Source of the DNA: an archaeon
GTDB lineage: Archaea > Iainarchaeota > Iainarchaeia > Iainarchaeales > JAAZKV01
DNA: 64,000 nt
NCBI GenBank assembly: GCA_041650735.1
Contig: JBAZKP010000001.1
Span: 163,076-227,075, forward strand
Reading direction: 5' to 3'
The notes under the pieces are model-generated. The model had not been told where the DNA came from, did not search any database, and saw only the letters and a list, made by a program, of their open reading frames with translations. Positions 1 through 64,000 of the stretch are shown piece after piece. The translations under genes were made by a program, and so were the position numbers. Each line of letters opens with the position of its first letter. Position 1 is the first letter of the stretch.

Positions 1-1
1 A

Positions 2-376
2 AAAGAACTCTTACTAAAAAAACCTTACTTGAAAGAATTTAAAGTGGAAGAAATGAAAACAGGAATAGGGCTGACAAATTTTTACAAGTTAAGCGAAAAC
101 TTTGAAGGAACAAAACCAATAGAATTTTCTAACAAAGCATTCCGAGAAATATCAAAATTATTTGAAGAAGATTTGCTCTTCGGATTAGCAAGTAAAAAAG
201 CCCAACAAAGATTTTCTGAAAACTCAGGAAAAGAAATCTTTTCTCAAGACATCCTGCCCTTTGAAGAATGCTTGTCCTCAAAAAAATGCTGTTTCACAGG
301 AAAAGCCGCAACAATAAAAGAACTCAACGAACTAATAGACAAAAAAGTAAAACAAATAGAATACGTTGGGTTATAA
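2..376 (+). CDS. Hypothetical protein, C-terminal part (frame open to window edge)
   Basis: ORF track 29..376. The same frame has no stop back to nt 2, so the gene probably begins upstream of the window. No family recognised. Confidence 0.4.
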   Translation, partial: KELLLKKPYLKEFKVEEMKTGIGLTNFYKLSENFEGTKPIEFSNKAFREISKLFEEDLLFGLASKKAQQRFSENSGKEIFSQDILPFEECLSSKKCCFTGKAATIKELNELIDKKVKQIEYVGL

Positions 377-387
377 AATGCTGGAGT

Positions 388-1305
388 CTAGTCTGACAAC
401 ATTGAAATCGAAAGGAAAAAAAGCATAAAAAGATTTATAAAAAAAGCCAGAACAGCAAAAATCTTCAGCCAAAAAAGCTTCTTTTCAATAGGCATATTTT
501 TTGATTTAAAAACAAAAAACGCTAACAATAACACTGTTAAAGAAGAAAAAAAGGCCAAATCAAATATAATAACCCAACTGGAAAAATATCCCCAGTCAAA
601 AAACCCACGCAATGCCCCAAGGAAAAAGAACAACAAGCCATAAAGAACTATTTGCGCCATGTAAAAAGTCGGAAGAGAATAGACACATGTAAGACAAAGC
701 AAACTACCTGGTTTCTTCCTATAAACAAAAACCAAAGCAAGCAAAAGCAAAGGAATTCCCATAATGATTATTATTGAAATCAAAGATGAAATAAAATCAT
801 TATTAGAATCACTAACATAACTACTAGTACCCCTTGGAAGCGCTAAAACAATTGCACAACAAGGTTGAGCATCCCCACAATAATCAGCACCAGACACCCC
901 AATATCATATTTGTTCTGATCAAGAGATTTCAATTTCTCATCAACCAGCTCACCTGTTTGCTTGCAAATAACTTTTGCACTCATTTTTTTCTGGATTGAG
1001 CCAATATACCTAACATAACTACCATTCCCTACCTCTATCCTATTATCATCCCAATACTCCCCTTTCACAAAAAAAATCGAATTAGCATAAAGGTCAACTT
1101 TTGTCACCAAATCCTCAACATCAATCATTTCATCAGCGCGCAAAACAAAATCTAGTGTAGTTGCTTCTCCTGAAGGGTAAGATATTTTTATTGCAGAAGA
1201 AATCAAGTCTCTGTTATCAATGTAACTCGACACCTGAGACGCAAAGCAAAAAGAGCATAAAACCAAAAGAATTAAGAAAAATAAAAAGAACCTATTTTTT
1301 GGCAT
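388..1305 (-). CDS. Hypothetical membrane protein with signal peptide, extracytoplasmic domain and C-terminal multi-TM region
   Basis: N-terminus MPKNRFFLFFLILLVLCSFCFA looks like a signal peptide. The C-terminal ~130 aa form several hydrophobic helices. Contains a Cys pair CGDAQPCC. Confidence 0.55.
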   Translation of the reverse strand: MPKNRFFLFFLILLVLCSFCFASQVSSYIDNRDLISSAIKISYPSGEATTLDFVLRADEMIDVEDLVTKVDLYANSIFFVKGEYWDDNRIEVGNGSYVRYIGSIQKKMSAKVICKQTGELVDEKLKSLDQNKYDIGVSGADYCGDAQPCCAIVLALPRGTSSYVSDSNNDFISSLISIIIIMGIPLLLLALVFVYRKKPGSLLCLTCVYSLPTFYMAQIVLYGLLFFFLGALRGFFDWGYFSSWVIIFDLAFFSSLTVLLLAFFVFKSKNMPIEKKLFWLKIFAVLAFFINLFMLFFLSISMLSD

Positions 1306-1348
1306 GAATAAGATTAAGCGTAAGTGATATTAAAGCCTTTTGAAGGAA

Positions 1349-2155
1349 TCAGAGCTTTGTTCCGTGCCTTGGCTGTTCTCTTAGTCTTGTCCCATAATAA
1401 GGCTTTGGCTTTTCTTTGCGCGGAGCTCTTGCATGAGTAACTTCACTGCTTTTTAGTAAATCAACTCTGAGCAAATAAGCATAGGACTTTGCCTGCTCAA
1501 TAAAAGGAACCAGAAAAACAAGGATTAACAAAAAAGAAGCAATTACTCCTGGCAAACCAGCTAAATCAAGTGCTAACTCAATAAGAATTATCACAAATAA
1601 AAGAATCGATGCTAAAACAAAAATTGCTAACGCAACAAGCGGACTTTCAAACCAAAACTCAATACTCCTCTGAATTCCCTCACCAATTGATGAACCATTA
1701 AGAACAATGCTTTGCGGAGCAAACATTATTACAAGAGATAAAATTAAGTTAATTGCCAATGCAACAAGAACAAGGCCAAAAATCAAGCCAAGTGAACTAA
1801 TAGCATAAAATATTATTGCAAAAACAAGGTAAAGGAAAAAAATCTTTAACGCAGCATCCTTAAACAATGCATTCCAGTAAGTATCAAAATTTATTGTCTG
1901 AACATCCCTGTGAACAGAATAAACAGTTAGTGAAACAAAGAAAGAAAAAATGTATAAGAAAACAAGAGCAATAATCAATCCTATTACACCCAAAAGGCTT
2001 GTATTAAGAGACAAAAAAACCGTGCCAGAACCTAAAAAGAATTGTTGGAATAAAAGAAATAAAGGCAAGAACAAGAATAATACCCCAAAACTAAGCATTA
2101 CCTTGAAATTAGAAACATACTCCTCAATAGCGCGTTTCAAAACAACATCAAGCAT
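1349..2155 (-). CDS. Hypothetical polytopic membrane protein
   Basis: 268-aa ORF dominated by hydrophobic helices, with a basic C-terminal tail. No family recognised. Confidence 0.5.
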   Translation of the reverse strand: MLDVVLKRAIEEYVSNFKVMLSFGVLFLFLPLFLLFQQFFLGSGTVFLSLNTSLLGVIGLIIALVFLYIFSFFVSLTVYSVHRDVQTINFDTYWNALFKDAALKIFFLYLVFAIIFYAISSLGLIFGLVLVALAINLILSLVIMFAPQSIVLNGSSIGEGIQRSIEFWFESPLVALAIFVLASILLFVIILIELALDLAGLPGVIASFLLILVFLVPFIEQAKSYAYLLRVDLLKSSEVTHARAPRKEKPKPYYGTRLREQPRHGTKL

Positions 2156-2265
2156 TTAACCCACCAAATACTACTTTATGCTGGTTAAAAAAGTTTAAAA
2201 AAACACGTAATAAGCAAAAAACAGGGGAAAAACGCAAAAACAATGAAAAAAATAAAAAAAATCCA

Positions 2266-3528
2266 TCACTCAACTAAACAAAGAAATTCCCCTTCAAAAA
2301 AATGAGCTCTTGCTAAAACCAACTTCGCTTTAACCAAATACCCAAAACCTTTTTTTAAGAAAACCGGTTTGTATTCATTTGTTCTCCCATTAAAACCATT
2401 AGTTGCTTTCTCAGAAACAAGGCAAAGAACTTCCCTGCCAACAAGTTCCTTATTTTTTTCCAAAGCAATTTTATCAAAAAATTCTGCTAAATGCCTACTC
2501 CTTTCCTTTTTTTCCAACTCATTCAACTGATTAGGCATTTTCTCCGCAAGAGTTCCTTTTCTTTTCCCAAAACGCGAAACATTAACTACATCAAACCTGA
2601 TTTTTTTAACCAAATCAAGGCTTTTTTTGAAATCCTGTTCTGATTCCCCTGGAAAACCAACAATAATATCAGTGGAAATGCTTATTTGAGGAACAATTTT
2701 TCTTGCATACTCTATGCAAGAAACAAAATCCTTTACAGAATATTTCCTGTTCATAGCCTTAAGCACTTTATCGCTCCCACTCTGCACAGGCAAATGTAAA
2801 AACTGGTACAATCTTTCATCAGAAAATAATTGCATTAATTCTTTTCTTATTTTCAAAAAATGATTAGGATTCATCATGCCTAAACGAATACGAAAATTTC
2901 CCTTATTCTTCAATAATTCCTTTAAGAGTTCAGGAAGAGAAGAATTAATGTCAAAGCCATAACAACCAAGGTCCTGCGAAGTAATCCAAATTTCTTTTGA
3001 GCCTGACTCAAGGGCTTTTTTGAAAGCAAATTTAATGCTTTCAACTGAATAAGAATGCAGATTCTTTCTGGCAAGCCTTGAGGAACAATAAGCACAATTA
3101 CCCAAGCATCCTGTTGAAATAGAAATAATTGAAATCAATTCATGCGATTTAACAGGAATTATTTCAGGCGAAAACTCTTTCTCTTTAACCCCAAGAACCC
3201 TGCACAATAAAGCGAGAGATGTACCCAAAACAATTATTTCTTTAGATATTTTTTGAATAGTTTCATTCTGCGCAGAAGCAAGACACCCCATAACAATAAG
3301 CTTTGATAAAGATTTTTTGTGCTCCAGCAAAAAACAAATCCTTGAAAGCATTCTCTGCTCAGTAACCTGTTTCACTGAACAAGTATTAATTATAACAAAA
3401 TCCGCTTTCTTAAAATCCTTTATTTGCTCAAAATTATTTTCCTTAAGAAAACCCGCTACCTGTTCCGTTTCAGAAAGATTTAATGAACAGCCGTAGCCTT
3501 CAACAAAAAAACTTTTCATTACAATCAC
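2266..3528 (-). CDS. tRNA methylthiotransferase, MiaB/MtaB (CDKAL1-like) radical-SAM family
   Basis: N-terminal UPF0004-type block (FFVEGYGCSLN, INTCSVKQ). Radical-SAM cluster GCLGNCAYCS. C-terminal TRAM-like region. Size is typical at 420 aa. Confidence 0.8.
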   Translation of the reverse strand: MIVMKSFFVEGYGCSLNLSETEQVAGFLKENNFEQIKDFKKADFVIINTCSVKQVTEQRMLSRICFLLEHKKSLSKLIVMGCLASAQNETIQKISKEIIVLGTSLALLCRVLGVKEKEFSPEIIPVKSHELISIISISTGCLGNCAYCSSRLARKNLHSYSVESIKFAFKKALESGSKEIWITSQDLGCYGFDINSSLPELLKELLKNKGNFRIRLGMMNPNHFLKIRKELMQLFSDERLYQFLHLPVQSGSDKVLKAMNRKYSVKDFVSCIEYARKIVPQISISTDIIVGFPGESEQDFKKSLDLVKKIRFDVVNVSRFGKRKGTLAEKMPNQLNELEKKERSRHLAEFFDKIALEKNKELVGREVLCLVSEKATNGFNGRTNEYKPVFLKKGFGYLVKAKLVLARAHFFEGEFLCLVE

Positions 3529-3555
3529 TCAAATAAAGAGACAGGAAAAAGAAAC

Positions 3556-4209
3556 TTATTCGCTTTCTCTATATTTTTTATAAAGTTCTCTTCCGAACAA
3601 AGGAAGCCAACCAGCTATCGCACCTAAAACAAAAAGCAAAAACATGCTTTTCCTTAATTCAGGCCAGTAGTTAACAGGAATCATTTGCTGAACAGTCTGA
3701 GCCTGATTTGCCTGTGCCTGATTAATAAACTCCTGATTAATCTTTGAAACAGTCTGATTACATGACTGTGAATCAGTTTCAGAAATACAAAAATACAATG
3801 AATACTTCGCCCCATTCCTTGAATTCAGGACAGCTATTTCCCCAACATAAAAAGACAAATTAATGTAATACCCTACAAACAGAACTATTAAAATCAAAAC
3901 AAAAAACCATATTCCTGCAGCCTCTTTTGTCTCAAAAAAAGAATTCCACCACTGAATTAAAACAAAAGCCAGAATAAAACCAGCAATAGGAGCAAGGAAA
4001 TACATTACTGAATTCCAGACATCATAAGGCAAAAGCAACCCAATAACAGGAATATTCCTCAAGCCCTGCAAAGCAGAAGGCGCCAAGCAACTAGTACCCT
4101 TAACAGGGTTCAAACAAGCGCCCCCAATGAACCACATTATTAAATAAGAAAAAACAAGCCAAGCCACAACAAGAAGCAGGAATTGTTTTCCATTAAATTT
4201 ATGCGACAA
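3556..4209 (-). CDS. Hypothetical membrane protein
   Basis: 217-aa ORF with about five hydrophobic helices and a Q/N-rich loop. No family recognised. Confidence 0.45.
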   Translation of the reverse strand: MSHKFNGKQFLLLVVAWLVFSYLIMWFIGGACLNPVKGTSCLAPSALQGLRNIPVIGLLLPYDVWNSVMYFLAPIAGFILAFVLIQWWNSFFETKEAAGIWFFVLILIVLFVGYYINLSFYVGEIAVLNSRNGAKYSLYFCISETDSQSCNQTVSKINQEFINQAQANQAQTVQQMIPVNYWPELRKSMFLLFVLGAIAGWLPLFGRELYKKYRESE

Positions 4210-4264
4210 AAAAACACCTTCAACTTAAATATAATCACTAACCAATGATGAGTTTTTAACCTTT

Positions 4265-5260
4265 ATGACGCCCTCTTATTTTAGAAGTGCTTTTATGACA
4301 GAAATGGAACTCCCTTGGGTAGAAAAATACAGACCGCATGGACTGAAAGAAGTTGTTGGTCATGATGAAATAACCCATCGATTAAAAAGTTACGTGGAAA
4401 AAAGAAATATGCCGAACATGCTTTTCGCCGGACCCGCAGGAACAGGAAAAACAAGCTCAAGCATTGCACTTGCACGCGAATTATTCGGTGCAAACTTTGA
4501 ACAAAATTTTCTTGAACTAAACGCATCCGATGACCGAGGAATAGATGTTGTCAGAAATACAATAAAAGATTTCGCACGAACACTAGCATTTGACTCAGGA
4601 TTCAAAATAATTTTTCTTGACGAATGCGATGCCCTGACAACAGATGCCCAGCAAGCGCTAAGAAGAACAATGGAAAAATACACAAAAACATGCCGATTTA
4701 TTTTATCATGCAACTATTCTTCAAAAATACTTGAACCAATCCAAAGCAGATGCGTTGTATACAGATTCAAACCCTTGGGCGCAAAAGATATTGATAAACA
4801 AATTAACCACATAGCAGAAAAAGAAAAACTCCAAGTAGATGAAAAAGCAAAAATTGCCATAAATTATGTTTCACAAGGAGATTTAAGAAAAGCAACAAAT
4901 GTTTTACAAGCAGCTGCCTCCCTTGACAAAAAAATTACTGAAGAAATTGTTTACAACGTATCAAGCAGGGCAAGGCCTGAACAAGTACAAGAAATGATTA
5001 TTCTAGCATTAAAAGGAAAATTCCTTGAAGCAAGAAAAAAACTTGAAGAACTAATGTACGAACAAGGAATGAGCGGAGAAGATATTGTAATGCAGGTATA
5101 CAGGGAAACAATGAACCTTGATGAAAAAGAAATATCTGAAAAACAAAAAATTGAATTAGTTGATACTATAGGAGAATACGATTTTAGAATAGTTGAAGGG
5201 GCAAACGAAAGAATACAATTAGAAGCTTTGTTAGCACAGTTTATGAAATACAAAAAGTGA
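4265..5260 (+). CDS. rfcS: Replication factor C small subunit
   Basis: PWVEKYRP box, Walker [10 protein letters not shown], Walker B FLDECD, sensor SRC. The true start may be the ATG at 4295 (MTEMELPW). Confidence 0.9.
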
Positions 5261-5264
5261 GAAC

Positions 5265-5678
5265 ATGGGAAAACTTTTTTCCGTAAGAGTAAGGAAACGA
5301 ATTCCAGTAAATCTTTCTGCAAAGAATTCACATATAAGAAAACTAATCCGCACCTCAGAAAGGCAAACAGGATGGAAAGCTTTACACTCAAGACCTGTAA
5401 TGAGCGAAAAAGAACAAGCCATTTACCAAGATACAAAAATTACAAGAAAACTAATAAGAATATGCACGGGAAAAGCCCTTGATAATGAAGTAATTTATGA
5501 TAAACAAAAAAGAGCAAATATTCAAAGAGCAATGCAAACCTATGTCAATGCAAAAAATATTGAAAAGCAAAACACAGCGCTAAAAACAATACTTAAAGAA
5601 TTGGGCAGTGAGGCAATGTACAGGGATTTCTTAAAAAAAGTTCACATTGCACAAATTGAAAATCTAAGAAAAATGTGA
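5265..5678 (+). CDS. Hypothetical basic protein
   Basis: 137-aa ORF placed tightly between rfcS and the HAD gene, with a 4-nt overlap downstream. No family recognised and the start is uncertain. Confidence 0.35.
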   Translation: MGKLFSVRVRKRIPVNLSAKNSHIRKLIRTSERQTGWKALHSRPVMSEKEQAIYQDTKITRKLIRICTGKALDNEVIYDKQKRANIQRAMQTYVNAKNIEKQNTALKTILKELGSEAMYRDFLKKVHIAQIENLRKM

Positions 5679-6283
5679 TTCATATGAAAATCATCTGCCT
5701 TGACTTGGAAGGAGTGCTAATCCCTGAATTCTGGGAAGAATTCTCAAAAGCAACAAAAATTCCCGAACTAATGCGAACAACACGTGATGAACCTGATTAT
5801 GATAAATTAATGAAAATGAGGATGCGTGTCCTTAAAGAAAATAAATTAGGGTTAAAAGAAATTAACAAAATTGTTTCAAAAATGAAGCCGTTTAAAGAAG
5901 CGCCAGAATTTGTTTCATGGCTCCGCGAAAGAGCACAACCAGTAATACTAACAGGCTCATATTATGATTACATCATGCCCCTAATTGCAAAACTCAATTA
6001 CCCATTCATAATAGCAAATACTTTAGAGATTTCTCCAAGAGGAGAAGTAATAGGATACAAATTAAGGGAAAAAGACGGGAAAATAGAAATGGTTCGAAGA
6101 TTTCAAGAAGCAGGATACGAAGTAATAGCAATAGGTGATTCATTCAATGATTTAGGAATGCTGAAAGGCGCGAACAAAGGAATTTTGTTTAAAGCGACTC
6201 CAAAACTAATCATAGAAGAAAAAGAATTTCCCCACGCAGAAACATTTGAGGAATTAAAAAAAATACTTGAAAAACTTTTATAA
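5675..6283 (+). CDS. HAD-superfamily phosphatase, ThrH-like (phosphoserine phosphatase / homoserine phosphotransferase type)
   Basis: N-terminus KIICLDLEGVLIPEFWEEF matches the ThrH-type motif I as I recall it. C-terminal GDSFNDLGML is HAD motif IV. The likely real start is the ATG at 5684. Confidence 0.65.
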   Translation: MIHMKIICLDLEGVLIPEFWEEFSKATKIPELMRTTRDEPDYDKLMKMRMRVLKENKLGLKEINKIVSKMKPFKEAPEFVSWLRERAQPVILTGSYYDYIMPLIAKLNYPFIIANTLEISPRGEVIGYKLREKDGKIEMVRRFQEAGYEVIAIGDSFNDLGMLKGANKGILFKATPKLIIEEKEFPHAETFEELKKILEKLL

Positions 6284-6365
6284 GAAATAATTTCTAAGGA
6301 TAAATAAAAATTAATTTCTAACAACATGCAGGAAATTAATTTTTTCAATAATAAGTAATACTTTT

Positions 6366-7637
6366 TCAAAACCACTGATTAATTCTTGTCTGTGATTTAA
6401 AATAAGTTATTAAAGCAGATTTCTTTTTGTACTGCTCAATAGGCACAGTTAGTTTTTTTGATAAAAAATCAAGCGCAAGATCAAAGTTGGAAAATTCTAA
6501 TGGTTTTTCTTTTAACGCAGCACGCACATTCTCTCTAATCTGCCACACCCCAAGAGGAACCGCATAATCTTTCCCAATTTCCCTAAAAACAATCGCAGCA
6601 GCATTAAGTTTTTTCCCATCCAAGTACTCAACAATAGCCAAACGGGAAGCAAAATATGCTCCCTCAGTTTCCTCAGGATAACCCTTTAACCCTGCATTTA
6701 ATTCATAATCCGCCCCAATAGTATACTTTGTTGCGCCCTGTGTCCAAATTCCTCCTGGAAGCCAGCACTCTATTTGTTCAAAACTCCAAGGATAAGGCAT
6801 CAACAAAACCCAAAAATCATTATCAAGGTATTTAGAGTGAAATAACTTAAAACAATCAATAACCTTGTTTTGCGGAAGCCTCTCTTCAATAAAAAATTTT
6901 GAAATATTTGAGTCAACAGCAGTAATACTCCATCTTGTTGGAACAAGTTTCCTGTTCTTTTTTACTCCAAGAGCTCCTGAAGAAAGGACTTTTGCTAAAG
7001 TAGAAACAGGAAAACCTTTTTTGAACAAATCAATTAACGCAGTATTTGATTTAACCGCAGTATCAGAAACATAATAATCAATTTCTTTAGGAATTTTAGG
7101 ATTCTCAATCATCTGTAATTTATCAAGCTTTGCTGAAGGACCTAATGGGGCGGAGAAAGAATCAAAAGAAGTTTCGCTTCTAGGTTTCTCTGCAAGCTTA
7201 ACCTCAAGTTCAAACAAATTAGAAGCCATAGCAACTTCTTGAAACTCCATTAACTCATAATTAGGATTAGAGGCAAGCGAAACAGGAATTGTTTTATAAC
7301 TCCTCAGTAAAGATTCGCGAAAAGAAATTATTTGCTCCTGAGGCAACCCATACCATTTCTCAGGCAAATCACTCATCTCACTAACCTCATTAGGAAGAGC
7401 TGAAAGCGGAGCAACCGCAACTTTCGGATAATTCTGCCAAGAAACAAAAAAACCAGGAGGAGAAGCACCAACAAAATCCGTTCCAACCATAGAAGAAACA
7501 ATTTTTGTGCTACTAAACTGCTTCTCAAGAATAGGGCACTTAGACAAGCCACACAAAAGCTTACCCTTACACTTAATACACAATTCAGGAGAAATCACAA
7601 AACCAACTTCAAAAACAAAAGTATTAATGTTCTTCAA
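6366..7637 (-). CDS. Nre-like archaeal DNA-repair-associated protein (DUF650/DUF651-type), tentative
   Basis: N-terminal Cys cluster CIKCKGKLLCGLSKCP and a ~420-aa size fit my recollection of archaeal Nre proteins. Not verifiable here. Confidence 0.45.
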   Translation of the reverse strand: MKNINTFVFEVGFVISPELCIKCKGKLLCGLSKCPILEKQFSSTKIVSSMVGTDFVGASPPGFFVSWQNYPKVAVAPLSALPNEVSEMSDLPEKWYGLPQEQIISFRESLLRSYKTIPVSLASNPNYELMEFQEVAMASNLFELEVKLAEKPRSETSFDSFSAPLGPSAKLDKLQMIENPKIPKEIDYYVSDTAVKSNTALIDLFKKGFPVSTLAKVLSSGALGVKKNRKLVPTRWSITAVDSNISKFFIEERLPQNKVIDCFKLFHSKYLDNDFWVLLMPYPWSFEQIECWLPGGIWTQGATKYTIGADYELNAGLKGYPEETEGAYFASRLAIVEYLDGKKLNAAAIVFREIGKDYAVPLGVWQIRENVRAALKEKPLEFSNFDLALDFLSKKLTVPIEQYKKKSALITYFKSQTRINQWF

Positions 7638-7729
7638 ATTAATAAGTCTAATGTGTTTTAACCATAAAAGTCAGGGCAAAGAATACCTTTTTATTTCAGT
7701 GAGTCATTTAATTGTTGAAGTGAATGTAA

Positions 7730-8098
7730 ATGAGTTTTGGCGATTTTGCTAGAGAAGCTAAGAAAAACACTCCTCAAAGAATACCATCAGGAAAACCTGA
7801 GAACCTTGTTGAAGCAGCAGAAAGCCAACCAGCACAAAAAAAAGATATTTCTTACAAAGACTCTGAAATCAAGGGATTCGTGCCACAACAAAGAACCAGC
7901 ATGTCAAGAAAAAATATTGATTCAAGATGCGGAAGCATAATAAGAAACATTGCTTCAGAATCAAACATACGCTCCCAAACAGGGGGAGAAGCAACATGGG
8001 AAGAATGCAGGCACAGAAAAAACAGTAATGGCAGAGATTTCTGCTCAGAATACCATTCATTATGCGCAAAAGAAAATTGCCGAAAAGCGCGAAAATAA
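7730..8098 (+). CDS. Hypothetical protein with C-terminal four-Cys motif (paralog A)
   Basis: 122 aa with a charged, probably disordered N-terminal part. C-terminus reads WEECRHRKNSNGRDFCSEYHSLCAKENC, shared with the next gene. Confidence 0.55.
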   Translation: MSFGDFAREAKKNTPQRIPSGKPENLVEAAESQPAQKKDISYKDSEIKGFVPQQRTSMSRKNIDSRCGSIIRNIASESNIRSQTGGEATWEECRHRKNSNGRDFCSEYHSLCAKENCRKARK

Positions 8099-8125
8099 TT
8101 TTCTAAAATCGAGGGTGATTAAAAA

Positions 8126-8590
8126 ATGGCTTTTCAAACACTTGTAGAGGATTCAAGAAGAATGAACGCAAAAATGATTGCAATGGGGCAAAGCATTGAT
8201 ATCCAAAAAATGCCTCGACCAAAAGCAGGAACGGTTTCAGCCAGAAAAGCTACTTATACTCCTGAAGGGAGTGATGTTGAAAAAATGCTTTACCCAAAAA
8301 ACTTTAAAGCAAGAACATACGAAGAAGAACCGCAGAAAAAACTTGAAACAGTAAACCCGGAAATGGTAAAAGAAATACAAGAACAGGTGCAAGAACCTGC
8401 AAAAATAATTGGTGATGATGAAGTAATAGTTAATCCAAAACAACAAGAAAATGAAGAGACCCTAGAAAAACCTTGTTTAGGGCCAGTATGGCAAAGATGC
8501 AGGCACTACAAAGCACAAGGCGAAAGAGCCTTTTGCAGAGAATACTTAGGCTGGTGCGCAAAAGAAAAGTGTTCTAGACCAAAACTGTGA
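8126..8590 (+). CDS. Hypothetical protein with C-terminal four-Cys motif (paralog B)
   Basis: 154 aa. C-terminus VWQRCRHYKAQGERAFCREYLGWCAKEKC aligns residue-for-residue with paralog A. The N-termini are also similar (MSFGDFAREAKK vs MAFQTLVEDSRR). Confidence 0.55.
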   Translation: MAFQTLVEDSRRMNAKMIAMGQSIDIQKMPRPKAGTVSARKATYTPEGSDVEKMLYPKNFKARTYEEEPQKKLETVNPEMVKEIQEQVQEPAKIIGDDEVIVNPKQQENEETLEKPCLGPVWQRCRHYKAQGERAFCREYLGWCAKEKCSRPKL

Positions 8591-8803
8591 AGCCACTACG
8601 CACTATCAAAGATAGTGCATGAGTCAATCGTCTGGTCATGGCGAAACAGGACCGCAAAAGAAAAATGCTCAAGGCCCTCCCCATAAAACAAACCTTATCC
8701 TATTCAGGAAAGTACAGCAAACTTAAGCAAGTATATAAAAATAAACGACAATCGTCCAACCTAATTAGTTGCTTTAAAAACATTTAGCATAAAAAAATCC
8801 ATT

Positions 8804-10546
8804 ATGGATAATGCTGAAAAAGAATACTATGAAAAGTTTTGGCACACAACCGCACACGTATTCGCTAGTGCACTAACAGAACTATATCCTAATGTAAAAA
8901 TCGCTATCGGACCCCCAATAGAACAAGGCTTTCATTACGATTTTGAACTTGACAAAAACATTGATGTAAAAGAAATGGAAAAAATAGAAGAAAAAATGCG
9001 AGAAGTTTTGAAAAGAAAAGAAGAAGTAATTAGAAAAGAAATTCCTGTAAAAGAAGCACTTGAATTATTCAAAGAAAATCCTTACAAAGTAGAAATGATT
9101 AATGATCTGGAAAAAGAAGGCGAAACAAAAATAGGAACTTACACAAACGGAAAATTCACTGACATGTGCAAAGGCCCACACCTAGAATCCACTGCAGAAA
9201 TAGGCGCAGTAAAGTTATTAAAAATTTCAGGAGCATACTGGAAAGGAAACGAAAAAAACAAGCAATTACAACGCATATATGGAATATCATTCAAAACACA
9301 AAAAGAATTAGATGAATGGATTGAAACAAGAAAAAAAGCTGAAGAAAATTCGCATATAAAGCTCGGAAAAGAACTTGATCTTTATTTAATAAGCGAACAA
9401 GTAGGAAAAGGACTCCCAATATGGTGCCCAAACGGTACAATGCTAAGAATGCAATTACAGGATTTATTGGTGAAAGAGCAAATAAAAAGAGGATATTCTT
9501 TTGTTATAACCCCCCACATAGGGAGGCTTGAATTATTCAAAATCTCAGGACACTATGATAATTACAGAGAAATGATGTACGCACCAATAAAAATTGAGGA
9601 TGAAGAATATTTACTCAAGCCAATGAACTGCCCATTCCATATTCAATATTACATGAAAGGGCAACATAGTTACCGTGACCTGCCAATGAGACTAAGCGAA
9701 ATGGGAACTGTTTACAGATACGAAAAAAGTGGGGAACTAAGCGGATTACTAAGAGTAAGAGGATTTACTCAAGATGATGCACACATATTCTGTACAGAAG
9801 ACCAGGTAAAAACAGAATTCAACGGAGTATTTGATTTAGTAATGAAAATAATGGGAATATTAAAACTAAAAGATTTCAGAGTAAGAATCGGCACACGCGA
9901 CCCAACAAGTAGTAAATACATTGGGGACCCGGCGCACTGGGAAAGAGCAACACAAGAAATAATTGAAGTATTGAAAGACAAAAAAATAAATTTTGAAGTC
10001 AATCCAGGAGATGCAGCATTCTATGGTCCAAAAGCTGATATACTTGTAAAAGATGCACTTGGAAGAGAATGGCAAACAGGAACAATCCAACTTGATTACA
10101 ATTTGCCTGAAAGATTCCAATTAGAATACACAGGCCAAGACGGGCAAAAACACAGACCAGTAATGATACACAGAGCACCATTCGGAAGCTTTGAAAGATT
10201 TACAGGAGTAATAATAGAACACTTCGGCGGAGCATTTCCATTATGGCTAAGCCCGGAACAAGTACGAATAATCCCGCTCTCAGATAAATTTATTGATTAC
10301 GCAAAACAAATACATGCAAAGCTCCTTGATGCTGAAGTAAGAGTAAAACTTGATGACAGAAACGAAACACTAGGTTACAGGATAAGAGAAGCACAAAAAG
10401 AAAAAATTCCATACGCACTAATAGTTGGTGCAAAAGAAGCAGAAGCAGGAACAGTGGCAGTAAGGCCAAGAAACGGAAACCAAGAAGTAATGCTACTTGA
10501 GAAATTCATTGAAAAAGCGCTGAAAGAAATAAAAGAAAAAGCATAA
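8804..10546 (+). CDS. thrS: Threonyl-tRNA synthetase, bacterial/eukaryal-type with N2 editing domain, no TGS domain
   Basis: Editing-site motifs HTTAHVF and DMCKGPH. Class II core motifs LKPMNCPFH, FTQDDAHIF and HRAPFGSFERF. C-terminal anticodon-binding domain. Confidence 0.92.
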   Translation: MDNAEKEYYEKFWHTTAHVFASALTELYPNVKIAIGPPIEQGFHYDFELDKNIDVKEMEKIEEKMREVLKRKEEVIRKEIPVKEALELFKENPYKVEMINDLEKEGETKIGTYTNGKFTDMCKGPHLESTAEIGAVKLLKISGAYWKGNEKNKQLQRIYGISFKTQKELDEWIETRKKAEENSHIKLGKELDLYLISEQVGKGLPIWCPNGTMLRMQLQDLLVKEQIKRGYSFVITPHIGRLELFKISGHYDNYREMMYAPIKIEDEEYLLKPMNCPFHIQYYMKGQHSYRDLPMRLSEMGTVYRYEKSGELSGLLRVRGFTQDDAHIFCTEDQVKTEFNGVFDLVMKIMGILKLKDFRVRIGTRDPTSSKYIGDPAHWERATQEIIEVLKDKKINFEVNPGDAAFYGPKADILVKDALGREWQTGTIQLDYNLPERFQLEYTGQDGQKHRPVMIHRAPFGSFERFTGVIIEHFGGAFPLWLSPEQVRIIPLSDKFIDYAKQIHAKLLDAEVRVKLDDRNETLGYRIREAQKEKIPYALIVGAKEAEAGTVAVRPRNGNQEVMLLEKFIEKALKEIKEKA

Positions 10547-10627
10547 ATCACATGCAAAACCTAATCAAATTCGTCGCAGAGAAAGCAAAGAGAATTTTAT
10601 AATACTTATCAAACACAATCTGAAACA

Positions 10628-12082
10628 GTGATACTAATGTCGGAAACAAAACTCCCTGATAAAAACAAGCAACCAAGCGAATGGTATACTGAAATAATCA
10701 AAGAAGCAGAGCTAGCTGATATACGTTATGGAGTAAAAGGGGCAATAGTTTTCCAGCACTGGTCAGTAGAAGCAATGGAACTCATGTATGATTACATGGA
10801 AAAAGACCTCAAAGAAAGAGGACACAAAAACTACTGGTTCCCTACCTTAATTCCTGAAAGTTATTTCTTAAAAGAAGCAGAACACATACAAGGATTCAGT
10901 CCTGAAGTATTCTGGGTAGAAAAAGCAGGAAACGATATTCTTGAAGAAAAACTCGCGCTACGCCCAACATCAGAAACAGCTTTTTACACAATGTTCTCAT
11001 TATGGATACGCTCTTACAAAGACTTACCATTCAAAGCTTATCAGCGTGCAAACATGTTTAGATATGAATCAAAAGCAACAAGACCCTTTTTGCGGAGCAG
11101 GGAATTTCATTGGATAGAAACACATTGTGCTTTCGCAACAGAAGAGGAAGCATTCAAAAGTGTATTAGAAGATATGGAAACCACAAAACGAATAGTGTAT
11201 GGAGTATTTGGGGTGCCAACAATTGTATTCGAAAGACCAGCGTGGGACAAATTCGCAGGAGCAGCAAGAACATTCGGAGCAGATGCAATTACCCCACAAG
11301 GAAGAGTAGTACAGCAACCAAGCACCCACATGATAAACCAGCATTTTACCAAAGTATTTGGAATAAAATTTGTGGACAAAGATGAAAAAGAAAAAACTCC
11401 TTTCACAACATGCTACGGACCTGCAATCTCAAGAATATTCGCTTCAGTTGTTTTAACACATGGAGATAATAAAGGACTGCGCTTTCCATTTGAAATCGCA
11501 CCAAAACAAATCGTGATAATCCCTATACTTGCTGAAAAAGAACCTAAAGTTCTGAAGAAAGCACAAGAAATTATGCAAATACTCAAAGAAAAAGGCTATA
11601 GGGTTGAACTTGATGACACGGACAAGAGGCCTGGAGAAAAATTTTATTACTGGGAAATGAAAGGTGTGCCCCTAAGAATAGAAATAGGCCCAAAGGATTT
11701 GAAGGAAGGGAAAATTGTTGTTTCAAGAAGAGGTGCTGAAAATAAAACAAGTGTTCTTGAAAAAGATATTGCCAAAGAAGTAGAAAAACAAGGAAAAGAA
11801 CTCAGTGAAAACTTAAAAAAACAGGCTATGAAAAGCTTTGAGGGATTAATAAAAGATGTTAAAACAATAGAAGACATAAAGAACATTGTTGGTACTGGAA
11901 TTGCAAGGGCAAACTTTTGCTCCGTGGAAAAAGATGGCACTCCTTGCGCTGAAGTAATTGAAAAAGAAACAGGCGGAAAAGTAAGAGGAACACGAGGAGA
12001 CACAAACGAAAACCCAATTGGTAATTGTGTCATATGCGGAAAAAAAGCCACAAAAGTAGTGTATATTGCCAAAGATTACTAA
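10628..12082 (+). CDS. proS: Prolyl-tRNA synthetase, archaeal/eukaryal type
   Basis: PSEWYTEIIKEAELADIRYGVKG N-terminus, LRPTSET, FRYE and REFHW class IIa motifs, C-terminal Cys-containing domain ending in Y. The likely real start is the ATG at 10637. Confidence 0.92.
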   Translation: MILMSETKLPDKNKQPSEWYTEIIKEAELADIRYGVKGAIVFQHWSVEAMELMYDYMEKDLKERGHKNYWFPTLIPESYFLKEAEHIQGFSPEVFWVEKAGNDILEEKLALRPTSETAFYTMFSLWIRSYKDLPFKAYQRANMFRYESKATRPFLRSREFHWIETHCAFATEEEAFKSVLEDMETTKRIVYGVFGVPTIVFERPAWDKFAGAARTFGADAITPQGRVVQQPSTHMINQHFTKVFGIKFVDKDEKEKTPFTTCYGPAISRIFASVVLTHGDNKGLRFPFEIAPKQIVIIPILAEKEPKVLKKAQEIMQILKEKGYRVELDDTDKRPGEKFYYWEMKGVPLRIEIGPKDLKEGKIVVSRRGAENKTSVLEKDIAKEVEKQGKELSENLKKQAMKSFEGLIKDVKTIEDIKNIVGTGIARANFCSVEKDGTPCAEVIEKETGGKVRGTRGDTNENPIGNCVICGKKATKVVYIAKDY

Positions 12083-12182
12083 TTATACACACCGAAAAAA
12101 AATCTAAATCCAAACAACCAAAAATGAAAGACTTTTTGCCTAGTACAAAAAGCCTTAAATAAAGGAAAACCCTATTTTTTGC

Positions 12183-13871
12183 ATGCCTACTGATTATTTG
12201 GAAGACATCATTGGCCAAGCAAAGGCAAGCACCCAAAAAGAAGAACAAGCGCCTATTGAAGAGCCGGTAAAAGCAAAACCTGAGGACAAGGAAGAACAAT
12301 TAGCGCAGGAAGTAAAACAAAAAGACATGCAGGAATTCAAGCAAACAATGATGGAAGAAACAGAACCAACTCCTGAAGAAAAAACAGCTATTGAAAAAGA
12401 GCTTGATGAAACCAGAAAAATAGAAATAGATGCATACGGGAAAGTAAAAATCTATAAACTCCCTAACAAGCCATTAGCATACTATTTTTTGCCAGCAACA
12501 AGACCAACAGCAGCAGAAAGAAAAGTAATTAACACACTAAAAGAAGCAACTACAAGACTCATCAGCATTGCTCCTTACAAAATAAGGGATCCTGAGGAAA
12601 GAAGAATTATTTACAAGCAAAAAATAATTGAAATAATAAAAAGCAATCCAACATTAAGAATTCCTGAAAGCAGAACCCTATTTTATGCTGATGCTGTTGT
12701 AAGAGAAATGGTAGGCTACGGATTAATAGATGATTTAATCAAAGATGACCAGTTAGAAGAAATAATGATTGTGGGACCAAAAAAACCTGTTTATGTTTTC
12801 CACAGAAAACACGAAATGATGACAACAAACATAGAATTTTTTTCAGAACAAGAAATAGAAGACCTAATAAATAAAATCGCGAGAGAAGTAGGGCGAAGAG
12901 TGGATGTTTCATCCCCTCTGCTTGATGCCAGATTACTTGATGGGTCACGTGTAAACGCAACCATTCCCCCAGCATCAATCTCAGGAGGAACACTAACAAT
13001 AAGAAAATTCAGGGCAGACCCTTACTCACTAATTGATTTAATCAAAATGGGAACATTGAGCAGTGAAGCGGCAGCATTCCTCTGGATGGCAATTGATGGA
13101 TTAGGAACAAAACCAGCGAACATACTAATATCAGGTGGAACAGGTTCAGGAAAAACAACTTTGCTTAACGTGCTTGCTGCATTCGTTCCAGACAGGGAAA
13201 GAATAATAACAATTGAAGACACAGCTGAATTAAACCTGCCAATAAAGCATTGGATAAGATTAGAATCAAGGCCGCCAGGGATAGAAGGAACAGGAGAACT
13301 CAAAATGGATATACTCACAAAAAATTCCTTAAGAATGAGGCCTGACAGAATAATTGTAGGGGAAATAAGGCATGAAGAAGCATTCACTTTATTCACAGCG
13401 ATGAACACAGGGCATGATGGAACGCTAGGAACAGTACACGCAAACAGCCCTGATGAAACACTAATCAGGTTAACAAGCCCCCCAATGAATGTCCCAAACA
13501 TAATGATGTCGGGACTAGATATGATAATCGTAGAACACAGATACTATGACAGAAAAAAAGGAACTATGAGAAGAGTAAGCGAAATCGCAGAAGTTTACGG
13601 AGCACTAGAAGGTCATCCAAAAACACAAACAATATTCCAACGAGACCCAACACGCGACACCTTAGACAAAACACTTGTTGACAGCAAATACCTCAAAGTA
13701 CTACAAAGCTTCACAGGAACAACAAAAGACAAAATTATGTCAGAAATGAATTCAAGAAAAGAATTTTTAGATTCTTTGGTAAACCAAAATATAAGAACAC
13801 TTGGTGAAGTATCAGAAAGAGCAAAAAGATTTGTGCTTGAAAAAAAGAATATTGGTGAAATAAATGGCTGA
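12183..13871 (+). CDS. Type IV pilus/secretion ATPase, FlaI/CpaF/VirB11 family
   Basis: Walker A GGTGSGKTT, IITIEDTAEL, RMRPDRIIVGEIR, His box TGHDGTLGTVHA. The ~190-aa N-terminal extension is E/K-rich. Confidence 0.9.
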   Translation: MPTDYLEDIIGQAKASTQKEEQAPIEEPVKAKPEDKEEQLAQEVKQKDMQEFKQTMMEETEPTPEEKTAIEKELDETRKIEIDAYGKVKIYKLPNKPLAYYFLPATRPTAAERKVINTLKEATTRLISIAPYKIRDPEERRIIYKQKIIEIIKSNPTLRIPESRTLFYADAVVREMVGYGLIDDLIKDDQLEEIMIVGPKKPVYVFHRKHEMMTTNIEFFSEQEIEDLINKIAREVGRRVDVSSPLLDARLLDGSRVNATIPPASISGGTLTIRKFRADPYSLIDLIKMGTLSSEAAAFLWMAIDGLGTKPANILISGGTGSGKTTLLNVLAAFVPDRERIITIEDTAELNLPIKHWIRLESRPPGIEGTGELKMDILTKNSLRMRPDRIIVGEIRHEEAFTLFTAMNTGHDGTLGTVHANSPDETLIRLTSPPMNVPNIMMSGLDMIIVEHRYYDRKKGTMRRVSEIAEVYGALEGHPKTQTIFQRDPTRDTLDKTLVDSKYLKVLQSFTGTTKDKIMSEMNSRKEFLDSLVNQNIRTLGEVSERAKRFVLEKKNIGEING

Positions 13872-14976
13872 ACCGGGAACAAGCATCGACCAGGACGAAG
13901 TTGATAAAATAGTTGAAACAATGAAACGCAAGTACCGTGAAGAAGGAATGCAGTTTGATGAAGTATCAGGCTCACTAAAAGAACTCAGGGGGATAATTGC
14001 AGAAGACACTTACTCAAGAACAGATATAGAAAACAAAGAAGACCTAGAAGATTTTGATTCAAAAATAGCCCAGCAAGTAGGAAATGTATACCTACACATG
14101 AAAGGGATACTAAAGCCAATTCAGATGACTCTAAAAAAAATCCCTTTCAGCGATGAAATCGGCTATTACTTGTACTCAGCAAACATGCCTTATTCAGCAA
14201 ACCAATATTTAGCTTTAACAAGCGCAGCAGGACTAATAGGCGCTTTAGTTGCACTAATCGCAGGACTATTCCTGGGCGCAATGATTGCAGCAACAACAAA
14301 AAATATTTTCTTTGCAACAATAATGCCATTCGCATCAGCAATAGTAATAGGGCTTATTACTCTAATAATAGTTCTTAATATCCCAAAACAAAAAGCAATC
14401 GCACGTGGTAATGCCTGCTCAGTTGAACTCCCTTTCGCATTAAGGCACATGGCTACAGAACTAAGGGCAGGAATAGGATTATACAAAACAATACAAGCAG
14501 TAACAGCAACAAACTATGGAGTATTAAGCGAAGAATTTGCAAGAACAATATCAGAAATAGAAGAAGGCACGGATACAAGCGTTGCATTAAAACACATGGC
14601 TGTAAGAACACAAAGCAAACCACTGAGAACAGCGCTCGGCCACATAATAAGAGCAATGAGAATAGGAGGAAACCTTTCAGCAATAATGAGTGAAATAGCA
14701 AAAGAAGTATCAGATGATTTAAAAAACAAAATAATTTCTTTCTCCCAACAAATGAACTTCTTTGCAGTAATATTTATTTTCTTAGGAATAGTAATGCCAG
14801 TAGCAATAATGATTCTTGGCGCAATAAGAAACTCCCCTATAGCCGCAACAGGTCAAGACCTTTTCAAAGCAGTCCCACTCACCCCACAAGTACTTTTAAT
14901 TTTTTATTTGATTCTCATGCCAATAGTTTTTATATTTATGAATGCGATGGTTTACATGGCCCAACCAAAGATGTGA
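13864..14976 (+). CDS. Pilus platform membrane protein, T2SS-F/TadB-TadC/FlaJ-like (first of two)
   Basis: T2SSF-type cytoplasmic helix block ELPFALRHMATELRAGIGLYKTIQ flanked by TM helices. Overlaps the ATPase gene by 8 nt. Confidence 0.8.
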   Translation: MAEPGTSIDQDEVDKIVETMKRKYREEGMQFDEVSGSLKELRGIIAEDTYSRTDIENKEDLEDFDSKIAQQVGNVYLHMKGILKPIQMTLKKIPFSDEIGYYLYSANMPYSANQYLALTSAAGLIGALVALIAGLFLGAMIAATTKNIFFATIMPFASAIVIGLITLIIVLNIPKQKAIARGNACSVELPFALRHMATELRAGIGLYKTIQAVTATNYGVLSEEFARTISEIEEGTDTSVALKHMAVRTQSKPLRTALGHIIRAMRIGGNLSAIMSEIAKEVSDDLKNKIISFSQQMNFFAVIFIFLGIVMPVAIMILGAIRNSPIAATGQDLFKAVPLTPQVLLIFYLILMPIVFIFMNAMVYMAQPKM

Positions 14977-14980
14977 TTTG

Positions 14981-15895
14981 ATGGAACAAACAATACTTGA
15001 AAAATATGCAGAATGGATGGAGTTCGGAAAAATTAAGTACCCCCCAATTACGTGGATAGGCATAGCAATAGGGGCAACAGTATTAGTAGGAATAATTAGT
15101 TTTGTATTAAGTTCATTAATTATAAAAGAATTAACACTAATACCAATAGCATTCAGCATCGCAACCCTAGTACTAATAATAGGGTACCCTTACATGAAAA
15201 AAGAAACCATTATTGATGGAATAGAAAAAAATTTCAGTGACGCATTAAAACAAATGGCAGATACACTAAAAGCAGGAGACACATATGAAAGTGCGTTAAG
15301 AGAAGTTGTTGATTCTGATTACGGCAGGCTTTCAGAAGAAATGCAATTAGCGCTCCGCAGGTTGGAAGACGGCGAAAACCTTGACACTGCATTAACAGGA
15401 TTTGCAAAAAGAATTGATTCAAGATTAATCAGGAGAACAATAACAATAATATTGGATTCCATAAAAACAGGGGCAAGCTTGGCAGAAATCCTTGACGAAA
15501 TAGCTGAAGATGTCCGCGATTTGCAAAGATTAAAGGAAGACAGAAAATCCAACACAACAATGCAATTTATGTTCATGATTGCTTCAGGAGGATTTATTGC
15601 CCCCTTAATCTTTGGAGAAATAAATGCTGTTGTTGCAGCATTCTCAAACATGGGCGGCCAGGTAACAACCGCAGCACAAATGGCAGCAGCACAAGAAACA
15701 AACAATTTCATAATAATGCTAATCCAAATGTATATCATAATAGAGGTAATTGGCTCAGGGGCAATGATGTCATTAATACGGGAAGGAAAACTCAACAAAA
15801 GCATTATATATATCCCAATTCTCTTATTGTTAGCGTTCATAATGTATTACACCTCTTCAATTGTTGTTAAAGGAATGATATCGGGATCAGTATGA
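14981..15895 (+). CDS. Pilus platform membrane protein, T2SS-F/TadC/FlaJ-like (second of two)
   Basis: FSDALKQMADTLKAGDTYESAL and ITIILDSIKTGASLAEIL T2SSF-like blocks plus TM helices. Start moved from 14942 to the ATG lying 4 nt after the upstream stop. Confidence 0.8.
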   Translation: MEQTILEKYAEWMEFGKIKYPPITWIGIAIGATVLVGIISFVLSSLIIKELTLIPIAFSIATLVLIIGYPYMKKETIIDGIEKNFSDALKQMADTLKAGDTYESALREVVDSDYGRLSEEMQLALRRLEDGENLDTALTGFAKRIDSRLIRRTITIILDSIKTGASLAEILDEIAEDVRDLQRLKEDRKSNTTMQFMFMIASGGFIAPLIFGEINAVVAAFSNMGGQVTTAAQMAAAQETNNFIIMLIQMYIIIEVIGSGAMMSLIREGKLNKSIIYIPILLLLAFIMYYTSSIVVKGMISGSV

Positions 15896-16041
15896 TGGAA
15901 GAAAAAGCACAAGTAAATATAGAATACTTGCTGATAATTGCAGGGGCGGTAGCTGTCGTCACAGTCGTTTCACTTTATGTAAAAACCAGTGCAAATACCG
16001 CAGCACAAACCGCACAACAACAAATCGAACAAAACCCTTAA
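15895..16041 (+). CDS. Short pilin with class III signal peptide (48 aa)
   Basis: Below the ORF-track cutoff; translated by hand as MEEKAQVNIEYLLIIAGAVAVVTVVSLYVKTSANTAAQTAQQQIEQNP. Its ATG overlaps the platform gene stop (ATGA). Q-x-x-x-E-Y-L-L motif followed by a hydrophobic helix. Confidence 0.75.
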   Translation: MEEKAQVNIEYLLIIAGAVAVVTVVSLYVKTSANTAAQTAQQQIEQNP

Positions 16042-16127
16042 AGCAATTTAAAAAAGCCAAAGGTAGGTTTAAAAACCTAAAAAACATTATAATAAATTAG
16101 TTTTATAATTCAAAAGGAGGATTCTCA

Positions 16128-16307
16128 ATGGAACAAAAAGCACAAGGAGCAATAGAATATTTATTGATAATAGGAGCAGCAATCCTAGTAGTAGCAATAG
16201 TAATTGTGGCAATGACCGGAATAGTAGGCACTGGACAACAGACAGGAACATCAGCTACAGGAGACTATAATTCACAACTTGGAGATTTGAACAGCCTAAA
16301 ACAATAA
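16128..16307 (+). CDS. Short pilin with class III signal peptide (59 aa), candidate major pilin
   Basis: Hand translation: MEQKAQGAIEYLLIIGAAILVVAIVIVAMTGIVGTGQQTGTSATGDYNSQLGDLNSLKQ. AGGAGG at 16115-16120 sits 7 nt upstream of the ATG. A hairpin plus T-run terminator lies downstream. Confidence 0.8.
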   Translation: MEQKAQGAIEYLLIIGAAILVVAIVIVAMTGIVGTGQQTGTSATGDYNSQLGDLNSLKQ

Positions 16308-16340
16308 ATCTACGAATGTGAATAATGAATTCATTTAAAA

Positions 16341-16377
16341 AGAAAAGGCTCAATGCCTTTTCTTTTCTATTTTTTTT
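16341..16377 (+). terminator. Hairpin plus oligo-T terminator after pilin gene
   Basis: AGAAAAGGC-ucaau-GCCUUUUCU is a perfect 9-bp stem (16341-16363), followed by a T-rich run to 16377. Confidence 0.6.
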
Positions 16378-16428
16378 GAACAAAATAATTAGGTTTAAAT
16401 ACTTCTTTTCCCTAATATGAATGGTTTT

Positions 16429-16746
16429 ATGGAACGCGGACAAGGCTCAATAGAATATTTATTACTCTTAGCAGCAGCAGTTGTTGTTGTGGGAGTTGTA
16501 GTAGCATTCATAATAAGCACAATAGGACCAGTGCAAGATACAGGGAGCCAACAAACCTATGATTATACCTGCAAAACTTTAGACACAAATAGTTTCCTAT
16601 GCGGATGCTATGAATGCAATCTAAACAAAGGCGGTTACTCCCCTGAATTAAAAATAACCAAAATGGCAAACAAAACGGATTGCGATGCTTTATCAGTTTA
16701 TAAAAATGATTCCTTGCTTCTAGGAAGCAAATGCTCTGGCTGGTAA
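16429..16746 (+). CDS. Pilin with class III signal peptide and Cys-rich C-terminal domain
   Basis: MERGQGSIEYLLLLAAAVVVVGVVVAF leader and helix, then a ~70-aa domain with 7 Cys (CKTLDTNSFLCGCYECN...CDAL...KCSGW). The ORF track starts at 16417; the ATG at 16429 parallels the other pilins. Confidence 0.75.
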   Translation: MERGQGSIEYLLLLAAAVVVVGVVVAFIISTIGPVQDTGSQQTYDYTCKTLDTNSFLCGCYECNLNKGGYSPELKITKMANKTDCDALSVYKNDSLLLGSKCSGW

Positions 16747-16758
16747 AAAGTGTGTTTT

Positions 16759-16932
16759 ATGGAAGAAAAAGCACAAGTATCCTTTGAGTACCTACTTACA
16801 GCAGTATTCGCAATAATGCTCGCGATAAGCGCAGCAATAATAGTTGAAACCTTGAAATCATTAGCCCTACAAGCACAAGCAGACATACTCTCCACAAGAG
16901 CAAGAGTAATAGAAAACATCATGACAAACTAA
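16759..16932 (+). CDS. Short pilin with class III signal peptide (57 aa)
   Basis: MEEKAQVSFEYLLTAVFAIMLAISAAIIV. The first 21 nt are identical to the pilin gene at 15895. The ORF track starts at the GTG at 16750. Confidence 0.7.
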   Translation: MEEKAQVSFEYLLTAVFAIMLAISAAIIVETLKSLALQAQADILSTRARVIENIMTN

Positions 16933-17013
16933 CAAACAAGAGTAACCTGCAAACAAACAATCCTTTTTGCTCTACAATAAAACTTTATAAACAATAAACC
17001 CCTAATTCTAGAA

Positions 17014-18126
17014 ATGCTTACCATTATATTTTACTCATCAATAATAATCTCAATACTTGGATTATTAGCTGCTACATATACTGATTTGAAAGAAAGAATC
17101 GTTCCGAATAAATTAAATTACGGCCTGGCAATAACAGGACTTGTGATATTCGCACTACAATCATATTTCGAAGCAAGTTACTTTCCTTTGCTGTATTCAG
17201 TATGCGGATTATCCTTTGGATTTTTATTCGGCTGGGTAATGTGGAAACTAGGCGTATTTGCAGGAGGAGATGTGAAATTATTTATGGGATTAGGCGCCCT
17301 AAACCCTTTTACTCCAGCACTACTAAAAATAGGGGCTTTTTCAACAGCGAATATTCCTTTATTTCCAATTACATTATTTATTTACTCCTTAATTTCTTTC
17401 CTCCCATACGGCTTATTTGTAATAACATGCAGAGTAAGCAAAAATAAAAAGTTTCAAAAAGAATTATATAAAGAAATGAAACCAAAAATCCTCACAGCAA
17501 TACATGCTTCAATATTCGCTTCCGCAGCATACACTCTTATCACATTCTTTAACCTCAACGCTTTGCTCGTGATAATAATTCTGCTAATATGGGGAATAAT
17601 CGGAGAAAAAAAGAAATTCATCACAATAATTTCAGTAATCTGGGCCTTAATCACAAACCCGGTTTTGCTAACCCAAGCACTCATAGCAGCAATGATATTT
17701 AGTGTAGGATTATATACAATAATTAAACTGCTTTTATCTGCAAGAAAAATTTTGTCAACAGAAATTAATGTGAAAGACCTGGAAGAAGGAATGATTCCTG
17801 CAAAAAGCATTATAAAGAAAGGAAAAAAATTGGAAGAAGTGAACCCATTTGATTTTAAGCAAATAGTAAAATATGCAAAGGAAAAAAACTTTAAAGCAAT
17901 TAAAGAAATGATTATGCCAAAAAAAGAAATAATTTCTTCAAGAAAAGCACGCGGGCTCACGATTGAAGAATTAAAAGAAGTGAAAAAGCTCGCAGCAAAA
18001 GGGCTTATTCCCAAAAAAATTTTTATAAAAGAAAGCATGCCTTTTGTTCCAACAATGCTCTTAGGATATTTGCTCTGCCTAATCCTAGGAGATTATGCAT
18101 TAATGATTTTTTTTGGGGCGATATAA
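17014..18126 (+). CDS. Prepilin/preflagellin peptidase, A24 family (PibD/EppA-like) with long C-terminal extension
   Basis: First catalytic Asp context YTDLKERIVPNKLN, second FAGGDVKLFMGLGA. An additional TM block and a ~110-aa Lys-rich soluble segment precede a final TM helix. Confidence 0.8.
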   Translation: MLTIIFYSSIIISILGLLAATYTDLKERIVPNKLNYGLAITGLVIFALQSYFEASYFPLLYSVCGLSFGFLFGWVMWKLGVFAGGDVKLFMGLGALNPFTPALLKIGAFSTANIPLFPITLFIYSLISFLPYGLFVITCRVSKNKKFQKELYKEMKPKILTAIHASIFASAAYTLITFFNLNALLVIIILLIWGIIGEKKKFITIISVIWALITNPVLLTQALIAAMIFSVGLYTIIKLLLSARKILSTEINVKDLEEGMIPAKSIIKKGKKLEEVNPFDFKQIVKYAKEKNFKAIKEMIMPKKEIISSRKARGLTIEELKEVKKLAAKGLIPKKIFIKESMPFVPTMLLGYLLCLILGDYALMIFFGAI

Positions 18127-18576
18127 ATGAAAAGAGGACAGGCAGCGCTTGAATTCATTTTCCTCATACTTGTTGTGGTTGTTTATATTGTAACAGTTAC
18201 AATGCCCTTAAGCAGAGATACGCAAAGTGCTTTAAGTGATGTGGAAACACTTTCAAGAGCAAACAATGAAACACAAAAAATAATGAATTCAATAAATGAG
18301 CTTTCCATTATTGGAGAAGGATCAAAACAAACCTTAACACTATTCATTCCGGAAAATACATTCATTTATTGTACAGACACAAATATTTCATATGAAGTAA
18401 AATTAAAACAAACACCTTACCCAATACAATGCTCTTCAGGAACCTGTAGGAAAACATTTTTGGTCCCAAGTACAATAACACTTAACTGCAGCTTACAATT
18501 AATAACAGGACCAACAAAAATGAACCTTGTACTTGAAAAAAGTGCGGCAAAAATTGCTTTCACGCAAGGAAGCTGA
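18127..18576 (+). CDS. Pilin-like protein with class III signal peptide (minor pilin candidate)
   Basis: MKRGQAALEFIFLILVVVVYIV N-terminus. Starts 1 nt after the peptidase stop. Confidence 0.65.
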   Translation: MKRGQAALEFIFLILVVVVYIVTVTMPLSRDTQSALSDVETLSRANNETQKIMNSINELSIIGEGSKQTLTLFIPENTFIYCTDTNISYEVKLKQTPYPIQCSSGTCRKTFLVPSTITLNCSLQLITGPTKMNLVLEKSAAKIAFTQGS

Positions 18577-18580
18577 TTAA

Positions 18581-18895
18581 ATGAAAGGACAAATAGCATT
18601 AGAAAGCCTGATTCTAATTCTCGTTGTATTAACAGCAACCATATTAATAACAGGACTCTACATGCAGACACATGATAATACAATGGCAATAAGCATTACA
18701 CGAGAAGAAATACTAAGCCAAATAAGTACTAAGAAAGAAAACATAGTGATTGATTACATTAAAATAGAAAATAATCTCTCAAGCACAGATATAATAATAA
18801 AAACAACTCCTCTGACTTCATTTAACACCGAACAAATAAAACAAAAAATTGCTTCAATGACAAAATACCAAAACCCAAACATAATACTAAAATGA
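18581..18895 (+). CDS. Pilin-like protein with class III signal peptide (minor pilin candidate)
   Basis: MKGQIALESLILILVVLTATILI N-terminus. 4-nt spacer from the upstream gene. Confidence 0.65.
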   Translation: MKGQIALESLILILVVLTATILITGLYMQTHDNTMAISITREEILSQISTKKENIVIDYIKIENNLSSTDIIIKTTPLTSFNTEQIKQKIASMTKYQNPNIILK

Positions 18896-18988
18896 ATACA
18901 AAATCAAGCCATTTCTCCAGAAACACTCATTTCGACACTTAACGAAAAAAAACTTATTCTTTTATTCCTGCCAAAAACTCCTTTCCTA

Positions 18989-19351
18989 ATGAATGATAAA
19001 ACACTTTCAAAAATATGCCTCACAATAACTCTTACAGGAATGCTTTTTCTTGCTTTAACTTATAAACCGGAATTTGAAGAAACAACAGTTTCAAACTTAA
19101 TACAAAAAGAAAATTCCAAAGGAATAATTTTTGGAAAAATTGAATCAATAATAAAAACAGGGCAAACAACAATATTCATCCTAAATGATTCAAATAAAGT
19201 ACTAATTTATTACCCAAAAACAATTGAAATTGAAGAAAATGATTTTGTAAAAGTATATGCGGAAAACAATTCAAAAGAAATTACTGAGGAAAAATATTCT
19301 TCAAAAAAGAAAGAACTAATGCTCTTTGCTTACAAAGTGATAAAAGAATGA
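18989..19351 (+). CDS. Membrane-anchored small protein, possible OB-fold domain
   Basis: N-terminal TM helix (ICLTITLTGMLFLAL) followed by a beta-rich ~80-aa domain. Its stop overlaps the next start (ATGA at 19348-19351). The fold assignment is a guess. Confidence 0.4.
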   Translation: MNDKTLSKICLTITLTGMLFLALTYKPEFEETTVSNLIQKENSKGIIFGKIESIIKTGQTTIFILNDSNKVLIYYPKTIEIEENDFVKVYAENNSKEITEEKYSSKKKELMLFAYKVIKE

Positions 19352-20511
19352 TTCTGCTCTGGTGCCTGCTAGGAGCAGGAATAGGGCTCATTGCAGGTCT
19401 TATTCCTGGATTACATTCAAACAATATAGCTGTTATTTTGGCAGCAACCCCTTTTTTTGGGAAAGAAATAACCGCATTCATGCTAAGCCTCTGCATAACA
19501 CAAGCATTTACTGAATTCATCCCAGCAGTATTTATCGGCGCTCCGGGAGAAAATACTTTTGAAAGTATTCTTCCCGCGCACAGAATGCTAATGCAAGGAA
19601 AAGCGTTTGAAGCAATCTGCCTGACAACAACTGGAGCCCTCACAGCAGTAATCGCAGGCTCACTCCTCACCCCCCTATTTTTTATGTTCATAGAACAAAA
19701 TTCCCAACAAATAATTGCAATAACGCCAATAGTGCTAATTGCCGCACTAATAATGTTTATTGCGGGAGAACAAACAATAAAGAAAAAACTTGTTGTGATA
19801 TTTGTAATAATTGCAGCAGCAAGCCAGGGAATATTATTCAAAGAACAAGTATTCCCTTTAATTACAGGCTACTTTGGGATAGCAGGAACACTTTATTCAT
19901 TAAAAGAAAAACCGTTTAATGCAAAACAAAACACTAATGCTGAAATAAATCCAAAAATAATCCTGGATTCATTAATAGGAATAACTGGCGGAGCGATAGT
20001 ATCCATAATGCCGGGAATAGGCAGCAATACTGCTGCAGGAATAATTAACCTCTTTAGAAAAACAAAAAGCACTGAAAAATACCTGGCCATGCTAGGCGCA
20101 ATAAATGCATCAAATTTCTTTTTCTCCTACGCAACAATGTTAGCACTGGATAAAGCAAGAAATGGGACCATGCTGGCACTACAAGAGAAAATATTTCACA
20201 CAACGGATACACTTTTTTTAGGCACAATAATAATGGTAACTTCTGCAGGAATAGGTGGCTTAGCAGCAATAATTCTTGCAAAAAAAGCGATTATCCTTTT
20301 TGAAGAAAAAGTCACGCAAAAAATGTCAATAGCAACAATAATCCTCATGATAATACTAGTAGGTTTTTTCAATGGAATAACCGGGCTTACAGCAATGGTA
20401 TTTGCAACATCACTAGGCTTATTTACAATAATATCTGGAATAAGAAGAAGCACCTGTATGTCCTCTCTTATAGTACCAGTACTGTTTTTCTATGTTTTTA
20501 CACTAATTTAA
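19348..20511 (+). CDS. TctA-like (DUF112/COG1784-type) polytopic membrane protein
   Basis: Two copies of the G-x-hydrophobic-PG-hydrophobic-(G/H)-S-N signature (GLIPGLHSNN and SIMPGIGSNTAAG) in a ~10-TM protein. Confidence 0.45.
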   Translation: MILLWCLLGAGIGLIAGLIPGLHSNNIAVILAATPFFGKEITAFMLSLCITQAFTEFIPAVFIGAPGENTFESILPAHRMLMQGKAFEAICLTTTGALTAVIAGSLLTPLFFMFIEQNSQQIIAITPIVLIAALIMFIAGEQTIKKKLVVIFVIIAAASQGILFKEQVFPLITGYFGIAGTLYSLKEKPFNAKQNTNAEINPKIILDSLIGITGGAIVSIMPGIGSNTAAGIINLFRKTKSTEKYLAMLGAINASNFFFSYATMLALDKARNGTMLALQEKIFHTTDTLFLGTIIMVTSAGIGGLAAIILAKKAIILFEEKVTQKMSIATIILMIILVGFFNGITGLTAMVFATSLGLFTIISGIRRSTCMSSLIVPVLFFYVFTLI

Positions 20512-20513
20512 TT

Positions 20514-20882
20514 ATGTGGGCAATAAAAAAAAGTGTTCTGCTTAACGCATGCTCTTCAGCAATAAATTTTATTCCTGACGAATTCATGTGCTTTCTAGGA
20601 GGTAATAAAAAAACAAAAATAATAGATGAAATCATTTTTATGCCAACCGAAAATTCAGAGCACTCTGTAAGCGTTAATGAACTCAACATACCATTTGATG
20701 ACACAATTCTAGGAAGCCTGCACTCCCACCCGTTTAGCTCAAACAAGCCAAGCAAGGAAGACAAAAGGTTCTTTAGAAAATATTCTGTTAATGTTATACT
20801 TGGTTACCCCTATTCAATAGAAACCACTGGATTTTACGATGAAAAAGGGGGAGAAATAAAAATAATATTAATAGAAGGATAA
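20514..20882 (+). CDS. JAB/MPN (JAMM) metalloprotease domain protein
   Basis: JAMM motif GSLHSHPFSSNKPSKED (H-x-H-x7-S-x2-D) with an upstream Glu (PTENSEH). 122 aa. Starts 2 nt after the upstream stop. Confidence 0.7.
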   Translation: MWAIKKSVLLNACSSAINFIPDEFMCFLGGNKKTKIIDEIIFMPTENSEHSVSVNELNIPFDDTILGSLHSHPFSSNKPSKEDKRFFRKYSVNVILGYPYSIETTGFYDEKGGEIKIILIEG

Positions 20883-20920
20883 AAACACAAAATTAAAAGG
20901 GCTAAATACATAATCTTATT

Positions 20921-21358
20921 ATGCAAAAAGCGCAAATAAGTTTAGACCTTTTACTTACCCTAATAATAGCAATAATAATAATTTCTTCTTTTAACGGGCT
21001 AACAGAAAACTTCAGGATTGACAAAGAAAAAATGCTTGTAGAGCAACAATTAAATGACATTACCCTAAAAACGGCTTCAGTTATAACTTCAACACAGTCA
21101 CTTGCAGATACAAACTTTTACATTGAACTGGCAATAAACAAAATACAATACGTGGATGAAAAAGGAAACACCCACAACATTTACCCTGATATTGTTTACA
21201 TGCCTGATGATAAAAAATTAGCCCTTTCAACAGTAATATCAACAAAATACGGGTCAATTGACATTAATTCATTCGCATATATTTCAAAAACAAGCAACAC
21301 TGATATTAACACCATTCCAATAAGGACAAAAGGATTCATGGTGATAAAAAATGTATAA
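20921..21358 (+). CDS. Pilin-like protein with class III signal peptide (minor pilin candidate)
   Basis: MQKAQISLDLLLTLIIAIIIISS N-terminus. Confidence 0.6.
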   Translation: MQKAQISLDLLLTLIIAIIIISSFNGLTENFRIDKEKMLVEQQLNDITLKTASVITSTQSLADTNFYIELAINKIQYVDEKGNTHNIYPDIVYMPDDKKLALSTVISTKYGSIDINSFAYISKTSNTDINTIPIRTKGFMVIKNV

Positions 21359-21863
21359 AGGCCAAATATTCTCGACAGATTTACTGTTTGCAATGGTAAT
21401 AATGATTCTCTGCCTTGGAACCATAGTCAGCGCATATGAATTTAATCTTTACAATCAAAAACAACATGACATCCAAAAAGATTTAAAAGAAAAAACAGAA
21501 ACAGCAATAATAATCCTTACAAACTCAGTAGCAAACTGCCAAATAAATGATTTTAATGGACGCACAATGTCATTGGCTTACTCAATAAATACGAACAAAC
21601 TTACAACCCTTGCAGCAAATCCCAAAGCACTAAAAGAAGCTCTCGCGATTCAAGATTTAAACCTGCAAATAAAATTATCAACCAGCGGGATAATCATTAA
21701 TGAAGAAATTAATGCACAAAATATTGTGGGAATAGACCTAAGCATAATGACATGCAATTCAAGCGCAACAATGAGTGACTTAAATGAATGCATAAATTCA
21801 TCAAGCCCGTGCAATAATCCAAACATAAAAATGCAGACACTTAGCCTGAAGGTGGAAAAATGA
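21351..21863 (+). CDS. Pilin-like protein with class III signal peptide (minor pilin candidate)
   Basis: MYKGQIFSTDLLFAMVIMILCLG N-terminus. 8-nt overlap with the upstream gene. Confidence 0.6.
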   Translation: MYKGQIFSTDLLFAMVIMILCLGTIVSAYEFNLYNQKQHDIQKDLKEKTETAIIILTNSVANCQINDFNGRTMSLAYSINTNKLTTLAANPKALKEALAIQDLNLQIKLSTSGIIINEEINAQNIVGIDLSIMTCNSSATMSDLNECINSSSPCNNPNIKMQTLSLKVEK

Positions 21864-22138
21864 AAGGATTCATGTTCTCAATAGAATCCTTTATGGCTGT
21901 TTCGGTGGTTATTCTAGCAACAACCATGCTATGGTACTCAAGCACATTAATCCAACAAGAAACAAATAATATTCAAATACAACAACAAAGCGAAGAAATG
22001 TGCACCATTTATTTTAATCTCCCCCAGCAACAATCAAACCCAAACAATTACACTCAATACTGCGGGAAAGTAATTTCTTACGAATCAGCAACAAAGCAAT
22101 TTTATGACAAAGATATTTGTATAGGAGTGGTAAAATGA
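21860..22138 (+). CDS. Pilin-like small protein (minor pilin candidate)
   Basis: MKGFMFSIESFMAVSVVILATT N-terminus. ATGA overlap with the upstream gene. Confidence 0.5.
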   Translation: MKGFMFSIESFMAVSVVILATTMLWYSSTLIQQETNNIQIQQQSEEMCTIYFNLPQQQSNPNNYTQYCGKVISYESATKQFYDKDICIGVVK

Positions 22139-22539
22139 AAACAAAAGGTTTTGCTGGAGCAATACTCATGCTTGCAATACTCTTGTCAGTTGCACTCCTC
22201 TTAAACGCAAATAACGAAACACGAAACGCTCCCTCCTACAAAGAAATTCTGCCCGAAGCAAAAATTGTGCTAAATAATTATGAATTAGCACTCAAACAAG
22301 CTGTGCGGGATTGTGATTGGGAATTAAGTAAAGATGAAATACGTGCATGCATTGACAGTAGCGCCACTGCCTTATTATTAAAAAGCAATTCCTTAAATAT
22401 GTTCAAATGCTCAAAAACCAATGCGACAAACCACTCAATGAAAAAATTTTATATTGACCTGAACTGTTCCGAAATAGTCGAGAAAAACTGGAAAACAAGC
22501 ATAAAACTTGATGTCAACAAAAGAATCTACATAGGCTAA
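22135..22539 (+). CDS. Pilin-like protein (minor pilin candidate)
   Basis: MKTKGFAGAILMLAILLSVALLL N-terminus. ATGA overlap at 22135-22138 and GGAG upstream. The ORF track starts earlier, at 22117. Confidence 0.5.
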   Translation: MKTKGFAGAILMLAILLSVALLLNANNETRNAPSYKEILPEAKIVLNNYELALKQAVRDCDWELSKDEIRACIDSSATALLLKSNSLNMFKCSKTNATNHSMKKFYIDLNCSEIVEKNWKTSIKLDVNKRIYIG

Positions 22540-22600
22540 AATTAAATACCCAAACAATACAAAATGGAAGTTTTTATTCCTTTCTACAAGGTAATTATTT

Positions 22601-24352
22601 ATGAATGCAAAAAAACGAATTGCTGTCATAGACTATGATTCATGCAACTATGACAAATGCGGCAATTACTTGTGCGAAAAAGTGTGCCCTGTGAACAGAA
22701 CAGGCAAAAAGTGCATTACCCATGAAGAACTAAAAAAACCAGTAATTTCTGAAGAACAATGCATAGGATGCGAAATATGCCAAAACAGATGCCCGTTCAA
22801 AGCAATAAGCATAGTAAATCTTTCATTCAACCTTAATGAGCCAATACATTCTTTTGGAAAAAACATGTTCCGCCTCCATGGATTGCCTTCCCCCCAACAA
22901 AAATCAGTTCTTGGGCTCTTAGGAAGAAACGGGATAGGAAAAACAACTATTGCAAAAATATTTTCAGGAACAATAGTGCCGAACCTAGGGGAAAAGGAAG
23001 CAAACAAACAAAAAGTAATTGATTATTATAGAGGAAAAGAAATGCAAGAATTTTTCAAAAAATTATATGCAGGAGAACTAAAAGTTTCATTAAAACCACA
23101 AAATATTGAAATGATGAAACTAAATGGGACAGTAAGAGAATTGCTCGAAAAAATTGATGAAAAAAAAATGCTTGACAAAGTTGCCAAAGAACTTAATATT
23201 GAAAACATACTTGAAAGAAACGCTTCCCAGCTATCAGGAGGAGAATTTCAGAAAATTGCAATAGCTGCCACGGGGCTAAAAAATGCTGATTTATATTTTT
23301 TTGATGAACCCAGCTCGTTCCTTGATATAAGAGAAAGAATCAGGGCGGCAAAATTCATAAGATCATTAGCTGAAACTGCAGCAGTAATAGTAATAGAACA
23401 CGATTTAGTTCTCCTTGATTACCTTTCAGATTACGTGAACCTGATGTATGGAAAACCAAGAGTATATGGTTTTGTTTCAAAAGTAAAAACAAACAGGGAA
23501 GGAATAAATATTTACCTTGATGGTTACTCAAAAGACGAAAACTACCGCTTCAGGGACAACGAAATCAATTTCTTTTCACACCAAAGAAACGAGAAAAAAG
23601 AGCGAAAAGAAAAAATAATTGAATGGTCTGAAATGCAAAAAAAACTTGGAGAATTTGAACTAAATGTAGAACAAAATAGTGTAAAGAAAAATGAAATAAT
23701 AGGAATAGTTGGGCCTAACGGAATTGGAAAAACAACTTTTATGAAAATACTTGCCGGAGAACTAAAACCAGAAAATACAACCCTTGAAACAAGCGTAAGA
23801 ATTTCCTACAAGCCCCAATATATTTCATACACTGGAGAAAAAACTGTATATGAATTATTTGAAGCAGGAACAGTCCCTGAAATAAAACAAACCCTATTAA
23901 AGCACTTGGAACTGGAAGAACTGCTTGAAAAAAAAGCAAAAAATCTTTCAGGAGGAGAATTACAAAGATTATCAATTGCTTTATGCCTAAGCAAAAAAGC
24001 CGATTTATACCTGCTTGATGAACCATCAGCCTACCTTGATATAGAACAAAGACTTGCAGTTGGAAAAGCAATAAAAAATCACATTGACATAACAGATTGC
24101 TCTGCACTAGTAATTGACCATGATTTGTCATTTATTGATTATTTAAGCGACAAAATAATGGTTTTTTCTGGAGAACCTGCAAAAAAAGGAAAAGCAGAGG
24201 GCCCATTCAGGGTTGATGACGGAATGAACAAACTACTGAAATACCTTAATATCACAATGCGTAGAGAAAAAGAATCCAAAAGACCGCGTATAAATAAACA
24301 AGACTCGGTACTTGACAGGGAACAAAAACAATCAGGAAAATATTATAATTAA
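22601..24352 (+). CDS. abce1: ABCE1 / RNase L inhibitor-type ribosome recycling ATPase
   Basis: N-terminal 4Fe-4S ferredoxin Cys clusters (CPVNRTGKKC, CIGCEICQNRCP). Two ABC cassettes: GRNGIGKTT and GPNGIGKTT, plus LSGGE twice. Confidence 0.93.
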   Translation: MNAKKRIAVIDYDSCNYDKCGNYLCEKVCPVNRTGKKCITHEELKKPVISEEQCIGCEICQNRCPFKAISIVNLSFNLNEPIHSFGKNMFRLHGLPSPQQKSVLGLLGRNGIGKTTIAKIFSGTIVPNLGEKEANKQKVIDYYRGKEMQEFFKKLYAGELKVSLKPQNIEMMKLNGTVRELLEKIDEKKMLDKVAKELNIENILERNASQLSGGEFQKIAIAATGLKNADLYFFDEPSSFLDIRERIRAAKFIRSLAETAAVIVIEHDLVLLDYLSDYVNLMYGKPRVYGFVSKVKTNREGINIYLDGYSKDENYRFRDNEINFFSHQRNEKKERKEKIIEWSEMQKKLGEFELNVEQNSVKKNEIIGIVGPNGIGKTTFMKILAGELKPENTTLETSVRISYKPQYISYTGEKTVYELFEAGTVPEIKQTLLKHLELEELLEKKAKNLSGGELQRLSIALCLSKKADLYLLDEPSAYLDIEQRLAVGKAIKNHIDITDCSALVIDHDLSFIDYLSDKIMVFSGEPAKKGKAEGPFRVDDGMNKLLKYLNITMRREKESKRPRINKQDSVLDREQKQSGKYYN

Positions 24353-24356
24353 AAAA

Positions 24357-24809
24357 CTAATCAAAAAAAGCTCTTTGGGAAATAGGGGCAAGAATACTTT
24401 TAAGTATCCTTGAAGAATTAACAAACTTAAAATCAGAATGCTCTTTACTCAAATATACTTTTCCTTTCGTTTTACAAAAGAAAATAGTTAATTCAACAGT
24501 TGATTTTTTTCCACGAAAAAGCTCTGAAAAAGTCACTTTCTTCAGAACACTTAAAGAAGAACACATACAACCAGTTTCTTCAAAAAGCTCTCTCCTAATG
24601 GCTTGATTTGCTGTTTCCTTTCCCTCTGCTTTCCCGCCAGGAAGCTGCCATTTACCCACATAAAGAGAGTTATTACCGCTACGCTTCAAAAGAAGAACCC
24701 TACCACGAGAATCCTTTACTATAGCCTCAACTATTTTCACAGAAGACTTTGCTTTTGAATCCCCCTTTTTTTTACTAAATTTTGCTGACATGCAGACTAA
24801 TACAGGCAT
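24357..24809 (-). CDS. NUDIX hydrolase
   Basis: Nudix box GGKAEGKETANQAIRRELFEETG. Confidence 0.8.
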   Translation of the reverse strand: MPVLVCMSAKFSKKKGDSKAKSSVKIVEAIVKDSRGRVLLLKRSGNNSLYVGKWQLPGGKAEGKETANQAIRRELFEETGCMCSSLSVLKKVTFSELFRGKKSTVELTIFFCKTKGKVYLSKEHSDFKFVNSSRILKSILAPISQRAFFD

Positions 24810-24847
24810 AAAGTGAATTTAAAACTATTTCTCGGCAAAAAGACTTT

Positions 24848-25882
24848 ATGAGAATACTAAAAATAGACCAAAAACAAAGGGAAATTACATGCATCCCAGA
24901 ATCTATGGACGATTTATGGCACCTCGAAAAAATAATTGACAAAGGGGACATTATTTATGGTTCAGCTGACAGGAAAATAAAGCCAAGCAAAGAAGGAGAA
25001 AAAGCTGAAAGAATAAAACTATTTATTGAGTTACAGGCTGAGGAAGCACATTTCCAAGAATACAGCGAAAACCTGCGAATTAACGGCATAATACTTGGAG
25101 GAAAACCTGAAGAATTCATTGAACTAAAAACCCACCAAAGCATTGAAATCAAAACAGGGGAAAAAATAAAAATACAAAAAAAAGAATTAATGAAATGGCA
25201 AATAGAGCGATTAAAAAAAGCAGAACAAACAAGTGTTGCATCAAAACTGCTTATTGTATTGCTTGATGACGAACAAGCAGAACTCGCGTTTGTCAACCAA
25301 TACTCAATAAACAAAAAAGCAATAGTAAAAGAAAACAAAAAAGGAAAACGATTTGAACAAGAAAAAAGCAATTATTTTGATACAATACTTGAAAAAATCA
25401 AGCTCTTAGAGCCAAAAAAAATCCTTCTCGTTGGACCAGGATTTGTGAAAGAAAACCTAAAAAAATTCATTGACGACAAAAAAATAAAAGGATTCCCTGC
25501 TTTGCTTGTTGAAACAACAAATTCAGTGGGCGAAACGGGATTTAACGAAATTATTTCACAAGGAAAACTCGAAAAAATAGAACACAAACTCCAATTATCA
25601 AAAGAATCCCAAACAATACAAGATTTTTTGGCAAAAATCTCAAAAGGGAAAGCGGAATATGGCAAAGAAAAAGTAAAAGAAGCAATTCAGCTAGGAGCTG
25701 CAGAAAAACTCATACTTGCAGAAACTTATTTAATGCAAAACAGGGCAGAAGCAGAAGAAATGCTTGCACTTGCGGAAAAATACGGGTGTGAAACAGAAAT
25801 CATTTCCTCGCGCAACACACAAGAAAAACAAATACAAGGCTTCGGCGGAATAGTTGCAACGCTAAGATACAAATTGGAATGA
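24848..25882 (+). CDS. pelA: Pelota (Dom34) mRNA surveillance / ribosome rescue factor
   Basis: N-terminus MRILKIDQKQREITCIPESMDDLWHL and an eRF1-like central and C-terminal layout (LLVGPGFVKE). 344 aa. Confidence 0.85.
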   Translation: MRILKIDQKQREITCIPESMDDLWHLEKIIDKGDIIYGSADRKIKPSKEGEKAERIKLFIELQAEEAHFQEYSENLRINGIILGGKPEEFIELKTHQSIEIKTGEKIKIQKKELMKWQIERLKKAEQTSVASKLLIVLLDDEQAELAFVNQYSINKKAIVKENKKGKRFEQEKSNYFDTILEKIKLLEPKKILLVGPGFVKENLKKFIDDKKIKGFPALLVETTNSVGETGFNEIISQGKLEKIEHKLQLSKESQTIQDFLAKISKGKAEYGKEKVKEAIQLGAAEKLILAETYLMQNRAEAEEMLALAEKYGCETEIISSRNTQEKQIQGFGGIVATLRYKLE

Positions 25883-25886
25883 GATT

Positions 25887-26537
25887 ATGCTTAATCACCC
25901 CATAAAAAAAGAAGAATACAAACTCTTGCTCAAACTCGACAAAAAAGTCTATCCTACCGCTAACCCAATAAATAAAAAAATTTTAAACAATTGGTATGCA
26001 AAAAACCCTGAATTCGGGATAATGTTTAAAGAGAAAGGAAAGCTTCTCGGGATTTGTGCAGCAATTCCCTTAAATGAAAAAGGGTGGGAAAAACTAACAA
26101 ACGGCAAACTGGCTGAAGCAGGGCTTAAAGAAAACACAATATTTGATAATAAGCGAGACCGAGAAATAGGGATACATATTTACCATATTGAAAAAATCGA
26201 CGCCCAGGCAAAACAAATTTATATTGAAAGCCTCAAGGCACTGAGAAAAATACTTATCGAGCTAAGAAAAAATAACCCCACGCTCAAAGCAATTGGCTTT
26301 TCAGGATTGTGTGTGACAAAGGAAGGAATCAATTTATTTGAAAACAAATTGAATTGCTCTGAAAAAACTTTTATAAACAAAGAAAACATATTTGAAAATG
26401 AAAAAGGGCAAATAATTGTAAAAGCAAATAAAACAGGCAAAATATGTGCGCCCAAAGAATACAAATACAAAAACAGGTGCAAAATGCTTGTTACTACCCC
26501 TAAAGAAAAAAGTATTGTGTGGAAGTATCTTCAATAA
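25887..26537 (+). CDS. Hypothetical protein, possibly GNAT-like
   Basis: 216 aa. Weak resemblance to an acetyltransferase fold (GFSGLCVTKEGINLFENKL). Not a secure call. Confidence 0.3.
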   Translation: MLNHPIKKEEYKLLLKLDKKVYPTANPINKKILNNWYAKNPEFGIMFKEKGKLLGICAAIPLNEKGWEKLTNGKLAEAGLKENTIFDNKRDREIGIHIYHIEKIDAQAKQIYIESLKALRKILIELRKNNPTLKAIGFSGLCVTKEGINLFENKLNCSEKTFINKENIFENEKGQIIVKANKTGKICAPKEYKYKNRCKMLVTTPKEKSIVWKYLQ

Positions 26538-26539
26538 AA

Positions 26540-26899
26540 TTACTCAGCCCTAAGCTCAAACCATTCAACTTTCTTTTCCTTCACAAGTTCTTTTACTCTT
26601 TTTTGGGACTCATTTAATTGACTCTTATTGGTTTTGAATTCCACAAAAACAATTTTATCATCTTCAAAGGAAAGGCCATCAACAGGTTTGCCTATGAAAC
26701 GAAAATTCTGAGAATTATAAGGAAATTTTTCGCTAAAAGGAATCCATTGCTCGGTAAGCTGACCATATTTAACACTCTGTGATTGCTTTGAAAACAATAA
26801 ATCCTCATAGTTGCTTTTTAAAGATAAAAATAATTTTCCTAAAAAAAATAAAGCAACCAGCAGGAAAACAATTATAATTCCAAAAACAAGCTCAAACAT
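26540..26899 (-). CDS. Membrane-anchored endonuclease related to archaeal Holliday junction resolvase (COG4741/Endonuc_Holl-like)
   Basis: N-terminal TM helix. Then GQLTEQWIPFSEKFPYNSQNFRFIGKPVDGLSFEDDKIVFVEFKTNKSQLNESQ, which matches the family pattern as I recall it. Confidence 0.65.
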   Translation of the reverse strand: MFELVFGIIIVFLLVALFFLGKLFLSLKSNYEDLLFSKQSQSVKYGQLTEQWIPFSEKFPYNSQNFRFIGKPVDGLSFEDDKIVFVEFKTNKSQLNESQKRVKELVKEKKVEWFELRAE

Positions 26900-26932
26900 A
26901 AAATCACTATCCTACTTGCAATTTAACTTTAT

Positions 26933-28522
26933 TTAAATCTTCTTAGACATGTAAGGCCCTTCTTTTTTGTATCCAAAGTTTTTGCTATAATATTCTTTTA
27001 CTCCCAAACCTGAAATAATCACAATTTTCTTTGCATCAAACCTTTCTTTAGCCAATCTTTCACCCTCAATCATTAATTCCTTACCAATACCTTGATGCTG
27101 GGAACTCTCCACGCTTTTTTCTCCAAGAGGCAAAGCTTTCCCATAAACATGCAATTCTCTAATTAAAACGGTTTTTGAAGTAATTTCTTTCATAAAAGGT
27201 TTTGTAGGATTACGAAGGCGCAAAAAGCCAAACAGAGAATCTTTTGATTCAAAAGAAACAAAAGCTTCCTCACCATTACTCGCATGATAAAATTCTTTGC
27301 AAAGCTTTGCATCAGAAACATCAGCTGTTTTCTCAAATCTACTCTGCAACCCAACTTCCCTGCACCTAATACAATTGCATTTCTTTCCCTGTTTATGAAG
27401 TTCTTCTTCAACAAGCTGGCGCAAATTTGTTTTCATTACCCCTGCAGAAATAACTGTACTCGGAATATCACGGTTAACACGCATAACCCTAACCCACTTA
27501 GGAATCTCTGACTTAATTTCGGCCAACATTTTTGCAGCTTTCAACTCATCAAGAGGAACATAACTACCTTTTTTCCATTCATCATAAAGCTTTGTGCCCT
27601 TTATAACAAGACAAGGATAAAACTTTACCATATCAGGCTTAAATTTGGGATTAGAAAAAATTTTTTTAAAATTTTTTAAATCTTTTTTATAACTGCTCCC
27701 AGGCAAACCAGGCATTAAATGATAAAGAACCTTGAAAGCAGAATCCTTCAATAACTGCGTTGAATCAACAACATCTCTTACAGAATGCCCCCTGTTAATT
27801 TTTTTATAAATAACATCATCAGGATTCTGCACCCCCAACTCAATCCTTGTGCCTCCGAGATTCAACATCTGGATTATTTCTTTCTCCCGGCACAAATCAG
27901 GCCTTGTCTCAAAAGTTATTCCAACTATTCTTCGAGCAGATTTTTCAGACAAAAGCTTTGCTTTATTAAGAGAAATAGTTTTTTTTCCTATTACCGCATC
28001 AAGACTTTTTTTTACCACGCTTTCCTGTTGCTTTTTTGGAAGAGCAGTAAAAGAACTCCCTTGAAAAATAATTTCTATTTTTTGGGCATTATTGCCTGTC
28101 AAATCAAGCTGTTTTATTCTGTTGGAAACAATTTCAAAAGCATCAAAGCCCAAGCGTTGGGCACGCAAAGCACTAGGCTCAAAACCAGTATAAGATTTAG
28201 GAGAGGATTTATCTCCGAGAGAAGAAGGGCAATAAATGCAGCTCCCAGGACAAGGAAAAGGGGGAAGCATCACAGCAACCACCTGAACCCCTGATAAGCT
28301 TCGCGTAGGCTTAACAGACAATAAAGACTTTATTTTTTCTGAAGGGTTTTTTGCTTGTGCTAAAATAAACGGAAAAGAAGGCATTTCATTTAATCCTAAT
28401 TTTTTGCTCCAAAAAAAGCGCCTTAACTCTAATTCTTTTTGCGAACTAACAACCCCCGAAGAAATTTCTTCAATTATTTTATTCGCATACAAATATTCCT
28501 GTTCAGAATGATTCTTTTTCAT
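26933..28522 (-). CDS. elp3: Elp3-type tRNA uridine(34) modification enzyme (radical SAM + GNAT)
   Basis: Radical-SAM cluster CPGSCIYCP. Conserved RIELGVQ, LMPGLPG and KFYP blocks. C-terminal acetyltransferase domain (QHQGIGKELM). Confidence 0.88.
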   Translation of the reverse strand: MKKNHSEQEYLYANKIIEEISSGVVSSQKELELRRFFWSKKLGLNEMPSFPFILAQAKNPSEKIKSLLSVKPTRSLSGVQVVAVMLPPFPCPGSCIYCPSSLGDKSSPKSYTGFEPSALRAQRLGFDAFEIVSNRIKQLDLTGNNAQKIEIIFQGSSFTALPKKQQESVVKKSLDAVIGKKTISLNKAKLLSEKSARRIVGITFETRPDLCREKEIIQMLNLGGTRIELGVQNPDDVIYKKINRGHSVRDVVDSTQLLKDSAFKVLYHLMPGLPGSSYKKDLKNFKKIFSNPKFKPDMVKFYPCLVIKGTKLYDEWKKGSYVPLDELKAAKMLAEIKSEIPKWVRVMRVNRDIPSTVISAGVMKTNLRQLVEEELHKQGKKCNCIRCREVGLQSRFEKTADVSDAKLCKEFYHASNGEEAFVSFESKDSLFGFLRLRNPTKPFMKEITSKTVLIRELHVYGKALPLGEKSVESSQHQGIGKELMIEGERLAKERFDAKKIVIISGLGVKEYYSKNFGYKKEGPYMSKKI

Positions 28523-28577
28523 AAAAAAAATAATAAAACAATTATAGTTAAAAAATATTCAACAACTAAAAAATCAA

Positions 28578-29375
28578 TCAATTAATGTAAAAAGAAAAAA
28601 GACTGTTAATAAAATAACTGGGAAGCATGGAAAAGGAATAAAACGGCAAACCATACATTACTGTTTCAAGCTTGCTTTTCAAAGTCGGCTTAGCATTAAC
28701 CTTAAAGGCAAATTCCTTTGAGGTATCCTCAAAAGCAATACTTACAACAAACTCTTTTTCCCCTTGAAGGCGAGGATAAACAGAAATCTTTTCCTGAAGA
28801 TTACCTCTCCTAGGCACAACAACCTGCTTCGAATATTTTTCATTATTCAAAGGATTCTTATTCATCCAATTATTAGGTAAATTTGTAGAAACAACAAAAA
28901 CTGCGTCAGAATCAGATTTATTTATAAAAAACAAATTATATTCTGCAATAGAATTAACATTAGTTGAAGCTTCTGAAATATCTGCAGGAGAAACATCCAA
29001 AGCATTCTTCAAAACCTCAAAAGACAAAGGAACCTTGTCACTCTTTACAGGCCCAGAAAGCTCTACTGTAAAAGGATAATTACCTACAGGCGCATTCTCT
29101 GGAACATAAATAAACATCTTAAGGGACTCCATTTCAACTTTAACCTCATAATCAAATCCTGTTGAAAGAGAAGTTACAAGCTGAAGATTCTCATATTTAT
29201 CAACAAGTTCTTTTGAAAAAATTAGTTCAATTGTATTGCCAACCGCAACAGTCCCAACAAAATTAGTTTCATCAAGCGACAACGTCTTGGACAACGGATC
29301 AATAAGCCTTACAGCAAAAACACTGCCTGAAAAAAGGAGAATCAAAACCAATAAAAGGAATGACTTTTTAAACAT
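28578..29375 (-). CDS. Secreted/surface protein, hypothetical
   Basis: Signal peptide MFKKSFLLLVLILLFSGSVFA, beta-rich body and hydrophobic C-terminus. No family recognised. Confidence 0.5.
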   Translation of the reverse strand: MFKKSFLLLVLILLFSGSVFAVRLIDPLSKTLSLDETNFVGTVAVGNTIELIFSKELVDKYENLQLVTSLSTGFDYEVKVEMESLKMFIYVPENAPVGNYPFTVELSGPVKSDKVPLSFEVLKNALDVSPADISEASTNVNSIAEYNLFFINKSDSDAVFVVSTNLPNNWMNKNPLNNEKYSKQVVVPRRGNLQEKISVYPRLQGEKEFVVSIAFEDTSKEFAFKVNAKPTLKSKLETVMYGLPFYSFSMLPSYFINSLFSFYIN

Positions 29376-29423
29376 ACTAAACCAAACTAATTAGATAAAG
29401 AATAGAATAAAAAGGTTATTCTT

Positions 29424-30041
29424 ATGCCTCAAACGGAAGAGAAAAAAAATACTATTGAAGAAAAAACACGCTTCGAAATGACAAAAAGGCACCATAAAGA
29501 AACATATGAAGAAGCCAAAAAAATGGGTAGAATGGATGATGATTTTATTCCATTATGTGATTATATTGCTTCAACAAAAAATTATTTCACTTCCAGCTCA
29601 TGCGCAGGAAGAATAGCACTAATTGGATTAAGTGAAGAAGAAACCAAGCAGGAAAGCGCATTCTATAGAAAATGGCACAGAACGATAAAAACAAAAGAAG
29701 TACTTGATGCAGTAAAAGGATTCAAAGGAAAAGTGCTCTGGTTCAAACAAGAACCACTTATTTTGCATTTAGGCACAAATACACTGGAAAACGCAAAAAA
29801 AGTACTATCCTTATGCGAAAAAACCGGAATAAAAAGAGCAGGAATAAAAGTTGCAAAAAACGGGAAATTCATAATAGAAATGCTTGGCACACAAAATGTT
29901 AACGCCCCAATAAAAGAAGGAAAAATAATTGCGGAAAAAAAGTACTTAATTTATTTAGTGAAAAAAGCAAACGAAAAATTCAAGAAAAACCAGGAACTAA
30001 TAAAAAAACTGGAAAAACAAGCAAAAGAGGATTTGGAATAA
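29424..30041 (+). CDS. taw3: tRNA wybutosine-synthesizing protein 3 homolog (Taw3/TYW3 methyltransferase)
   Basis: Characteristic TSSSCAGRIALI motif (SSCSGRI-type) and a ~200-aa size. Confidence 0.7.
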   Translation: MPQTEEKKNTIEEKTRFEMTKRHHKETYEEAKKMGRMDDDFIPLCDYIASTKNYFTSSSCAGRIALIGLSEEETKQESAFYRKWHRTIKTKEVLDAVKGFKGKVLWFKQEPLILHLGTNTLENAKKVLSLCEKTGIKRAGIKVAKNGKFIIEMLGTQNVNAPIKEGKIIAEKKYLIYLVKKANEKFKKNQELIKKLEKQAKEDLE

Positions 30042-30056
30042 AAAGGTCTGAGAAAA

Positions 30057-30563
30057 ATGAAAAGATTGTTTATTGCAATAGAAATATCAAAAAAAATCAA
30101 GGAACAAATAACAACAGAACTGATTAAGCCATTGGAAAATGTAAAAAAAGTTCCACAAGAAAACCTGCACATAACCCTATGTTTTATTGGAGATGCAAAT
30201 GAGGAAAAAGAAAAACAAATAATTAAAGCACTGGAAAAAATTGAATTCAAAAAATTCAATTCCTTGGTTGGAGGAGCAGGACACTTCAATGAAAGAGTAT
30301 TCTGGGCGAGTGTGGAATCAATCCAATTATATGAACTCGCAGAGCAAATAAGCAAAATACTAGGGACTGACAATGAGTTTAACGGGCACATAACAATTGC
30401 CCGGGCAAATGACGGAACGGATTTCAAAAAAGAGTTTTCCAAAATACGCGGAAAAAAAATCAACCAAACACTTAAAGTTAAAAGTTTCTTTTTAATTGAA
30501 AGTAAGCCAACAATGGAAGGAAGCGTTTACTCAAAAGTAAAAGAATTCAAGGCAAAAGCTTGA
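30057..30563 (+). CDS. RNA 2',3'-cyclic phosphodiesterase / 2'-5' RNA ligase (LigT/ThpR, 2H family)
   Basis: Two H-x-T/S motifs: LHITLCFIG and GHITIAR. Confidence 0.75.
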   Translation: MKRLFIAIEISKKIKEQITTELIKPLENVKKVPQENLHITLCFIGDANEEKEKQIIKALEKIEFKKFNSLVGGAGHFNERVFWASVESIQLYELAEQISKILGTDNEFNGHITIARANDGTDFKKEFSKIRGKKINQTLKVKSFFLIESKPTMEGSVYSKVKEFKAKA

Positions 30564-30610
30564 AAGTTGAATAAAATAAAAAACCTTGAAGAAAATTTTA
30601 CTTAATCATG

Positions 30611-32140
30611 TTACTGAAGTTCTGAGATTGTGGAAAGAACTTTTTCAGGATTATAGTAATAACTTTCAATTACTTCAAGTACTTCTAATGGTTTTCTTAT
30701 GTTCTCGCGGAGCATCCATTCAAGAATGAGTTTTCTTACCTCAATCTCTTTCTTTAAATCATTTTTCGTAAGCGAACTATGCTGAGCCATTTCCTCTAAC
30801 ACACGGCTCTGTATTTCTGTGCGCTTCAAAATATCATTAGCATCATCAAAATCAAACAAGATTCCTGACAAAACCTTATCATCCATCCTAGATAATTCAA
30901 CAATCTGCAATACACGACGCTGCATCCCTTTCTCCTTTGAATAATGTCTCTGCATTATAACAATAAAATCAAGCAAAGGGAGCATTGATTGGGGAACAGA
31001 AAGAGGGCGCTCTTGAAGTTTAACCAAAGTTTCTCGGGCATTATTAGCATGAATAGTGCCAAGACACCCTTGGTGACCAGTATCCATTGCAGTAAAAAAA
31101 GTCAAAGCCTCAGCGCCCTGTACTTCCCCAACAATAATCCTGTCAGGCCTCATCCGCATAGAATTTTTTAACAAAGAATGCATTGTTACTTCAGCACCTG
31201 AAGAAGTTCTGGCTTCAAGCGCAACCCAATTCTCTCTCCCAAGCAAAGATAATTCAATAGTATCCTCAATAGAAACGACTCTTTCATTCAGCCTTATAAA
31301 ATTTGAAAGAATATTCAAGAAAGTAGTTTTACCAGAAGCAGTTCCCCCCGCAACAAGAATATTCTTTGGATAAATACCAAGCCCATCAACCATGAGCCAA
31401 AGAAAAGCAGCTGCCTCCGAAGTAATTGTCTTGCTCTCAATCAAATCAAGAATTGTTAATGGAATTGAAGAAAATTTTCTTATAGTAAGAGTCATTCCTG
31501 TAGGAGAGACATCCGGCAAAGTAGCATTAACTCTGGAACCGTCAGGAAGACGAGCATCAAGCAAAGCATTAGTTGAATCAAACTTACGGTTAATAGTCAA
31601 AGCAATTCTCTGAATAATATCAACAAGTGCCTTTTGCTGAACAGCCACGTTAGTTTTACACATACCATACTTTTTGTGAAAAACAAAAATATTTTCAGGA
31701 CCATTAATCATTAATTCTTCCAAATCATCATCAAGGGAAAAAAAAGATAATTGCTTAAGCCCAATAGAGTTATACAAAACATATTCTGAAAAAAGAATTT
31801 TATTTGAAACAAATTTTACTTTTGAAACCAATTTAACCATTGATTCAAGCAAAGAAACAAATAACTGTTTTGAAGGAAGCTTTTCAACAAGACTATTAAC
31901 CTGAACAACGGAAACAATGCTATCAACAAACAAATCATTAAAATCCGGTGCAGTACCATCAAATTCTTTCCTTAAAATACCTCCCTTATGAATAGCCTTA
32001 ACCAAAAAATCCGCAAAAGCCTTTTCCTTATCAGACAAACTAATAGGCTTGACATCATAAAAATTAGTGGACAAACCCTGATGAATATCAGCTAAAAAAC
32101 TTGAATCAATCTTCTTCATTTTTACTTCACTGAACTTCAT
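30611..32140 (-). CDS. Second FlaI/CpaF/VirB11-family secretion ATPase (orphan paralog)
   Basis: Walker A GGTASGKTT, VVSIEDTIEL, RMRPDRIIVGEVQ, TGHQGCLGTIHA. Clearly paralogous to 12183..13871, but no platform or pilin gene is adjacent. Confidence 0.85.
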   Translation of the reverse strand: MKFSEVKMKKIDSSFLADIHQGLSTNFYDVKPISLSDKEKAFADFLVKAIHKGGILRKEFDGTAPDFNDLFVDSIVSVVQVNSLVEKLPSKQLFVSLLESMVKLVSKVKFVSNKILFSEYVLYNSIGLKQLSFFSLDDDLEELMINGPENIFVFHKKYGMCKTNVAVQQKALVDIIQRIALTINRKFDSTNALLDARLPDGSRVNATLPDVSPTGMTLTIRKFSSIPLTILDLIESKTITSEAAAFLWLMVDGLGIYPKNILVAGGTASGKTTFLNILSNFIRLNERVVSIEDTIELSLLGRENWVALEARTSSGAEVTMHSLLKNSMRMRPDRIIVGEVQGAEALTFFTAMDTGHQGCLGTIHANNARETLVKLQERPLSVPQSMLPLLDFIVIMQRHYSKEKGMQRRVLQIVELSRMDDKVLSGILFDFDDANDILKRTEIQSRVLEEMAQHSSLTKNDLKKEIEVRKLILEWMLRENIRKPLEVLEVIESYYYNPEKVLSTISELQ

Positions 32141-32200
32141 AAAACCACTTGCAAACGCAAATATATAAAGAAAAGTAGTATAATAACTTAAGCGCCTTAA

Positions 32201-33574
32201 ATGAGAGGACAGGATAAAATGAATTCTTTATACAAAAAAGTGCTGAAAAAAATTACCCCCTCTGCAAAAGAAATACGTGCTGAGAAAAAGCTTGTTGAAG
32301 AAATAAGGCACAAATTAACAAAAATAAAAGGAAAACACTCCCACTTAGAATGGTGCGGAAGCAGTGCAAGAGGAACACACCTAAAAGGAGACAAAGACCT
32401 TGATTTATTTATAATGTTTGAAAAAGAACTGCCTGCAGAACAATTAGAGCAAGAAGGAATAAGAATAGCAAAAACTATTTTCCGCGGCCACAAATGGGAA
32501 AAAGCATACTCGCAACACCCTTATTTGAGAGGAGAAATAAATGGTTTTGAAGTGGAAATTGTTCCAAGTTACATTGTTCCAAGCGGAAAAGAAAAACAAA
32601 GTGCTGTAGACAGAACACCATTTCACAACAAATATTTATTGAAAAAATTTTCTGAAAAACAAAAACAAGATGCAAGATTATTAAAACAATTTTTGAAAGG
32701 AATAAATGCTTACGGAGCTGATTTGAAAAACTGCGCTCTCCCAGGATATGGAGTGGAACTGCTGATAGTGTATTATGGCTCATTTGATAAAGCAATAAAA
32801 GCAATTGCAGGATGGAAAGAAAAAGAAACTATTTTACTTGAAAAAAGAGAAAGAAATCCAAGAGAAGATTTTTTCACACCTTTAATAATAATTGACCCAG
32901 TAGATGAAAACAGAAACGTTGCCTCAGCACTATCAGAAAAACAGTACGAAAAAATGAAATTAGCAGCACAAAAATTCCTGGAAAAACCTTCAGAGAAATT
33001 CTTTTTCGGTACAAGCATTACCATATGGTCAAAACAAAAAATAATTGAAGAACTAAAAAAAAGAGAATTCATGGCAATACAAGCAGAATTTCCTAAAAAA
33101 ATCCTTTCTGATTTGGTTTGGGGACAATTAAGAAGATACTTGAGAAAAGCAGCAAACCAATTAGAGGAAAAAGATTTTATTGTCAAAAAAACTGATTTGT
33201 GGAGCGATGAAGATAAGGTATTTTTCTTGTATGAATTAAAAGAACTTAATCTTTCAAAAACAAAAAAAGTATTTGGCCCGCCTGTTAGTGATAAAGAAAA
33301 TGTGAAAAAGTTCCTTGAAAAAAAGAGGAAAATAATTTCAGGACCAAAAAAAGAAAATGGGAGAATCCTTCTTGAAGTGGAAAGAGAAAAAACTAATGCA
33401 AAACAAGTTCTTCAAGAATATGTTAATGAATGCAAAACACAGGAAAGCGACGGAATGAAGGTATGTTTACGAAAAGCAAAAGTGTTAACAGAAAAAGATC
33501 TTTTAGAACACTACAAAGGAGCATTAGCAGAACACCTTACAAAATACTTTGAAGGAAAAGAAGCTTTCGAATAA
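32201..33574 (+). CDS. cca: CCA-adding tRNA nucleotidyltransferase, archaeal class I
   Basis: [21 protein letters not shown] nucleotidyltransferase motif, DRTPFH block, ~450 aa. The real start may be the ATG at 32219. Confidence 0.88.
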
Positions 33575-33585
33575 AAGGCAATACT

Positions 33586-34155
33586 ATGAATGCAGTAACA
33601 AAAATAATTGGGGATATACGCGCAGTAAAGAAAAATGATCCTGCGGCAAAAAACTATGTCGAAGTAATTCTCTGCCACACCCCATTATGGACAATAATTG
33701 CTTATAGGTTAATGCATCCTTTGGCAAAAATAAAAATCCCTATAATGCCAAGATTTGTAATGACAATAGCCAAAATAATAACAGGCGTTGAAATACACCC
33801 CTCCGCAAAAATTGGAAAAAACTTTTTCATTGACCACGGAATAGGGGTGGTAATAGGGGAAACAACAATTATCGGAGACAATTGCATATTATTTCAAAAT
33901 GTTACACTCGGGGGGACAGGAAAACATTCCGGGAAAAGGCACCCCACAATAGGCAACAATGTTCTTATCGGGGTGGGAGCAACACTCTTAGGTCCAATCA
34001 GCATAGGGAATAATGTAAAAATAGGAGCAGAAACATTCATTATAATGCACAATACACCATCCAATTGTACGGTTGTAGGAGTACCGGGAAAAATTGTCCG
34101 ACTGAACGGAAAAAAAGTGTTAATAAAACTCAAACCAACACATTTGAAAAAATAA
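33586..34155 (+). CDS. cysE: Serine O-acetyltransferase
   Basis: [19 protein letters not shown]-terminal block, [21 protein letters not shown] and hexapeptide repeats. Confidence 0.85.
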
Positions 34156-34165
34156 AGGTGAAAAA

Positions 34166-34405
34166 ATGGAAGAAAAAGAAATAACAATAGGGGCAAAATG
34201 CTTTAACTATAAACATCCTGAAAAATTCTATGAAATAATAGGGGTTGCAAAACATTCAGAAACACTGGAAGACCTAGTTCTTTACAAAGCATTATATGAA
34301 AGCGATTTTTCATATGGACAAATATGGGCAAGGCCAAAAAAAATGTTTTTGGAAAAAATAGTAAAAGAAGGAAAAGAAATTTCAAGGTTTACGCTCGTGA
34401 AGTGA
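34166..34405 (+). CDS. DUF1653-family small protein
   Basis: YKHPEKFYEIIGVAKHSETLEDLVLYKALY...IWARPKKMF matches the DUF1653 pattern as I recall it. Confidence 0.6.
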   Translation: MEEKEITIGAKCFNYKHPEKFYEIIGVAKHSETLEDLVLYKALYESDFSYGQIWARPKKMFLEKIVKEGKEISRFTLVK

Positions 34406-34460
34406 GCAAGATTTAAAAAGAATGAAAACATAAGTATTGTAAAGAAAGAATGAGACTAAA

Positions 34461-34815
34461 GGTGATTTTGTGGGACGATATGGCGGTGTATCAAAACAAG
34501 CAGCAAAAATACGACAAAGAATAGCAAGAACTCGAAGAGTACCACTAAGCAAAGTCAGGGAAGACACGGTTCTTAAAGGACTAACCATGAGACCAATCCC
34601 CATTCCAAAAAATGCAAACCCTGGAAGTGCAGTAAGAGTACTTTCACCCGTTAGATACTTTCCAAATGATGGTCTACCAAGAGCTGTTGGTGTGGAAAAG
34701 GCATTAACCCTGTTGAAAAGACAAACTTTTACAAAAAGAAGTAGACCAACAAAACAAGAAATACTAAGAGGAAAAAAACAAAGTTTCGGCAAAGGAACTT
34801 TTAGAGCAAAACACC
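34461..34815 (+). ncRNA. Candidate structured RNA, possibly a reduced RNase P RNA
   Basis: Gap in a compact genome where both strands are open and no ATG-started gene exists. CR-I-like AAGCAAAGUCAGGG (34548-34560) can pair with AACCCUGUUG (34706-34715) as a P4-like helix carrying a bulged U. CAGUAAGAG at 34630-34638. Terminal 9-bp pairing GGUGaUUUUG / CAAAACACC. The full fold was not resolved by eye. Confidence 0.35.
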
Positions 34816-34837
34816 AAGGAAACTAGTAACAATTACC

Positions 34838-35173
34838 TCAAAGCTCAATCAAAATAATACTCAAAACACCAACAGCAATACCAATTTTGTTGATGAAAGA
34901 CAAATCTTCTTTAAAATAAAGAACACCAACCAGAACAACAGCAATAAGATTCAAAATAGTTAAAACAGAAATCGCTTTTGATAAAAAACCATACTTTAAG
35001 GAAAACGCCCAAAACACAGTGCCAATAAAATAAATCACAAAACCAAGAATTAGAATCCAATTACTCTCACCCAAACTCCACTTCTTGAAAAACACATCTC
35101 CAACCACCTCAAGAAAAGTTGCAACAAGAATTAAACTAAAAAAAATTATTTTCAAAACAAATTCTTCAGCCAT
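34838..35173 (-). CDS. Small 4-TM transporter, SMR/DMT (EmrE/ArnE-like)
   Basis: 111 aa with four TM helices. Conserved early Glu (FLEVVGDVFFKKW). Confidence 0.55.
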   Translation of the reverse strand: MAEEFVLKIIFFSLILVATFLEVVGDVFFKKWSLGESNWILILGFVIYFIGTVFWAFSLKYGFLSKAISVLTILNLIAVVLVGVLYFKEDLSFINKIGIAVGVLSIILIEL

Positions 35174-35194
35174 AATACAATACCTATTAAAAAT

Positions 35195-35887
35195 CTAAAT
35201 TGGATCATAACCTAACATTTTTTCAGCTTTTGAAATATCAACCGTATCAAGCTTATCCGCAACATTAAATGCTTCAAACCAAAAAGTACCTTTTGCTTCA
35301 ATTGATTTTACTACCCCATTAATTGCGTTCGCCACACTAACTTTTGTGCCATGCGGACCCTCTTTACCACCAATTCTTGGAAACCTTAACAAAATTATTT
35401 GAATTTTTTTTCTAAGCCCATAAAAAGCCAAAATATTTTCTCCAATCACCTTGCTTTGAGAATACATCAAATCACACTCCTTGCAATTAAAGTCATCCGC
35501 TTTCAAATACATAGGAGCAGTTTGCTGAGTCTCCTTAGTAGGCAACTTTACTGGTATCCCTCTCTCAACACCATAATATGCAGTTGAGCTAATGAAAACC
35601 ATTTTTTTAACTCCAACTTCTATTGCCGCTTTAACAACATTCATTGTTCCGACACAATTAATCATAAAATAAGCATCAAAAGATTTGCTTTCAACAGGTT
35701 TTGTTATTGCGGCGCAATGAACAACAATATCACAACCCTTCATTGCGTTTCTTAATTTAGAATAATCCAAAACATCATTACCTTCAACGAGATCATAATT
35801 CACTACTTGGTATGACTTCATGAGCCGCTCAACCAAAGGTTTCCCAAAATAACCAGAACCGCCCGTAACTAAAATCTTCATAAACAC
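35195..35887 (-). CDS. NAD-dependent epimerase/dehydratase family protein (short SDR)
   Basis: Rossmann motif KILVTGGSGYFG. Extended-SDR-like YSQSK catalytic block. Confidence 0.7.
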   Translation of the reverse strand: MFMKILVTGGSGYFGKPLVERLMKSYQVVNYDLVEGNDVLDYSKLRNAMKGCDIVVHCAAITKPVESKSFDAYFMINCVGTMNVVKAAIEVGVKKMVFISSTAYYGVERGIPVKLPTKETQQTAPMYLKADDFNCKECDLMYSQSKVIGENILAFYGLRKKIQIILLRFPRIGGKEGPHGTKVSVANAINGVVKSIEAKGTFWFEAFNVADKLDTVDISKAEKMLGYDPI

Positions 35888-35933
35888 AACACCAAAATTA
35901 CTTCATAAAAAACTATTTACTTGCATTACAAAG

Positions 35934-36022
35934 CGGGCCTGGAGGGAATCGAACCCCCATCCCGAGATATCTTCTTTTTTAAAGCCGAAGTCTCGTCGCT
36001 TGATCCATTGGCACACAGGCCC
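35934..36022 (-). tRNA. tRNA-Arg(UCG) with 16-nt intron at canonical 37/38 position
   Basis: Hand fold: acceptor GGGCCUG/CAGGCCC, D arm UGCC-AAUGGAUCA-AGCG, anticodon stem CGAGA/UCUCG, loop CUUCGG[intron]A, T arm GGGGG-UUCGAUU-CCCUC, discriminator G. Intron is 35969-35984. BHB: 4-bp helix CUUC/GAAG flanked by the 3-nt bulges GGC and AUA. No encoded CCA. Confidence 0.8.
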
Positions 36023-36069
36023 CGCTTAATTAGAAGCAATTTCTTTACCTATTTTTTGAGGTTTCAAAG

Positions 36070-36085
36070 AACCTTTATAAAGGTT
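36070..36085. promoter_or_regulatory. Palindromic TATA-like element between divergent tRNA-Arg and Zn-ribbon/EF-1beta genes
   Basis: Perfect 16-nt palindrome AACCTTTATAAAGGTT. It lies roughly equidistant from the tRNA 5' end (36022) and the ATG at 36137. Confidence 0.45.
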
Positions 36086-36136
36086 GCTTCTTAGAAAATA
36101 ATTAGTAAGTTGTTTATTTAATACTTGGTGAAAAAC

Positions 36137-36292
36137 ATGAAAACATGCACATCCTGTAATAAAGTTGTAACAGGCAAGCACTCTGAATTCAAGTGCCCTA
36201 GCTGTGGCAAAAGCACTATAGTAAGATGCGAACATTGCAAACAAACCTCAAAAACATATGTTTGCAAAGAATGCGAATTCGAAGGACCATAA
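36137..36292 (+). CDS. Zn-ribbon protein (COG2888-like, conserved partner of aEF-1beta)
   Basis: Below the ORF-track cutoff. Hand translation: MKTCTSCNKVVTGKHSEFKCPSCGKSTIVRCEHCKQTSKTYVCKECEFEGP, with four CxxC pairs. Sits directly upstream of EF-1beta, as in many archaea. Confidence 0.6.
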   Translation: MKTCTSCNKVVTGKHSEFKCPSCGKSTIVRCEHCKQTSKTYVCKECEFEGP

Positions 36293-36312
36293 CTTCTCAA
36301 AGGTGACTATAC

Positions 36313-36570
36313 ATGGGAATGGCAATGGTTATATTCAAAGTATTTGCTGACCCCGAGAACCTGGATAAAGTAGAAACAGGGTTACGAGGATTAACTGAAG
36401 GAACTTTCAGGGACTTGAAAAGAGAACCAATCGGATTCGGGATAGAAGTAATAAGAGTAGGATATTTGATACCTGACAAAGTAGATGGAGCAATGACAAA
36501 ACTAGAAGATGCTGTAAAAAAAGTAGAAGGAATAAACCAAGCAGAAGTAGAAATGCTAACACTAATATAA
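36313..36570 (+). CDS. ef1b: Translation elongation factor aEF-1 beta
   Basis: 85 aa. FKVFADPENLD...REPIGFGIEVIRV...EVEMLTLI matches the aEF-1beta pattern. Confidence 0.8.
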   Translation: MGMAMVIFKVFADPENLDKVETGLRGLTEGTFRDLKREPIGFGIEVIRVGYLIPDKVDGAMTKLEDAVKKVEGINQAEVEMLTLI

Positions 36571-36651
36571 AAAAAGCTTTTGTAACTAATTAATTGACTT
36601 CATACGCTTAAACTACACTAATTTTATTGGTTTTGTAACCAAAAGTAATTT

Positions 36652-38700
36652 ATGATAACCTCTCTAACTCTGAAAAACTGGCGCACACACAAAGAAACCA
36701 CGCTCGAATTTGGAAAAGGCACAAACGTAATAGTAGGAGTAATGGGTTCAGGAAAAAGCTCAATAGTTAACGCAATAAGCTATTCTCTATTCGGTACATT
36801 CCCTTCACTCAAAAACAAAAGCGTCACACTCAAAGAAATAATAATGAACAAACCAAACCAGGAAAACAATACAGAAACAAAACTTTTATTTGAAACAGAA
36901 GAAAAAAAATTCAAAGTAGAAAGAATCATAAAACTTGATGGCACAAATGAGGCAAAACTATACGAAGGAACAAGGCTTATCGCAGGACCAAAACAAAAAG
37001 ATGTTAATGAAAAAGTGGAAAAAATCCTTGGGTTAAATTATGAATTATTCAGCAGAGCGGTATATGCTGAACAAAACGAGCTGGATTTTTTTCTAAAATT
37101 ATCTCCTTCAGAGAGGAAAAAAAAATTTGATGAACTCCTGGAAATCCAAAAATATGAGGAAGCCAGAAAAAATTCAATTTCACTGCAAAATGAACTTATA
37201 AAAACAAACAAACAAAGCAAAGAATTCATAGAACAACAAAAAGAAACCATCAAAAGCCACGAAGAAGAAAAACTGGAAAAAATGCTTCAAGAAGAAGAAA
37301 AAATAATCCTTGAACTTGAAAAAGAAATTACTGCAACAAAAAATGAAATTCAACTGGTGGAAAAAGAGTTTAACGAACTAGCAGAAAAAGAAAAACAAAG
37401 CAAAATACTGGAAGAACTTGTCGTAAAAATGAAATCACGAATAGAAACCTTAAAAGAAGATGCTGCAAAAAGCGAAAAACTGTCACTCAAAGAAATTGCC
37501 GCTGAAATCGAAAAAACACTAAAAGAAATAACCCAATTAAATGAAAAAATCCGTCTAAAAGAAGAGGAAAGCAAAACCCTTGACACAGAAATCAAAAAGA
37601 ACGGGGAAGAACTCAGCGTAATGCAATACAAAGAAAAGAAATTTACTCAAGAAGAAAAAGAAATAAACTCTCTAAAAGGGGAATGTCCCACATGCAAACG
37701 CGAGTTGGATGAAAAACATAAAAAAGAGCTTATTGCAAAAATAATTGGAAAAAAAGAAAAAATAACAGAAGAAGAAAAAATACTTGCTGAAAAAAACAAA
37801 AAACTCTGTGAAAAAATAGGAGCTGTTAAAAAAGAAAATGAAATAATGAAAAAAGAAAATGATGAAAAAAAAAGGAACTTGTACAAATTAGAGGCTACAC
37901 AAAAACAGGTTTTTGAATTTGAGAACAAGAAAAAACAATTAATTATGCTGGAAGAAGAACTGCCAAAAATAAAAAAACAGCTTGAGGAAATGGGTTTTGA
38001 CAAGAAAAAACTTGATATTGTACGTGAACAAATATACAAGAAAAAATCAGCAATCAGTGTAGCTGAAACAAAAATCAAATCAAAACAAGAACTGAGGAAA
38101 AGTTATGAAAATACACTGCAAAAAATACTTCAAATAAAGAAAAACATGAACGAAATGGAAAAAGAAATCCTAAAAACAGAGGAAGCTGCGAAAAAAATGG
38201 GGGTATTTGCGAACTGCCTGATTGCAACCCAAGTTGAACTAAGAGAATCAATGCTTGAAACAACAAACCAGGCAATGACCAGCATCTGGCAGACCATATA
38301 CCCTTACAAGGATTTTACTGATGCAAAACTATGCGTGGTTGAAGAAGGATATGATTTACAGGTAAAAACACGGAACAACGGATGGGTAAGAGTAGAAGGA
38401 GTATTATCCGGAGGAGAAAGAAGCGCAGCGGCACTATGCATAAGAATAGCATTCGCACTTGTTTTGACTAAAAAACTTTCAATGCTAATACTTGATGAAC
38501 CTACACATAACTTAGATACAAACGCTGTATCAAAATTAAGTGAAATGCTGCGCGAAGAACTGCCAAAAATTGTTGAACAAATCTTTGTGATAACACACGA
38601 CAAACAATTAGAGAACGCAGCATCAAGCAACCTGTATTTGCTGGCAAGAAACAAGGATGAAGACGGGGCAACACAAAGCGAAAACATACAAGCTTACTAA
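36652..38700 (+). CDS. rad50: Rad50 DNA double-strand break repair ATPase
   Basis: N-terminal LKNWRTHKETTLEFGKGTNVIVGVMGSGKSS, central Zn hook GECPTCKREL within coiled coil, signature LSGGERS, Walker B LILDEPT, D-loop/H-loop FVITHD. Confidence 0.88.
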   Translation: MITSLTLKNWRTHKETTLEFGKGTNVIVGVMGSGKSSIVNAISYSLFGTFPSLKNKSVTLKEIIMNKPNQENNTETKLLFETEEKKFKVERIIKLDGTNEAKLYEGTRLIAGPKQKDVNEKVEKILGLNYELFSRAVYAEQNELDFFLKLSPSERKKKFDELLEIQKYEEARKNSISLQNELIKTNKQSKEFIEQQKETIKSHEEEKLEKMLQEEEKIILELEKEITATKNEIQLVEKEFNELAEKEKQSKILEELVVKMKSRIETLKEDAAKSEKLSLKEIAAEIEKTLKEITQLNEKIRLKEEESKTLDTEIKKNGEELSVMQYKEKKFTQEEKEINSLKGECPTCKRELDEKHKKELIAKIIGKKEKITEEEKILAEKNKKLCEKIGAVKKENEIMKKENDEKKRNLYKLEATQKQVFEFENKKKQLIMLEEELPKIKKQLEEMGFDKKKLDIVREQIYKKKSAISVAETKIKSKQELRKSYENTLQKILQIKKNMNEMEKEILKTEEAAKKMGVFANCLIATQVELRESMLETTNQAMTSIWQTIYPYKDFTDAKLCVVEEGYDLQVKTRNNGWVRVEGVLSGGERSAAALCIRIAFALVLTKKLSMLILDEPTHNLDTNAVSKLSEMLREELPKIVEQIFVITHDKQLENAASSNLYLLARNKDEDGATQSENIQAY

Positions 38701-38744
38701 ACCTATTAGTCTGTAGAAAAAGCAATTAAAATAAAAAATCAGAA

Positions 38745-38951
38745 TTAAACTAATTTAGCTGCTTCTTTTTTCTTAGCTACTCTTACAATATAGCCCGCAA
38801 GAATATTTCTTGCTGTTTTTGACAATTTCAAATCAGTTATCTCATTAAGGGAAACTTTATTCTTGTTAAAATCCATTCCAAACTTAGTAGGAAACTCTTC
38901 CAACAAAACTTCTCCTTTATACTTTAATTGTTTAGCAACAGATTTACCCAT
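38745..38951 (-). CDS. rps17e: Ribosomal protein S17e
   Basis: LLEEFPTKFGMDFNKNKVSLNEITDLKLSKTARNILAGYIVR parallels the S17e consensus (YPxKFTxDFExNK...RNRIAGYITR). Confidence 0.75.
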   Translation of the reverse strand: MGKSVAKQLKYKGEVLLEEFPTKFGMDFNKNKVSLNEITDLKLSKTARNILAGYIVRVAKKKEAAKLV

Positions 38952-38965
38952 AAAACCACCAATAA

Positions 38966-39172
38966 TTAAAACAACTCAATTCTCTTAATATTCCCATTAG
39001 GGAATTTTCTTAAAACACTTAAAGGCAAAACCTTCTGGTTAAGCTCTTTCTCTGCAACCTGAAGCATACTCAACTCGGATGTCCTCTTAACTAAAGGAGG
39101 GGCACCCAAAGATAACTGCAAGCTCCTTGCACTCAAAACTCTTGTTAATTCAAACCTTGTAAGCCTAACCAT
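38966..39172 (-). CDS. rpoK: DNA-directed RNA polymerase subunit K (Rpb6/omega homolog)
   Basis: The last 68 codons of the 209-aa track ORF read MVRLTRFELTRVLSARSLQLSLGAPPLV, the RpoK signature (LTRFERARxxGxRAxQxSxGAP). The upstream part of the track ORF is antisense to the Nudix gene and its promoter. Confidence 0.75.
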   Translation of the reverse strand: MVRLTRFELTRVLSARSLQLSLGAPPLVKRTSELSMLQVAEKELNQKVLPLSVLRKFPNGNIKRIELF

Positions 39173-39281
39173 CAAACCCACCAGAATACATAACTCTCGT
39201 AAAGCAACCTTTAAAAAAGTAGGGTTTAGGCTTGCAAAACACATGCAAAGTATTTTAAGAATAAAAGCCCGAATCCTAATC

Positions 39282-39746
39282 ATGGCAAAAATAATGACCC
39301 TGGGGTTTATCCTCAAAAACGAGGACATACTGTTAGGAATGAAGAAAAGAGGCTTTGGGGCAGGAAGATGGAATGGCTTCGGCGGAAAATTACACGAAGA
39401 AGAAACAATAGAACAAGCACTAATACGCGAATTTAAAGAAGAATGTGAAATAAAAATAACAAAAAGCAAAAAACTTGGGATAATTAATTTTGAGTTCAAA
39501 GGAAAACCAGAAGTACTTGAAGTCCATATCTTCAAAATCCTTGAATATGAAGGAGAACCAAAAGAAACAGAAGAAATGAAGCCACAATGGTTCAAAACCA
39601 GTCAAATACCTTATGAATCAATGTGGTCAGATGACCCCTACTGGATGCCATTATTCCTAAAAGAAAAAAAATTTATTGGACACATTTTGTTTGATGAAAA
39701 AGAACAAGTGCTGAAATCTGAAATAAAAGAAACGGATAAAATTTAG
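39282..39746 (+). CDS. NUDIX hydrolase, MutT/MTH1-like
   Basis: GRWNGFGGKLHEEETIEQALIREFKEECEI Nudix box. C-terminal PYWMPLFL block resembles MTH1. The ORF track starts at 39243. Confidence 0.78.
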   Translation: MAKIMTLGFILKNEDILLGMKKRGFGAGRWNGFGGKLHEEETIEQALIREFKEECEIKITKSKKLGIINFEFKGKPEVLEVHIFKILEYEGEPKETEEMKPQWFKTSQIPYESMWSDDPYWMPLFLKEKKFIGHILFDEKEQVLKSEIKETDKI

Positions 39747-39749
39747 GGT

Positions 39750-41366
39750 TCAGGCAAAAGCCCGGTAAGTTTTCTTTTGAACTGACTTAAAAGAAACAAT
39801 TTCCGGCTGAGGAAGCTTTGTTTGCTCTGAAAAATCCTTGGCAAGCTTCAAAGAAGAAAACCCTTTTACTGAAGCAAAACTCTTACCCGCATGCAGAACA
39901 CGATAACCATTTTTTTCTGAAAATTCTTTGAACTTTGCAATAGTTGCTTCTTGAACAGAAACAATGTTTTTTGCCAAAGAAGTTGAAAAAAACTTTGAAT
40001 TAGAATTCGTTAACTGAGAAGGAAGCTCGGACAAAACCTGGGAAAGCACAGAATACATCGCTTTTGAATAAAAATAACCAAAACTCTTCTGTGAAACAAA
40101 ATCTTTTTCAAAAAAATCAATAACCTTACGAAAAGCAAATAATTTATTATTAGCCAAGCGAACCTCCTTTGAAAAAAAACTCTCTTTATTCAAGCAAAAC
40201 CAGTTAAGTTCATGAACAGAAACAGGAATTGAATTATTATCAGCTAAAGAAGAATTCTTGCTTTGAAGAACCTGTTTTGAAGAAACAAGAACCGCTTTTT
40301 CCCCTTCAACCAAGCGTTTTGCATCCATCAAAGGAACCAACGCAAAATCATCCCTAAAAAAAGGGCCAACAGGAAAAGAATTCAGGAAAAACTCTTTTCT
40401 TTTTGAAACACGCTGGTCCTTAAAAGGCATTGAATTGTGAAAATTCATTGCAAAGTTAGAGGAAGATGATTCAAAAAACAAATTATCCTCCTTAAACTGA
40501 ATCTTAATCATGGAAGAAGGCAACAAATTTCTTGCATCAAGCACAACAGGGGAACAACAAGAACAATTCTTTGTTTCAGGACCAATATTGAAAAAAGTAT
40601 TTGAAAATAGTTCCGCCCAAACAAGAGAAAAATCAATTTTTGAAGTAGCATCATATGAAAAAGGAGAATAATCTTTTTCTGAAAAAAACTTTTCGCCGGA
40701 ATCGAAAGAAAGCATTTCCCCGTGCTTGAAAAAAACGTTCTCTAAAAATAACTCAACACGCTCTTCTTTAGTTAAAGGAATTTTTTCTATGGGGAGAGAA
40801 AGAACCTCAGACCAAGCTGCTTGTTCAACCAAAAACAAAGAATCCTGCTCACTTAACCTCAAGGCTTGGGGAAAAGAAATTTCTTTAATAAGAAAAAAAC
40901 TAAGATCTTTAGGAGAAGAACCTTGAGGGTTATGGCTAGTATTAACCATTAAGAAACCTTGTTGTTCAAAAGAATCAAAATAACTCCAATTTCTTTCCAA
41001 TAAAAATGCTCTTTGTGGTTCAAGCACCAAAGGCTTTTTGTTCAAATACAGGGAAAGCGCATTACTGATTTTTTTTAATTCAGCAAAAGAAGAAGCGTGA
41101 AGATACAAAAGATTATTTTTTTCAGAAATATTAAAACCTTTAAAACCAAGGGAAAGAATTAATTCAATTAATTTCTCACTTGAAATGGAAGAAGAAAACA
41201 AAGCAAGAGGGTAAAACTTGTACCTTTTAACAACCCGCTCCCCCTTATTTGAAAACTCAGTAAGTATCTCTGCCTTTGGCTCATTATAAGAAACCCTTGT
41301 TAGATAAATGGGTTTATTCGCAACGCTAACCGCTTGTGCGGAGCTAACCATGCTGTGTTGAGGCAT
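39750..41366 (-). CDS. Truncated, probably catalytically inactive family-B DNA-polymerase-like protein
   Basis: Motif-level similarity to Pyrococcus-type PolB. N-terminal YKFYPLALF and LEPQRAFLLERNW. Motif A region IDFSLVWAELFSNTFFNIGPET. Motif B KSFGYFYSKAMYS. Motif C EKNGYRVLHAGKSFA, where DTD is replaced by GKS. No recognisable exonuclease motifs, and the protein ends ~35 aa after motif C. Confidence 0.45.
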   Translation of the reverse strand: MPQHSMVSSAQAVSVANKPIYLTRVSYNEPKAEILTEFSNKGERVVKRYKFYPLALFSSSISSEKLIELILSLGFKGFNISEKNNLLYLHASSFAELKKISNALSLYLNKKPLVLEPQRAFLLERNWSYFDSFEQQGFLMVNTSHNPQGSSPKDLSFFLIKEISFPQALRLSEQDSLFLVEQAAWSEVLSLPIEKIPLTKEERVELFLENVFFKHGEMLSFDSGEKFFSEKDYSPFSYDATSKIDFSLVWAELFSNTFFNIGPETKNCSCCSPVVLDARNLLPSSMIKIQFKEDNLFFESSSSNFAMNFHNSMPFKDQRVSKRKEFFLNSFPVGPFFRDDFALVPLMDAKRLVEGEKAVLVSSKQVLQSKNSSLADNNSIPVSVHELNWFCLNKESFFSKEVRLANNKLFAFRKVIDFFEKDFVSQKSFGYFYSKAMYSVLSQVLSELPSQLTNSNSKFFSTSLAKNIVSVQEATIAKFKEFSEKNGYRVLHAGKSFASVKGFSSLKLAKDFSEQTKLPQPEIVSFKSVQKKTYRAFA

Positions 41367-41434
41367 GACAAAAAAGGATTTTCAGGGACTTATAAAGGAT
41401 TTGGAGGTTCCATGCCGGTGGTTAGGAAAACAAT

Positions 41435-42967
41435 TTACAAAAAGGCTTCAACATCTTTTTCTTTTTCCTCTTTATCAGACTGGAAGGCTCTTGCGGAGTC
41501 CTCTAAAGTTGTTTCATGCCTGCTAGGGGCAGAAGAACGCAAACGAACCTTAAAAAAAGTAGGAGCATTAACAGCTTCCCCAACAACAAGAGCTTCTCCT
41601 ACCCTAAGAGAAGAAATTATTCCCATACTTGAATTATCCAACCCTTCACAGGATTCAGAAATATGCTTCAAGTCATAAGGATTGGTTACACGCAAAATAA
41701 TATTTGTATTACAATTCGCCAAAGTGGTTGTATCAAGGCGCTTAGGCCTCTGTGAAATAACAACAAGAGAAGCACCAAACTTTCTGCCCTCCCTTGCAAT
41801 TGTACGCAAATAGGATCTGGCAACAGCATGCTCTGCAGCAATCCCTTCAGGAACAAAATTGTGCGCCTCTTCCACAAACAAAGCAAAAGGAGGAATCCTT
41901 TTTGAATGCCCTCTCCGCTCATGAAACAATTTATTTGAAATATAAGCAACAAGAACCTGCTTCTTTTTTTCAGAAATAACTGAATTCAAATCAATTACAA
42001 GCAACTGGCCGGGCTTGACAAAATCAACTATTGCAGGCTCATCAATTTTTCCAAACAAACCAAGGTCCTCTAATTCTGAAACAATTCCATGCAAAGAAGC
42101 AGCAGTTTTTTCATTATCAATATTCTGTATCTCAGCTCTTACCGCGCTCAAATCAAAAGGACCAGCACCTGATTTCATTTCAGCTGATAATTTAGAAAGA
42201 ACTTTCCCTAATTCACGCTTCTGATTAGGCGATAAGTCCACAATAGAAGAAACCATGTAAATACTCATTTTTGAGCAAGCAATCCTTATTTTTGAGCCGT
42301 CAATTATTTTTGTTTTAGAAGAAAAATCCTGAAACGCGGAGCCCTGTTTAACAGGTTCACCAAAACAAGAATACTCACCATGGGTATCAAAAACAACTAC
42401 CCCAATCTGTCCCTGCTCTTTCTTCCTGCTCAAAAGCTCTTCAAGCAAAACACTCACAAAATAACTCTTGCCTGCACCACTAGTGGCAATAATTGCCAAG
42501 TGTTTCTGCAAAAGCTTTGACAAATTTGCTTTCAACTCAACATCATGAAACTGAAGCTTTCCAAGATTCAAACCATCAGACTGCAAACCAAGAAACTTTT
42601 TTATCCTCTCATTATCAGCGTTAAAAACTTTTGTCCCTGGAGAAGGCGGAAAAGTTGGCCTTTGAATTAATTTTTCTGTAAAAACCCCAAGAGGCCTTGC
42701 TTTTGCAATAAGGAATTCCCACTCAGCAGCAGGAAAATTCTTTTCAAGCTCCTCCCCAATAATTTTCACTGAATCAGGACGCTCAAAATAACGATTCGTC
42801 TTAATTACATCCTCAACAAGCAACATCATAGTGCCTTCAGAGTACTCAAGCTCCACAAACATTCCCTTATGCGCCTTACCATTATTCACAACAAAAGCAA
42901 CAGTGCTCGGCGAAGGGCCATCCATAGTAGAAACAATTGTTCCTAACTGTTCATGCATAAAAATCAT
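41435..42967 (-). CDS. herA: HerA-type hexameric DNA translocase/helicase (DUF87 ATPase)
   Basis: Walker A ATSGAGKSYFVSVLLEELL, VVFDTHGEY, Walker B LFVEEAHNFVP, LVVISQRP. Confidence 0.88.
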   Translation of the reverse strand: MIFMHEQLGTIVSTMDGPSPSTVAFVVNNGKAHKGMFVELEYSEGTMMLLVEDVIKTNRYFERPDSVKIIGEELEKNFPAAEWEFLIAKARPLGVFTEKLIQRPTFPPSPGTKVFNADNERIKKFLGLQSDGLNLGKLQFHDVELKANLSKLLQKHLAIIATSGAGKSYFVSVLLEELLSRKKEQGQIGVVVFDTHGEYSCFGEPVKQGSAFQDFSSKTKIIDGSKIRIACSKMSIYMVSSIVDLSPNQKRELGKVLSKLSAEMKSGAGPFDLSAVRAEIQNIDNEKTAASLHGIVSELEDLGLFGKIDEPAIVDFVKPGQLLVIDLNSVISEKKKQVLVAYISNKLFHERRGHSKRIPPFALFVEEAHNFVPEGIAAEHAVARSYLRTIAREGRKFGASLVVISQRPKRLDTTTLANCNTNIILRVTNPYDLKHISESCEGLDNSSMGIISSLRVGEALVVGEAVNAPTFFKVRLRSSAPSRHETTLEDSARAFQSDKEEKEKDVEAFL

Positions 42968-43200
42968 TTCCTTGATTTGATAACTAATTTTCTCGGTACA
43001 CCCAATTCTTTTCTTAATTCTAAAAAACTTCCAATATGGGCTGTGCGCTTCAACACATTTGAGGATTTGCTCCTTTTAGAAGCCTCTCTTAAAGTTTTTC
43101 TTGCCCGCAAATTAACTATACGCGCATTCTCAATAATTTTTTCATTCTCCGACATTGGAAGAAAACTAGGACGCTTTGGCCTAACTCTTTTTATTTGCAT
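42964..43200 (-). CDS. Small basic protein translationally coupled to herA, possible HTH
   Basis: Its stop overlaps the herA start (ATGA at 42964-42967). The C-terminal LELRKELGVPRKLV looks HTH-like. The start is uncertain: 43200 overlaps the HAD gene, and an alternative ATG lies at 43155. Confidence 0.35.
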   Translation of the reverse strand: MQIKRVRPKRPSFLPMSENEKIIENARIVNLRARKTLREASKRSKSSNVLKRTAHIGSFLELRKELGVPRKLVIKSRK

Positions 43201-43867
43201 TCAAACCACCCAAAACCCTGTACAATTCATCCAGAGACTTTATCTCAAACTCTGGCTTTGCATTCGCATAATCAATTACTTTACCCAAACGATTTATTAG
43301 GCAATTGTGCATCCTTACTTTTTGAGAACCAATAATATCGGAACGCAAAGAATCACCAACCATTAAAGCTTCATCTGGTTTTATTTTGAACTCCTTTAAT
43401 ACAGGCAGGAAAGATTCTGTATCAGGCTTAACGAAGCCAATATCAAAACTATAAAAAACTGTATCAAAATAATTACTAATATTCAAGGAAGACTCTATTT
43501 TTGCTGCAGCAATGCTTTCGTTATTTGAAAGCAAAACAAGCTTATAACCCTGTTTTTTCAGCTTCAATAAATTTTTTTCAACATCAGGAAAAAACCTTAT
43601 TTTATCCATCCTGTTTCCGTAAACTTCGGCAAGCTCCTGCTCAAGCACAACATTATCCCCTTGGTTAAATGTCTTGAAAAAATCCTTCCTTAATTCCTCA
43701 AAAGAAGAATACTTTTTCAGCTGAACCCCTTTCTCATACTTCTCAATAAACCTAGGCAAAGACAACCCCTCCTTCCTTGTCAAAGCAGACAAGTGAACAA
43801 AATCAATTGTTGCAGGAATAAGAGTATTCCACAAATCAAAAACAATTACCTTAATCATACAAATCAC
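43181..43867 (-). CDS. HAD-superfamily hydrolase
   Basis: Motif I VIVFDLWNTLI, motif II LLSNNE, motif IV VGDSLRSD. Confidence 0.65.
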   Translation of the reverse strand: MICMIKVIVFDLWNTLIPATIDFVHLSALTRKEGLSLPRFIEKYEKGVQLKKYSSFEELRKDFFKTFNQGDNVVLEQELAEVYGNRMDKIRFFPDVEKNLLKLKKQGYKLVLLSNNESIAAAKIESSLNISNYFDTVFYSFDIGFVKPDTESFLPVLKEFKIKPDEALMVGDSLRSDIIGSQKVRMHNCLINRLGKVIDYANAKPEFEIKSLDELYRVLGGLNANKKS

Positions 43868-43878
43868 TAAAAATCAAA

Positions 43879-44958
43879 TTAATTAAAAGGCCTATTATTC
43901 CTCCTCATCCTTACTTTCCCACCCAGCTTATCCACAAGCCTATCATAAACAACACTTATTTCCTGCTCATTCAGCCCCGCACGCAAATCTGCTTCAATCA
44001 AAACACTGGGAAAAGAATATTCTTTATGCAAAGAACTCAAAGAACAAACAATTCCTGAAATATCTTCAGCACAATTATGAATCTCTTTTGCGTTTTTGCA
44101 CAAAAACTCAACACGCAATGGTTTGTCATACAAAGAACATTTTAAATAAAAAACAAAAATACTTTCAGCCCAAGCCTTATCATAATCCTTCAAAATAGCA
44201 TGACTGGAAATATTATTTGTATAAGGAAACGCAAAAGTCCTTTCACCCTGCGCAAGATAATAATCCAAAAGAGAAGCATCAAAGGAACCTGCAAGCAAAG
44301 AAGGATTAATCTGCATTTTGCTTTTAGGAAGAATTTCTTCCTGCAAAAGCTGGCGAAACCTTGTGCCGCGGGAATCCTCAACGCACGCAACAAGAGAACA
44401 AGCATTTTCCTCCGCTGTTTTGTAAAGCTTCTGGAATAATTTCAAAATTGATTCATATTCCTCATTAATCCCTGAATCTTTTCTCGGCTTATCCTGATAC
44501 TGGGGAACAATTGAACCATCAATGAACAAATAATCAGGCTTAAATTTTTTTATTAACTCAATTGAGCAAGAAACCTCTTGCTCCAATCTAACCAAGGAAA
44601 CACTTTGCTGTTCTTCATCCTTTTCTAATCCAGAACGAAGAATAACCGGCTCAGGAAAAGAAAAAGGAGCAGGAAAATACTTTGTCTCAGACAACACCCC
44701 ATTTTTATATTTGAAAAAAACGCCCGCAGTTTTAATTAAAACAAGGTCAATAAAAGAAAGTTTTTTTGAAACAAACCCAGAATCAACGCCCGCAACAGAA
44801 CAAGACAAAAGCTTCTTCTCAATAGGAACAACAATCTCTTCAAAACCATTAGGGGAAAGAGAAGACTTCAAAGGAGCCAATAATGAAGAAAGCCTGTCAT
44901 TAAAGGAATTCCTTTCATTAATAGCAAAAACTGCTTTCTCAAAAAAACTATTAAACAC
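43879..44958 (-). CDS. nurA: NurA 5'-3' nuclease
   Basis: NurA-type acidic motifs AGVDSG, RLEQE and YLFIDGSIVP. ~360 aa. Sits in an operon with herA. Confidence 0.8.
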   Translation of the reverse strand: MFNSFFEKAVFAINERNSFNDRLSSLLAPLKSSLSPNGFEEIVVPIEKKLLSCSVAGVDSGFVSKKLSFIDLVLIKTAGVFFKYKNGVLSETKYFPAPFSFPEPVILRSGLEKDEEQQSVSLVRLEQEVSCSIELIKKFKPDYLFIDGSIVPQYQDKPRKDSGINEEYESILKLFQKLYKTAEENACSLVACVEDSRGTRFRQLLQEEILPKSKMQINPSLLAGSFDASLLDYYLAQGERTFAFPYTNNISSHAILKDYDKAWAESIFVFYLKCSLYDKPLRVEFLCKNAKEIHNCAEDISGIVCSLSSLHKEYSFPSVLIEADLRAGLNEQEISVVYDRLVDKLGGKVRMRRNNRPFN

Positions 44959-45211
44959 AAAACCAACTCTATATATTAAAATGCTAAATAGAGAAGAAGA
45001 GACTGGAGGTATTTAAAGTTAATTCAAGCAAACTGCCGGCTTGCAACAAAGGATTTCCAGTACACAACCCATTCATTTAGACTTTTAGCACAAAGCAAAG
45101 CAAAAAGCAACATTTATAAGGAAAACAAGCTTCTAATTGTGCAGATTTTTAAAGAGCAGGCCGAGGGAAAAATTCCTGTTAAGCATGCTTTTCCTGCGCA
45201 GGTGTTGGACT

Positions 45212-45565
45212 ATGAAAGCAAAATTCGATATAAGAACAATAAGAAGTTCTTGGAAGCCCCCATTCAAAAAAGAAATTACTGATGAGGCTTTTGAGGTAGA
45301 AGAAGGGCAAGAATTTGATAGGGTAAAAGGAAACGGTAATGATGAAGTTGTGTACCAGTTACTAAGAATAGCGGGAGACAAAGCAGTTGTCAAATATTCA
45401 AGATTATTTACTATGAAAGTGCCTAATCCAGGGGATAAACAAATAGTGCTGGATAAAGACGCCCCAATGGAAATGACATACATGTGGGGGGAAGACGGAA
45501 CCACAAAAAAAATTACTTACAAAGGGATAGTAAAGGAACCACAGGAAACCCAGCAGACGATTTAA
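45212..45565 (+). CDS. Hypothetical small beta-rich protein
   Basis: The ORF track starts at the GTG at 45137; the first ATG is at 45212 (MKAKFDIRTI). No family recognised. Confidence 0.4.
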   Translation: MKAKFDIRTIRSSWKPPFKKEITDEAFEVEEGQEFDRVKGNGNDEVVYQLLRIAGDKAVVKYSRLFTMKVPNPGDKQIVLDKDAPMEMTYMWGEDGTTKKITYKGIVKEPQETQQTI

Positions 45566-45609
45566 ACAAAACAACAAATATAAAAACCTTCATATGAATA
45601 CTATTTCAT

Positions 45610-45915
45610 ATGAAGTCTCTTCATTACCCATACAAATGCATGGAAATACTCGGAAATGAACTGAGAAGCCAAATAATACTCCTTCTCCAAAAAAAACCAA
45701 TGACAGTACAGGAAATCTGCTCTTCCTTGGAAAAAGAACAAAGCTTAGTAAGCCACGCACTAAAACAATTAAGGGAATGCAATTTTGTTGACTATAAAAA
45801 AGAAGGTAAAAAAAATGCTTATTTCATAAAATCAGACATTTTTACAAAAAACAAAAACAAACCACTATTTGAAATATTTCAAGAACACGCAGAAAAATAC
45901 TGTAAGCACAAATAA
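45610..45915 (+). CDS. ArsR/SmtB-family winged-helix transcription regulator
   Basis: LGNELRSQIILLLQKKPMTVQEICSSLEKEQSLVSHALKQLRECNFV is a typical ArsR wHTH layout. Directly upstream of nifS/iscU. Confidence 0.65.
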   Translation: MKSLHYPYKCMEILGNELRSQIILLLQKKPMTVQEICSSLEKEQSLVSHALKQLRECNFVDYKKEGKKNAYFIKSDIFTKNKNKPLFEIFQEHAEKYCKHK

Positions 45916-45930
45916 ATAAGGTGGAAAAAA

Positions 45931-47124
45931 ATGAAAGAAATATATTTGGATTACTCAGCAACTACCCCTATAAGAAAAGAGGTTTTGAAAGAAGCACTAC
46001 CTTATTTTTCGGAAAAATTTGGAAACCCATCAAGCTTTCACTCGAAAGGGCTAGAAACAAAAAAGGCAATGCAAAATGCAAGGCAAAAAATTGCAAAAAT
46101 AATGCACTGCAAACCGGAAGAAATAATTTTTACGGGAAGCGGAACAGAAAGCATTAATTTAGCGCTCAAAGGAATTGCATTCAAAACAATACTTGAAGGA
46201 AAAAGAGGAATCTTCATTACACAAAGAACAGAACACCACGCGGTGCTAGAAACCTTGCACTGGCTTGAAAAACTAGGGTTTAGCATAATTTACGCAAAAA
46301 TAGATGAAACAGGAAAAATTGATTTAGAATATTTGAAAAAAATCCTTGGAGAAAACAAAGGAAAAGTCCTACTCACAACAATAATGTATGCAAATAATGA
46401 AATAGGAACAATACAACTAATAAAAAAAATAGCAGAACTATGCCACGCAAATGAAACAATTCTCCATACTGATGCCTGCCAAGGAGCTGAATATTTGAAC
46501 ACGAACACACAAGAACTTGGAATAGATATGATGACAATAAACGGAAGCAAAGTATATTCATTCAAAGGAACAGGAATATTATACAAAAAACAAGGAGTAA
46601 AATTAGAGCCGCTAATACATGGAGGGGCACACGAATTTGGATTAAGAGCAGGAACGGAAAACGTTCCAGGAATAGTTGCACTTGCAAAAGCGCTTGAACT
46701 AGCAGAAAAAGAAAAGAAAAAAGAACGTGCAAGAGTAACCAAATTAAGAGATTACTTAATAAAAAAAATTGAAAAAGAAATACCCCAAGTCCTCCTAAAT
46801 GGAGACAGAACACAAAGGCTTCCAAACAATGTAAATATTTCATTCAAAGGAATAGAAGGAGAAAGCGCTTTGTTGAGATTAAATGAAAAAGGAATAAGAG
46901 TAAGCACAGGCTCTGCCTGCTCCTCACAATCCTTGGACCCAAGTCATGTGCTAATAGCAATAGGAAGAAACCACGAAACCGCGCACGGAAGCATAAGATT
47001 TTCACTAGGAAAAGACACAACAAAAAAAGAAATTGATTACACAATAAAAGAACTAAAAAAAACAATTAATTTTTTGAGAAAAATAAGCCCTTTATGGAAA
47101 AAAAATAAGGAAGTGAAAAAATGA
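45931..47124 (+). CDS. iscS: Cysteine desulfurase (NifS/IscS class I)
   Basis: IYLDYSATTP N-terminus, FTGSGTESIN, HTDACQ, the PLP-Lys region INGSKVY and the active-site loop STGSACSS. Confidence 0.9.
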   Translation: MKEIYLDYSATTPIRKEVLKEALPYFSEKFGNPSSFHSKGLETKKAMQNARQKIAKIMHCKPEEIIFTGSGTESINLALKGIAFKTILEGKRGIFITQRTEHHAVLETLHWLEKLGFSIIYAKIDETGKIDLEYLKKILGENKGKVLLTTIMYANNEIGTIQLIKKIAELCHANETILHTDACQGAEYLNTNTQELGIDMMTINGSKVYSFKGTGILYKKQGVKLEPLIHGGAHEFGLRAGTENVPGIVALAKALELAEKEKKKERARVTKLRDYLIKKIEKEIPQVLLNGDRTQRLPNNVNISFKGIEGESALLRLNEKGIRVSTGSACSSQSLDPSHVLIAIGRNHETAHGSIRFSLGKDTTKKEIDYTIKELKKTINFLRKISPLWKKNKEVKK

Positions 47125-47540
47125 AAATAGAAGGAAATGATTGGTTTTATTCAAAAGAAGTGAAAAAACACTTTCTTGAACCAAAAAACTTTTTAAAAAA
47201 CGAAAAAGAAATAAAAGATTTTAATGGATATGGAAAAGTTGGAAATGTTAAATGCGGAGACTTAATGGAAATGTGGATAAAAGTAAGAAATGAAAAAATA
47301 ATTGATGTGAAATGGAAAACCTTTGGATGTGCCTCAGCAATTGCAAGCACAAGCATGTTATCAGAAATGATAAAAGAAAAAAAAGGAATGAAAATAGAGG
47401 ATGCATTAAAAATCACGGGAAAAGATATTATGGAAAGATTAGGAGGATTACCATCCATAAAAGTACACTGCTCTGTCCTAGGCGACCAAGCACTAAGAGC
47501 CGCAATAAAAAACTACCAAGAAAAATCAAAAAAGGCATAA
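47121..47540 (+). CDS. iscU: Fe-S cluster scaffold protein IscU/NifU-like
   Basis: Three conserved Cys contexts: GNVKCGD, FGCASAIAS and KVHCSVL. ATGA overlap with iscS. Confidence 0.88.
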   Translation: MKIEGNDWFYSKEVKKHFLEPKNFLKNEKEIKDFNGYGKVGNVKCGDLMEMWIKVRNEKIIDVKWKTFGCASAIASTSMLSEMIKEKKGMKIEDALKITGKDIMERLGGLPSIKVHCSVLGDQALRAAIKNYQEKSKKA

Positions 47541-47577
47541 TGGAAAAGTATTAATCCTCGCACTGTACAAGTATTTC

Positions 47578-47994
47578 ATGCCTCAAATTGTTTTAAGCGC
47601 AAAAAAACCTTTTCAAGTGAGCGCAAGCAAGGAAAAACTAGTTTTCGGAAAATGGATGACAAGCTACTTAGCAACTGAAAAAGAACCTTTCTTCAAAGAA
47701 ACTCTTATTAGGCAGACAAAAGAATTAAGAAACGCGGCAGAAAAAGCAAATAGAACAAGAAAAGAAGAAGGAGCAGGAAGCACTGCAACCCTCAGGGCGG
47801 ACAAAGAAGTGTATAGACAAGCAATGAGCTATTCTGAAACATATTGGAAACATATGAGGGAAAAAATGGTCGCAGACCCGAAAAATGCTGGAAAATACAA
47901 AAAATCTATGAGAAAAGCAGAAGAAGACTTCAACCACTTCTCAAACAAATACGAGTTCCTGAGAATCCTGCTAAGCGGTCAAAAAGAAGCTTAA
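47578..47994 (+). CDS. Hypothetical protein
   Basis: 138 aa, helical and charged. No family recognised. Confidence 0.4.
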   Translation: MPQIVLSAKKPFQVSASKEKLVFGKWMTSYLATEKEPFFKETLIRQTKELRNAAEKANRTRKEEGAGSTATLRADKEVYRQAMSYSETYWKHMREKMVADPKNAGKYKKSMRKAEEDFNHFSNKYEFLRILLSGQKEA

Positions 47995-48032
47995 AACAAC
48001 TAAATTTAAACACTTCTTGAGAGAATTAAATT

Positions 48033-48374
48033 ATGGAACTGGTACAATACATTATAGTAAATGCTTCCTTAGGCATGAATAAAGGAAAAATTGCCGCACA
48101 AGTGGCACACTCAGCTGTATCTGTACTTGAAAAAGTTGATGAAGAAACCATTTCAGAATGGAAAAACCAAGGAATGAAAAAAATTGTTTTAAAAGTTAAA
48201 AGCACGGAAGAATTATTAGAATTATTTGAGAAAACAAAAAAACACTTTCCCTGCACATTAATAACTGATGCAGGAAAAACACAAATAGCCTCAGGCTCAA
48301 AAACATGCTTTGCATGCGGGCCGGTAAATGAAGAAGAAGCACAAAAATATTTTAAAGAATTAAAACTACTTTAA
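48033..48374 (+). CDS. pth: Peptidyl-tRNA hydrolase, archaeal Pth2 type
   Basis: QYIIVNASLGMNKGKIAAQVAHSAV and ITDAGKTQIASGSKTCFACGP match Pth2. Confidence 0.85.
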   Translation: MELVQYIIVNASLGMNKGKIAAQVAHSAVSVLEKVDEETISEWKNQGMKKIVLKVKSTEELLELFEKTKKHFPCTLITDAGKTQIASGSKTCFACGPVNEEEAQKYFKELKLL

Positions 48375-48402
48375 AACGTCAAAAAATCTTTTTGGTGAAA
48401 AA

Positions 48403-49173
48403 ATGCGTTCAGGATTCATGAAACATATTTCTGATTTGGTTAAGCAATCAGACCTGATAATTGAATTACTTGATGCGCGACACCCCGAAGCAACAAGAAA
48501 CCCTATCCTCGAAAATATGATTAAAACACAAAAGAAAAAATTATTACTCGTAATAAACAAATCGGATCTTATGCCAAAAGACGAAATGGAACAAAAAAAA
48601 GCAAGTATTGCATCAGAATCGGGAGTAAAAACAATTTTCATTTCAGCGCTTGAGCGAGACGGAATTAATATGATAAGAAGAGAAATCAGCGTTGATTCCA
48701 AAGGAACAGAAAAATTTATTATAGGAATAATTGGTTATCCTAATGTCGGCAAAAGCACCCTAATTAATGCATTAGCAGGAAAAGGAAGAGGAAGAGTAGC
48801 GACCTCAAGAAAAGCAGGACTCACAAGAGGAATAGCGAGAGTAAAAATATCAGACGGATTATACCTAATTGATTCGCCCGGAATAATTCCATTCAAAGAA
48901 GAAGAATTCACTTTATTTTTAGTTGAATCAAAAAACCCTAACCAATTAAAAGATGTTGAAACAAATGCTGTGAAATTAATTCAATTAATGGGGAAAGAAA
49001 AAATCGCGAAATTTTACAAAATTGAACAGGAAAAAATAGAAGAAAAGGATGAAGAAGAAATGCTTGAAGAAATTGCGTACAAAAAAGCATTCCTAATGAA
49101 AGGCGGAAAACCAGATATGGGAAAAGCAGCACGCGATCTACTCGAAAGATACCAAAAACACGAGTTGATATAA
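48403..49173 (+). CDS. Circularly permuted GTPase (YlqF/YawG/Nug-like ribosome biogenesis GTPase)
   Basis: G4 LVINKSDL precedes G1 GYPNVGKSTLINAL and G3 LIDSPG. DARHP motif at the N-terminus. Confidence 0.75.
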   Translation: MRSGFMKHISDLVKQSDLIIELLDARHPEATRNPILENMIKTQKKKLLLVINKSDLMPKDEMEQKKASIASESGVKTIFISALERDGINMIRREISVDSKGTEKFIIGIIGYPNVGKSTLINALAGKGRGRVATSRKAGLTRGIARVKISDGLYLIDSPGIIPFKEEEFTLFLVESKNPNQLKDVETNAVKLIQLMGKEKIAKFYKIEQEKIEEKDEEEMLEEIAYKKAFLMKGGKPDMGKAARDLLERYQKHELI

Positions 49174-49201
49174 ACACTAAAGAAGCTTGTTAACTGAAAA
49201 A

Positions 49202-49963
49202 CTAAGCACTAGATTTATTAAAAAATACCCAAAAATATTTTGACCCTTTAATCTTATGTAAATTATTTGCTTTTGCAGCAGCATAAAACTGACTCCTCAT
49301 TTTTTGGATCTCGACAGAGGTTAACCCGCGACTCTCTAGATAAGTATTGGACAAATTAGGATTATATTCAGGTCTCAAAAGAGAGACCGCATCAAGCCCT
49401 TGGCTTTTTGCATGTGCAACAATTTCGCCCAACAAATAATTCTGCCAAGGCTCATGCAATTGCTCATTTAAGTCAGCAACAAGTTTTTCAGGATTAACAT
49501 ATTTTTTACCGGGCCCCTGAATGCTCGTTACTGCACAAACTGGGGCAGGCAAGTCCCTGCGAAAAGGATGATTCATGTGTGGTTCAATGCTTGAAGTCAA
49601 AACAAATCTTACCTTAAAAACATTTACAGGGGATTTTAATCCTGGCAAAGGTATTTTCTTTCCAAAAACCCTGATTAATTTCCTCGGCAACCAACCAGAA
49701 AAAGCAAGCATAACAAGACTTTCTGAAGCAGCATGCGAAAAATTCACCCGATATTTATCAACCCTTGTTTCCGGAAATGTTGACATAAATTTTCTGTAAC
49801 TACTAGCAGGAGCCTGCGAAGGGATATCAAACTTTGTCTGCAAAAGCTCTGAGACTTTATTCCACCTCAAACTTGTTCTAGCCCCCAAAAAAACAGCTTT
49901 GGAAAAACTTATTGCCTTTCTATGTACACTCGTGCTAGATAAATAATTAATTCTCTTTTTCAT
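49202..49963 (-). CDS. Hypothetical protein (compositionally atypical)
   Basis: 253 aa. Visibly more G+C and more Arg/Ser/Pro than neighbouring Lys-rich genes. No family recognised. Confidence 0.45.
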   Translation of the reverse strand: MKKRINYLSSTSVHRKAISFSKAVFLGARTSLRWNKVSELLQTKFDIPSQAPASSYRKFMSTFPETRVDKYRVNFSHAASESLVMLAFSGWLPRKLIRVFGKKIPLPGLKSPVNVFKVRFVLTSSIEPHMNHPFRRDLPAPVCAVTSIQGPGKKYVNPEKLVADLNEQLHEPWQNYLLGEIVAHAKSQGLDAVSLLRPEYNPNLSNTYLESRGLTSVEIQKMRSQFYAAAKANNLHKIKGSKYFWVFFNKSSA

Positions 49964-50206
49964 ATATAAGTAAAGATCTCTCTATAATAAAACCTTTTGC
50001 TTAAAAAAATAAGAATAAATGCTAAAAAAAATCAAAGCTGTTTAACCAAGTCAATTAACTGTTTTATTTGGACTTTTTTTTTCAAAGATTTTTCTTTCTC
50101 CAAGCGAAGCTTTAACTCGTAAATAATATCATCATTTGTCAGGCGCATAAATCAATGAAACAAAAAAAGGGTTAAAAAGGAATGCAAAAAAGCAAAACAA
50201 TTTAAA

Positions 50207-50614
50207 TCAAGGTTTAATAGAAACCTGTACCCCTGCAAGGAGCTGGAGGGAAATAGAACATTTTTTTGCCTCCTCAAGAGAAACCATAAAATTTTTTCCA
50301 GCATTATGAAAATGCTCTGCTTTAATAAAAAGCCAACCCTCATGAGGAATCTTCCAAGCAATAAAAAACTCTGCACCCGCAGTTTTTGCCCAATTAATCT
50401 CATCATTCATAGTAACAAGAGGAATAGCAAGATAATTTCCTCTCCAAGCCTTGCACTCAAAAGCAAGAATTTTACCCTGTTTCAAAGCAACAACATCAGG
50501 ACTAGGCAAAGGACTAACACCAGAACCAGCAACGCGAAGAACAGCAAAACCATAATCAAAAAGAGTATGAATTAATTCTCTCTCCGCATTAGCACCCTTA
50601 TTATAATGAGCCAT
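50207..50614 (-). CDS. hjc: Holliday junction resolvase Hjc
   Basis: KGANAERELIHTLFDYGFAVLRVAGSG...PDVVALKQGKILAFECKAW matches the Hjc catalytic layout (E...D...ExK). Confidence 0.75.
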   Translation of the reverse strand: MAHYNKGANAERELIHTLFDYGFAVLRVAGSGVSPLPSPDVVALKQGKILAFECKAWRGNYLAIPLVTMNDEINWAKTAGAEFFIAWKIPHEGWLFIKAEHFHNAGKNFMVSLEEAKKCSISLQLLAGVQVSIKP

Positions 50615-50664
50615 AACAACAGGAAAAGAAATTTGAAATACTTAAACGTATCGCGTAACAAAAA

Positions 50665-50862
50665 CTAAACATAAAGCCCTTTAGGGGAAATACTATCCTT
50701 GGCAGAAAGATCAACACGCTGGTCCTTTACACGATTGCGCTTCTCCTCACGAGAAAGCTTCTTCTTCGAAGTAGCAACAGAGTTCCGCTGATTAAGCAAC
50801 CTGCGCCTCTCTTTTGAGGCTTCGCTGAAAGGATTTTTCTTATCCATAAGAAGAATACTCAA
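50665..50862 (-). CDS. Hypothetical small basic protein
   Basis: 65-aa R/K-rich ORF on the same strand as hjc. An alternative start lies at 50847 (MDKKNPF). No family recognised. Confidence 0.3.
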   Translation of the reverse strand: MSILLMDKKNPFSEASKERRRLLNQRNSVATSKKKLSREEKRNRVKDQRVDLSAKDSISPKGLYV

Positions 50863-50867
50863 TTCAA

Positions 50868-51032
50868 CTATTTAAGGGCTCTTCTAACCTTACCAACAGA
50901 GGATACTTCCTCATCCTGATTCCTAGTCAAAGAAACCTTTATATTATAAGCCCACTTCTTGAGCTTTTTGCCCAAAGGAAGCCTTGAACCATTACCCGGA
51001 TTCCTTGAGCCCTCATACATAAATTTAGCCAT
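50868..51032 (-). CDS. Hypothetical small protein (54 aa)
   Basis: Terminal part of the 205-aa track ORF, beginning at MAKFMYEGSRNPGNG. The remainder of that ORF is antisense to the DUF167 gene. Function unknown. Confidence 0.25.
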   Translation of the reverse strand: MAKFMYEGSRNPGNGSRLPLGKKLKKWAYNIKVSLTRNQDEEVSSVGKVRRALK

Positions 51033-51186
51033 AATCCCACCTAAACAAATTTTCTTAAACAAGGTTAAGTTTAAATTCCCTTCATTTAACAACTTTCTTG
51101 ATAAGAAAGCCTTAAAGGTGGCAAAGCCCAATGAGGGCTGTTTAGAAGCGTTTGAAAACGCTTTTTGAATGGTTTGTGTTAATAAA

Positions 51187-51465
51187 ATGGAAACGATAAT
51201 TAACGCGAAGATTTTAACTGGAAAACAAAAATTCAGTGTGGTATTTAACAAAGAAAAAAATTTACTAATTGTTGAAGCTACTGAGAAACCAGAAAACAAT
51301 AAAGCAAATAAAGAAATCTTGAAAAAATTGAAGAAATACTTCAAAGCGGACATAGAAATTGTTTCCGGATTAAAAAGCAAAGAAAAAACAATAAAAGTTG
51401 CATTACCAGAAAACAAGGTAATGAAAAAACTTGAAACACAAGCTAATTCTATAAAACCTTTATAG
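51187..51465 (+). CDS. DUF167 (YggU/UPF0235) family protein
   Basis: VEATEKPENNKANKEILKKLKKYFKADIEIVSGLKSKEKTIKV fits the DUF167 pattern (PxxGKAN..l..fLak.l....v.i.sG..sr.K.v.i). Confidence 0.6.
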   Translation: METIINAKILTGKQKFSVVFNKEKNLLIVEATEKPENNKANKEILKKLKKYFKADIEIVSGLKSKEKTIKVALPENKVMKKLETQANSIKPL

Positions 51466-51529
51466 GAAAAACCGTTAAACGGCAAAAAAACTTATTAAAA
51501 AAATAGTTATAAAAAGGAGAAGTGAAATT

Positions 51530-52882
51530 ATGGCTAAAACATATTTGAGCGCAGTAAAATACGAAATACTCGCTAATTACGAAGTACAAGGAGTTGTAGA
51601 AAAACCTGATATAGTGGGTGCGATATTTGGACAATGCGAAGGATTACTTGGAGAAGACATGGATCTTAAGGAATTACAACAAAGCGGAAAAATAGGGAGA
51701 ATAGAAATCACTGTAAAAAAAGGAAAAGGAACAACAACAGGAGAAGTAATAATCCCTAGTTCCCTTGACCAAGTAAAAACAAGCATACTTGCGGCAACTG
51801 TTGAAACAGTTGAAAAAGTAGGTCCATTTGAAGCAAAAGTAAAAGTAATGAAAATACAGGATACAAGAAAAGAAAAAAGAGAAACAATAACAGACAGGGC
51901 AAAAGAACTCCTTAAACACATGCAGCAAACAGAAGGCGCACTTGAAAGCACTGAACTAGCAGATACAATAAAATCTGAAATAAGAACAGAAAAAATTGTG
52001 TTATTCAGAGGACTACAAGCAGGACCAGAGGTAGAAACTGCTGAAGAAATAATAATAGTTGAAGGAAGAGCAGATGTTCTGAAACTATTAAGCTACGGAA
52101 TAAACAATGCAGTAGCAATGAACGGCGGAAACATTGATACCCCACTAATACAATTATGCAGGGAAAAAACAACAACTGTATTAATTGATGGGGACAGAGG
52201 AGGAGAACTAAACGCAAAAAAACTTGCCTCGCTCACAAAAATTGATTTCGTAGCAAAAGCCCCTGATGGAAAAGAAGTGGAGGAATTAGTGCAAAAAGAA
52301 ATTCTTTTAGCATTAAAAAGAAAAGTTCCTTACACACAAGCATTCACAGAAACAGGTTACGCGCCAACATTCCAACCAAGACCAAGATTTGAACACTCAA
52401 GACCATTCATACCAAGAGACAACAGACAAAGTTTTGGTAGAAACAATTTTAGACCAAACAATTTTGGGAGACCAAGATTTGAACAAGGAAGAAATGAAAG
52501 GAGCTTTGAAAGAAGACCATTCAATAACTTCAGACCAAGATTCCAGGAAAACTATACTCCATTCCACCAACAAACAACACCAATACAAAGAGAAGAACCA
52601 GTTCCTCAAAAAATCCTTGACATGAAAAAAGACTTTGACAAGATGAAAGGCAAATCAAAAGCAAGATTGCTCGATGAAAAGAACAAAAAAATCAAGGAAG
52701 TAGAGGTAAAGGACATGCTTGAAGCAATCCAAAACTCAAAGAAAAAAATCCACTTAGTAATGTTTGATGGAATAATAACAAACAGATTAGTGGAAGCAGC
52801 AGATGCAAAAGGCATTGCAGCGGTTGTAGGAGTAAAAAAAGGAAATATTGCTCCACAAAAAGTAAAAGCATACACAATGTAA
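51530..52882 (+). CDS. dnaG: Archaeal DnaG (TOPRIM primase / exosome-associated protein) with low-complexity insert
   Basis: N-terminus KYEILANYEVQGVVEKPDIVGAIFGQCEGLLG, TOPRIM IIVEGRADV and IDGDRGGEL. A ~70-aa R/F/N/P-rich segment carries repeated RPRF. Confidence 0.85.
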   Translation: MAKTYLSAVKYEILANYEVQGVVEKPDIVGAIFGQCEGLLGEDMDLKELQQSGKIGRIEITVKKGKGTTTGEVIIPSSLDQVKTSILAATVETVEKVGPFEAKVKVMKIQDTRKEKRETITDRAKELLKHMQQTEGALESTELADTIKSEIRTEKIVLFRGLQAGPEVETAEEIIIVEGRADVLKLLSYGINNAVAMNGGNIDTPLIQLCREKTTTVLIDGDRGGELNAKKLASLTKIDFVAKAPDGKEVEELVQKEILLALKRKVPYTQAFTETGYAPTFQPRPRFEHSRPFIPRDNRQSFGRNNFRPNNFGRPRFEQGRNERSFERRPFNNFRPRFQENYTPFHQQTTPIQREEPVPQKILDMKKDFDKMKGKSKARLLDEKNKKIKEVEVKDMLEAIQNSKKKIHLVMFDGIITNRLVEAADAKGIAAVVGVKKGNIAPQKVKAYTM

Positions 52883-52901
52883 AAAAAATAAAATTAGAAA
52901 A

Positions 52902-52935
52902 AGTGAAGGAAAAATCCTTCACTTTACTTTTTTTT
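52902..52935. terminator. Bidirectional hairpin terminator between convergent genes
   Basis: AGUGAAGGA-aaaa-UCCUUCACU is a perfect 9-bp stem (52902-52923). T-run on the + strand and A-run on the other side. Lies between dnaG (+) and the 52942..53403 (-) gene. Confidence 0.6.
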
Positions 52936-52941
52936 AAAAAA

Positions 52942-53403
52942 TTACTTCCTTCTAAAAGGCCTTGAAACTGACTCAACTTCTTCTATAGGGATAACCACTG
53001 TCTTATTGAATAACAAGAACAATGAAAACATAAATAACACAGCCCAAAAGAAGAACCCTGCTATCGGACCAACCAAAGCTGTTACAGCCTGCCTAGAAGT
53101 CATGCTAGTCTGTGCGCCAGGAATCTGTGCACCAGTTATCTCGTACAAAGAATCCTTGCAATCATTATATCTCATCTCAGCAAACAACTGTTCAGCGCTA
53201 CTCAAGCTTGAAAGGTCTTTAACCCCAGAAAACTCAACACACTTATTAAAGTCCCGAACTGATTGCCAAGAATCAAACATTACTGCAGCTGACTTCACCA
53301 GCATCAAAACAGTAATTATTCCAAGAAAAATCCCGAGAACCTGCGTCCACTGGAAATCCTTACTCCCCAGCCTAAAAAGAATTGTTTTCCGCAAAACCAT
53401 CAC
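52942..53403 (-). CDS. Hypothetical membrane protein
   Basis: 153 aa with an N-terminal and a C-terminal TM helix pair and a Cys-containing loop. No family recognised. Confidence 0.45.
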   Translation of the reverse strand: MMVLRKTILFRLGSKDFQWTQVLGIFLGIITVLMLVKSAAVMFDSWQSVRDFNKCVEFSGVKDLSSLSSAEQLFAEMRYNDCKDSLYEITGAQIPGAQTSMTSRQAVTALVGPIAGFFFWAVLFMFSLFLLFNKTVVIPIEEVESVSRPFRRK

Positions 53404-53526
53404 CTTGAGTAAATTAATGGAAAACTTCTATATAAACCTTCTTCAAAGCGAAAAAAACCTAAAAGTCAAGGTTTAAAAAAACACTGCGGAAAAACTTCTT
53501 TACTAACAAAGTTAATAAAAAAAATT

Positions 53527-53599
53527 GGGCCGGTGGTCTAGCGGTTATGACATCACCCTTACAAGGTGAGAGTCGTCGGTTCGAATCCGATTCGGCCCA
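53527..53599 (+). tRNA. tRNA-Val(UAC), intron-less
   Basis: Hand fold: acceptor GGGCCGG/UCGGCCC, D arm GUCU-AGCGGUUA-UGAC, anticodon stem UCACC/GGUGA with loop CUUACAA, T arm GUCGG-UUCGAAU-CCGAU, discriminator A. Followed by a T7 run. No encoded CCA. Confidence 0.9.
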
Positions 53600-53652
53600 T
53601 TTTTTTATTAAACCAGAAAAGATATTAAAGCACTTAAAACATCAATATTGAC

Positions 53653-55371
53653 ATGAAAAAGCTAATATTATTACTAATAATACTTCTTTTCTCAGCAATT
53701 GTTTTTGCTGAAGAAAGCTTTTACCCAACAACAATAGGAAAACTAAACGCTGAAGCAAAGCTTGACGGAAACGGAACAATCACAGGATTAAAAGAAGGAG
53801 AAGAAGTAAAATTCCAAACACTAACTTTCCAGGAAAGCTCATTCCAAACAATACAAGTAATAAAAGAAGCTCTTTACATTAATGGAAAAACTATTTACCC
53901 GAAATATGTGCTAGATGAATTTGGAAACAAATATGTCTCATTCATAATAACAGAAAACGGGAACTTTAATTACGAACTAATTGCGGATGTAAGCACAACC
54001 TCATTAATATCTGCAATGAGTGATTATAACCTTACAACACCGGATGAAAAAGTAAAACTATACACTGAGCCAAGTGAAAAAGTTGAAAGCGGTTCTACGG
54101 AAATACAAACAGTGTCTAAAAACAAATTAATAACAAATAGTTTCCTTGATTCACTAAACAAAACAATTATTTGGGTAAATGATTACGTTGAATACGCACA
54201 AGGAGATGATTTTTACAAATATTATGTACTGCAAAGATCTGCAACAGAAACACTATTAAGCAAAAAAGGGGTTTGTGATGAATTTGCAAACCTTGGAGCA
54301 GGATTATTAAGAGCAAAAGGAATACCAACAAGACTAGCAATAGGAATAACTTTTGATGGAAAAGCATGGGGAAACCACGCATGGATAGAAGTATACCACG
54401 AAAAATTTGGATGGATACCATCAGACCCAACATTCAGAGAATCAGGATTCGTTGATGCAACCCACATAAAAATGGGTTCATTTAGTGATGTTACACTCTC
54501 ACTCGCAAAAGCATACTTTCCAACAACATCAAGCGTTTCATTCTACACACAAACAATGCCGCAAATAGAAATAAAGAGCAAAGAATACTTCAATACAGTA
54601 GAACTCACTTCAAGCACAAATGAACTCAAAGCAAATAAATGGAATGATATTTCCTTAACAGTAACAAACAAAAGCAACAGCACAGTAACAACCCCAATAA
54701 GCATCAAAGAATCATACAGCGAATTAATAGTTCAGGAGAAAAAAAAATCAATAATATTAAACCCGGGAGAATCAAAAACTATTTTATTTAAAATATTCCC
54801 AAACCTTGATTTAAATGCAAACCAAATAGCAAAAGGAACAATAACATTCAACAGTCTTTCAACACCCTACCAAAAAGAAATCACAATAAACCCGGGAATA
54901 AATAGTGATTTGGGAGAAGTAATTGTAAATGATATTACTCCAATAGCGCATGAAGGAAAACTGCAAATACAAGTAATAACAACAAATTTTTACCCAACTG
55001 AAAAAACAATTGATTTGAATATATTCAGTGATTCCTTTAAATCAAACACAAGCGAAACACTGCCAGGGTTTAGTAGCAAAACAATCCTAAAAGATATAGA
55101 AGATTACAATTCAGACATATATTATGTAACAGTAACAACCCCTACAAATATTTTCACCCAAACAATTGTGCCTGAAAAACAAAAAATAATTATTGCGCCA
55201 GAACCACTGGTAAAAGAAACAGTAATAGAGCAAAAAATTCAAAATGACGGAAAACAACCAGAAATAGGAGAAACTATAGCAGAAAACCCTATAATCCTTG
55301 TAGTTGCCCTACTCTTAGGAGTAGCAATAGTGCTCCTAGGATTATTCTGGGTAAACAAAAGATACGTTTAA
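53653..55371 (+). CDS. Surface-anchored transglutaminase-like (cysteine protease fold) protein
   Basis: Signal peptide. Transglutaminase core GVCDEFANLGAGLLRAKGIPTR...GNHAWIEVY...GWIPSDPT (Cys-His-Asp). Then beta-sandwich-like repeats and a C-terminal TM anchor. Confidence 0.72.
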   Translation: MKKLILLLIILLFSAIVFAEESFYPTTIGKLNAEAKLDGNGTITGLKEGEEVKFQTLTFQESSFQTIQVIKEALYINGKTIYPKYVLDEFGNKYVSFIITENGNFNYELIADVSTTSLISAMSDYNLTTPDEKVKLYTEPSEKVESGSTEIQTVSKNKLITNSFLDSLNKTIIWVNDYVEYAQGDDFYKYYVLQRSATETLLSKKGVCDEFANLGAGLLRAKGIPTRLAIGITFDGKAWGNHAWIEVYHEKFGWIPSDPTFRESGFVDATHIKMGSFSDVTLSLAKAYFPTTSSVSFYTQTMPQIEIKSKEYFNTVELTSSTNELKANKWNDISLTVTNKSNSTVTTPISIKESYSELIVQEKKKSIILNPGESKTILFKIFPNLDLNANQIAKGTITFNSLSTPYQKEITINPGINSDLGEVIVNDITPIAHEGKLQIQVITTNFYPTEKTIDLNIFSDSFKSNTSETLPGFSSKTILKDIEDYNSDIYYVTVTTPTNIFTQTIVPEKQKIIIAPEPLVKETVIEQKIQNDGKQPEIGETIAENPIILVVALLLGVAIVLLGLFWVNKRYV

Positions 55372-55436
55372 ACAAAAAAAGCAGGTTTTTAAACAATACT
55401 TGGAACGAGATAATTATTGGGGCAAATAACGGTTCT

Positions 55437-55642
55437 GCGATCGTTGTCTAGTGGTTATGATTCGTCCTTGCCAGAACCTTGTTAAGGTTCGCGACCTAGC
55501 AAAGCAAAAGCTTTGCAAGGCATAGTAAAATGCAATGCATTTTACCATGAAGAATTTGCCCATTGCTAAAGCAATGGACAGAAAGCGAACGAAACAGGTT
55601 TGCAGCTAGGACGGGGCCCGGGTTCAATTCCCGGCGGTCGCA
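55437..55642 (+). tRNA. tRNA-Gly(GCC) with 134-nt intron at 37/38
   Basis: Hand fold: acceptor GCGAUCG/CGGUCGC, D arm GUCU-AGUGGUUA-UGAU, anticodon stem CGUCC/GGACG, loop UUGCCA[intron]A, T arm CCGGG-UUCAAUU-CCCGG, discriminator A. Intron is 55474-55607. BHB-like: UUGC/GCAG helix, bulges CAG and CUA, outer helix AACCU/AGGUU. Confidence 0.85.
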
Positions 55643-55646
55643 TTAA

Positions 55647-56552
55647 TTATCTCTTTCTTTTCTTCTTTGCTAATTTCCTGGCAGGAGCTTTCTTTTTGTG
55701 TGAAAGCACTTTACGTGCAAGGATTCTCCTAACGCTCTCAGAGGATTCTTTATGAGAATTAAGCTGTAAGAACAAATCCACAAAAGCATAATGATATGCA
55801 ATCAAAGCAGGACCTAAAGCGAAAACAACAGCCACCTTGAAACCTAATGACATGGAAATTGAATCAATAAAGAAATAACTAAGCACTAAAGTTGAGATTG
55901 TCCCAAGCACAATTGTGAGAAAACAAAATAACAAGAAAGACAATGCACCAATAAATATTAAGGAACTAAATACCTGATAAAACCTATTATGGGTTAAAGC
56001 CCAAGAAGCCTTAACAGCCCCCTTCAAACTAATATCTTTATAACAAAAAATGGTTGTAGAAAACAAAATCCTTATCGCGTTGTAAATAACTAAAATAAAA
56101 TAAGCCGCAAGACAAAGCCAAGCTACTGTGAAAAGCAATTCGTTCTGCACTAATAAATAATAGTAATAAACAAAAGCTGAAGCAACAATAAGCAACAACT
56201 GAATAATCCTAAAAGAAGAATGAATATTCCAAACAAAAGCGTAAAATAATTCAACAAACACTAGGAAAAACATGTCAACTAATTTGGAAACAGTAATCTT
56301 ACAAGTACTAACCCTTCTTTCACTCAAACAAAACTGGATCAAAACAATTACCCCTAAAATTACGGTAACATAAAGAATATCATACAGAGCATAAGCAATA
56401 GGAAGAGTCTGTTTTGAATAAACCCCTGCAGAGAAAATCTGGGGCAACAAAAGTAGAAAAGGCAAAGAAACCCAAAAAAAGACTAAATACCAAAGAGCCT
56501 TATCCAAGGAAATCCAGGAATATGCTGAACCAATAAGGTTTCTAAAATTCAC
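55647..56552 (-). CDS. Hypothetical polytopic membrane protein with basic C-terminal tail
   Basis: 301 aa, about 7 TM helices. The tail reads KKKAPARKLAKKKRKR. No family recognised. Confidence 0.5.
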   Translation of the reverse strand: MNFRNLIGSAYSWISLDKALWYLVFFWVSLPFLLLLPQIFSAGVYSKQTLPIAYALYDILYVTVILGVIVLIQFCLSERRVSTCKITVSKLVDMFFLVFVELFYAFVWNIHSSFRIIQLLLIVASAFVYYYYLLVQNELLFTVAWLCLAAYFILVIYNAIRILFSTTIFCYKDISLKGAVKASWALTHNRFYQVFSSLIFIGALSFLLFCFLTIVLGTISTLVLSYFFIDSISMSLGFKVAVVFALGPALIAYHYAFVDLFLQLNSHKESSESVRRILARKVLSHKKKAPARKLAKKKRKR

Positions 56553-56601
56553 CTAAAAAACACCATAACCAATAGGTTTTTCCTATTTAAAAGAATTACC
56601 T

Positions 56602-57240
56602 TCAAAACAAAACTTTGTCAAGCAAAGGTTTTATTTGCCCAAAAACATCAGGAATGGGTTTATTTGCATCAATAATATGAATATTCTCATTAGGCAACAA
56701 TTTCGGCAACTGCAAATAATATTTTCTTAAATTTTTTACAAAATCAAGTTGCCTAAAATTATCTGTTTGCTTTCTTTTCTCAGAAACCTCAGAATTAATT
56801 CTCCTCACAGCTTCTTCAGGATTAACATCAAAAATCAAAGCAAGATTAGGCGCTAAAAAACCCTTGTTAGCATTAAAAACCTCGTTGAAATCACTGCCCT
56901 GGACTGTTTGATAAGCAATACTCCCATACTTGTATCTGTCAGCAAGAACAACAAAATTTTTTTCCAAAGCGGGAGCAATAATATTTTCTATATGCCATGC
57001 TCTGTCATCAATAAAAGCTTGAAAAATTTCCTCAGCCAAATCATTAGGGGCCTTCTGTTTTTTAAAAAGCTCACGAACCTTTAAACCAAAAGGACCATTA
57101 GTTGGCTCATCAGTCACAAGAATATTATCATACTTCTTACTCTTACCATAAATATATTCAAAGCTTTTCCTAATCATGGTTCCTTTGCCAGAACCGGGGC
57201 CGCCATCAAAAGCAATAAAAGTTCCCGCCATAAAACTCAC
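56602..57240 (-). CDS. Thymidylate-kinase-like nucleotide kinase (second paralog)
   Basis: P-loop FDGGPGSGKGT and DRYKYGSIAYQ (DRY-type motif). Divergent lid region. Confidence 0.6.
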   Translation of the reverse strand: MSFMAGTFIAFDGGPGSGKGTMIRKSFEYIYGKSKKYDNILVTDEPTNGPFGLKVRELFKKQKAPNDLAEEIFQAFIDDRAWHIENIIAPALEKNFVVLADRYKYGSIAYQTVQGSDFNEVFNANKGFLAPNLALIFDVNPEEAVRRINSEVSEKRKQTDNFRQLDFVKNLRKYYLQLPKLLPNENIHIIDANKPIPDVFGQIKPLLDKVLF

Positions 57241-57248
57241 TAAAAAAA

Positions 57249-57926
57249 TTATTTTACCAAAACTTTTTTAACTTCACTCCAAATTAATTCATGAATCTCA
57301 TTAATAGGTTTCAAGGCATTAGCTCTTACACAATCAATTTTTTTCCAACCCAAACGCTCAATATTCCTATCATACTCTTTCATAAAAGAACGCTGAAAAT
57401 CTAAATCTAACTCATGCTGGTCACGCTTAGCACCCTTCTTATAACTCTCAGCCCTATTAGCATTATCAAGCAGTTTCTCTGAAACATCAACAGGAACATA
57501 AAGAACAAAAACAGAATCCGGCTGAGGCAATCTTTCACACACCTGCTTAATCCACGCCCAAACAGAATCCCTCTGCTCTTTAGGAGTTAAAGCTGTTTGA
57601 TAACAAAGAGTAGAAGAAAAATATCTTGAAAGAATAACAAAAGAACCTTCATTAAGAATTTTTTCTATCTCCCACTTAGATTCATAAAAATCAGTCATGT
57701 AAAGCATAGCAACAAATTCAGGAGGAATAGAGGCTTTATCTCCATACTCGCCACGCAAATAAGCATCAACAACCTTTCCAAAAGAAACCTCATGCTTTGG
57801 AAAATGCAAATGAACAACTTTTTTTCCCTCTTTTTCCAAGCGCTCGGCTAAAAGTTTTAATTGAGTACTCTTACCAGAAGACTCACCACCCTCTAGAACA
57901 ATTAATTTACCCCTCATAAAAACCAA
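57249..57926 (-). CDS. tmk: Thymidylate kinase
   Basis: P-loop LEGGESSGKSTQ and SRYFSSTLCYQ. Overall Tmk length and layout. Confidence 0.78.
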   Translation of the reverse strand: MVFMRGKLIVLEGGESSGKSTQLKLLAERLEKEGKKVVHLHFPKHEVSFGKVVDAYLRGEYGDKASIPPEFVAMLYMTDFYESKWEIEKILNEGSFVILSRYFSSTLCYQTALTPKEQRDSVWAWIKQVCERLPQPDSVFVLYVPVDVSEKLLDNANRAESYKKGAKRDQHELDLDFQRSFMKEYDRNIERLGWKKIDCVRANALKPINEIHELIWSEVKKVLVK

Positions 57927-58020
57927 AAGAAATTGAAATTAACTCCTTAAAAAAGAATTGCTTGAAAGTAAAGCCAAAACCAATGTTTAAAAAAGAAACT
58001 AAATGGAAATTAAATTATAC

Positions 58021-58095
58021 AGTGGCAAAGCCACTATCGCGCTATTGATAAATAGCGCCACGGTGTGAATCGCACCGTCCCGCCGAAACGGGACA
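58021..58095 (+). other. GC-rich array of four perfect hairpins abutting the 5' end of tRNA-Gly(UCC) (structured leader or unknown small RNA)
   Basis: GUGGC-aaa-GCCAC; GCGCUAUU-gaua-AAUAGCGC; GGUGUG-aau-CGCACC; GUCCCG-ccgaaa-CGGGAC. A single A then precedes tRNA position 1. TATA-like TTTAAAAAA lies ~30 nt upstream of 58021. Confidence 0.4.
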
Positions 58096-58247
58096 GCGTC
58101 TGTGATGTAATGGTAGCATAAAAGCCTTCCATCGGCCTTACTAAGGCCGGCGAAAGTATTTGCCCTTTCTACGAAAGGACAGAAAACTACGATGGTTGAA
58201 AAATCAAATGCTAGCTTTTTGTCGGGGTTCAAATCCCCGCGGGCGCA
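58096..58247 (+). tRNA. tRNA-Gly(UCC) with 81-nt intron (boundaries inferred)
   Basis: Hand fold: acceptor GCGUCUG/CGGGCGC (two G-U pairs), D arm AUGU-AAUGGUA-GCAU, anticodon stem AAAGC/GCUUU, loop CUUCCA[intron]A, T arm CGGGG-UUCAAAU-CCCCG, discriminator A. Intron taken as 58132-58212. The central BHB helix is poor (2 of 4 pairs). Confidence 0.75.
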
Positions 58248-58268
58248 CTTAAAATATTTTTAAAAAAA

Positions 58269-58883
58269 TTAAACTCCCAAATTAAGTTGTAGCTGTGAAC
58301 CATGTTTGAGTTCATAAACAAAACGAGTTGCACTAATTACAGCCATACTAAAAACGGCTTTTCTTTCACTTTCAGTTCGAACCTTAAAAAGACCATATTT
58401 CATTAAACGCTCAATCTCTAACTGCAAAATTTTTTCCGGGGAAACCCTACGATAAAGAACGCTTGGATGAACCTTTAATTTTTCTGCGCGGAACTTTAAC
58501 CTATCATAAGCGCCAGTGGATTGAAACCTAAGCTTGCCAGAATCCTGAAAATAACTCCTCAAATTATACATCACTTTAATCGGATCCTTAACACGCAAAG
58601 ACTCAACATGAAAAGCTTCCCCGACCGACAAAACATAATTAGGAGAGCCAGCACCCGAAAAACCTCTTTTTTGCCGCGCAGCATTCTCCAAGTTAGAAGT
58701 TATTAGGCTTAACGAATCGGAAGAAAAATTTGCAAGAGGGTCAGGCAAACGCTTAATTTCCCGCCTTACAACATTAGCAGAAACTTTTTCATACTCCAAA
58801 CGAGGCTTTTTCTTTTTAGCTTCAGCATCCTGCGCCTGCTTCATAGCCACTTTGGCCCAAAGCTTACTTGTTGCAACACTCAT
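58269..58883 (-). CDS. Hypothetical protein (compositionally atypical)
   Basis: 204 aa. Richer in G+C and in Arg/Ser than its neighbours. No family recognised. Confidence 0.45.
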   Translation of the reverse strand: MSVATSKLWAKVAMKQAQDAEAKKKKPRLEYEKVSANVVRREIKRLPDPLANFSSDSLSLITSNLENAARQKRGFSGAGSPNYVLSVGEAFHVESLRVKDPIKVMYNLRSYFQDSGKLRFQSTGAYDRLKFRAEKLKVHPSVLYRRVSPEKILQLEIERLMKYGLFKVRTESERKAVFSMAVISATRFVYELKHGSQLQLNLGV

Positions 58884-58967
58884 GAAATAATTACTGCAAA
58901 GAAAGTATTTATTACTAACCTAAAACGGATAGTTAAATTATTAACCAATTCCAATTAATGCATCATA

Positions 58968-59294
58968 ATGATAAAAGAAAAAAAGCTTAAAGGAAACCAA
59001 AAAATTGCGCTGGAAAGAATTTACAGGTTATTTGAACTAGCGAAAAAAAACGAGAAATACGCTAAAAGGTACTTAACACTGGCAAAAAGAATAGGGGAAA
59101 AATGCAGGGTAAGCATACCAAAGGAATTAAAGGAAAAATACTGCAAAAAATGCTTTTCAATGAAAATAACCCTAAAAGAACAAAAACCGTTTTTAATAGT
59201 AAAATGCTCTGAATGCGGGCATGAAAAAAAATTTGGGTTAAAGGAAAAAACAAGCCAAAATGAAAAACGCAAAACTGGCAAAAAAACAAGCTAA
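58968..59294 (+). CDS. rnp4: RNase P protein component 4 (Rpp21/Rpr2 family)
   Basis: IALERIYRLFELA...YAKRYLTLAKRIGEKCRVSIPKELKEKYCKKC...VKCSECGH matches archaeal Rpp21, including the Zn ribbon. Confidence 0.82.
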   Translation: MIKEKKLKGNQKIALERIYRLFELAKKNEKYAKRYLTLAKRIGEKCRVSIPKELKEKYCKKCFSMKITLKEQKPFLIVKCSECGHEKKFGLKEKTSQNEKRKTGKKTS

Positions 59295-59395
59295 GACCAA
59301 GCTTTTTAAAGGTTTTCAAAGAGGTTTTCTGTAATAAGTCTACTAGCTCTCGCTCCGGCGATTGAGCACATTGGACTGAAAAGTTAGGTGATTCA

Positions 59396-59980
59396 ATGGG
59401 AATACATGATGTGCCAGCAGAGTACTTAATCGAAGAAACTGCAAAAAAACTCTCAGAAGAAATAGAAAACCCTGTATGGGTAGATTATGTTAAAACGGGG
59501 GTGCACAATGAAAGAGCACCACAAAGACAAGACTGGTTCTATGTAAGAATGGCAAGTATATTATACAGAGCATTCAAATGGGGAACAATAGGAACAGAAT
59601 CACTTAGAACTTATTACGGTGGAAGAAGAAACAAAGGAGTAAAAAAAGAGCACCATTACAAAGCAAGCGGAAAAGTAATCAGAACATGCGTACAAAACCT
59701 TGAAAAAAAAGGTTACTTGGAAAAAGCACAACCAAAAGGAAGAAAAGTAAGCATAAAAGGATTCCAATTACTAAATGAAATGGCTAAAATAGCAGAAAAG
59801 AATCTTACTGAAGGAAAATATGCTAAAAAACAGAAAGAGAGAAAAGCATTTGATGAAAAGAAAAAGAAAGAAGTGCAAGACACATTAAAAATGCAGGACA
59901 GAGGACACGGACACGTACAAAAAGCGGATAACAAAAAACAATCACAGAAATCCATAAAGAAAAAAGAAGGAAGTGAGTAA
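59396..59980 (+). CDS. rps19e: Ribosomal protein S19e with Lys-rich C-terminal extension
   Basis: VHDVPAEYLIEETAKKLSEE...VDYVKTGVHNERAPQRQDWFYVRMASILYR...LRTYYGG. AGGTGAT Shine-Dalgarno-like sequence upstream. A ~50-aa K/E-rich tail extends beyond the usual length. Confidence 0.85.
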   Translation: MGIHDVPAEYLIEETAKKLSEEIENPVWVDYVKTGVHNERAPQRQDWFYVRMASILYRAFKWGTIGTESLRTYYGGRRNKGVKKEHHYKASGKVIRTCVQNLEKKGYLEKAQPKGRKVSIKGFQLLNEMAKIAEKNLTEGKYAKKQKERKAFDEKKKKEVQDTLKMQDRGHGHVQKADNKKQSQKSIKKKEGSE

Positions 59981-59982
59981 TA

Positions 59983-60243
59983 ATGGCCCGACACAAAGAA
60001 AAAGACTTTAAGGACTTCATGATAAGTGAAAGAAAAAAAATAGGGTCAGGACTTACAAATGCTCCTGTATGGCTAATGCAAAAAGCCGGAAAAAGAATAT
60101 GGAATACAAAGCAAAAAAGAACTTGGAAAAACATTGATATGAAAATGAGGTACTTCGAGGCAAAACAAAAACAACAAAATAAAACAAAAAAAAGCGGGGA
60201 CCACAAAAGAAAATCAAAACCAGTTACCGTAAAGGTAGAATGA
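59983..60243 (+). CDS. rpl39e: Ribosomal protein L39e (extended)
   Basis: NAPVWLMQKAGKRIWNTKQKRTWKN resembles the L39e core (RRVPxWVxxKTxxxxxxxxxRxWRR). Its position between S19e and L31e is conserved. Carries N- and C-terminal basic extensions. Confidence 0.55.
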   Translation: MARHKEKDFKDFMISERKKIGSGLTNAPVWLMQKAGKRIWNTKQKRTWKNIDMKMRYFEAKQKQQNKTKKSGDHKRKSKPVTVKVE

Positions 60244-60254
60244 GGTGAAAAAAC

Positions 60255-60614
60255 ATGGCTCAAGATTTTAAGGAAAAAACAATAACAATTAATTTAAGAA
60301 AAGTGTTTAACAAACCACTCACAAAAAGGGCAATAAGCGCAAAATACGCCTTAAAACAAGCGGTTGAAAAAGAAACAAGACTCAAAAAAATACTCATAAG
60401 CAACAAGGTTAATGAAATGCTTTGGGCAAAAGGCAAATTCAATGCACCAAGAAAAATTACAATAAAAGTTATAAAAGAAAAAGATACAGGAAGAGTAATG
60501 CTACCTGAAGAAAAATATGAAACAAAACAAGAAAAGAAAAAAGAGACAAAAACCGAAAAAAAGGAAGAACCAAAAAAAGAAACTACTGAAACAAAAACTG
60601 CAAAAAAAGAATAA
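60255..60614 (+). CDS. rpl31e: Ribosomal protein L31e with Lys/Glu-rich tail
   Basis: KTITINLRKVF...KRAISAKYALKQAV...NEMLWAKGKFNAPRKITIKV matches the L31e pattern. Confidence 0.75.
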   Translation: MAQDFKEKTITINLRKVFNKPLTKRAISAKYALKQAVEKETRLKKILISNKVNEMLWAKGKFNAPRKITIKVIKEKDTGRVMLPEEKYETKQEKKKETKTEKKEEPKKETTETKTAKKE

Positions 60615-60624
60615 AAAAAATCAT

Positions 60625-60672
60625 GAGGGCTGGAAAAGCTAATTAAAGCCCTCTTTTATATTTTTATTAAAA
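60625..60672 (+). terminator. Hairpin plus T-rich tract after rpl31e
   Basis: GAGGGCU...AGCCCUC is a 7-bp stem (60625-60653), followed by TTTTATATTTTTATT. Confidence 0.45.
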
Positions 60673-60683
60673 GGGTTAATCAA

Positions 60684-61337
60684 ATGAATATCGCAAGAAT
60701 AAGAATTCTAGGTTCAAATTACACAGGATTATTTGCAATAACCAACGATTCCATATGCTTTGTGCCACAACAAATAGAAGAAAAAGCACTGCAAAAAATA
60801 GAGGAAACCCTAGAAGTAAAAACAATAAAAGCGAGCATATACGGAAGCGCACTATTAGCGGTATTTGCAAAAATGAATAACAAACAAATATACTTGCCTG
60901 ATTTTGTGCACGGAAAAGAGCTTGAAGCAATTGAAAAAGAAATCAAAGTAAAACTAATTACAACAGAAAACGCATTAGGAAACATGATAGAACTCAATGA
61001 CACAGGGGCTATTGTTTCAAAAACACTGCAAAAAAAAGCAATAGAAGAACTAAAAGAAAGCGGACTCAAAGTACTTCAAATGAATATTGCAGGAATAGAT
61101 GTGGTAGGGTCATGCATTGTTGCAACAAACAAGGGATTTGTAGTTAATCCAAATATTACAAAAGAAGAAGCCGAAAAAATACAAGAAACATTAGGAGTAA
61201 AAGGGGGCTCATCAACAGCAAACACAGGGGATATTTTCATAAGAAACTCTGTATTAGCAAACAAAAAAGGAATAATCATGGGCGAAAGCACCACTCCATA
61301 TGAAATAAACAGAATAGAAGAAGCACTAGAAGGATAA
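60684..61337 (+). CDS. eif6: Translation initiation factor 6 (aIF6)
   Basis: MNIARIRILGSNYTGLFAITNDSICFVP and the pentein repeat pattern. 217 aa. Confidence 0.85.
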   Translation: MNIARIRILGSNYTGLFAITNDSICFVPQQIEEKALQKIEETLEVKTIKASIYGSALLAVFAKMNNKQIYLPDFVHGKELEAIEKEIKVKLITTENALGNMIELNDTGAIVSKTLQKKAIEELKESGLKVLQMNIAGIDVVGSCIVATNKGFVVNPNITKEEAEKIQETLGVKGGSSTANTGDIFIRNSVLANKKGIIMGESTTPYEINRIEEALEG

Positions 61338-61408
61338 GCTAAATATGCCAAAAAAATCAATTGGATAGGTATTTATTTATTATTAAGGAAACATCAGTAG
61401 GTGAAAAA

Positions 61409-61588
61409 ATGAAAACGTATGAAGCAAAAGGAACATTCACAAAAAAAGGGGAAAATCAAAAATTTACAACAACCCTAACAGCAGAAAACGAAAAAATGGC
61501 TAACGAAAAAATCTTTGCCCAAATGGGAAGCAAACAAAACATAAAAAGGCCCTACATAAAAATAGATTCAATAAAGGAGACGAAGTAA
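61409..61588 (+). CDS. rplX: Ribosomal protein LX (L18Ae/L20A family)
   Basis: MKTYEAKGTFTKKGENQKFTTTLTAENEKMANEKIFAQMGSKQNIKRPYIKIDSIKE parallels LX. GGTGA lies upstream of the ATG at 61409. The ORF track starts at the TTG at 61361. Confidence 0.65.
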   Translation: MKTYEAKGTFTKKGENQKFTTTLTAENEKMANEKIFAQMGSKQNIKRPYIKIDSIKETK

Positions 61589-62058
61589 TGGATGAAAAAG
61601 AAACAAAACGAGAAGTTACTGAAGCACAACTAACACAAATGGCACGGCAAGAAGAAAACTCATTAATGACCAAACAAGCAGTCCTTGAAAAAATAAGCTC
61701 CATGCTAAAGGATACGCTTAATGCAAAAGACATCTTAAAAGAAGTTCAAAAAACAAACGGAAAAGTACTCATAAACATAGGTGCAACAATACTAATAGAA
61801 GCAGAAGCAAAAGACATTAAAAAATGCAAACGAGGATTTGCAGAAAACGCATACAAAGAAGAAAACCTTGAAGAAACACTCAAATGGCTGGAAAAGAAAG
61901 AAGACCAACTGCAAAAACAACTAACAAAACTAGGACAAGAGTATTCTGAAGCACAACAAAGACTTACAAGCATTATAGGAATATTGAAACAAATAGATTC
62001 CGAGAAACGAAAACTAATAGAACAAAGAAAAAGACAGCCAATAACAATATCTAAATAA
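61588..62058 (+). CDS. pfdA: Prefoldin alpha subunit
   Basis: Coiled coil, then a beta-hairpin block (GKVLINIGATILIEAEAKD...), then coiled coil. Sits in the conserved eif6-rplX-pfdA-ftsY order. Confidence 0.65.
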   Translation: MDEKETKREVTEAQLTQMARQEENSLMTKQAVLEKISSMLKDTLNAKDILKEVQKTNGKVLINIGATILIEAEAKDIKKCKRGFAENAYKEENLEETLKWLEKKEDQLQKQLTKLGQEYSEAQQRLTSIIGILKQIDSEKRKLIEQRKRQPITISK

Positions 62059-62090
62059 AACTAAATTACTTTTTTATTCAAAAAAAAGAG

Positions 62091-63695
62091 ATGAAGACTA
62101 TGTTCGGATTCCTCAAACAAAAAATAGCTGATTTTGGAAATAAACTCAAAGAAACTGTTTCAAAAGAAGAAAAAAAACAACCAACTGAAAAAGAAGCGCA
62201 AGAACAGGAAAAAAAAGAAACTGCGCCAGTGAAAACAGAAACTAAAACACAAGAAACAAAACCTGAAGTGAAAAAAGAAGAAACAACCATAAAAGAAAAA
62301 GAAACAAAAAAAGAGGAATTAAAAGAAAACGTAAAAATTGAAGAAAAAACCGTTGAAAAAAAAACAGGGTTATTAGGAAAAATATTTGGAATAGGAAAGA
62401 AAAAAGAAGAAAAAACCGTTGAAAAAGAAAAGAAAACAAAAGAAGAGGTTGCGGAAGAACTAGAGAAAAAATTGTTTGAGGATATTGAAAAAGAAATAAA
62501 AAAAGAGGAACAAGAAAGCCCTAAAGAAACGACAAAGATTGAGGAAAAACCCTTTGTAAAAGCAAAAGAAGAACCCCAAAAAAAAGAAATTGTAAAAACA
62601 ATCGAAATCAAAGAACTCGAAAAAATTGTTCAAGAAGAAAAAGAACAACCACAAATAGAACCCCTGAAAAAAGAAGAAAAAATAGTTGAAGAAGAGGAAG
62701 AAATACAAACTGAAGAAGAAAAAGATGAGGAAATAAAGGAAATAGCAGCGGAGAAAATAGAAAAACCAAGAGATATTAAAATAAAAAGCATTGAAGAAGA
62801 CAAAAGAGAATTAAAAACAAAAGTCGGGATAACAGGAGGATTAAAAGGATTAATTTTTGGAGGAGTAGAAATAAACGAAAAACAAATAGAGGATCTACTT
62901 TGGGAACTAGAACTAAGCTTAATTGAAAGTGATGTAGAACAGGATGCGGCAAAAGAAATTACAAAACAAATAAAACAAAGAATAGTCGGAATGAAGGTGC
63001 CAGCAAAAAACATTGATGAATACTTAAAAGAACAAATAAAAGAAATACTCGCAGAAATGATGAAAACAGAAAAAATCAATCTTTTAGAGGAAACAGTGAA
63101 ACACAAGCCCTTGAAAATACTCATGCTCGGACCAAACGGAGCAGGAAAAACAACAAGCATAGCAAAATTAGTTAATTACTTTCAAAAAAACAAAAAAACA
63201 TGCATAGTTGCAGCAGCAGATACTTTTAGGGCAGGAGCAATAGACCAGCTAGAAGAACACGCAAAAAAACTAAATATAAGAGTAATAAAACAACAATACG
63301 GAGCGGACCCGGCAGCAGTGGCATTTGATGCAGTAAAAGCAGCAGAAGCAGGAAAAATTGATGTAGTAATAATTGATTCGGCAGGAAGACAAGAAACAAA
63401 CAAAAACCTAATGGAAGAACTCAGAAAAATAGAAAGAGTAACAACCCCTGATTTGAAATTATATGTAGGAGAAGCTTATGTGGGCCAAACGCTCTTAGAA
63501 CAAGTAAACGAATTTGAGGAAATAGCAGGAATAGATGGATTTATTTTAACAAAAATTGATACGGATGCAAAAGGAGGAACAGCAATTTCACTTTTATACA
63601 AAACAAAAAAACCAATACTCTTTGTAGGAACAGGACAAGGATACAATGATTTTAAAGAATTCACGCCAGGATTCATCCTGGAAAGAATAATATAG
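62091..63695 (+). CDS. ftsY: Signal recognition particle receptor FtsY with long E/K-rich N-terminal domain
   Basis: NG domain: LGPNGAGKTTSIAKL, AADTFRAGAIDQL, IIDSAGR, LTKIDTDAKGG. The first ~240 aa are low-complexity E/K-rich. Confidence 0.92.
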   Translation: MKTMFGFLKQKIADFGNKLKETVSKEEKKQPTEKEAQEQEKKETAPVKTETKTQETKPEVKKEETTIKEKETKKEELKENVKIEEKTVEKKTGLLGKIFGIGKKKEEKTVEKEKKTKEEVAEELEKKLFEDIEKEIKKEEQESPKETTKIEEKPFVKAKEEPQKKEIVKTIEIKELEKIVQEEKEQPQIEPLKKEEKIVEEEEEIQTEEEKDEEIKEIAAEKIEKPRDIKIKSIEEDKRELKTKVGITGGLKGLIFGGVEINEKQIEDLLWELELSLIESDVEQDAAKEITKQIKQRIVGMKVPAKNIDEYLKEQIKEILAEMMKTEKINLLEETVKHKPLKILMLGPNGAGKTTSIAKLVNYFQKNKKTCIVAAADTFRAGAIDQLEEHAKKLNIRVIKQQYGADPAAVAFDAVKAAEAGKIDVVIIDSAGRQETNKNLMEELRKIERVTTPDLKLYVGEAYVGQTLLEQVNEFEEIAGIDGFILTKIDTDAKGGTAISLLYKTKKPILFVGTGQGYNDFKEFTPGFILERII

Positions 63696-64000
63696 CCTTA
63701 GAAACCAATACTAATTATGCCAATAATACAAAAAATAAAAAGAACTGTTAGAAGAAACTTAACAAAACTAAGTTTTAGGCCAAAAATAATTGTAAACCAA
63801 AATACTAGAAAAAGGCAATTACAGTGGAAAGGAAAAATAAGGGAAAAACAAATAATAGTAAAAAAAGTCGAACCCCAGAAGAACACTTACTAGAAAAAGC
63901 GAGAAGAAGAACCTTAATAAAAAACTTGGATAAATTACAAAGCAACTCGTACGAACTAAGAGTCGCAAAAAGATACCCTGCGTTGAATCAAAAAAGAGTA

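Follow-up and report, generated by a model that had tools for sequence, protein, structure and literature searches.

Most archaeal tRNA introns are shorter than ~50 nt; archaeal introns are circularized, and at least one long intron, that of the Haloferax tRNA-Trp, encodes a guide RNA. The origin of archaeal and, ultimately, eukaryotic tRNA introns is still open, and their sole documented recent spread, in the Thermoproteales, lacks a known vehicle. In that group, near-identical introns are found in different tRNAs, which points to a gain of introns after speciation through a mechanism thought to operate at the DNA level (Fujishima et al. 2010, as summarized in PMC4090602).

Here, we describe an intron-containing tRNA-Gly(GCC) gene in a small genome of the Iainarchaeota (Diapherotrites, DPANN). 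With the canonical archaeal introns of the bulge-helix-bulge (BHB) type, hBHBh', this intron shares the position 37/38, a 4-bp helix set between two 3-nt bulges, an outer helix, and a host that encodes an apparently alpha4-like EndA along with RtcB, but it differs from them in being 134 nt long, that is, several times the usual length, in carrying an extra U opposite the 5' bulge, and in having a body derived from dispersed repeat modules. The nearest published parallel is the transposition of introns in the Thermoproteales, as summarized in PMC4090602: there, too, similar introns reside in tRNAs of different identity (in the present case, 88% identity over 111 nt with a tRNA-Trp intron, and occurrence in at least 11 isoacceptors). 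Compared with the summary given in that source, the introns containing the module that we denote R1 are confined to the canonical site (gene nucleotides 35-38) and the host EndA appears to be alpha4-like rather than of broad specificity, the unit involved is a defined two-hairpin module, and R1 is found outside introns as well, at the ends of tRNAs and RNase P RNA and behind ORFs, where it is accompanied by 32- to 38-nt duplications. Like REP/BIME, the Rickettsia palindromic elements, and archaeal MITEs, R1 is short, multicopy, hairpin-forming, non-autonomous, and confined to one lineage; unlike these elements, it has neither clear terminal inverted repeats nor an associated transposase, prefers the exact ends of stable-RNA segments, and is associated with unusually long putative target duplications. 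Finally, the intron is long (~100 nt), structured, and canonically positioned similarly to the one that contains the box C/D guide RNA of the euryarchaeal pre-tRNA-Trp, but it lacks C/D boxes, and its R1 module recurs in many tRNAs and outside introns. We conclude, with a probability of roughly 0.7, that this is a canonical BHB tRNA intron assembled from mobile hairpin modules specific to the lineage; the Gly(GCC) intron is unlikely to have a dedicated function.

The tRNA-Gly(GCC) gene and its host

We analyzed a window of 64,000 nucleotides (the whole stretch of DNA under study, C1:163076-227075) from the host assembly, G000 (984 kb, 34% G+C, 88% complete); coordinates without a contig prefix are those of the window. 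The initial annotation had recognized, at 55437-55642 (+), a tRNA-Gly(GCC) gene with normally folding exons, and our results are in full agreement with this assignment. Run on the 321-nt neighborhood, the Rfam tRNA model reaches 35.3 bits (gathering score, 29) and skips 136 nt behind the anticodon, and ARAGORN with intron search calls tRNA-Gly(gcc); the gene was missed both by the whole-window Rfam scan with default fast filters and by the default ARAGORN run. Inspection of the stems by hand, pair by pair, identified an acceptor stem of 7 bp (G1-C72...G7-C66), a D stem of 3 bp, an anticodon stem of 5 bp (C27-G43...C31-G39) with the loop UUGCCAA, a T stem of 5 bp (CCGGG/CCCGG), and A as the discriminator. 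The Rfam score, these stems, and the intronless orthologs all indicate that the joined exons form a standard cloverleaf tRNA. The 5' exon (nucleotides 1-37; 55437-55473, + strand, with the anticodon GCC at 55470-55472), detected with Rfam and ARAGORN with intron search, is 100% identical to the intronless genes of three congeners (G001, G019, and G009), and the 3' exon (nucleotides 38-73; 55608-55642, +) was delineated by the Rfam tRNA model and the match to intronless relatives. No further copy of the Gly(GCC) gene was found in the 88%-complete host assembly. Upstream of the gene, ~47 nt from +1, lies a putative TATA-like promoter box, GGTTTTTAAACA (55384-55395, +), which resembles the promoter-type box CTTTWAAAA located ~30 nt upstream of most of the 39 credible tRNA genes in the host genome.

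Among these 39 genes, 17 contain introns, all of which (17/17, as predicted by ARAGORN) are located at or adjoining the canonical site just 3' of the anticodon, and 11 of the 17 introns are long, at 68-136 nt. Both genes required for the splicing of a BHB tRNA intron are encoded by the host: profile searches of the genome identified the EndA catalytic domain (PF01974; 90.7 bits) in a single 180-aa frame (C5:46873-47133) and RtcB (PF01139; 499 bits; C6:40109-41419). At 180 aa, the EndA frame has the size of the alpha4 enzyme, which suggests that the host EndA is alpha4-like. According to PMC5829648, alpha4 EndA is held to need a strict BHB, and the confinement of the host introns to the canonical site would fit such an enzyme.

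Intron boundaries and the bulge-helix-bulge

The intron occupies the gap between the exon matches and consists of 134 nt (55474-55607, +) at the canonical position 37/38. Exon 1 ends with A37 (55473) and exon 2 begins with A38 (55608), and the boundaries 55473|55474 and 55607|55608 are fixed by the uninterrupted 72-nt gene found in seven congeners that lack the intron. The intron had originally been described as long and made of four perfect hairpins, which is what the coordinates and a hairpin census show: the hairpins are located at 55474-55490 (7 bp), 55499-55516 (7 bp), 55525-55545 (9 bp), and 55560-55577 (7 bp). Among 5,000 dinucleotide-preserving shuffles, which averaged ~0.06 hairpins of this kind, a single one had four or more, and the four in 134 nt compare with a genome average of 0.70 perfect hairpins per kb. 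Across the genome, the density of perfect hairpins is 14 per kb in tRNA introns, 0.57 in ORFs, and 1.7 in other intergenic DNA, which amounts to a ~25-fold excess in tRNA introns over ORFs.

The near-canonical BHB that had been proposed for the splice sites was recovered as well when the pairing was checked base by base. The H helix (UUGC/GCAG) consists of the pairs U55468.G55605, U55469-A55604, G55470-C55603, and C55471-G55602; the bulges are CAG (55472-55474) and CUA (55606-55608); and the outer helix h' is formed by 55475-55479 with 55596-55600 (AACCU/AGGUU). The two 3-nt bulges, the 4-bp helix, and the flanking helices of the hBHBh' motif are thus all present, with one deviation, the extra, unpaired U55601, which lies opposite the 5' bulge and makes the term 'near-canonical' apt. 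The 3' end of the intron (55591-55607, +) contains the h' strand AGGUU (55596-55600), the H strand GCAG (55602-55605), and the first two bulge nucleotides, CU.

The observation that the formation of hairpin 1 requires the very AACCU strand used by the outer helix of the BHB also stands, but the possible conformational switch that the initial annotation derived from it is not supported in a regulatory role. When the cloverleaf, the H helix, and the open bulges were enforced in folds of the pre-tRNA, the BHB form reached -81.4 kcal/mol and the hairpin-1 form -75.4 kcal/mol, that is, the BHB form is ~6 kcal/mol better than the one in which hairpin 1 is forced. In the best constrained fold, AACCU pairs with AGGUU and GUUCGC with GCGAAC, and hairpins 2-4 are placed on a junction, whereas hairpin 1 is predicted to form in the fold of the free intron, linear or circular. 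With the BHB form favored in the pre-tRNA, the behavior predicted by these folds is refolding after excision rather than a regulatory switch.

Two repeat modules in the intron

At the sequence level, the intron is a composite of two modules, R1 and M2, the latter inserted into the former. R1 is a 64-nt two-hairpin unit with the invariant motifs CGCGAAAGAAUUUG and CAGAAAGCGA; it is laid out as hairpin 1 (NNNCCUU-RYU-AAGGNNN), CGCGA, AAGAAUUUG, a variable hairpin, and (AC)AGARA, in many cases with GCGAR downstream, which base-pairs with the earlier YUCGC. M2 is a 55-nt pair of hairpins that, in the Gly(GCC) intron, lies within R1, such that hairpins 1 and 4 of the intron belong to R1 and hairpins 2 and 3 to M2. 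The 5' part of R1 (55474-55494, +), defined by the covariance-model match and the hairpin census, comprises CGCGA and the preceding hairpin 1 (GAACCUU-GUU-AAGGUUC, 55474-55490), the 5' strand of which doubles as the h' strand of the BHB. M2 (55495-55549, +), detected with an nhmmer profile, is located between CGCGA and AAGAAUUUG, with stems at 55499-55516 and 55525-55545, each enclosed in a 3-bp outer clamp. The 3' part of R1 (55550-55590, +; R1 model match at C1:218601-218666) consists of AAGAAUUUG, hairpin 4 (55560-55577), ACAGAAA, and GCGAAC. The last of these elements pairs with GUUCGC at 55488-55493 to form a further helix, P3, for which compensatory variants were observed, namely, CUCGC/GCGAG, UUCGC/GCGAA, CUGGC/GCCAG, and, as judged by eye, UCCGC/GUGGA in L028.

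The covariance model of R1 was built from 7 copies, and 39 copies were aligned to it. In this alignment, which is fitted to the model, 96.4% of the cells are paired, compared with 34-52% in slid controls, and double changes are seen in 16 of the 18 pairs; for hairpin 1, covariation extends to all 7 stem pairs. The stems covary freely; ~20 unpaired or wobble positions are invariant across two genera, including CGCGAAAGAAUUUG, CAGAAAGCGA, one U.G pair, and a recurrent C.A mismatch.

In BLAST searches of the host genome, the intron of tRNA-Trp(CCA) matched nucleotides 1-111 of the Gly(GCC) intron with 88% identity. Relatives of lesser length were detected in tRNA-Leu(CAA), tRNA-Gly(UCC), and one tRNA on C6, which is identified as Glu-CUC by its anticodon loop, UUCUCA (the ARAGORN call was Arg), and two more relatives are intergenic, on C3 and C15. 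The tRNA-Gly(UCC) gene (58096-58247, +; Rfam tRNA, 47.9 bits), with an intron of 80 nt, is the second R1-bearing gene in the window, and the first 61 nt of its intron (58132-58192) represent an uninterrupted R1 (R1 model, 70.9 bits; C1:221207-221267). M2 interrupts R1 between CGCGA and AAGAAUUUG in the introns of Gly(GCC) and Trp(CCA), in the intron of the congener G014, and in a Gly(UCC) intron of another genus (L031), and at a different point of R1 in the C6 tRNA intron. In addition to the copies in the tRNA-Trp and C6 tRNA introns, the nhmmer profile detected M2 in the leader of tRNA-Met and at the intergenic positions C3:79442-79492 and C5:872-925. The M2 stems are identical in the Gly(GCC) and Trp(CCA) introns of the host genome, and hairpins 1 and 4 of the Gly(GCC) intron, together with its tail, are closest to the orthologous intron of G014. 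The intron is thus a mosaic, with M2 matching Trp(CCA) and the R1 parts matching G014, a pattern indicative of sequence exchange among copies. For this lineage, there is a report of homologous recombination (PMC5905446). A literature search returned no paper describing the R1/M2 repeats or long modular introns in Diapherotrites.

Presence, absence, and replacement at the same locus

To compare the locus among 17 congeners, relatives were searched with the joined exons of tRNA-Gly(GCC). An intronless gene of 72 nt, 96-100% identical to the joined exons, is present in seven congeners (G001, G009, G011, G013, G015, G018, and G019), and in nine others, the exons are split at the identical point by introns of 31, 69, 72, 80, 84, 85, 87, 87, and 127 nt. 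The bodies of the orthologous introns are largely unrelated; most of them agree only in their terminal 7-8 nt (YUGCARYU), the segment that pairs with the anticodon loop. The four-hairpin form is kept in a single relative, G014, the intron of which is 91% identical and differs mostly in hairpins 2 and 3, with compensatory changes. A second copy of exon 1 in G008, considered as a possible partial gene duplication, was discarded as a scaffolding artifact because it spans a run of N.

When mapped onto a maximum-likelihood tree of the neighboring gene, which is syntenic and codes for a surface protein (one linked gene, and hence not the species tree), the intron state at Gly(GCC) changed at least six times among the 17 genomes, and random labeling of the same tree requires no more changes than that. 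In this tree, G000 is the sister of the intronless G018 (support 96), and G014 is the sister of the intronless G015 (support 100, with very short branches). These comparisons run mostly counter to the earlier suggestion of a special structured functional RNA at this locus: 7 of the 17 congeners are intronless, and G014 alone keeps the four hairpins. Moreover, the hairpins are copies of two repeat modules that are common to other tRNA introns, leaders, trailers, and intergenic sites.

Distribution and genomic contexts of R1

Matches to the R1 model were found in 33 of the 36 genomes of one Iainarchaeota family, at 1-12 copies per genome; among the other families of the order, 1 of 24 genomes (G047) yielded matches, all weak, and no match to the model was obtained in some genomes of the genus, such as G001, G002, G009, and G015. 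Scanning for the exact R1 motif recovered 34 metagenome contigs and none of the viral contigs scanned.

Our census included 61 R1 profile hits, many of which are orthologs, so that the counts do not represent independent events. Most of the hits (42 of 61) are located in tRNA introns, all in the sense orientation and all starting at gene nucleotides 35-38, and together they cover at least 11 isoacceptors: Gly-GCC, Gly-UCC, Gly-CCC, Trp, Asp, Glu-CUC, Glu-UUC, Arg-CCU, Leu-UAA, Leu-CAA, and Met. R1 is inverted and placed 1-2 nt upstream of a tRNA in six cases, lies in the sense orientation 1 nt downstream of a tRNA in three, and in one case comes immediately after RNase P RNA, with a T run behind it. 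In every tRNA-linked case, it is the hairpin-1 end of R1 that faces the tRNA. For Gly(UCC), Glu(CUC), Trp, and Asp, the R1-containing intron is shared by two genera.

A role of R1 as a promoter was rejected, the CTTTWAAAA box found around -30 of the host tRNA genes being present on neither R1 strand. Inspection of the conserved internal loop by eye likewise led us to dismiss a K-turn, loop E, and loop A of the hairpin ribozyme: the required G.A pairs are absent, as is the G+1 of the ribozyme loop.

Probable insertion at the DNA level and candidate mobilizers

Direct repeats of 32-38 nt, each of which is the 3' end of the neighboring gene, flank four independent R1 copies outside introns. For the G000 copy on C3 and its variant on C15, the repeat corresponds to the last 34 nt of the 2-hydroxyacid dehydrogenase ORF; for the copy in L025 (G003), to the last 36 nt of tRNA-Leu; and for the copies in L125 and L141, to ORF ends including the stop codon, of 38 and 32 nt, respectively. 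The C3 target is present as a single copy without R1 in the five relatives aligned, and empty and filled sites are thus documented at both the Gly(GCC) locus and the C3 locus. Flanking duplications were found neither at the intron copies nor at the copies abutting tRNAs, which suggests that the route into introns may differ from the intergenic one; nor was a duplicated remnant of the 5' exon detected in the 3' part of R1 introns. To our knowledge, a target duplication of 32-38 nt is unlike that of any known transposase class.

None of the candidate enzymes compared, namely, reverse transcriptase, Y1 transposase, and Cas1, tracks R1. Reverse transcriptase (RVT_1; 5 of 22 congeners) and Y1 transposase (Y1_Tnp; 4 of 22 congeners) are patchy in distribution and absent from G000, and both were rejected as partners of R1. 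Cas1 is encoded in 3 of the 38 family genomes, including G000 and G003, both of which contain duplication-bracketed R1; in G003, there is a second, more complex duplicated R1 locus. The Cas1 of G000, the casposase encoded at C1:16316-17548, belongs to a casposon with an apparent target duplication of ~12-14 bp (by eye), and no CRISPR array was detected in this genome. We regard the co-occurrence of Cas1 and bracketed R1 as a lead and not as a finding. Given that the two genomes with bracketed R1 are two of the three Cas1-positive genomes of the family, a Cas1-family integrase can be proposed as the mobilizer. In this scenario, which we put forward as a speculative and, on balance, improbable one, R1 may be a new small mobile element of the Iainarchaeota that generates a ~35-bp target duplication, is perhaps moved in trans by such an integrase, survives at the cut sites of RNase P, RNase Z, and EndA by virtue of its folded core, and serves as the source of new tRNA introns, with the leader and trailer copies as precursors.

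Alternative explanations

The alternative that fares best, which we nevertheless consider doubtful, is that R1, and hence the Gly(GCC) intron, is a functional RNA domain (a processing or end-marking element acting in cis, a protein platform, or a ribozyme) purposely located at stable-RNA boundaries, that is, the end of the 5' exon, the 3' end of tRNAs, and the 3' end of RNase P RNA. Such a domain would account for the invariance of the single-stranded motif, the U.G pair, and the C.A mismatch in two genera along with covariation in 16 of the 18 stem pairs, for the exact spacing of 0-2 nt to tRNA ends and the sense orientation of all 42 intron copies, for the compensatory changes in the third helix, P3, and for the sharing of the Gly(UCC), Glu(CUC), Trp, and Asp R1 introns by two genera. 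These invariant positions amid covarying stems are not obviously expected of purely selfish filler, and together with the exact abutment to processing sites, they indicate that R1 may have a function of its own. However, the copies upstream of tRNAs are antisense and would produce a different RNA; R1 is dispensable at Gly(GCC), where seven congeners are intronless and others have unrelated introns; and some genomes of the genus have no R1 match at all. Taken together, these three observations argue against an essential role of R1. Furthermore, G.U is not favored over A.C at the variable positions of the R1 stems (8 versus 14, counts that are dominated by recurrent conserved sites), and neither the Rfam models nor examination by eye revealed a known ribozyme, riboswitch, or K-turn pattern.

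Far less probable is the possibility that the Gly(GCC) intron is a stable, probably circular RNA that functions in trans, with the alternation between hairpin 1 and the BHB helix acting as a regulatory switch. The very stable fold of the intron (z = -6.9), the genuine competition for the AACCU strand, and the precedent of circularized archaeal introns and an intron-encoded guide RNA are compatible with this possibility, but the Gly(GCC) locus shows no conservation of the intron, the intron body is made of generic repeats, and the BHB form is predicted to be the more stable one in the pre-tRNA, by ~6 kcal/mol. A box C/D guide, in particular, can be discarded: the intron (55474-55607) contains no C box (RUGAUGA) and no D box (CUGA), the nearest string being AUGAAGA. 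Neither does the intron belong to a known RNA family, given that a search of the region with the Rfam covariance models returned only tRNA matches, all others having E > 0.01 and scores far below the gathering scores.

At least as improbable, and perhaps slightly more so, is the view that the hairpins are neutral palindromic filler made locally, for instance, by template switching during replication, with nothing moving between sites. The stems are almost entirely Watson-Crick, and A.C is as common as G.U, which fits the maintenance of palindromes at the DNA level (with the same caveat that recurrent conserved sites dominate the counts); also, the bodies of other introns at the Gly(GCC) locus consist of hairpins with unrelated sequences. 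A purely local origin is hard to reconcile, however, with the presence of 88% identical intron sequence in different tRNA genes, with a conserved non-palindromic motif common to more than 60 copies, and with empty and filled sites that display putative target duplications. That tRNA-Gly(GCC) is an unspliced pseudogene disrupted by insertion is hardly tenable: nothing apart from the unusual length of the insert speaks for it, whereas the gene is the only Gly(GCC) gene found in an 88%-complete assembly, its exons are 100% conserved, the BHB is intact, and both EndA and RtcB are present.

A canonical intron probably built from mobile modules

We favor the reading of the insert as a canonical BHB tRNA intron that consists of lineage-specific mobile hairpin modules. 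In the pre-tRNA, AACCU at the start of the intron would pair with AGGUU shortly before its end, and the GUUCGC/GCGAAC helix would extend the resulting rod, from which the three other hairpins would project. A single alpha4-like EndA would then cut both bulges and RtcB would join the exons, after which the freed intron may refold with hairpin 1. Because alpha4 EndA is held to need a strict BHB (PMC5829648), the AACCU/AGGUU rod probably keeps the 134-nt insert spliceable. The perfect local hairpins, for their part, might be tolerated or even selected in that they would keep a long insert from pairing with the exons. R1 and M2 themselves belong to families of small hairpin repeats specific to this lineage. 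These repeats reside in segments that are later trimmed from stable-RNA transcripts, namely, introns, leaders, and trailers, and occasionally behind protein genes, and they would be copied or exchanged between such sites, presumably at the DNA level.

For tRNA gene annotation, the tRNA-Gly(GCC) case is a warning that standard tRNA finders, such as the filtered Rfam scan and default ARAGORN, miss genes of this kind. Within one genus, the same tRNA gene, with identical exons, takes one of three forms: uninterrupted, with a short intron, or with a long intron assembled from modules. Together with the module copies at tRNA ends and in intergenic sites, these forms offer both filled and empty sites, a candidate vehicle, and substrates with which to probe an alpha4 EndA confronted with introns of up to ~136 nt. 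The Gly(GCC) intron is probably not a dedicated functional RNA, but rather shows how archaeal tRNA introns come and go, and, if the mobile-element reading is true, new archaeal tRNA introns would have in R1 a source that can be observed directly.

R1 copies outside the tRNA introns

A copy of R1, the two-hairpin 64-nt repeat module, lies 3' of a 2-hydroxyacid dehydrogenase gene and is present on two contigs of the host genome (C3:773-870 and C15:3150-3280), with its tail containing the stop codon of the gene. The 3' end of the dehydrogenase ORF is duplicated over 34 nt on both sides of this copy, and the corresponding locus in five aligned relatives contains a single target copy and no R1. The C3 and C15 sequences are two diverged forms of one locus, and their co-occurrence in one assembly points either to a mixture of strains or to paralogy of the region.

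At locus L032 of a related genome (G026:C6), positions 1501-1700, tRNA-Ala is located between two R1-like copies, the upstream one inverted and the downstream one in sense orientation, so that one copy points outward on each side; the tRNA-proximal arms, AAGGUU and AGCCUU, could pair as a leader-trailer stem. The complex locus L147 (G003:C4:33050-33750) contains a 66-nt segment twice, with an R1 copy in between, and each occurrence of the segment starts with R1-tail-like sequence (CAGAGAACCA...). The seeming second tRNA-Gly(GCC) 5' exon and intron start at L069 (G008:C45:2300-3000) spans a run of N and was created by scaffolding rather than by a duplication in the organism.

A casposon adjoining tRNA-Gln

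Beyond the window, the host genome encodes a casposon of about 9 kb (C1:10673-19667) with a 410-aa Cas1 (C1:16316-17548), an 855-aa family-B DNA polymerase (C1:11863-14430), and 60-bp terminal inverted repeats (10673-10731 and 19609-19667; 90% identity). The element adjoins the 3' end of tRNA-Gln(UUG) (C1:19678-19750), and the site displays an apparent A/T-rich duplication of approximately 12-14 bp. A search of the host assembly for CRISPR arrays found none.

Hairpins in other tRNA introns and leaders

Two tRNA calls in the host genome were rejected: the ARAGORN label tRNA-Arg(tct) for C6:2-210, which is Glu-CUC because the anticodon loop reads UUCUCA, and a false-positive 743-nt "tRNA-Ile" with a 650-nt intron (C9:9710-10452). 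The intron of tRNA-Leu(UAA) (C6:17225-17378) carries a module different from R1, namely the hairpin UUUUUCUUUUCUC-UGC-GAGAAAAGAAAAA; after it comes GAAAAAGAAAAGAG, which mirrors the purine arm of the hairpin exactly. The introns of tRNA-Cys(GCA) and tRNA-Ser(UGA) have similar polypyrimidine hairpins. Hairpin construction in this genome also extends to tRNA leaders: three adjoining hairpins, GCGCTATTGATAAATAGCGC, CACGGTGTGAATCGCACCGT, and CCCGCCGAAACGGG, occupy the 5' leader of tRNA-Gly(UCC) (window positions 58030-58095) and reach +1 without a gap.
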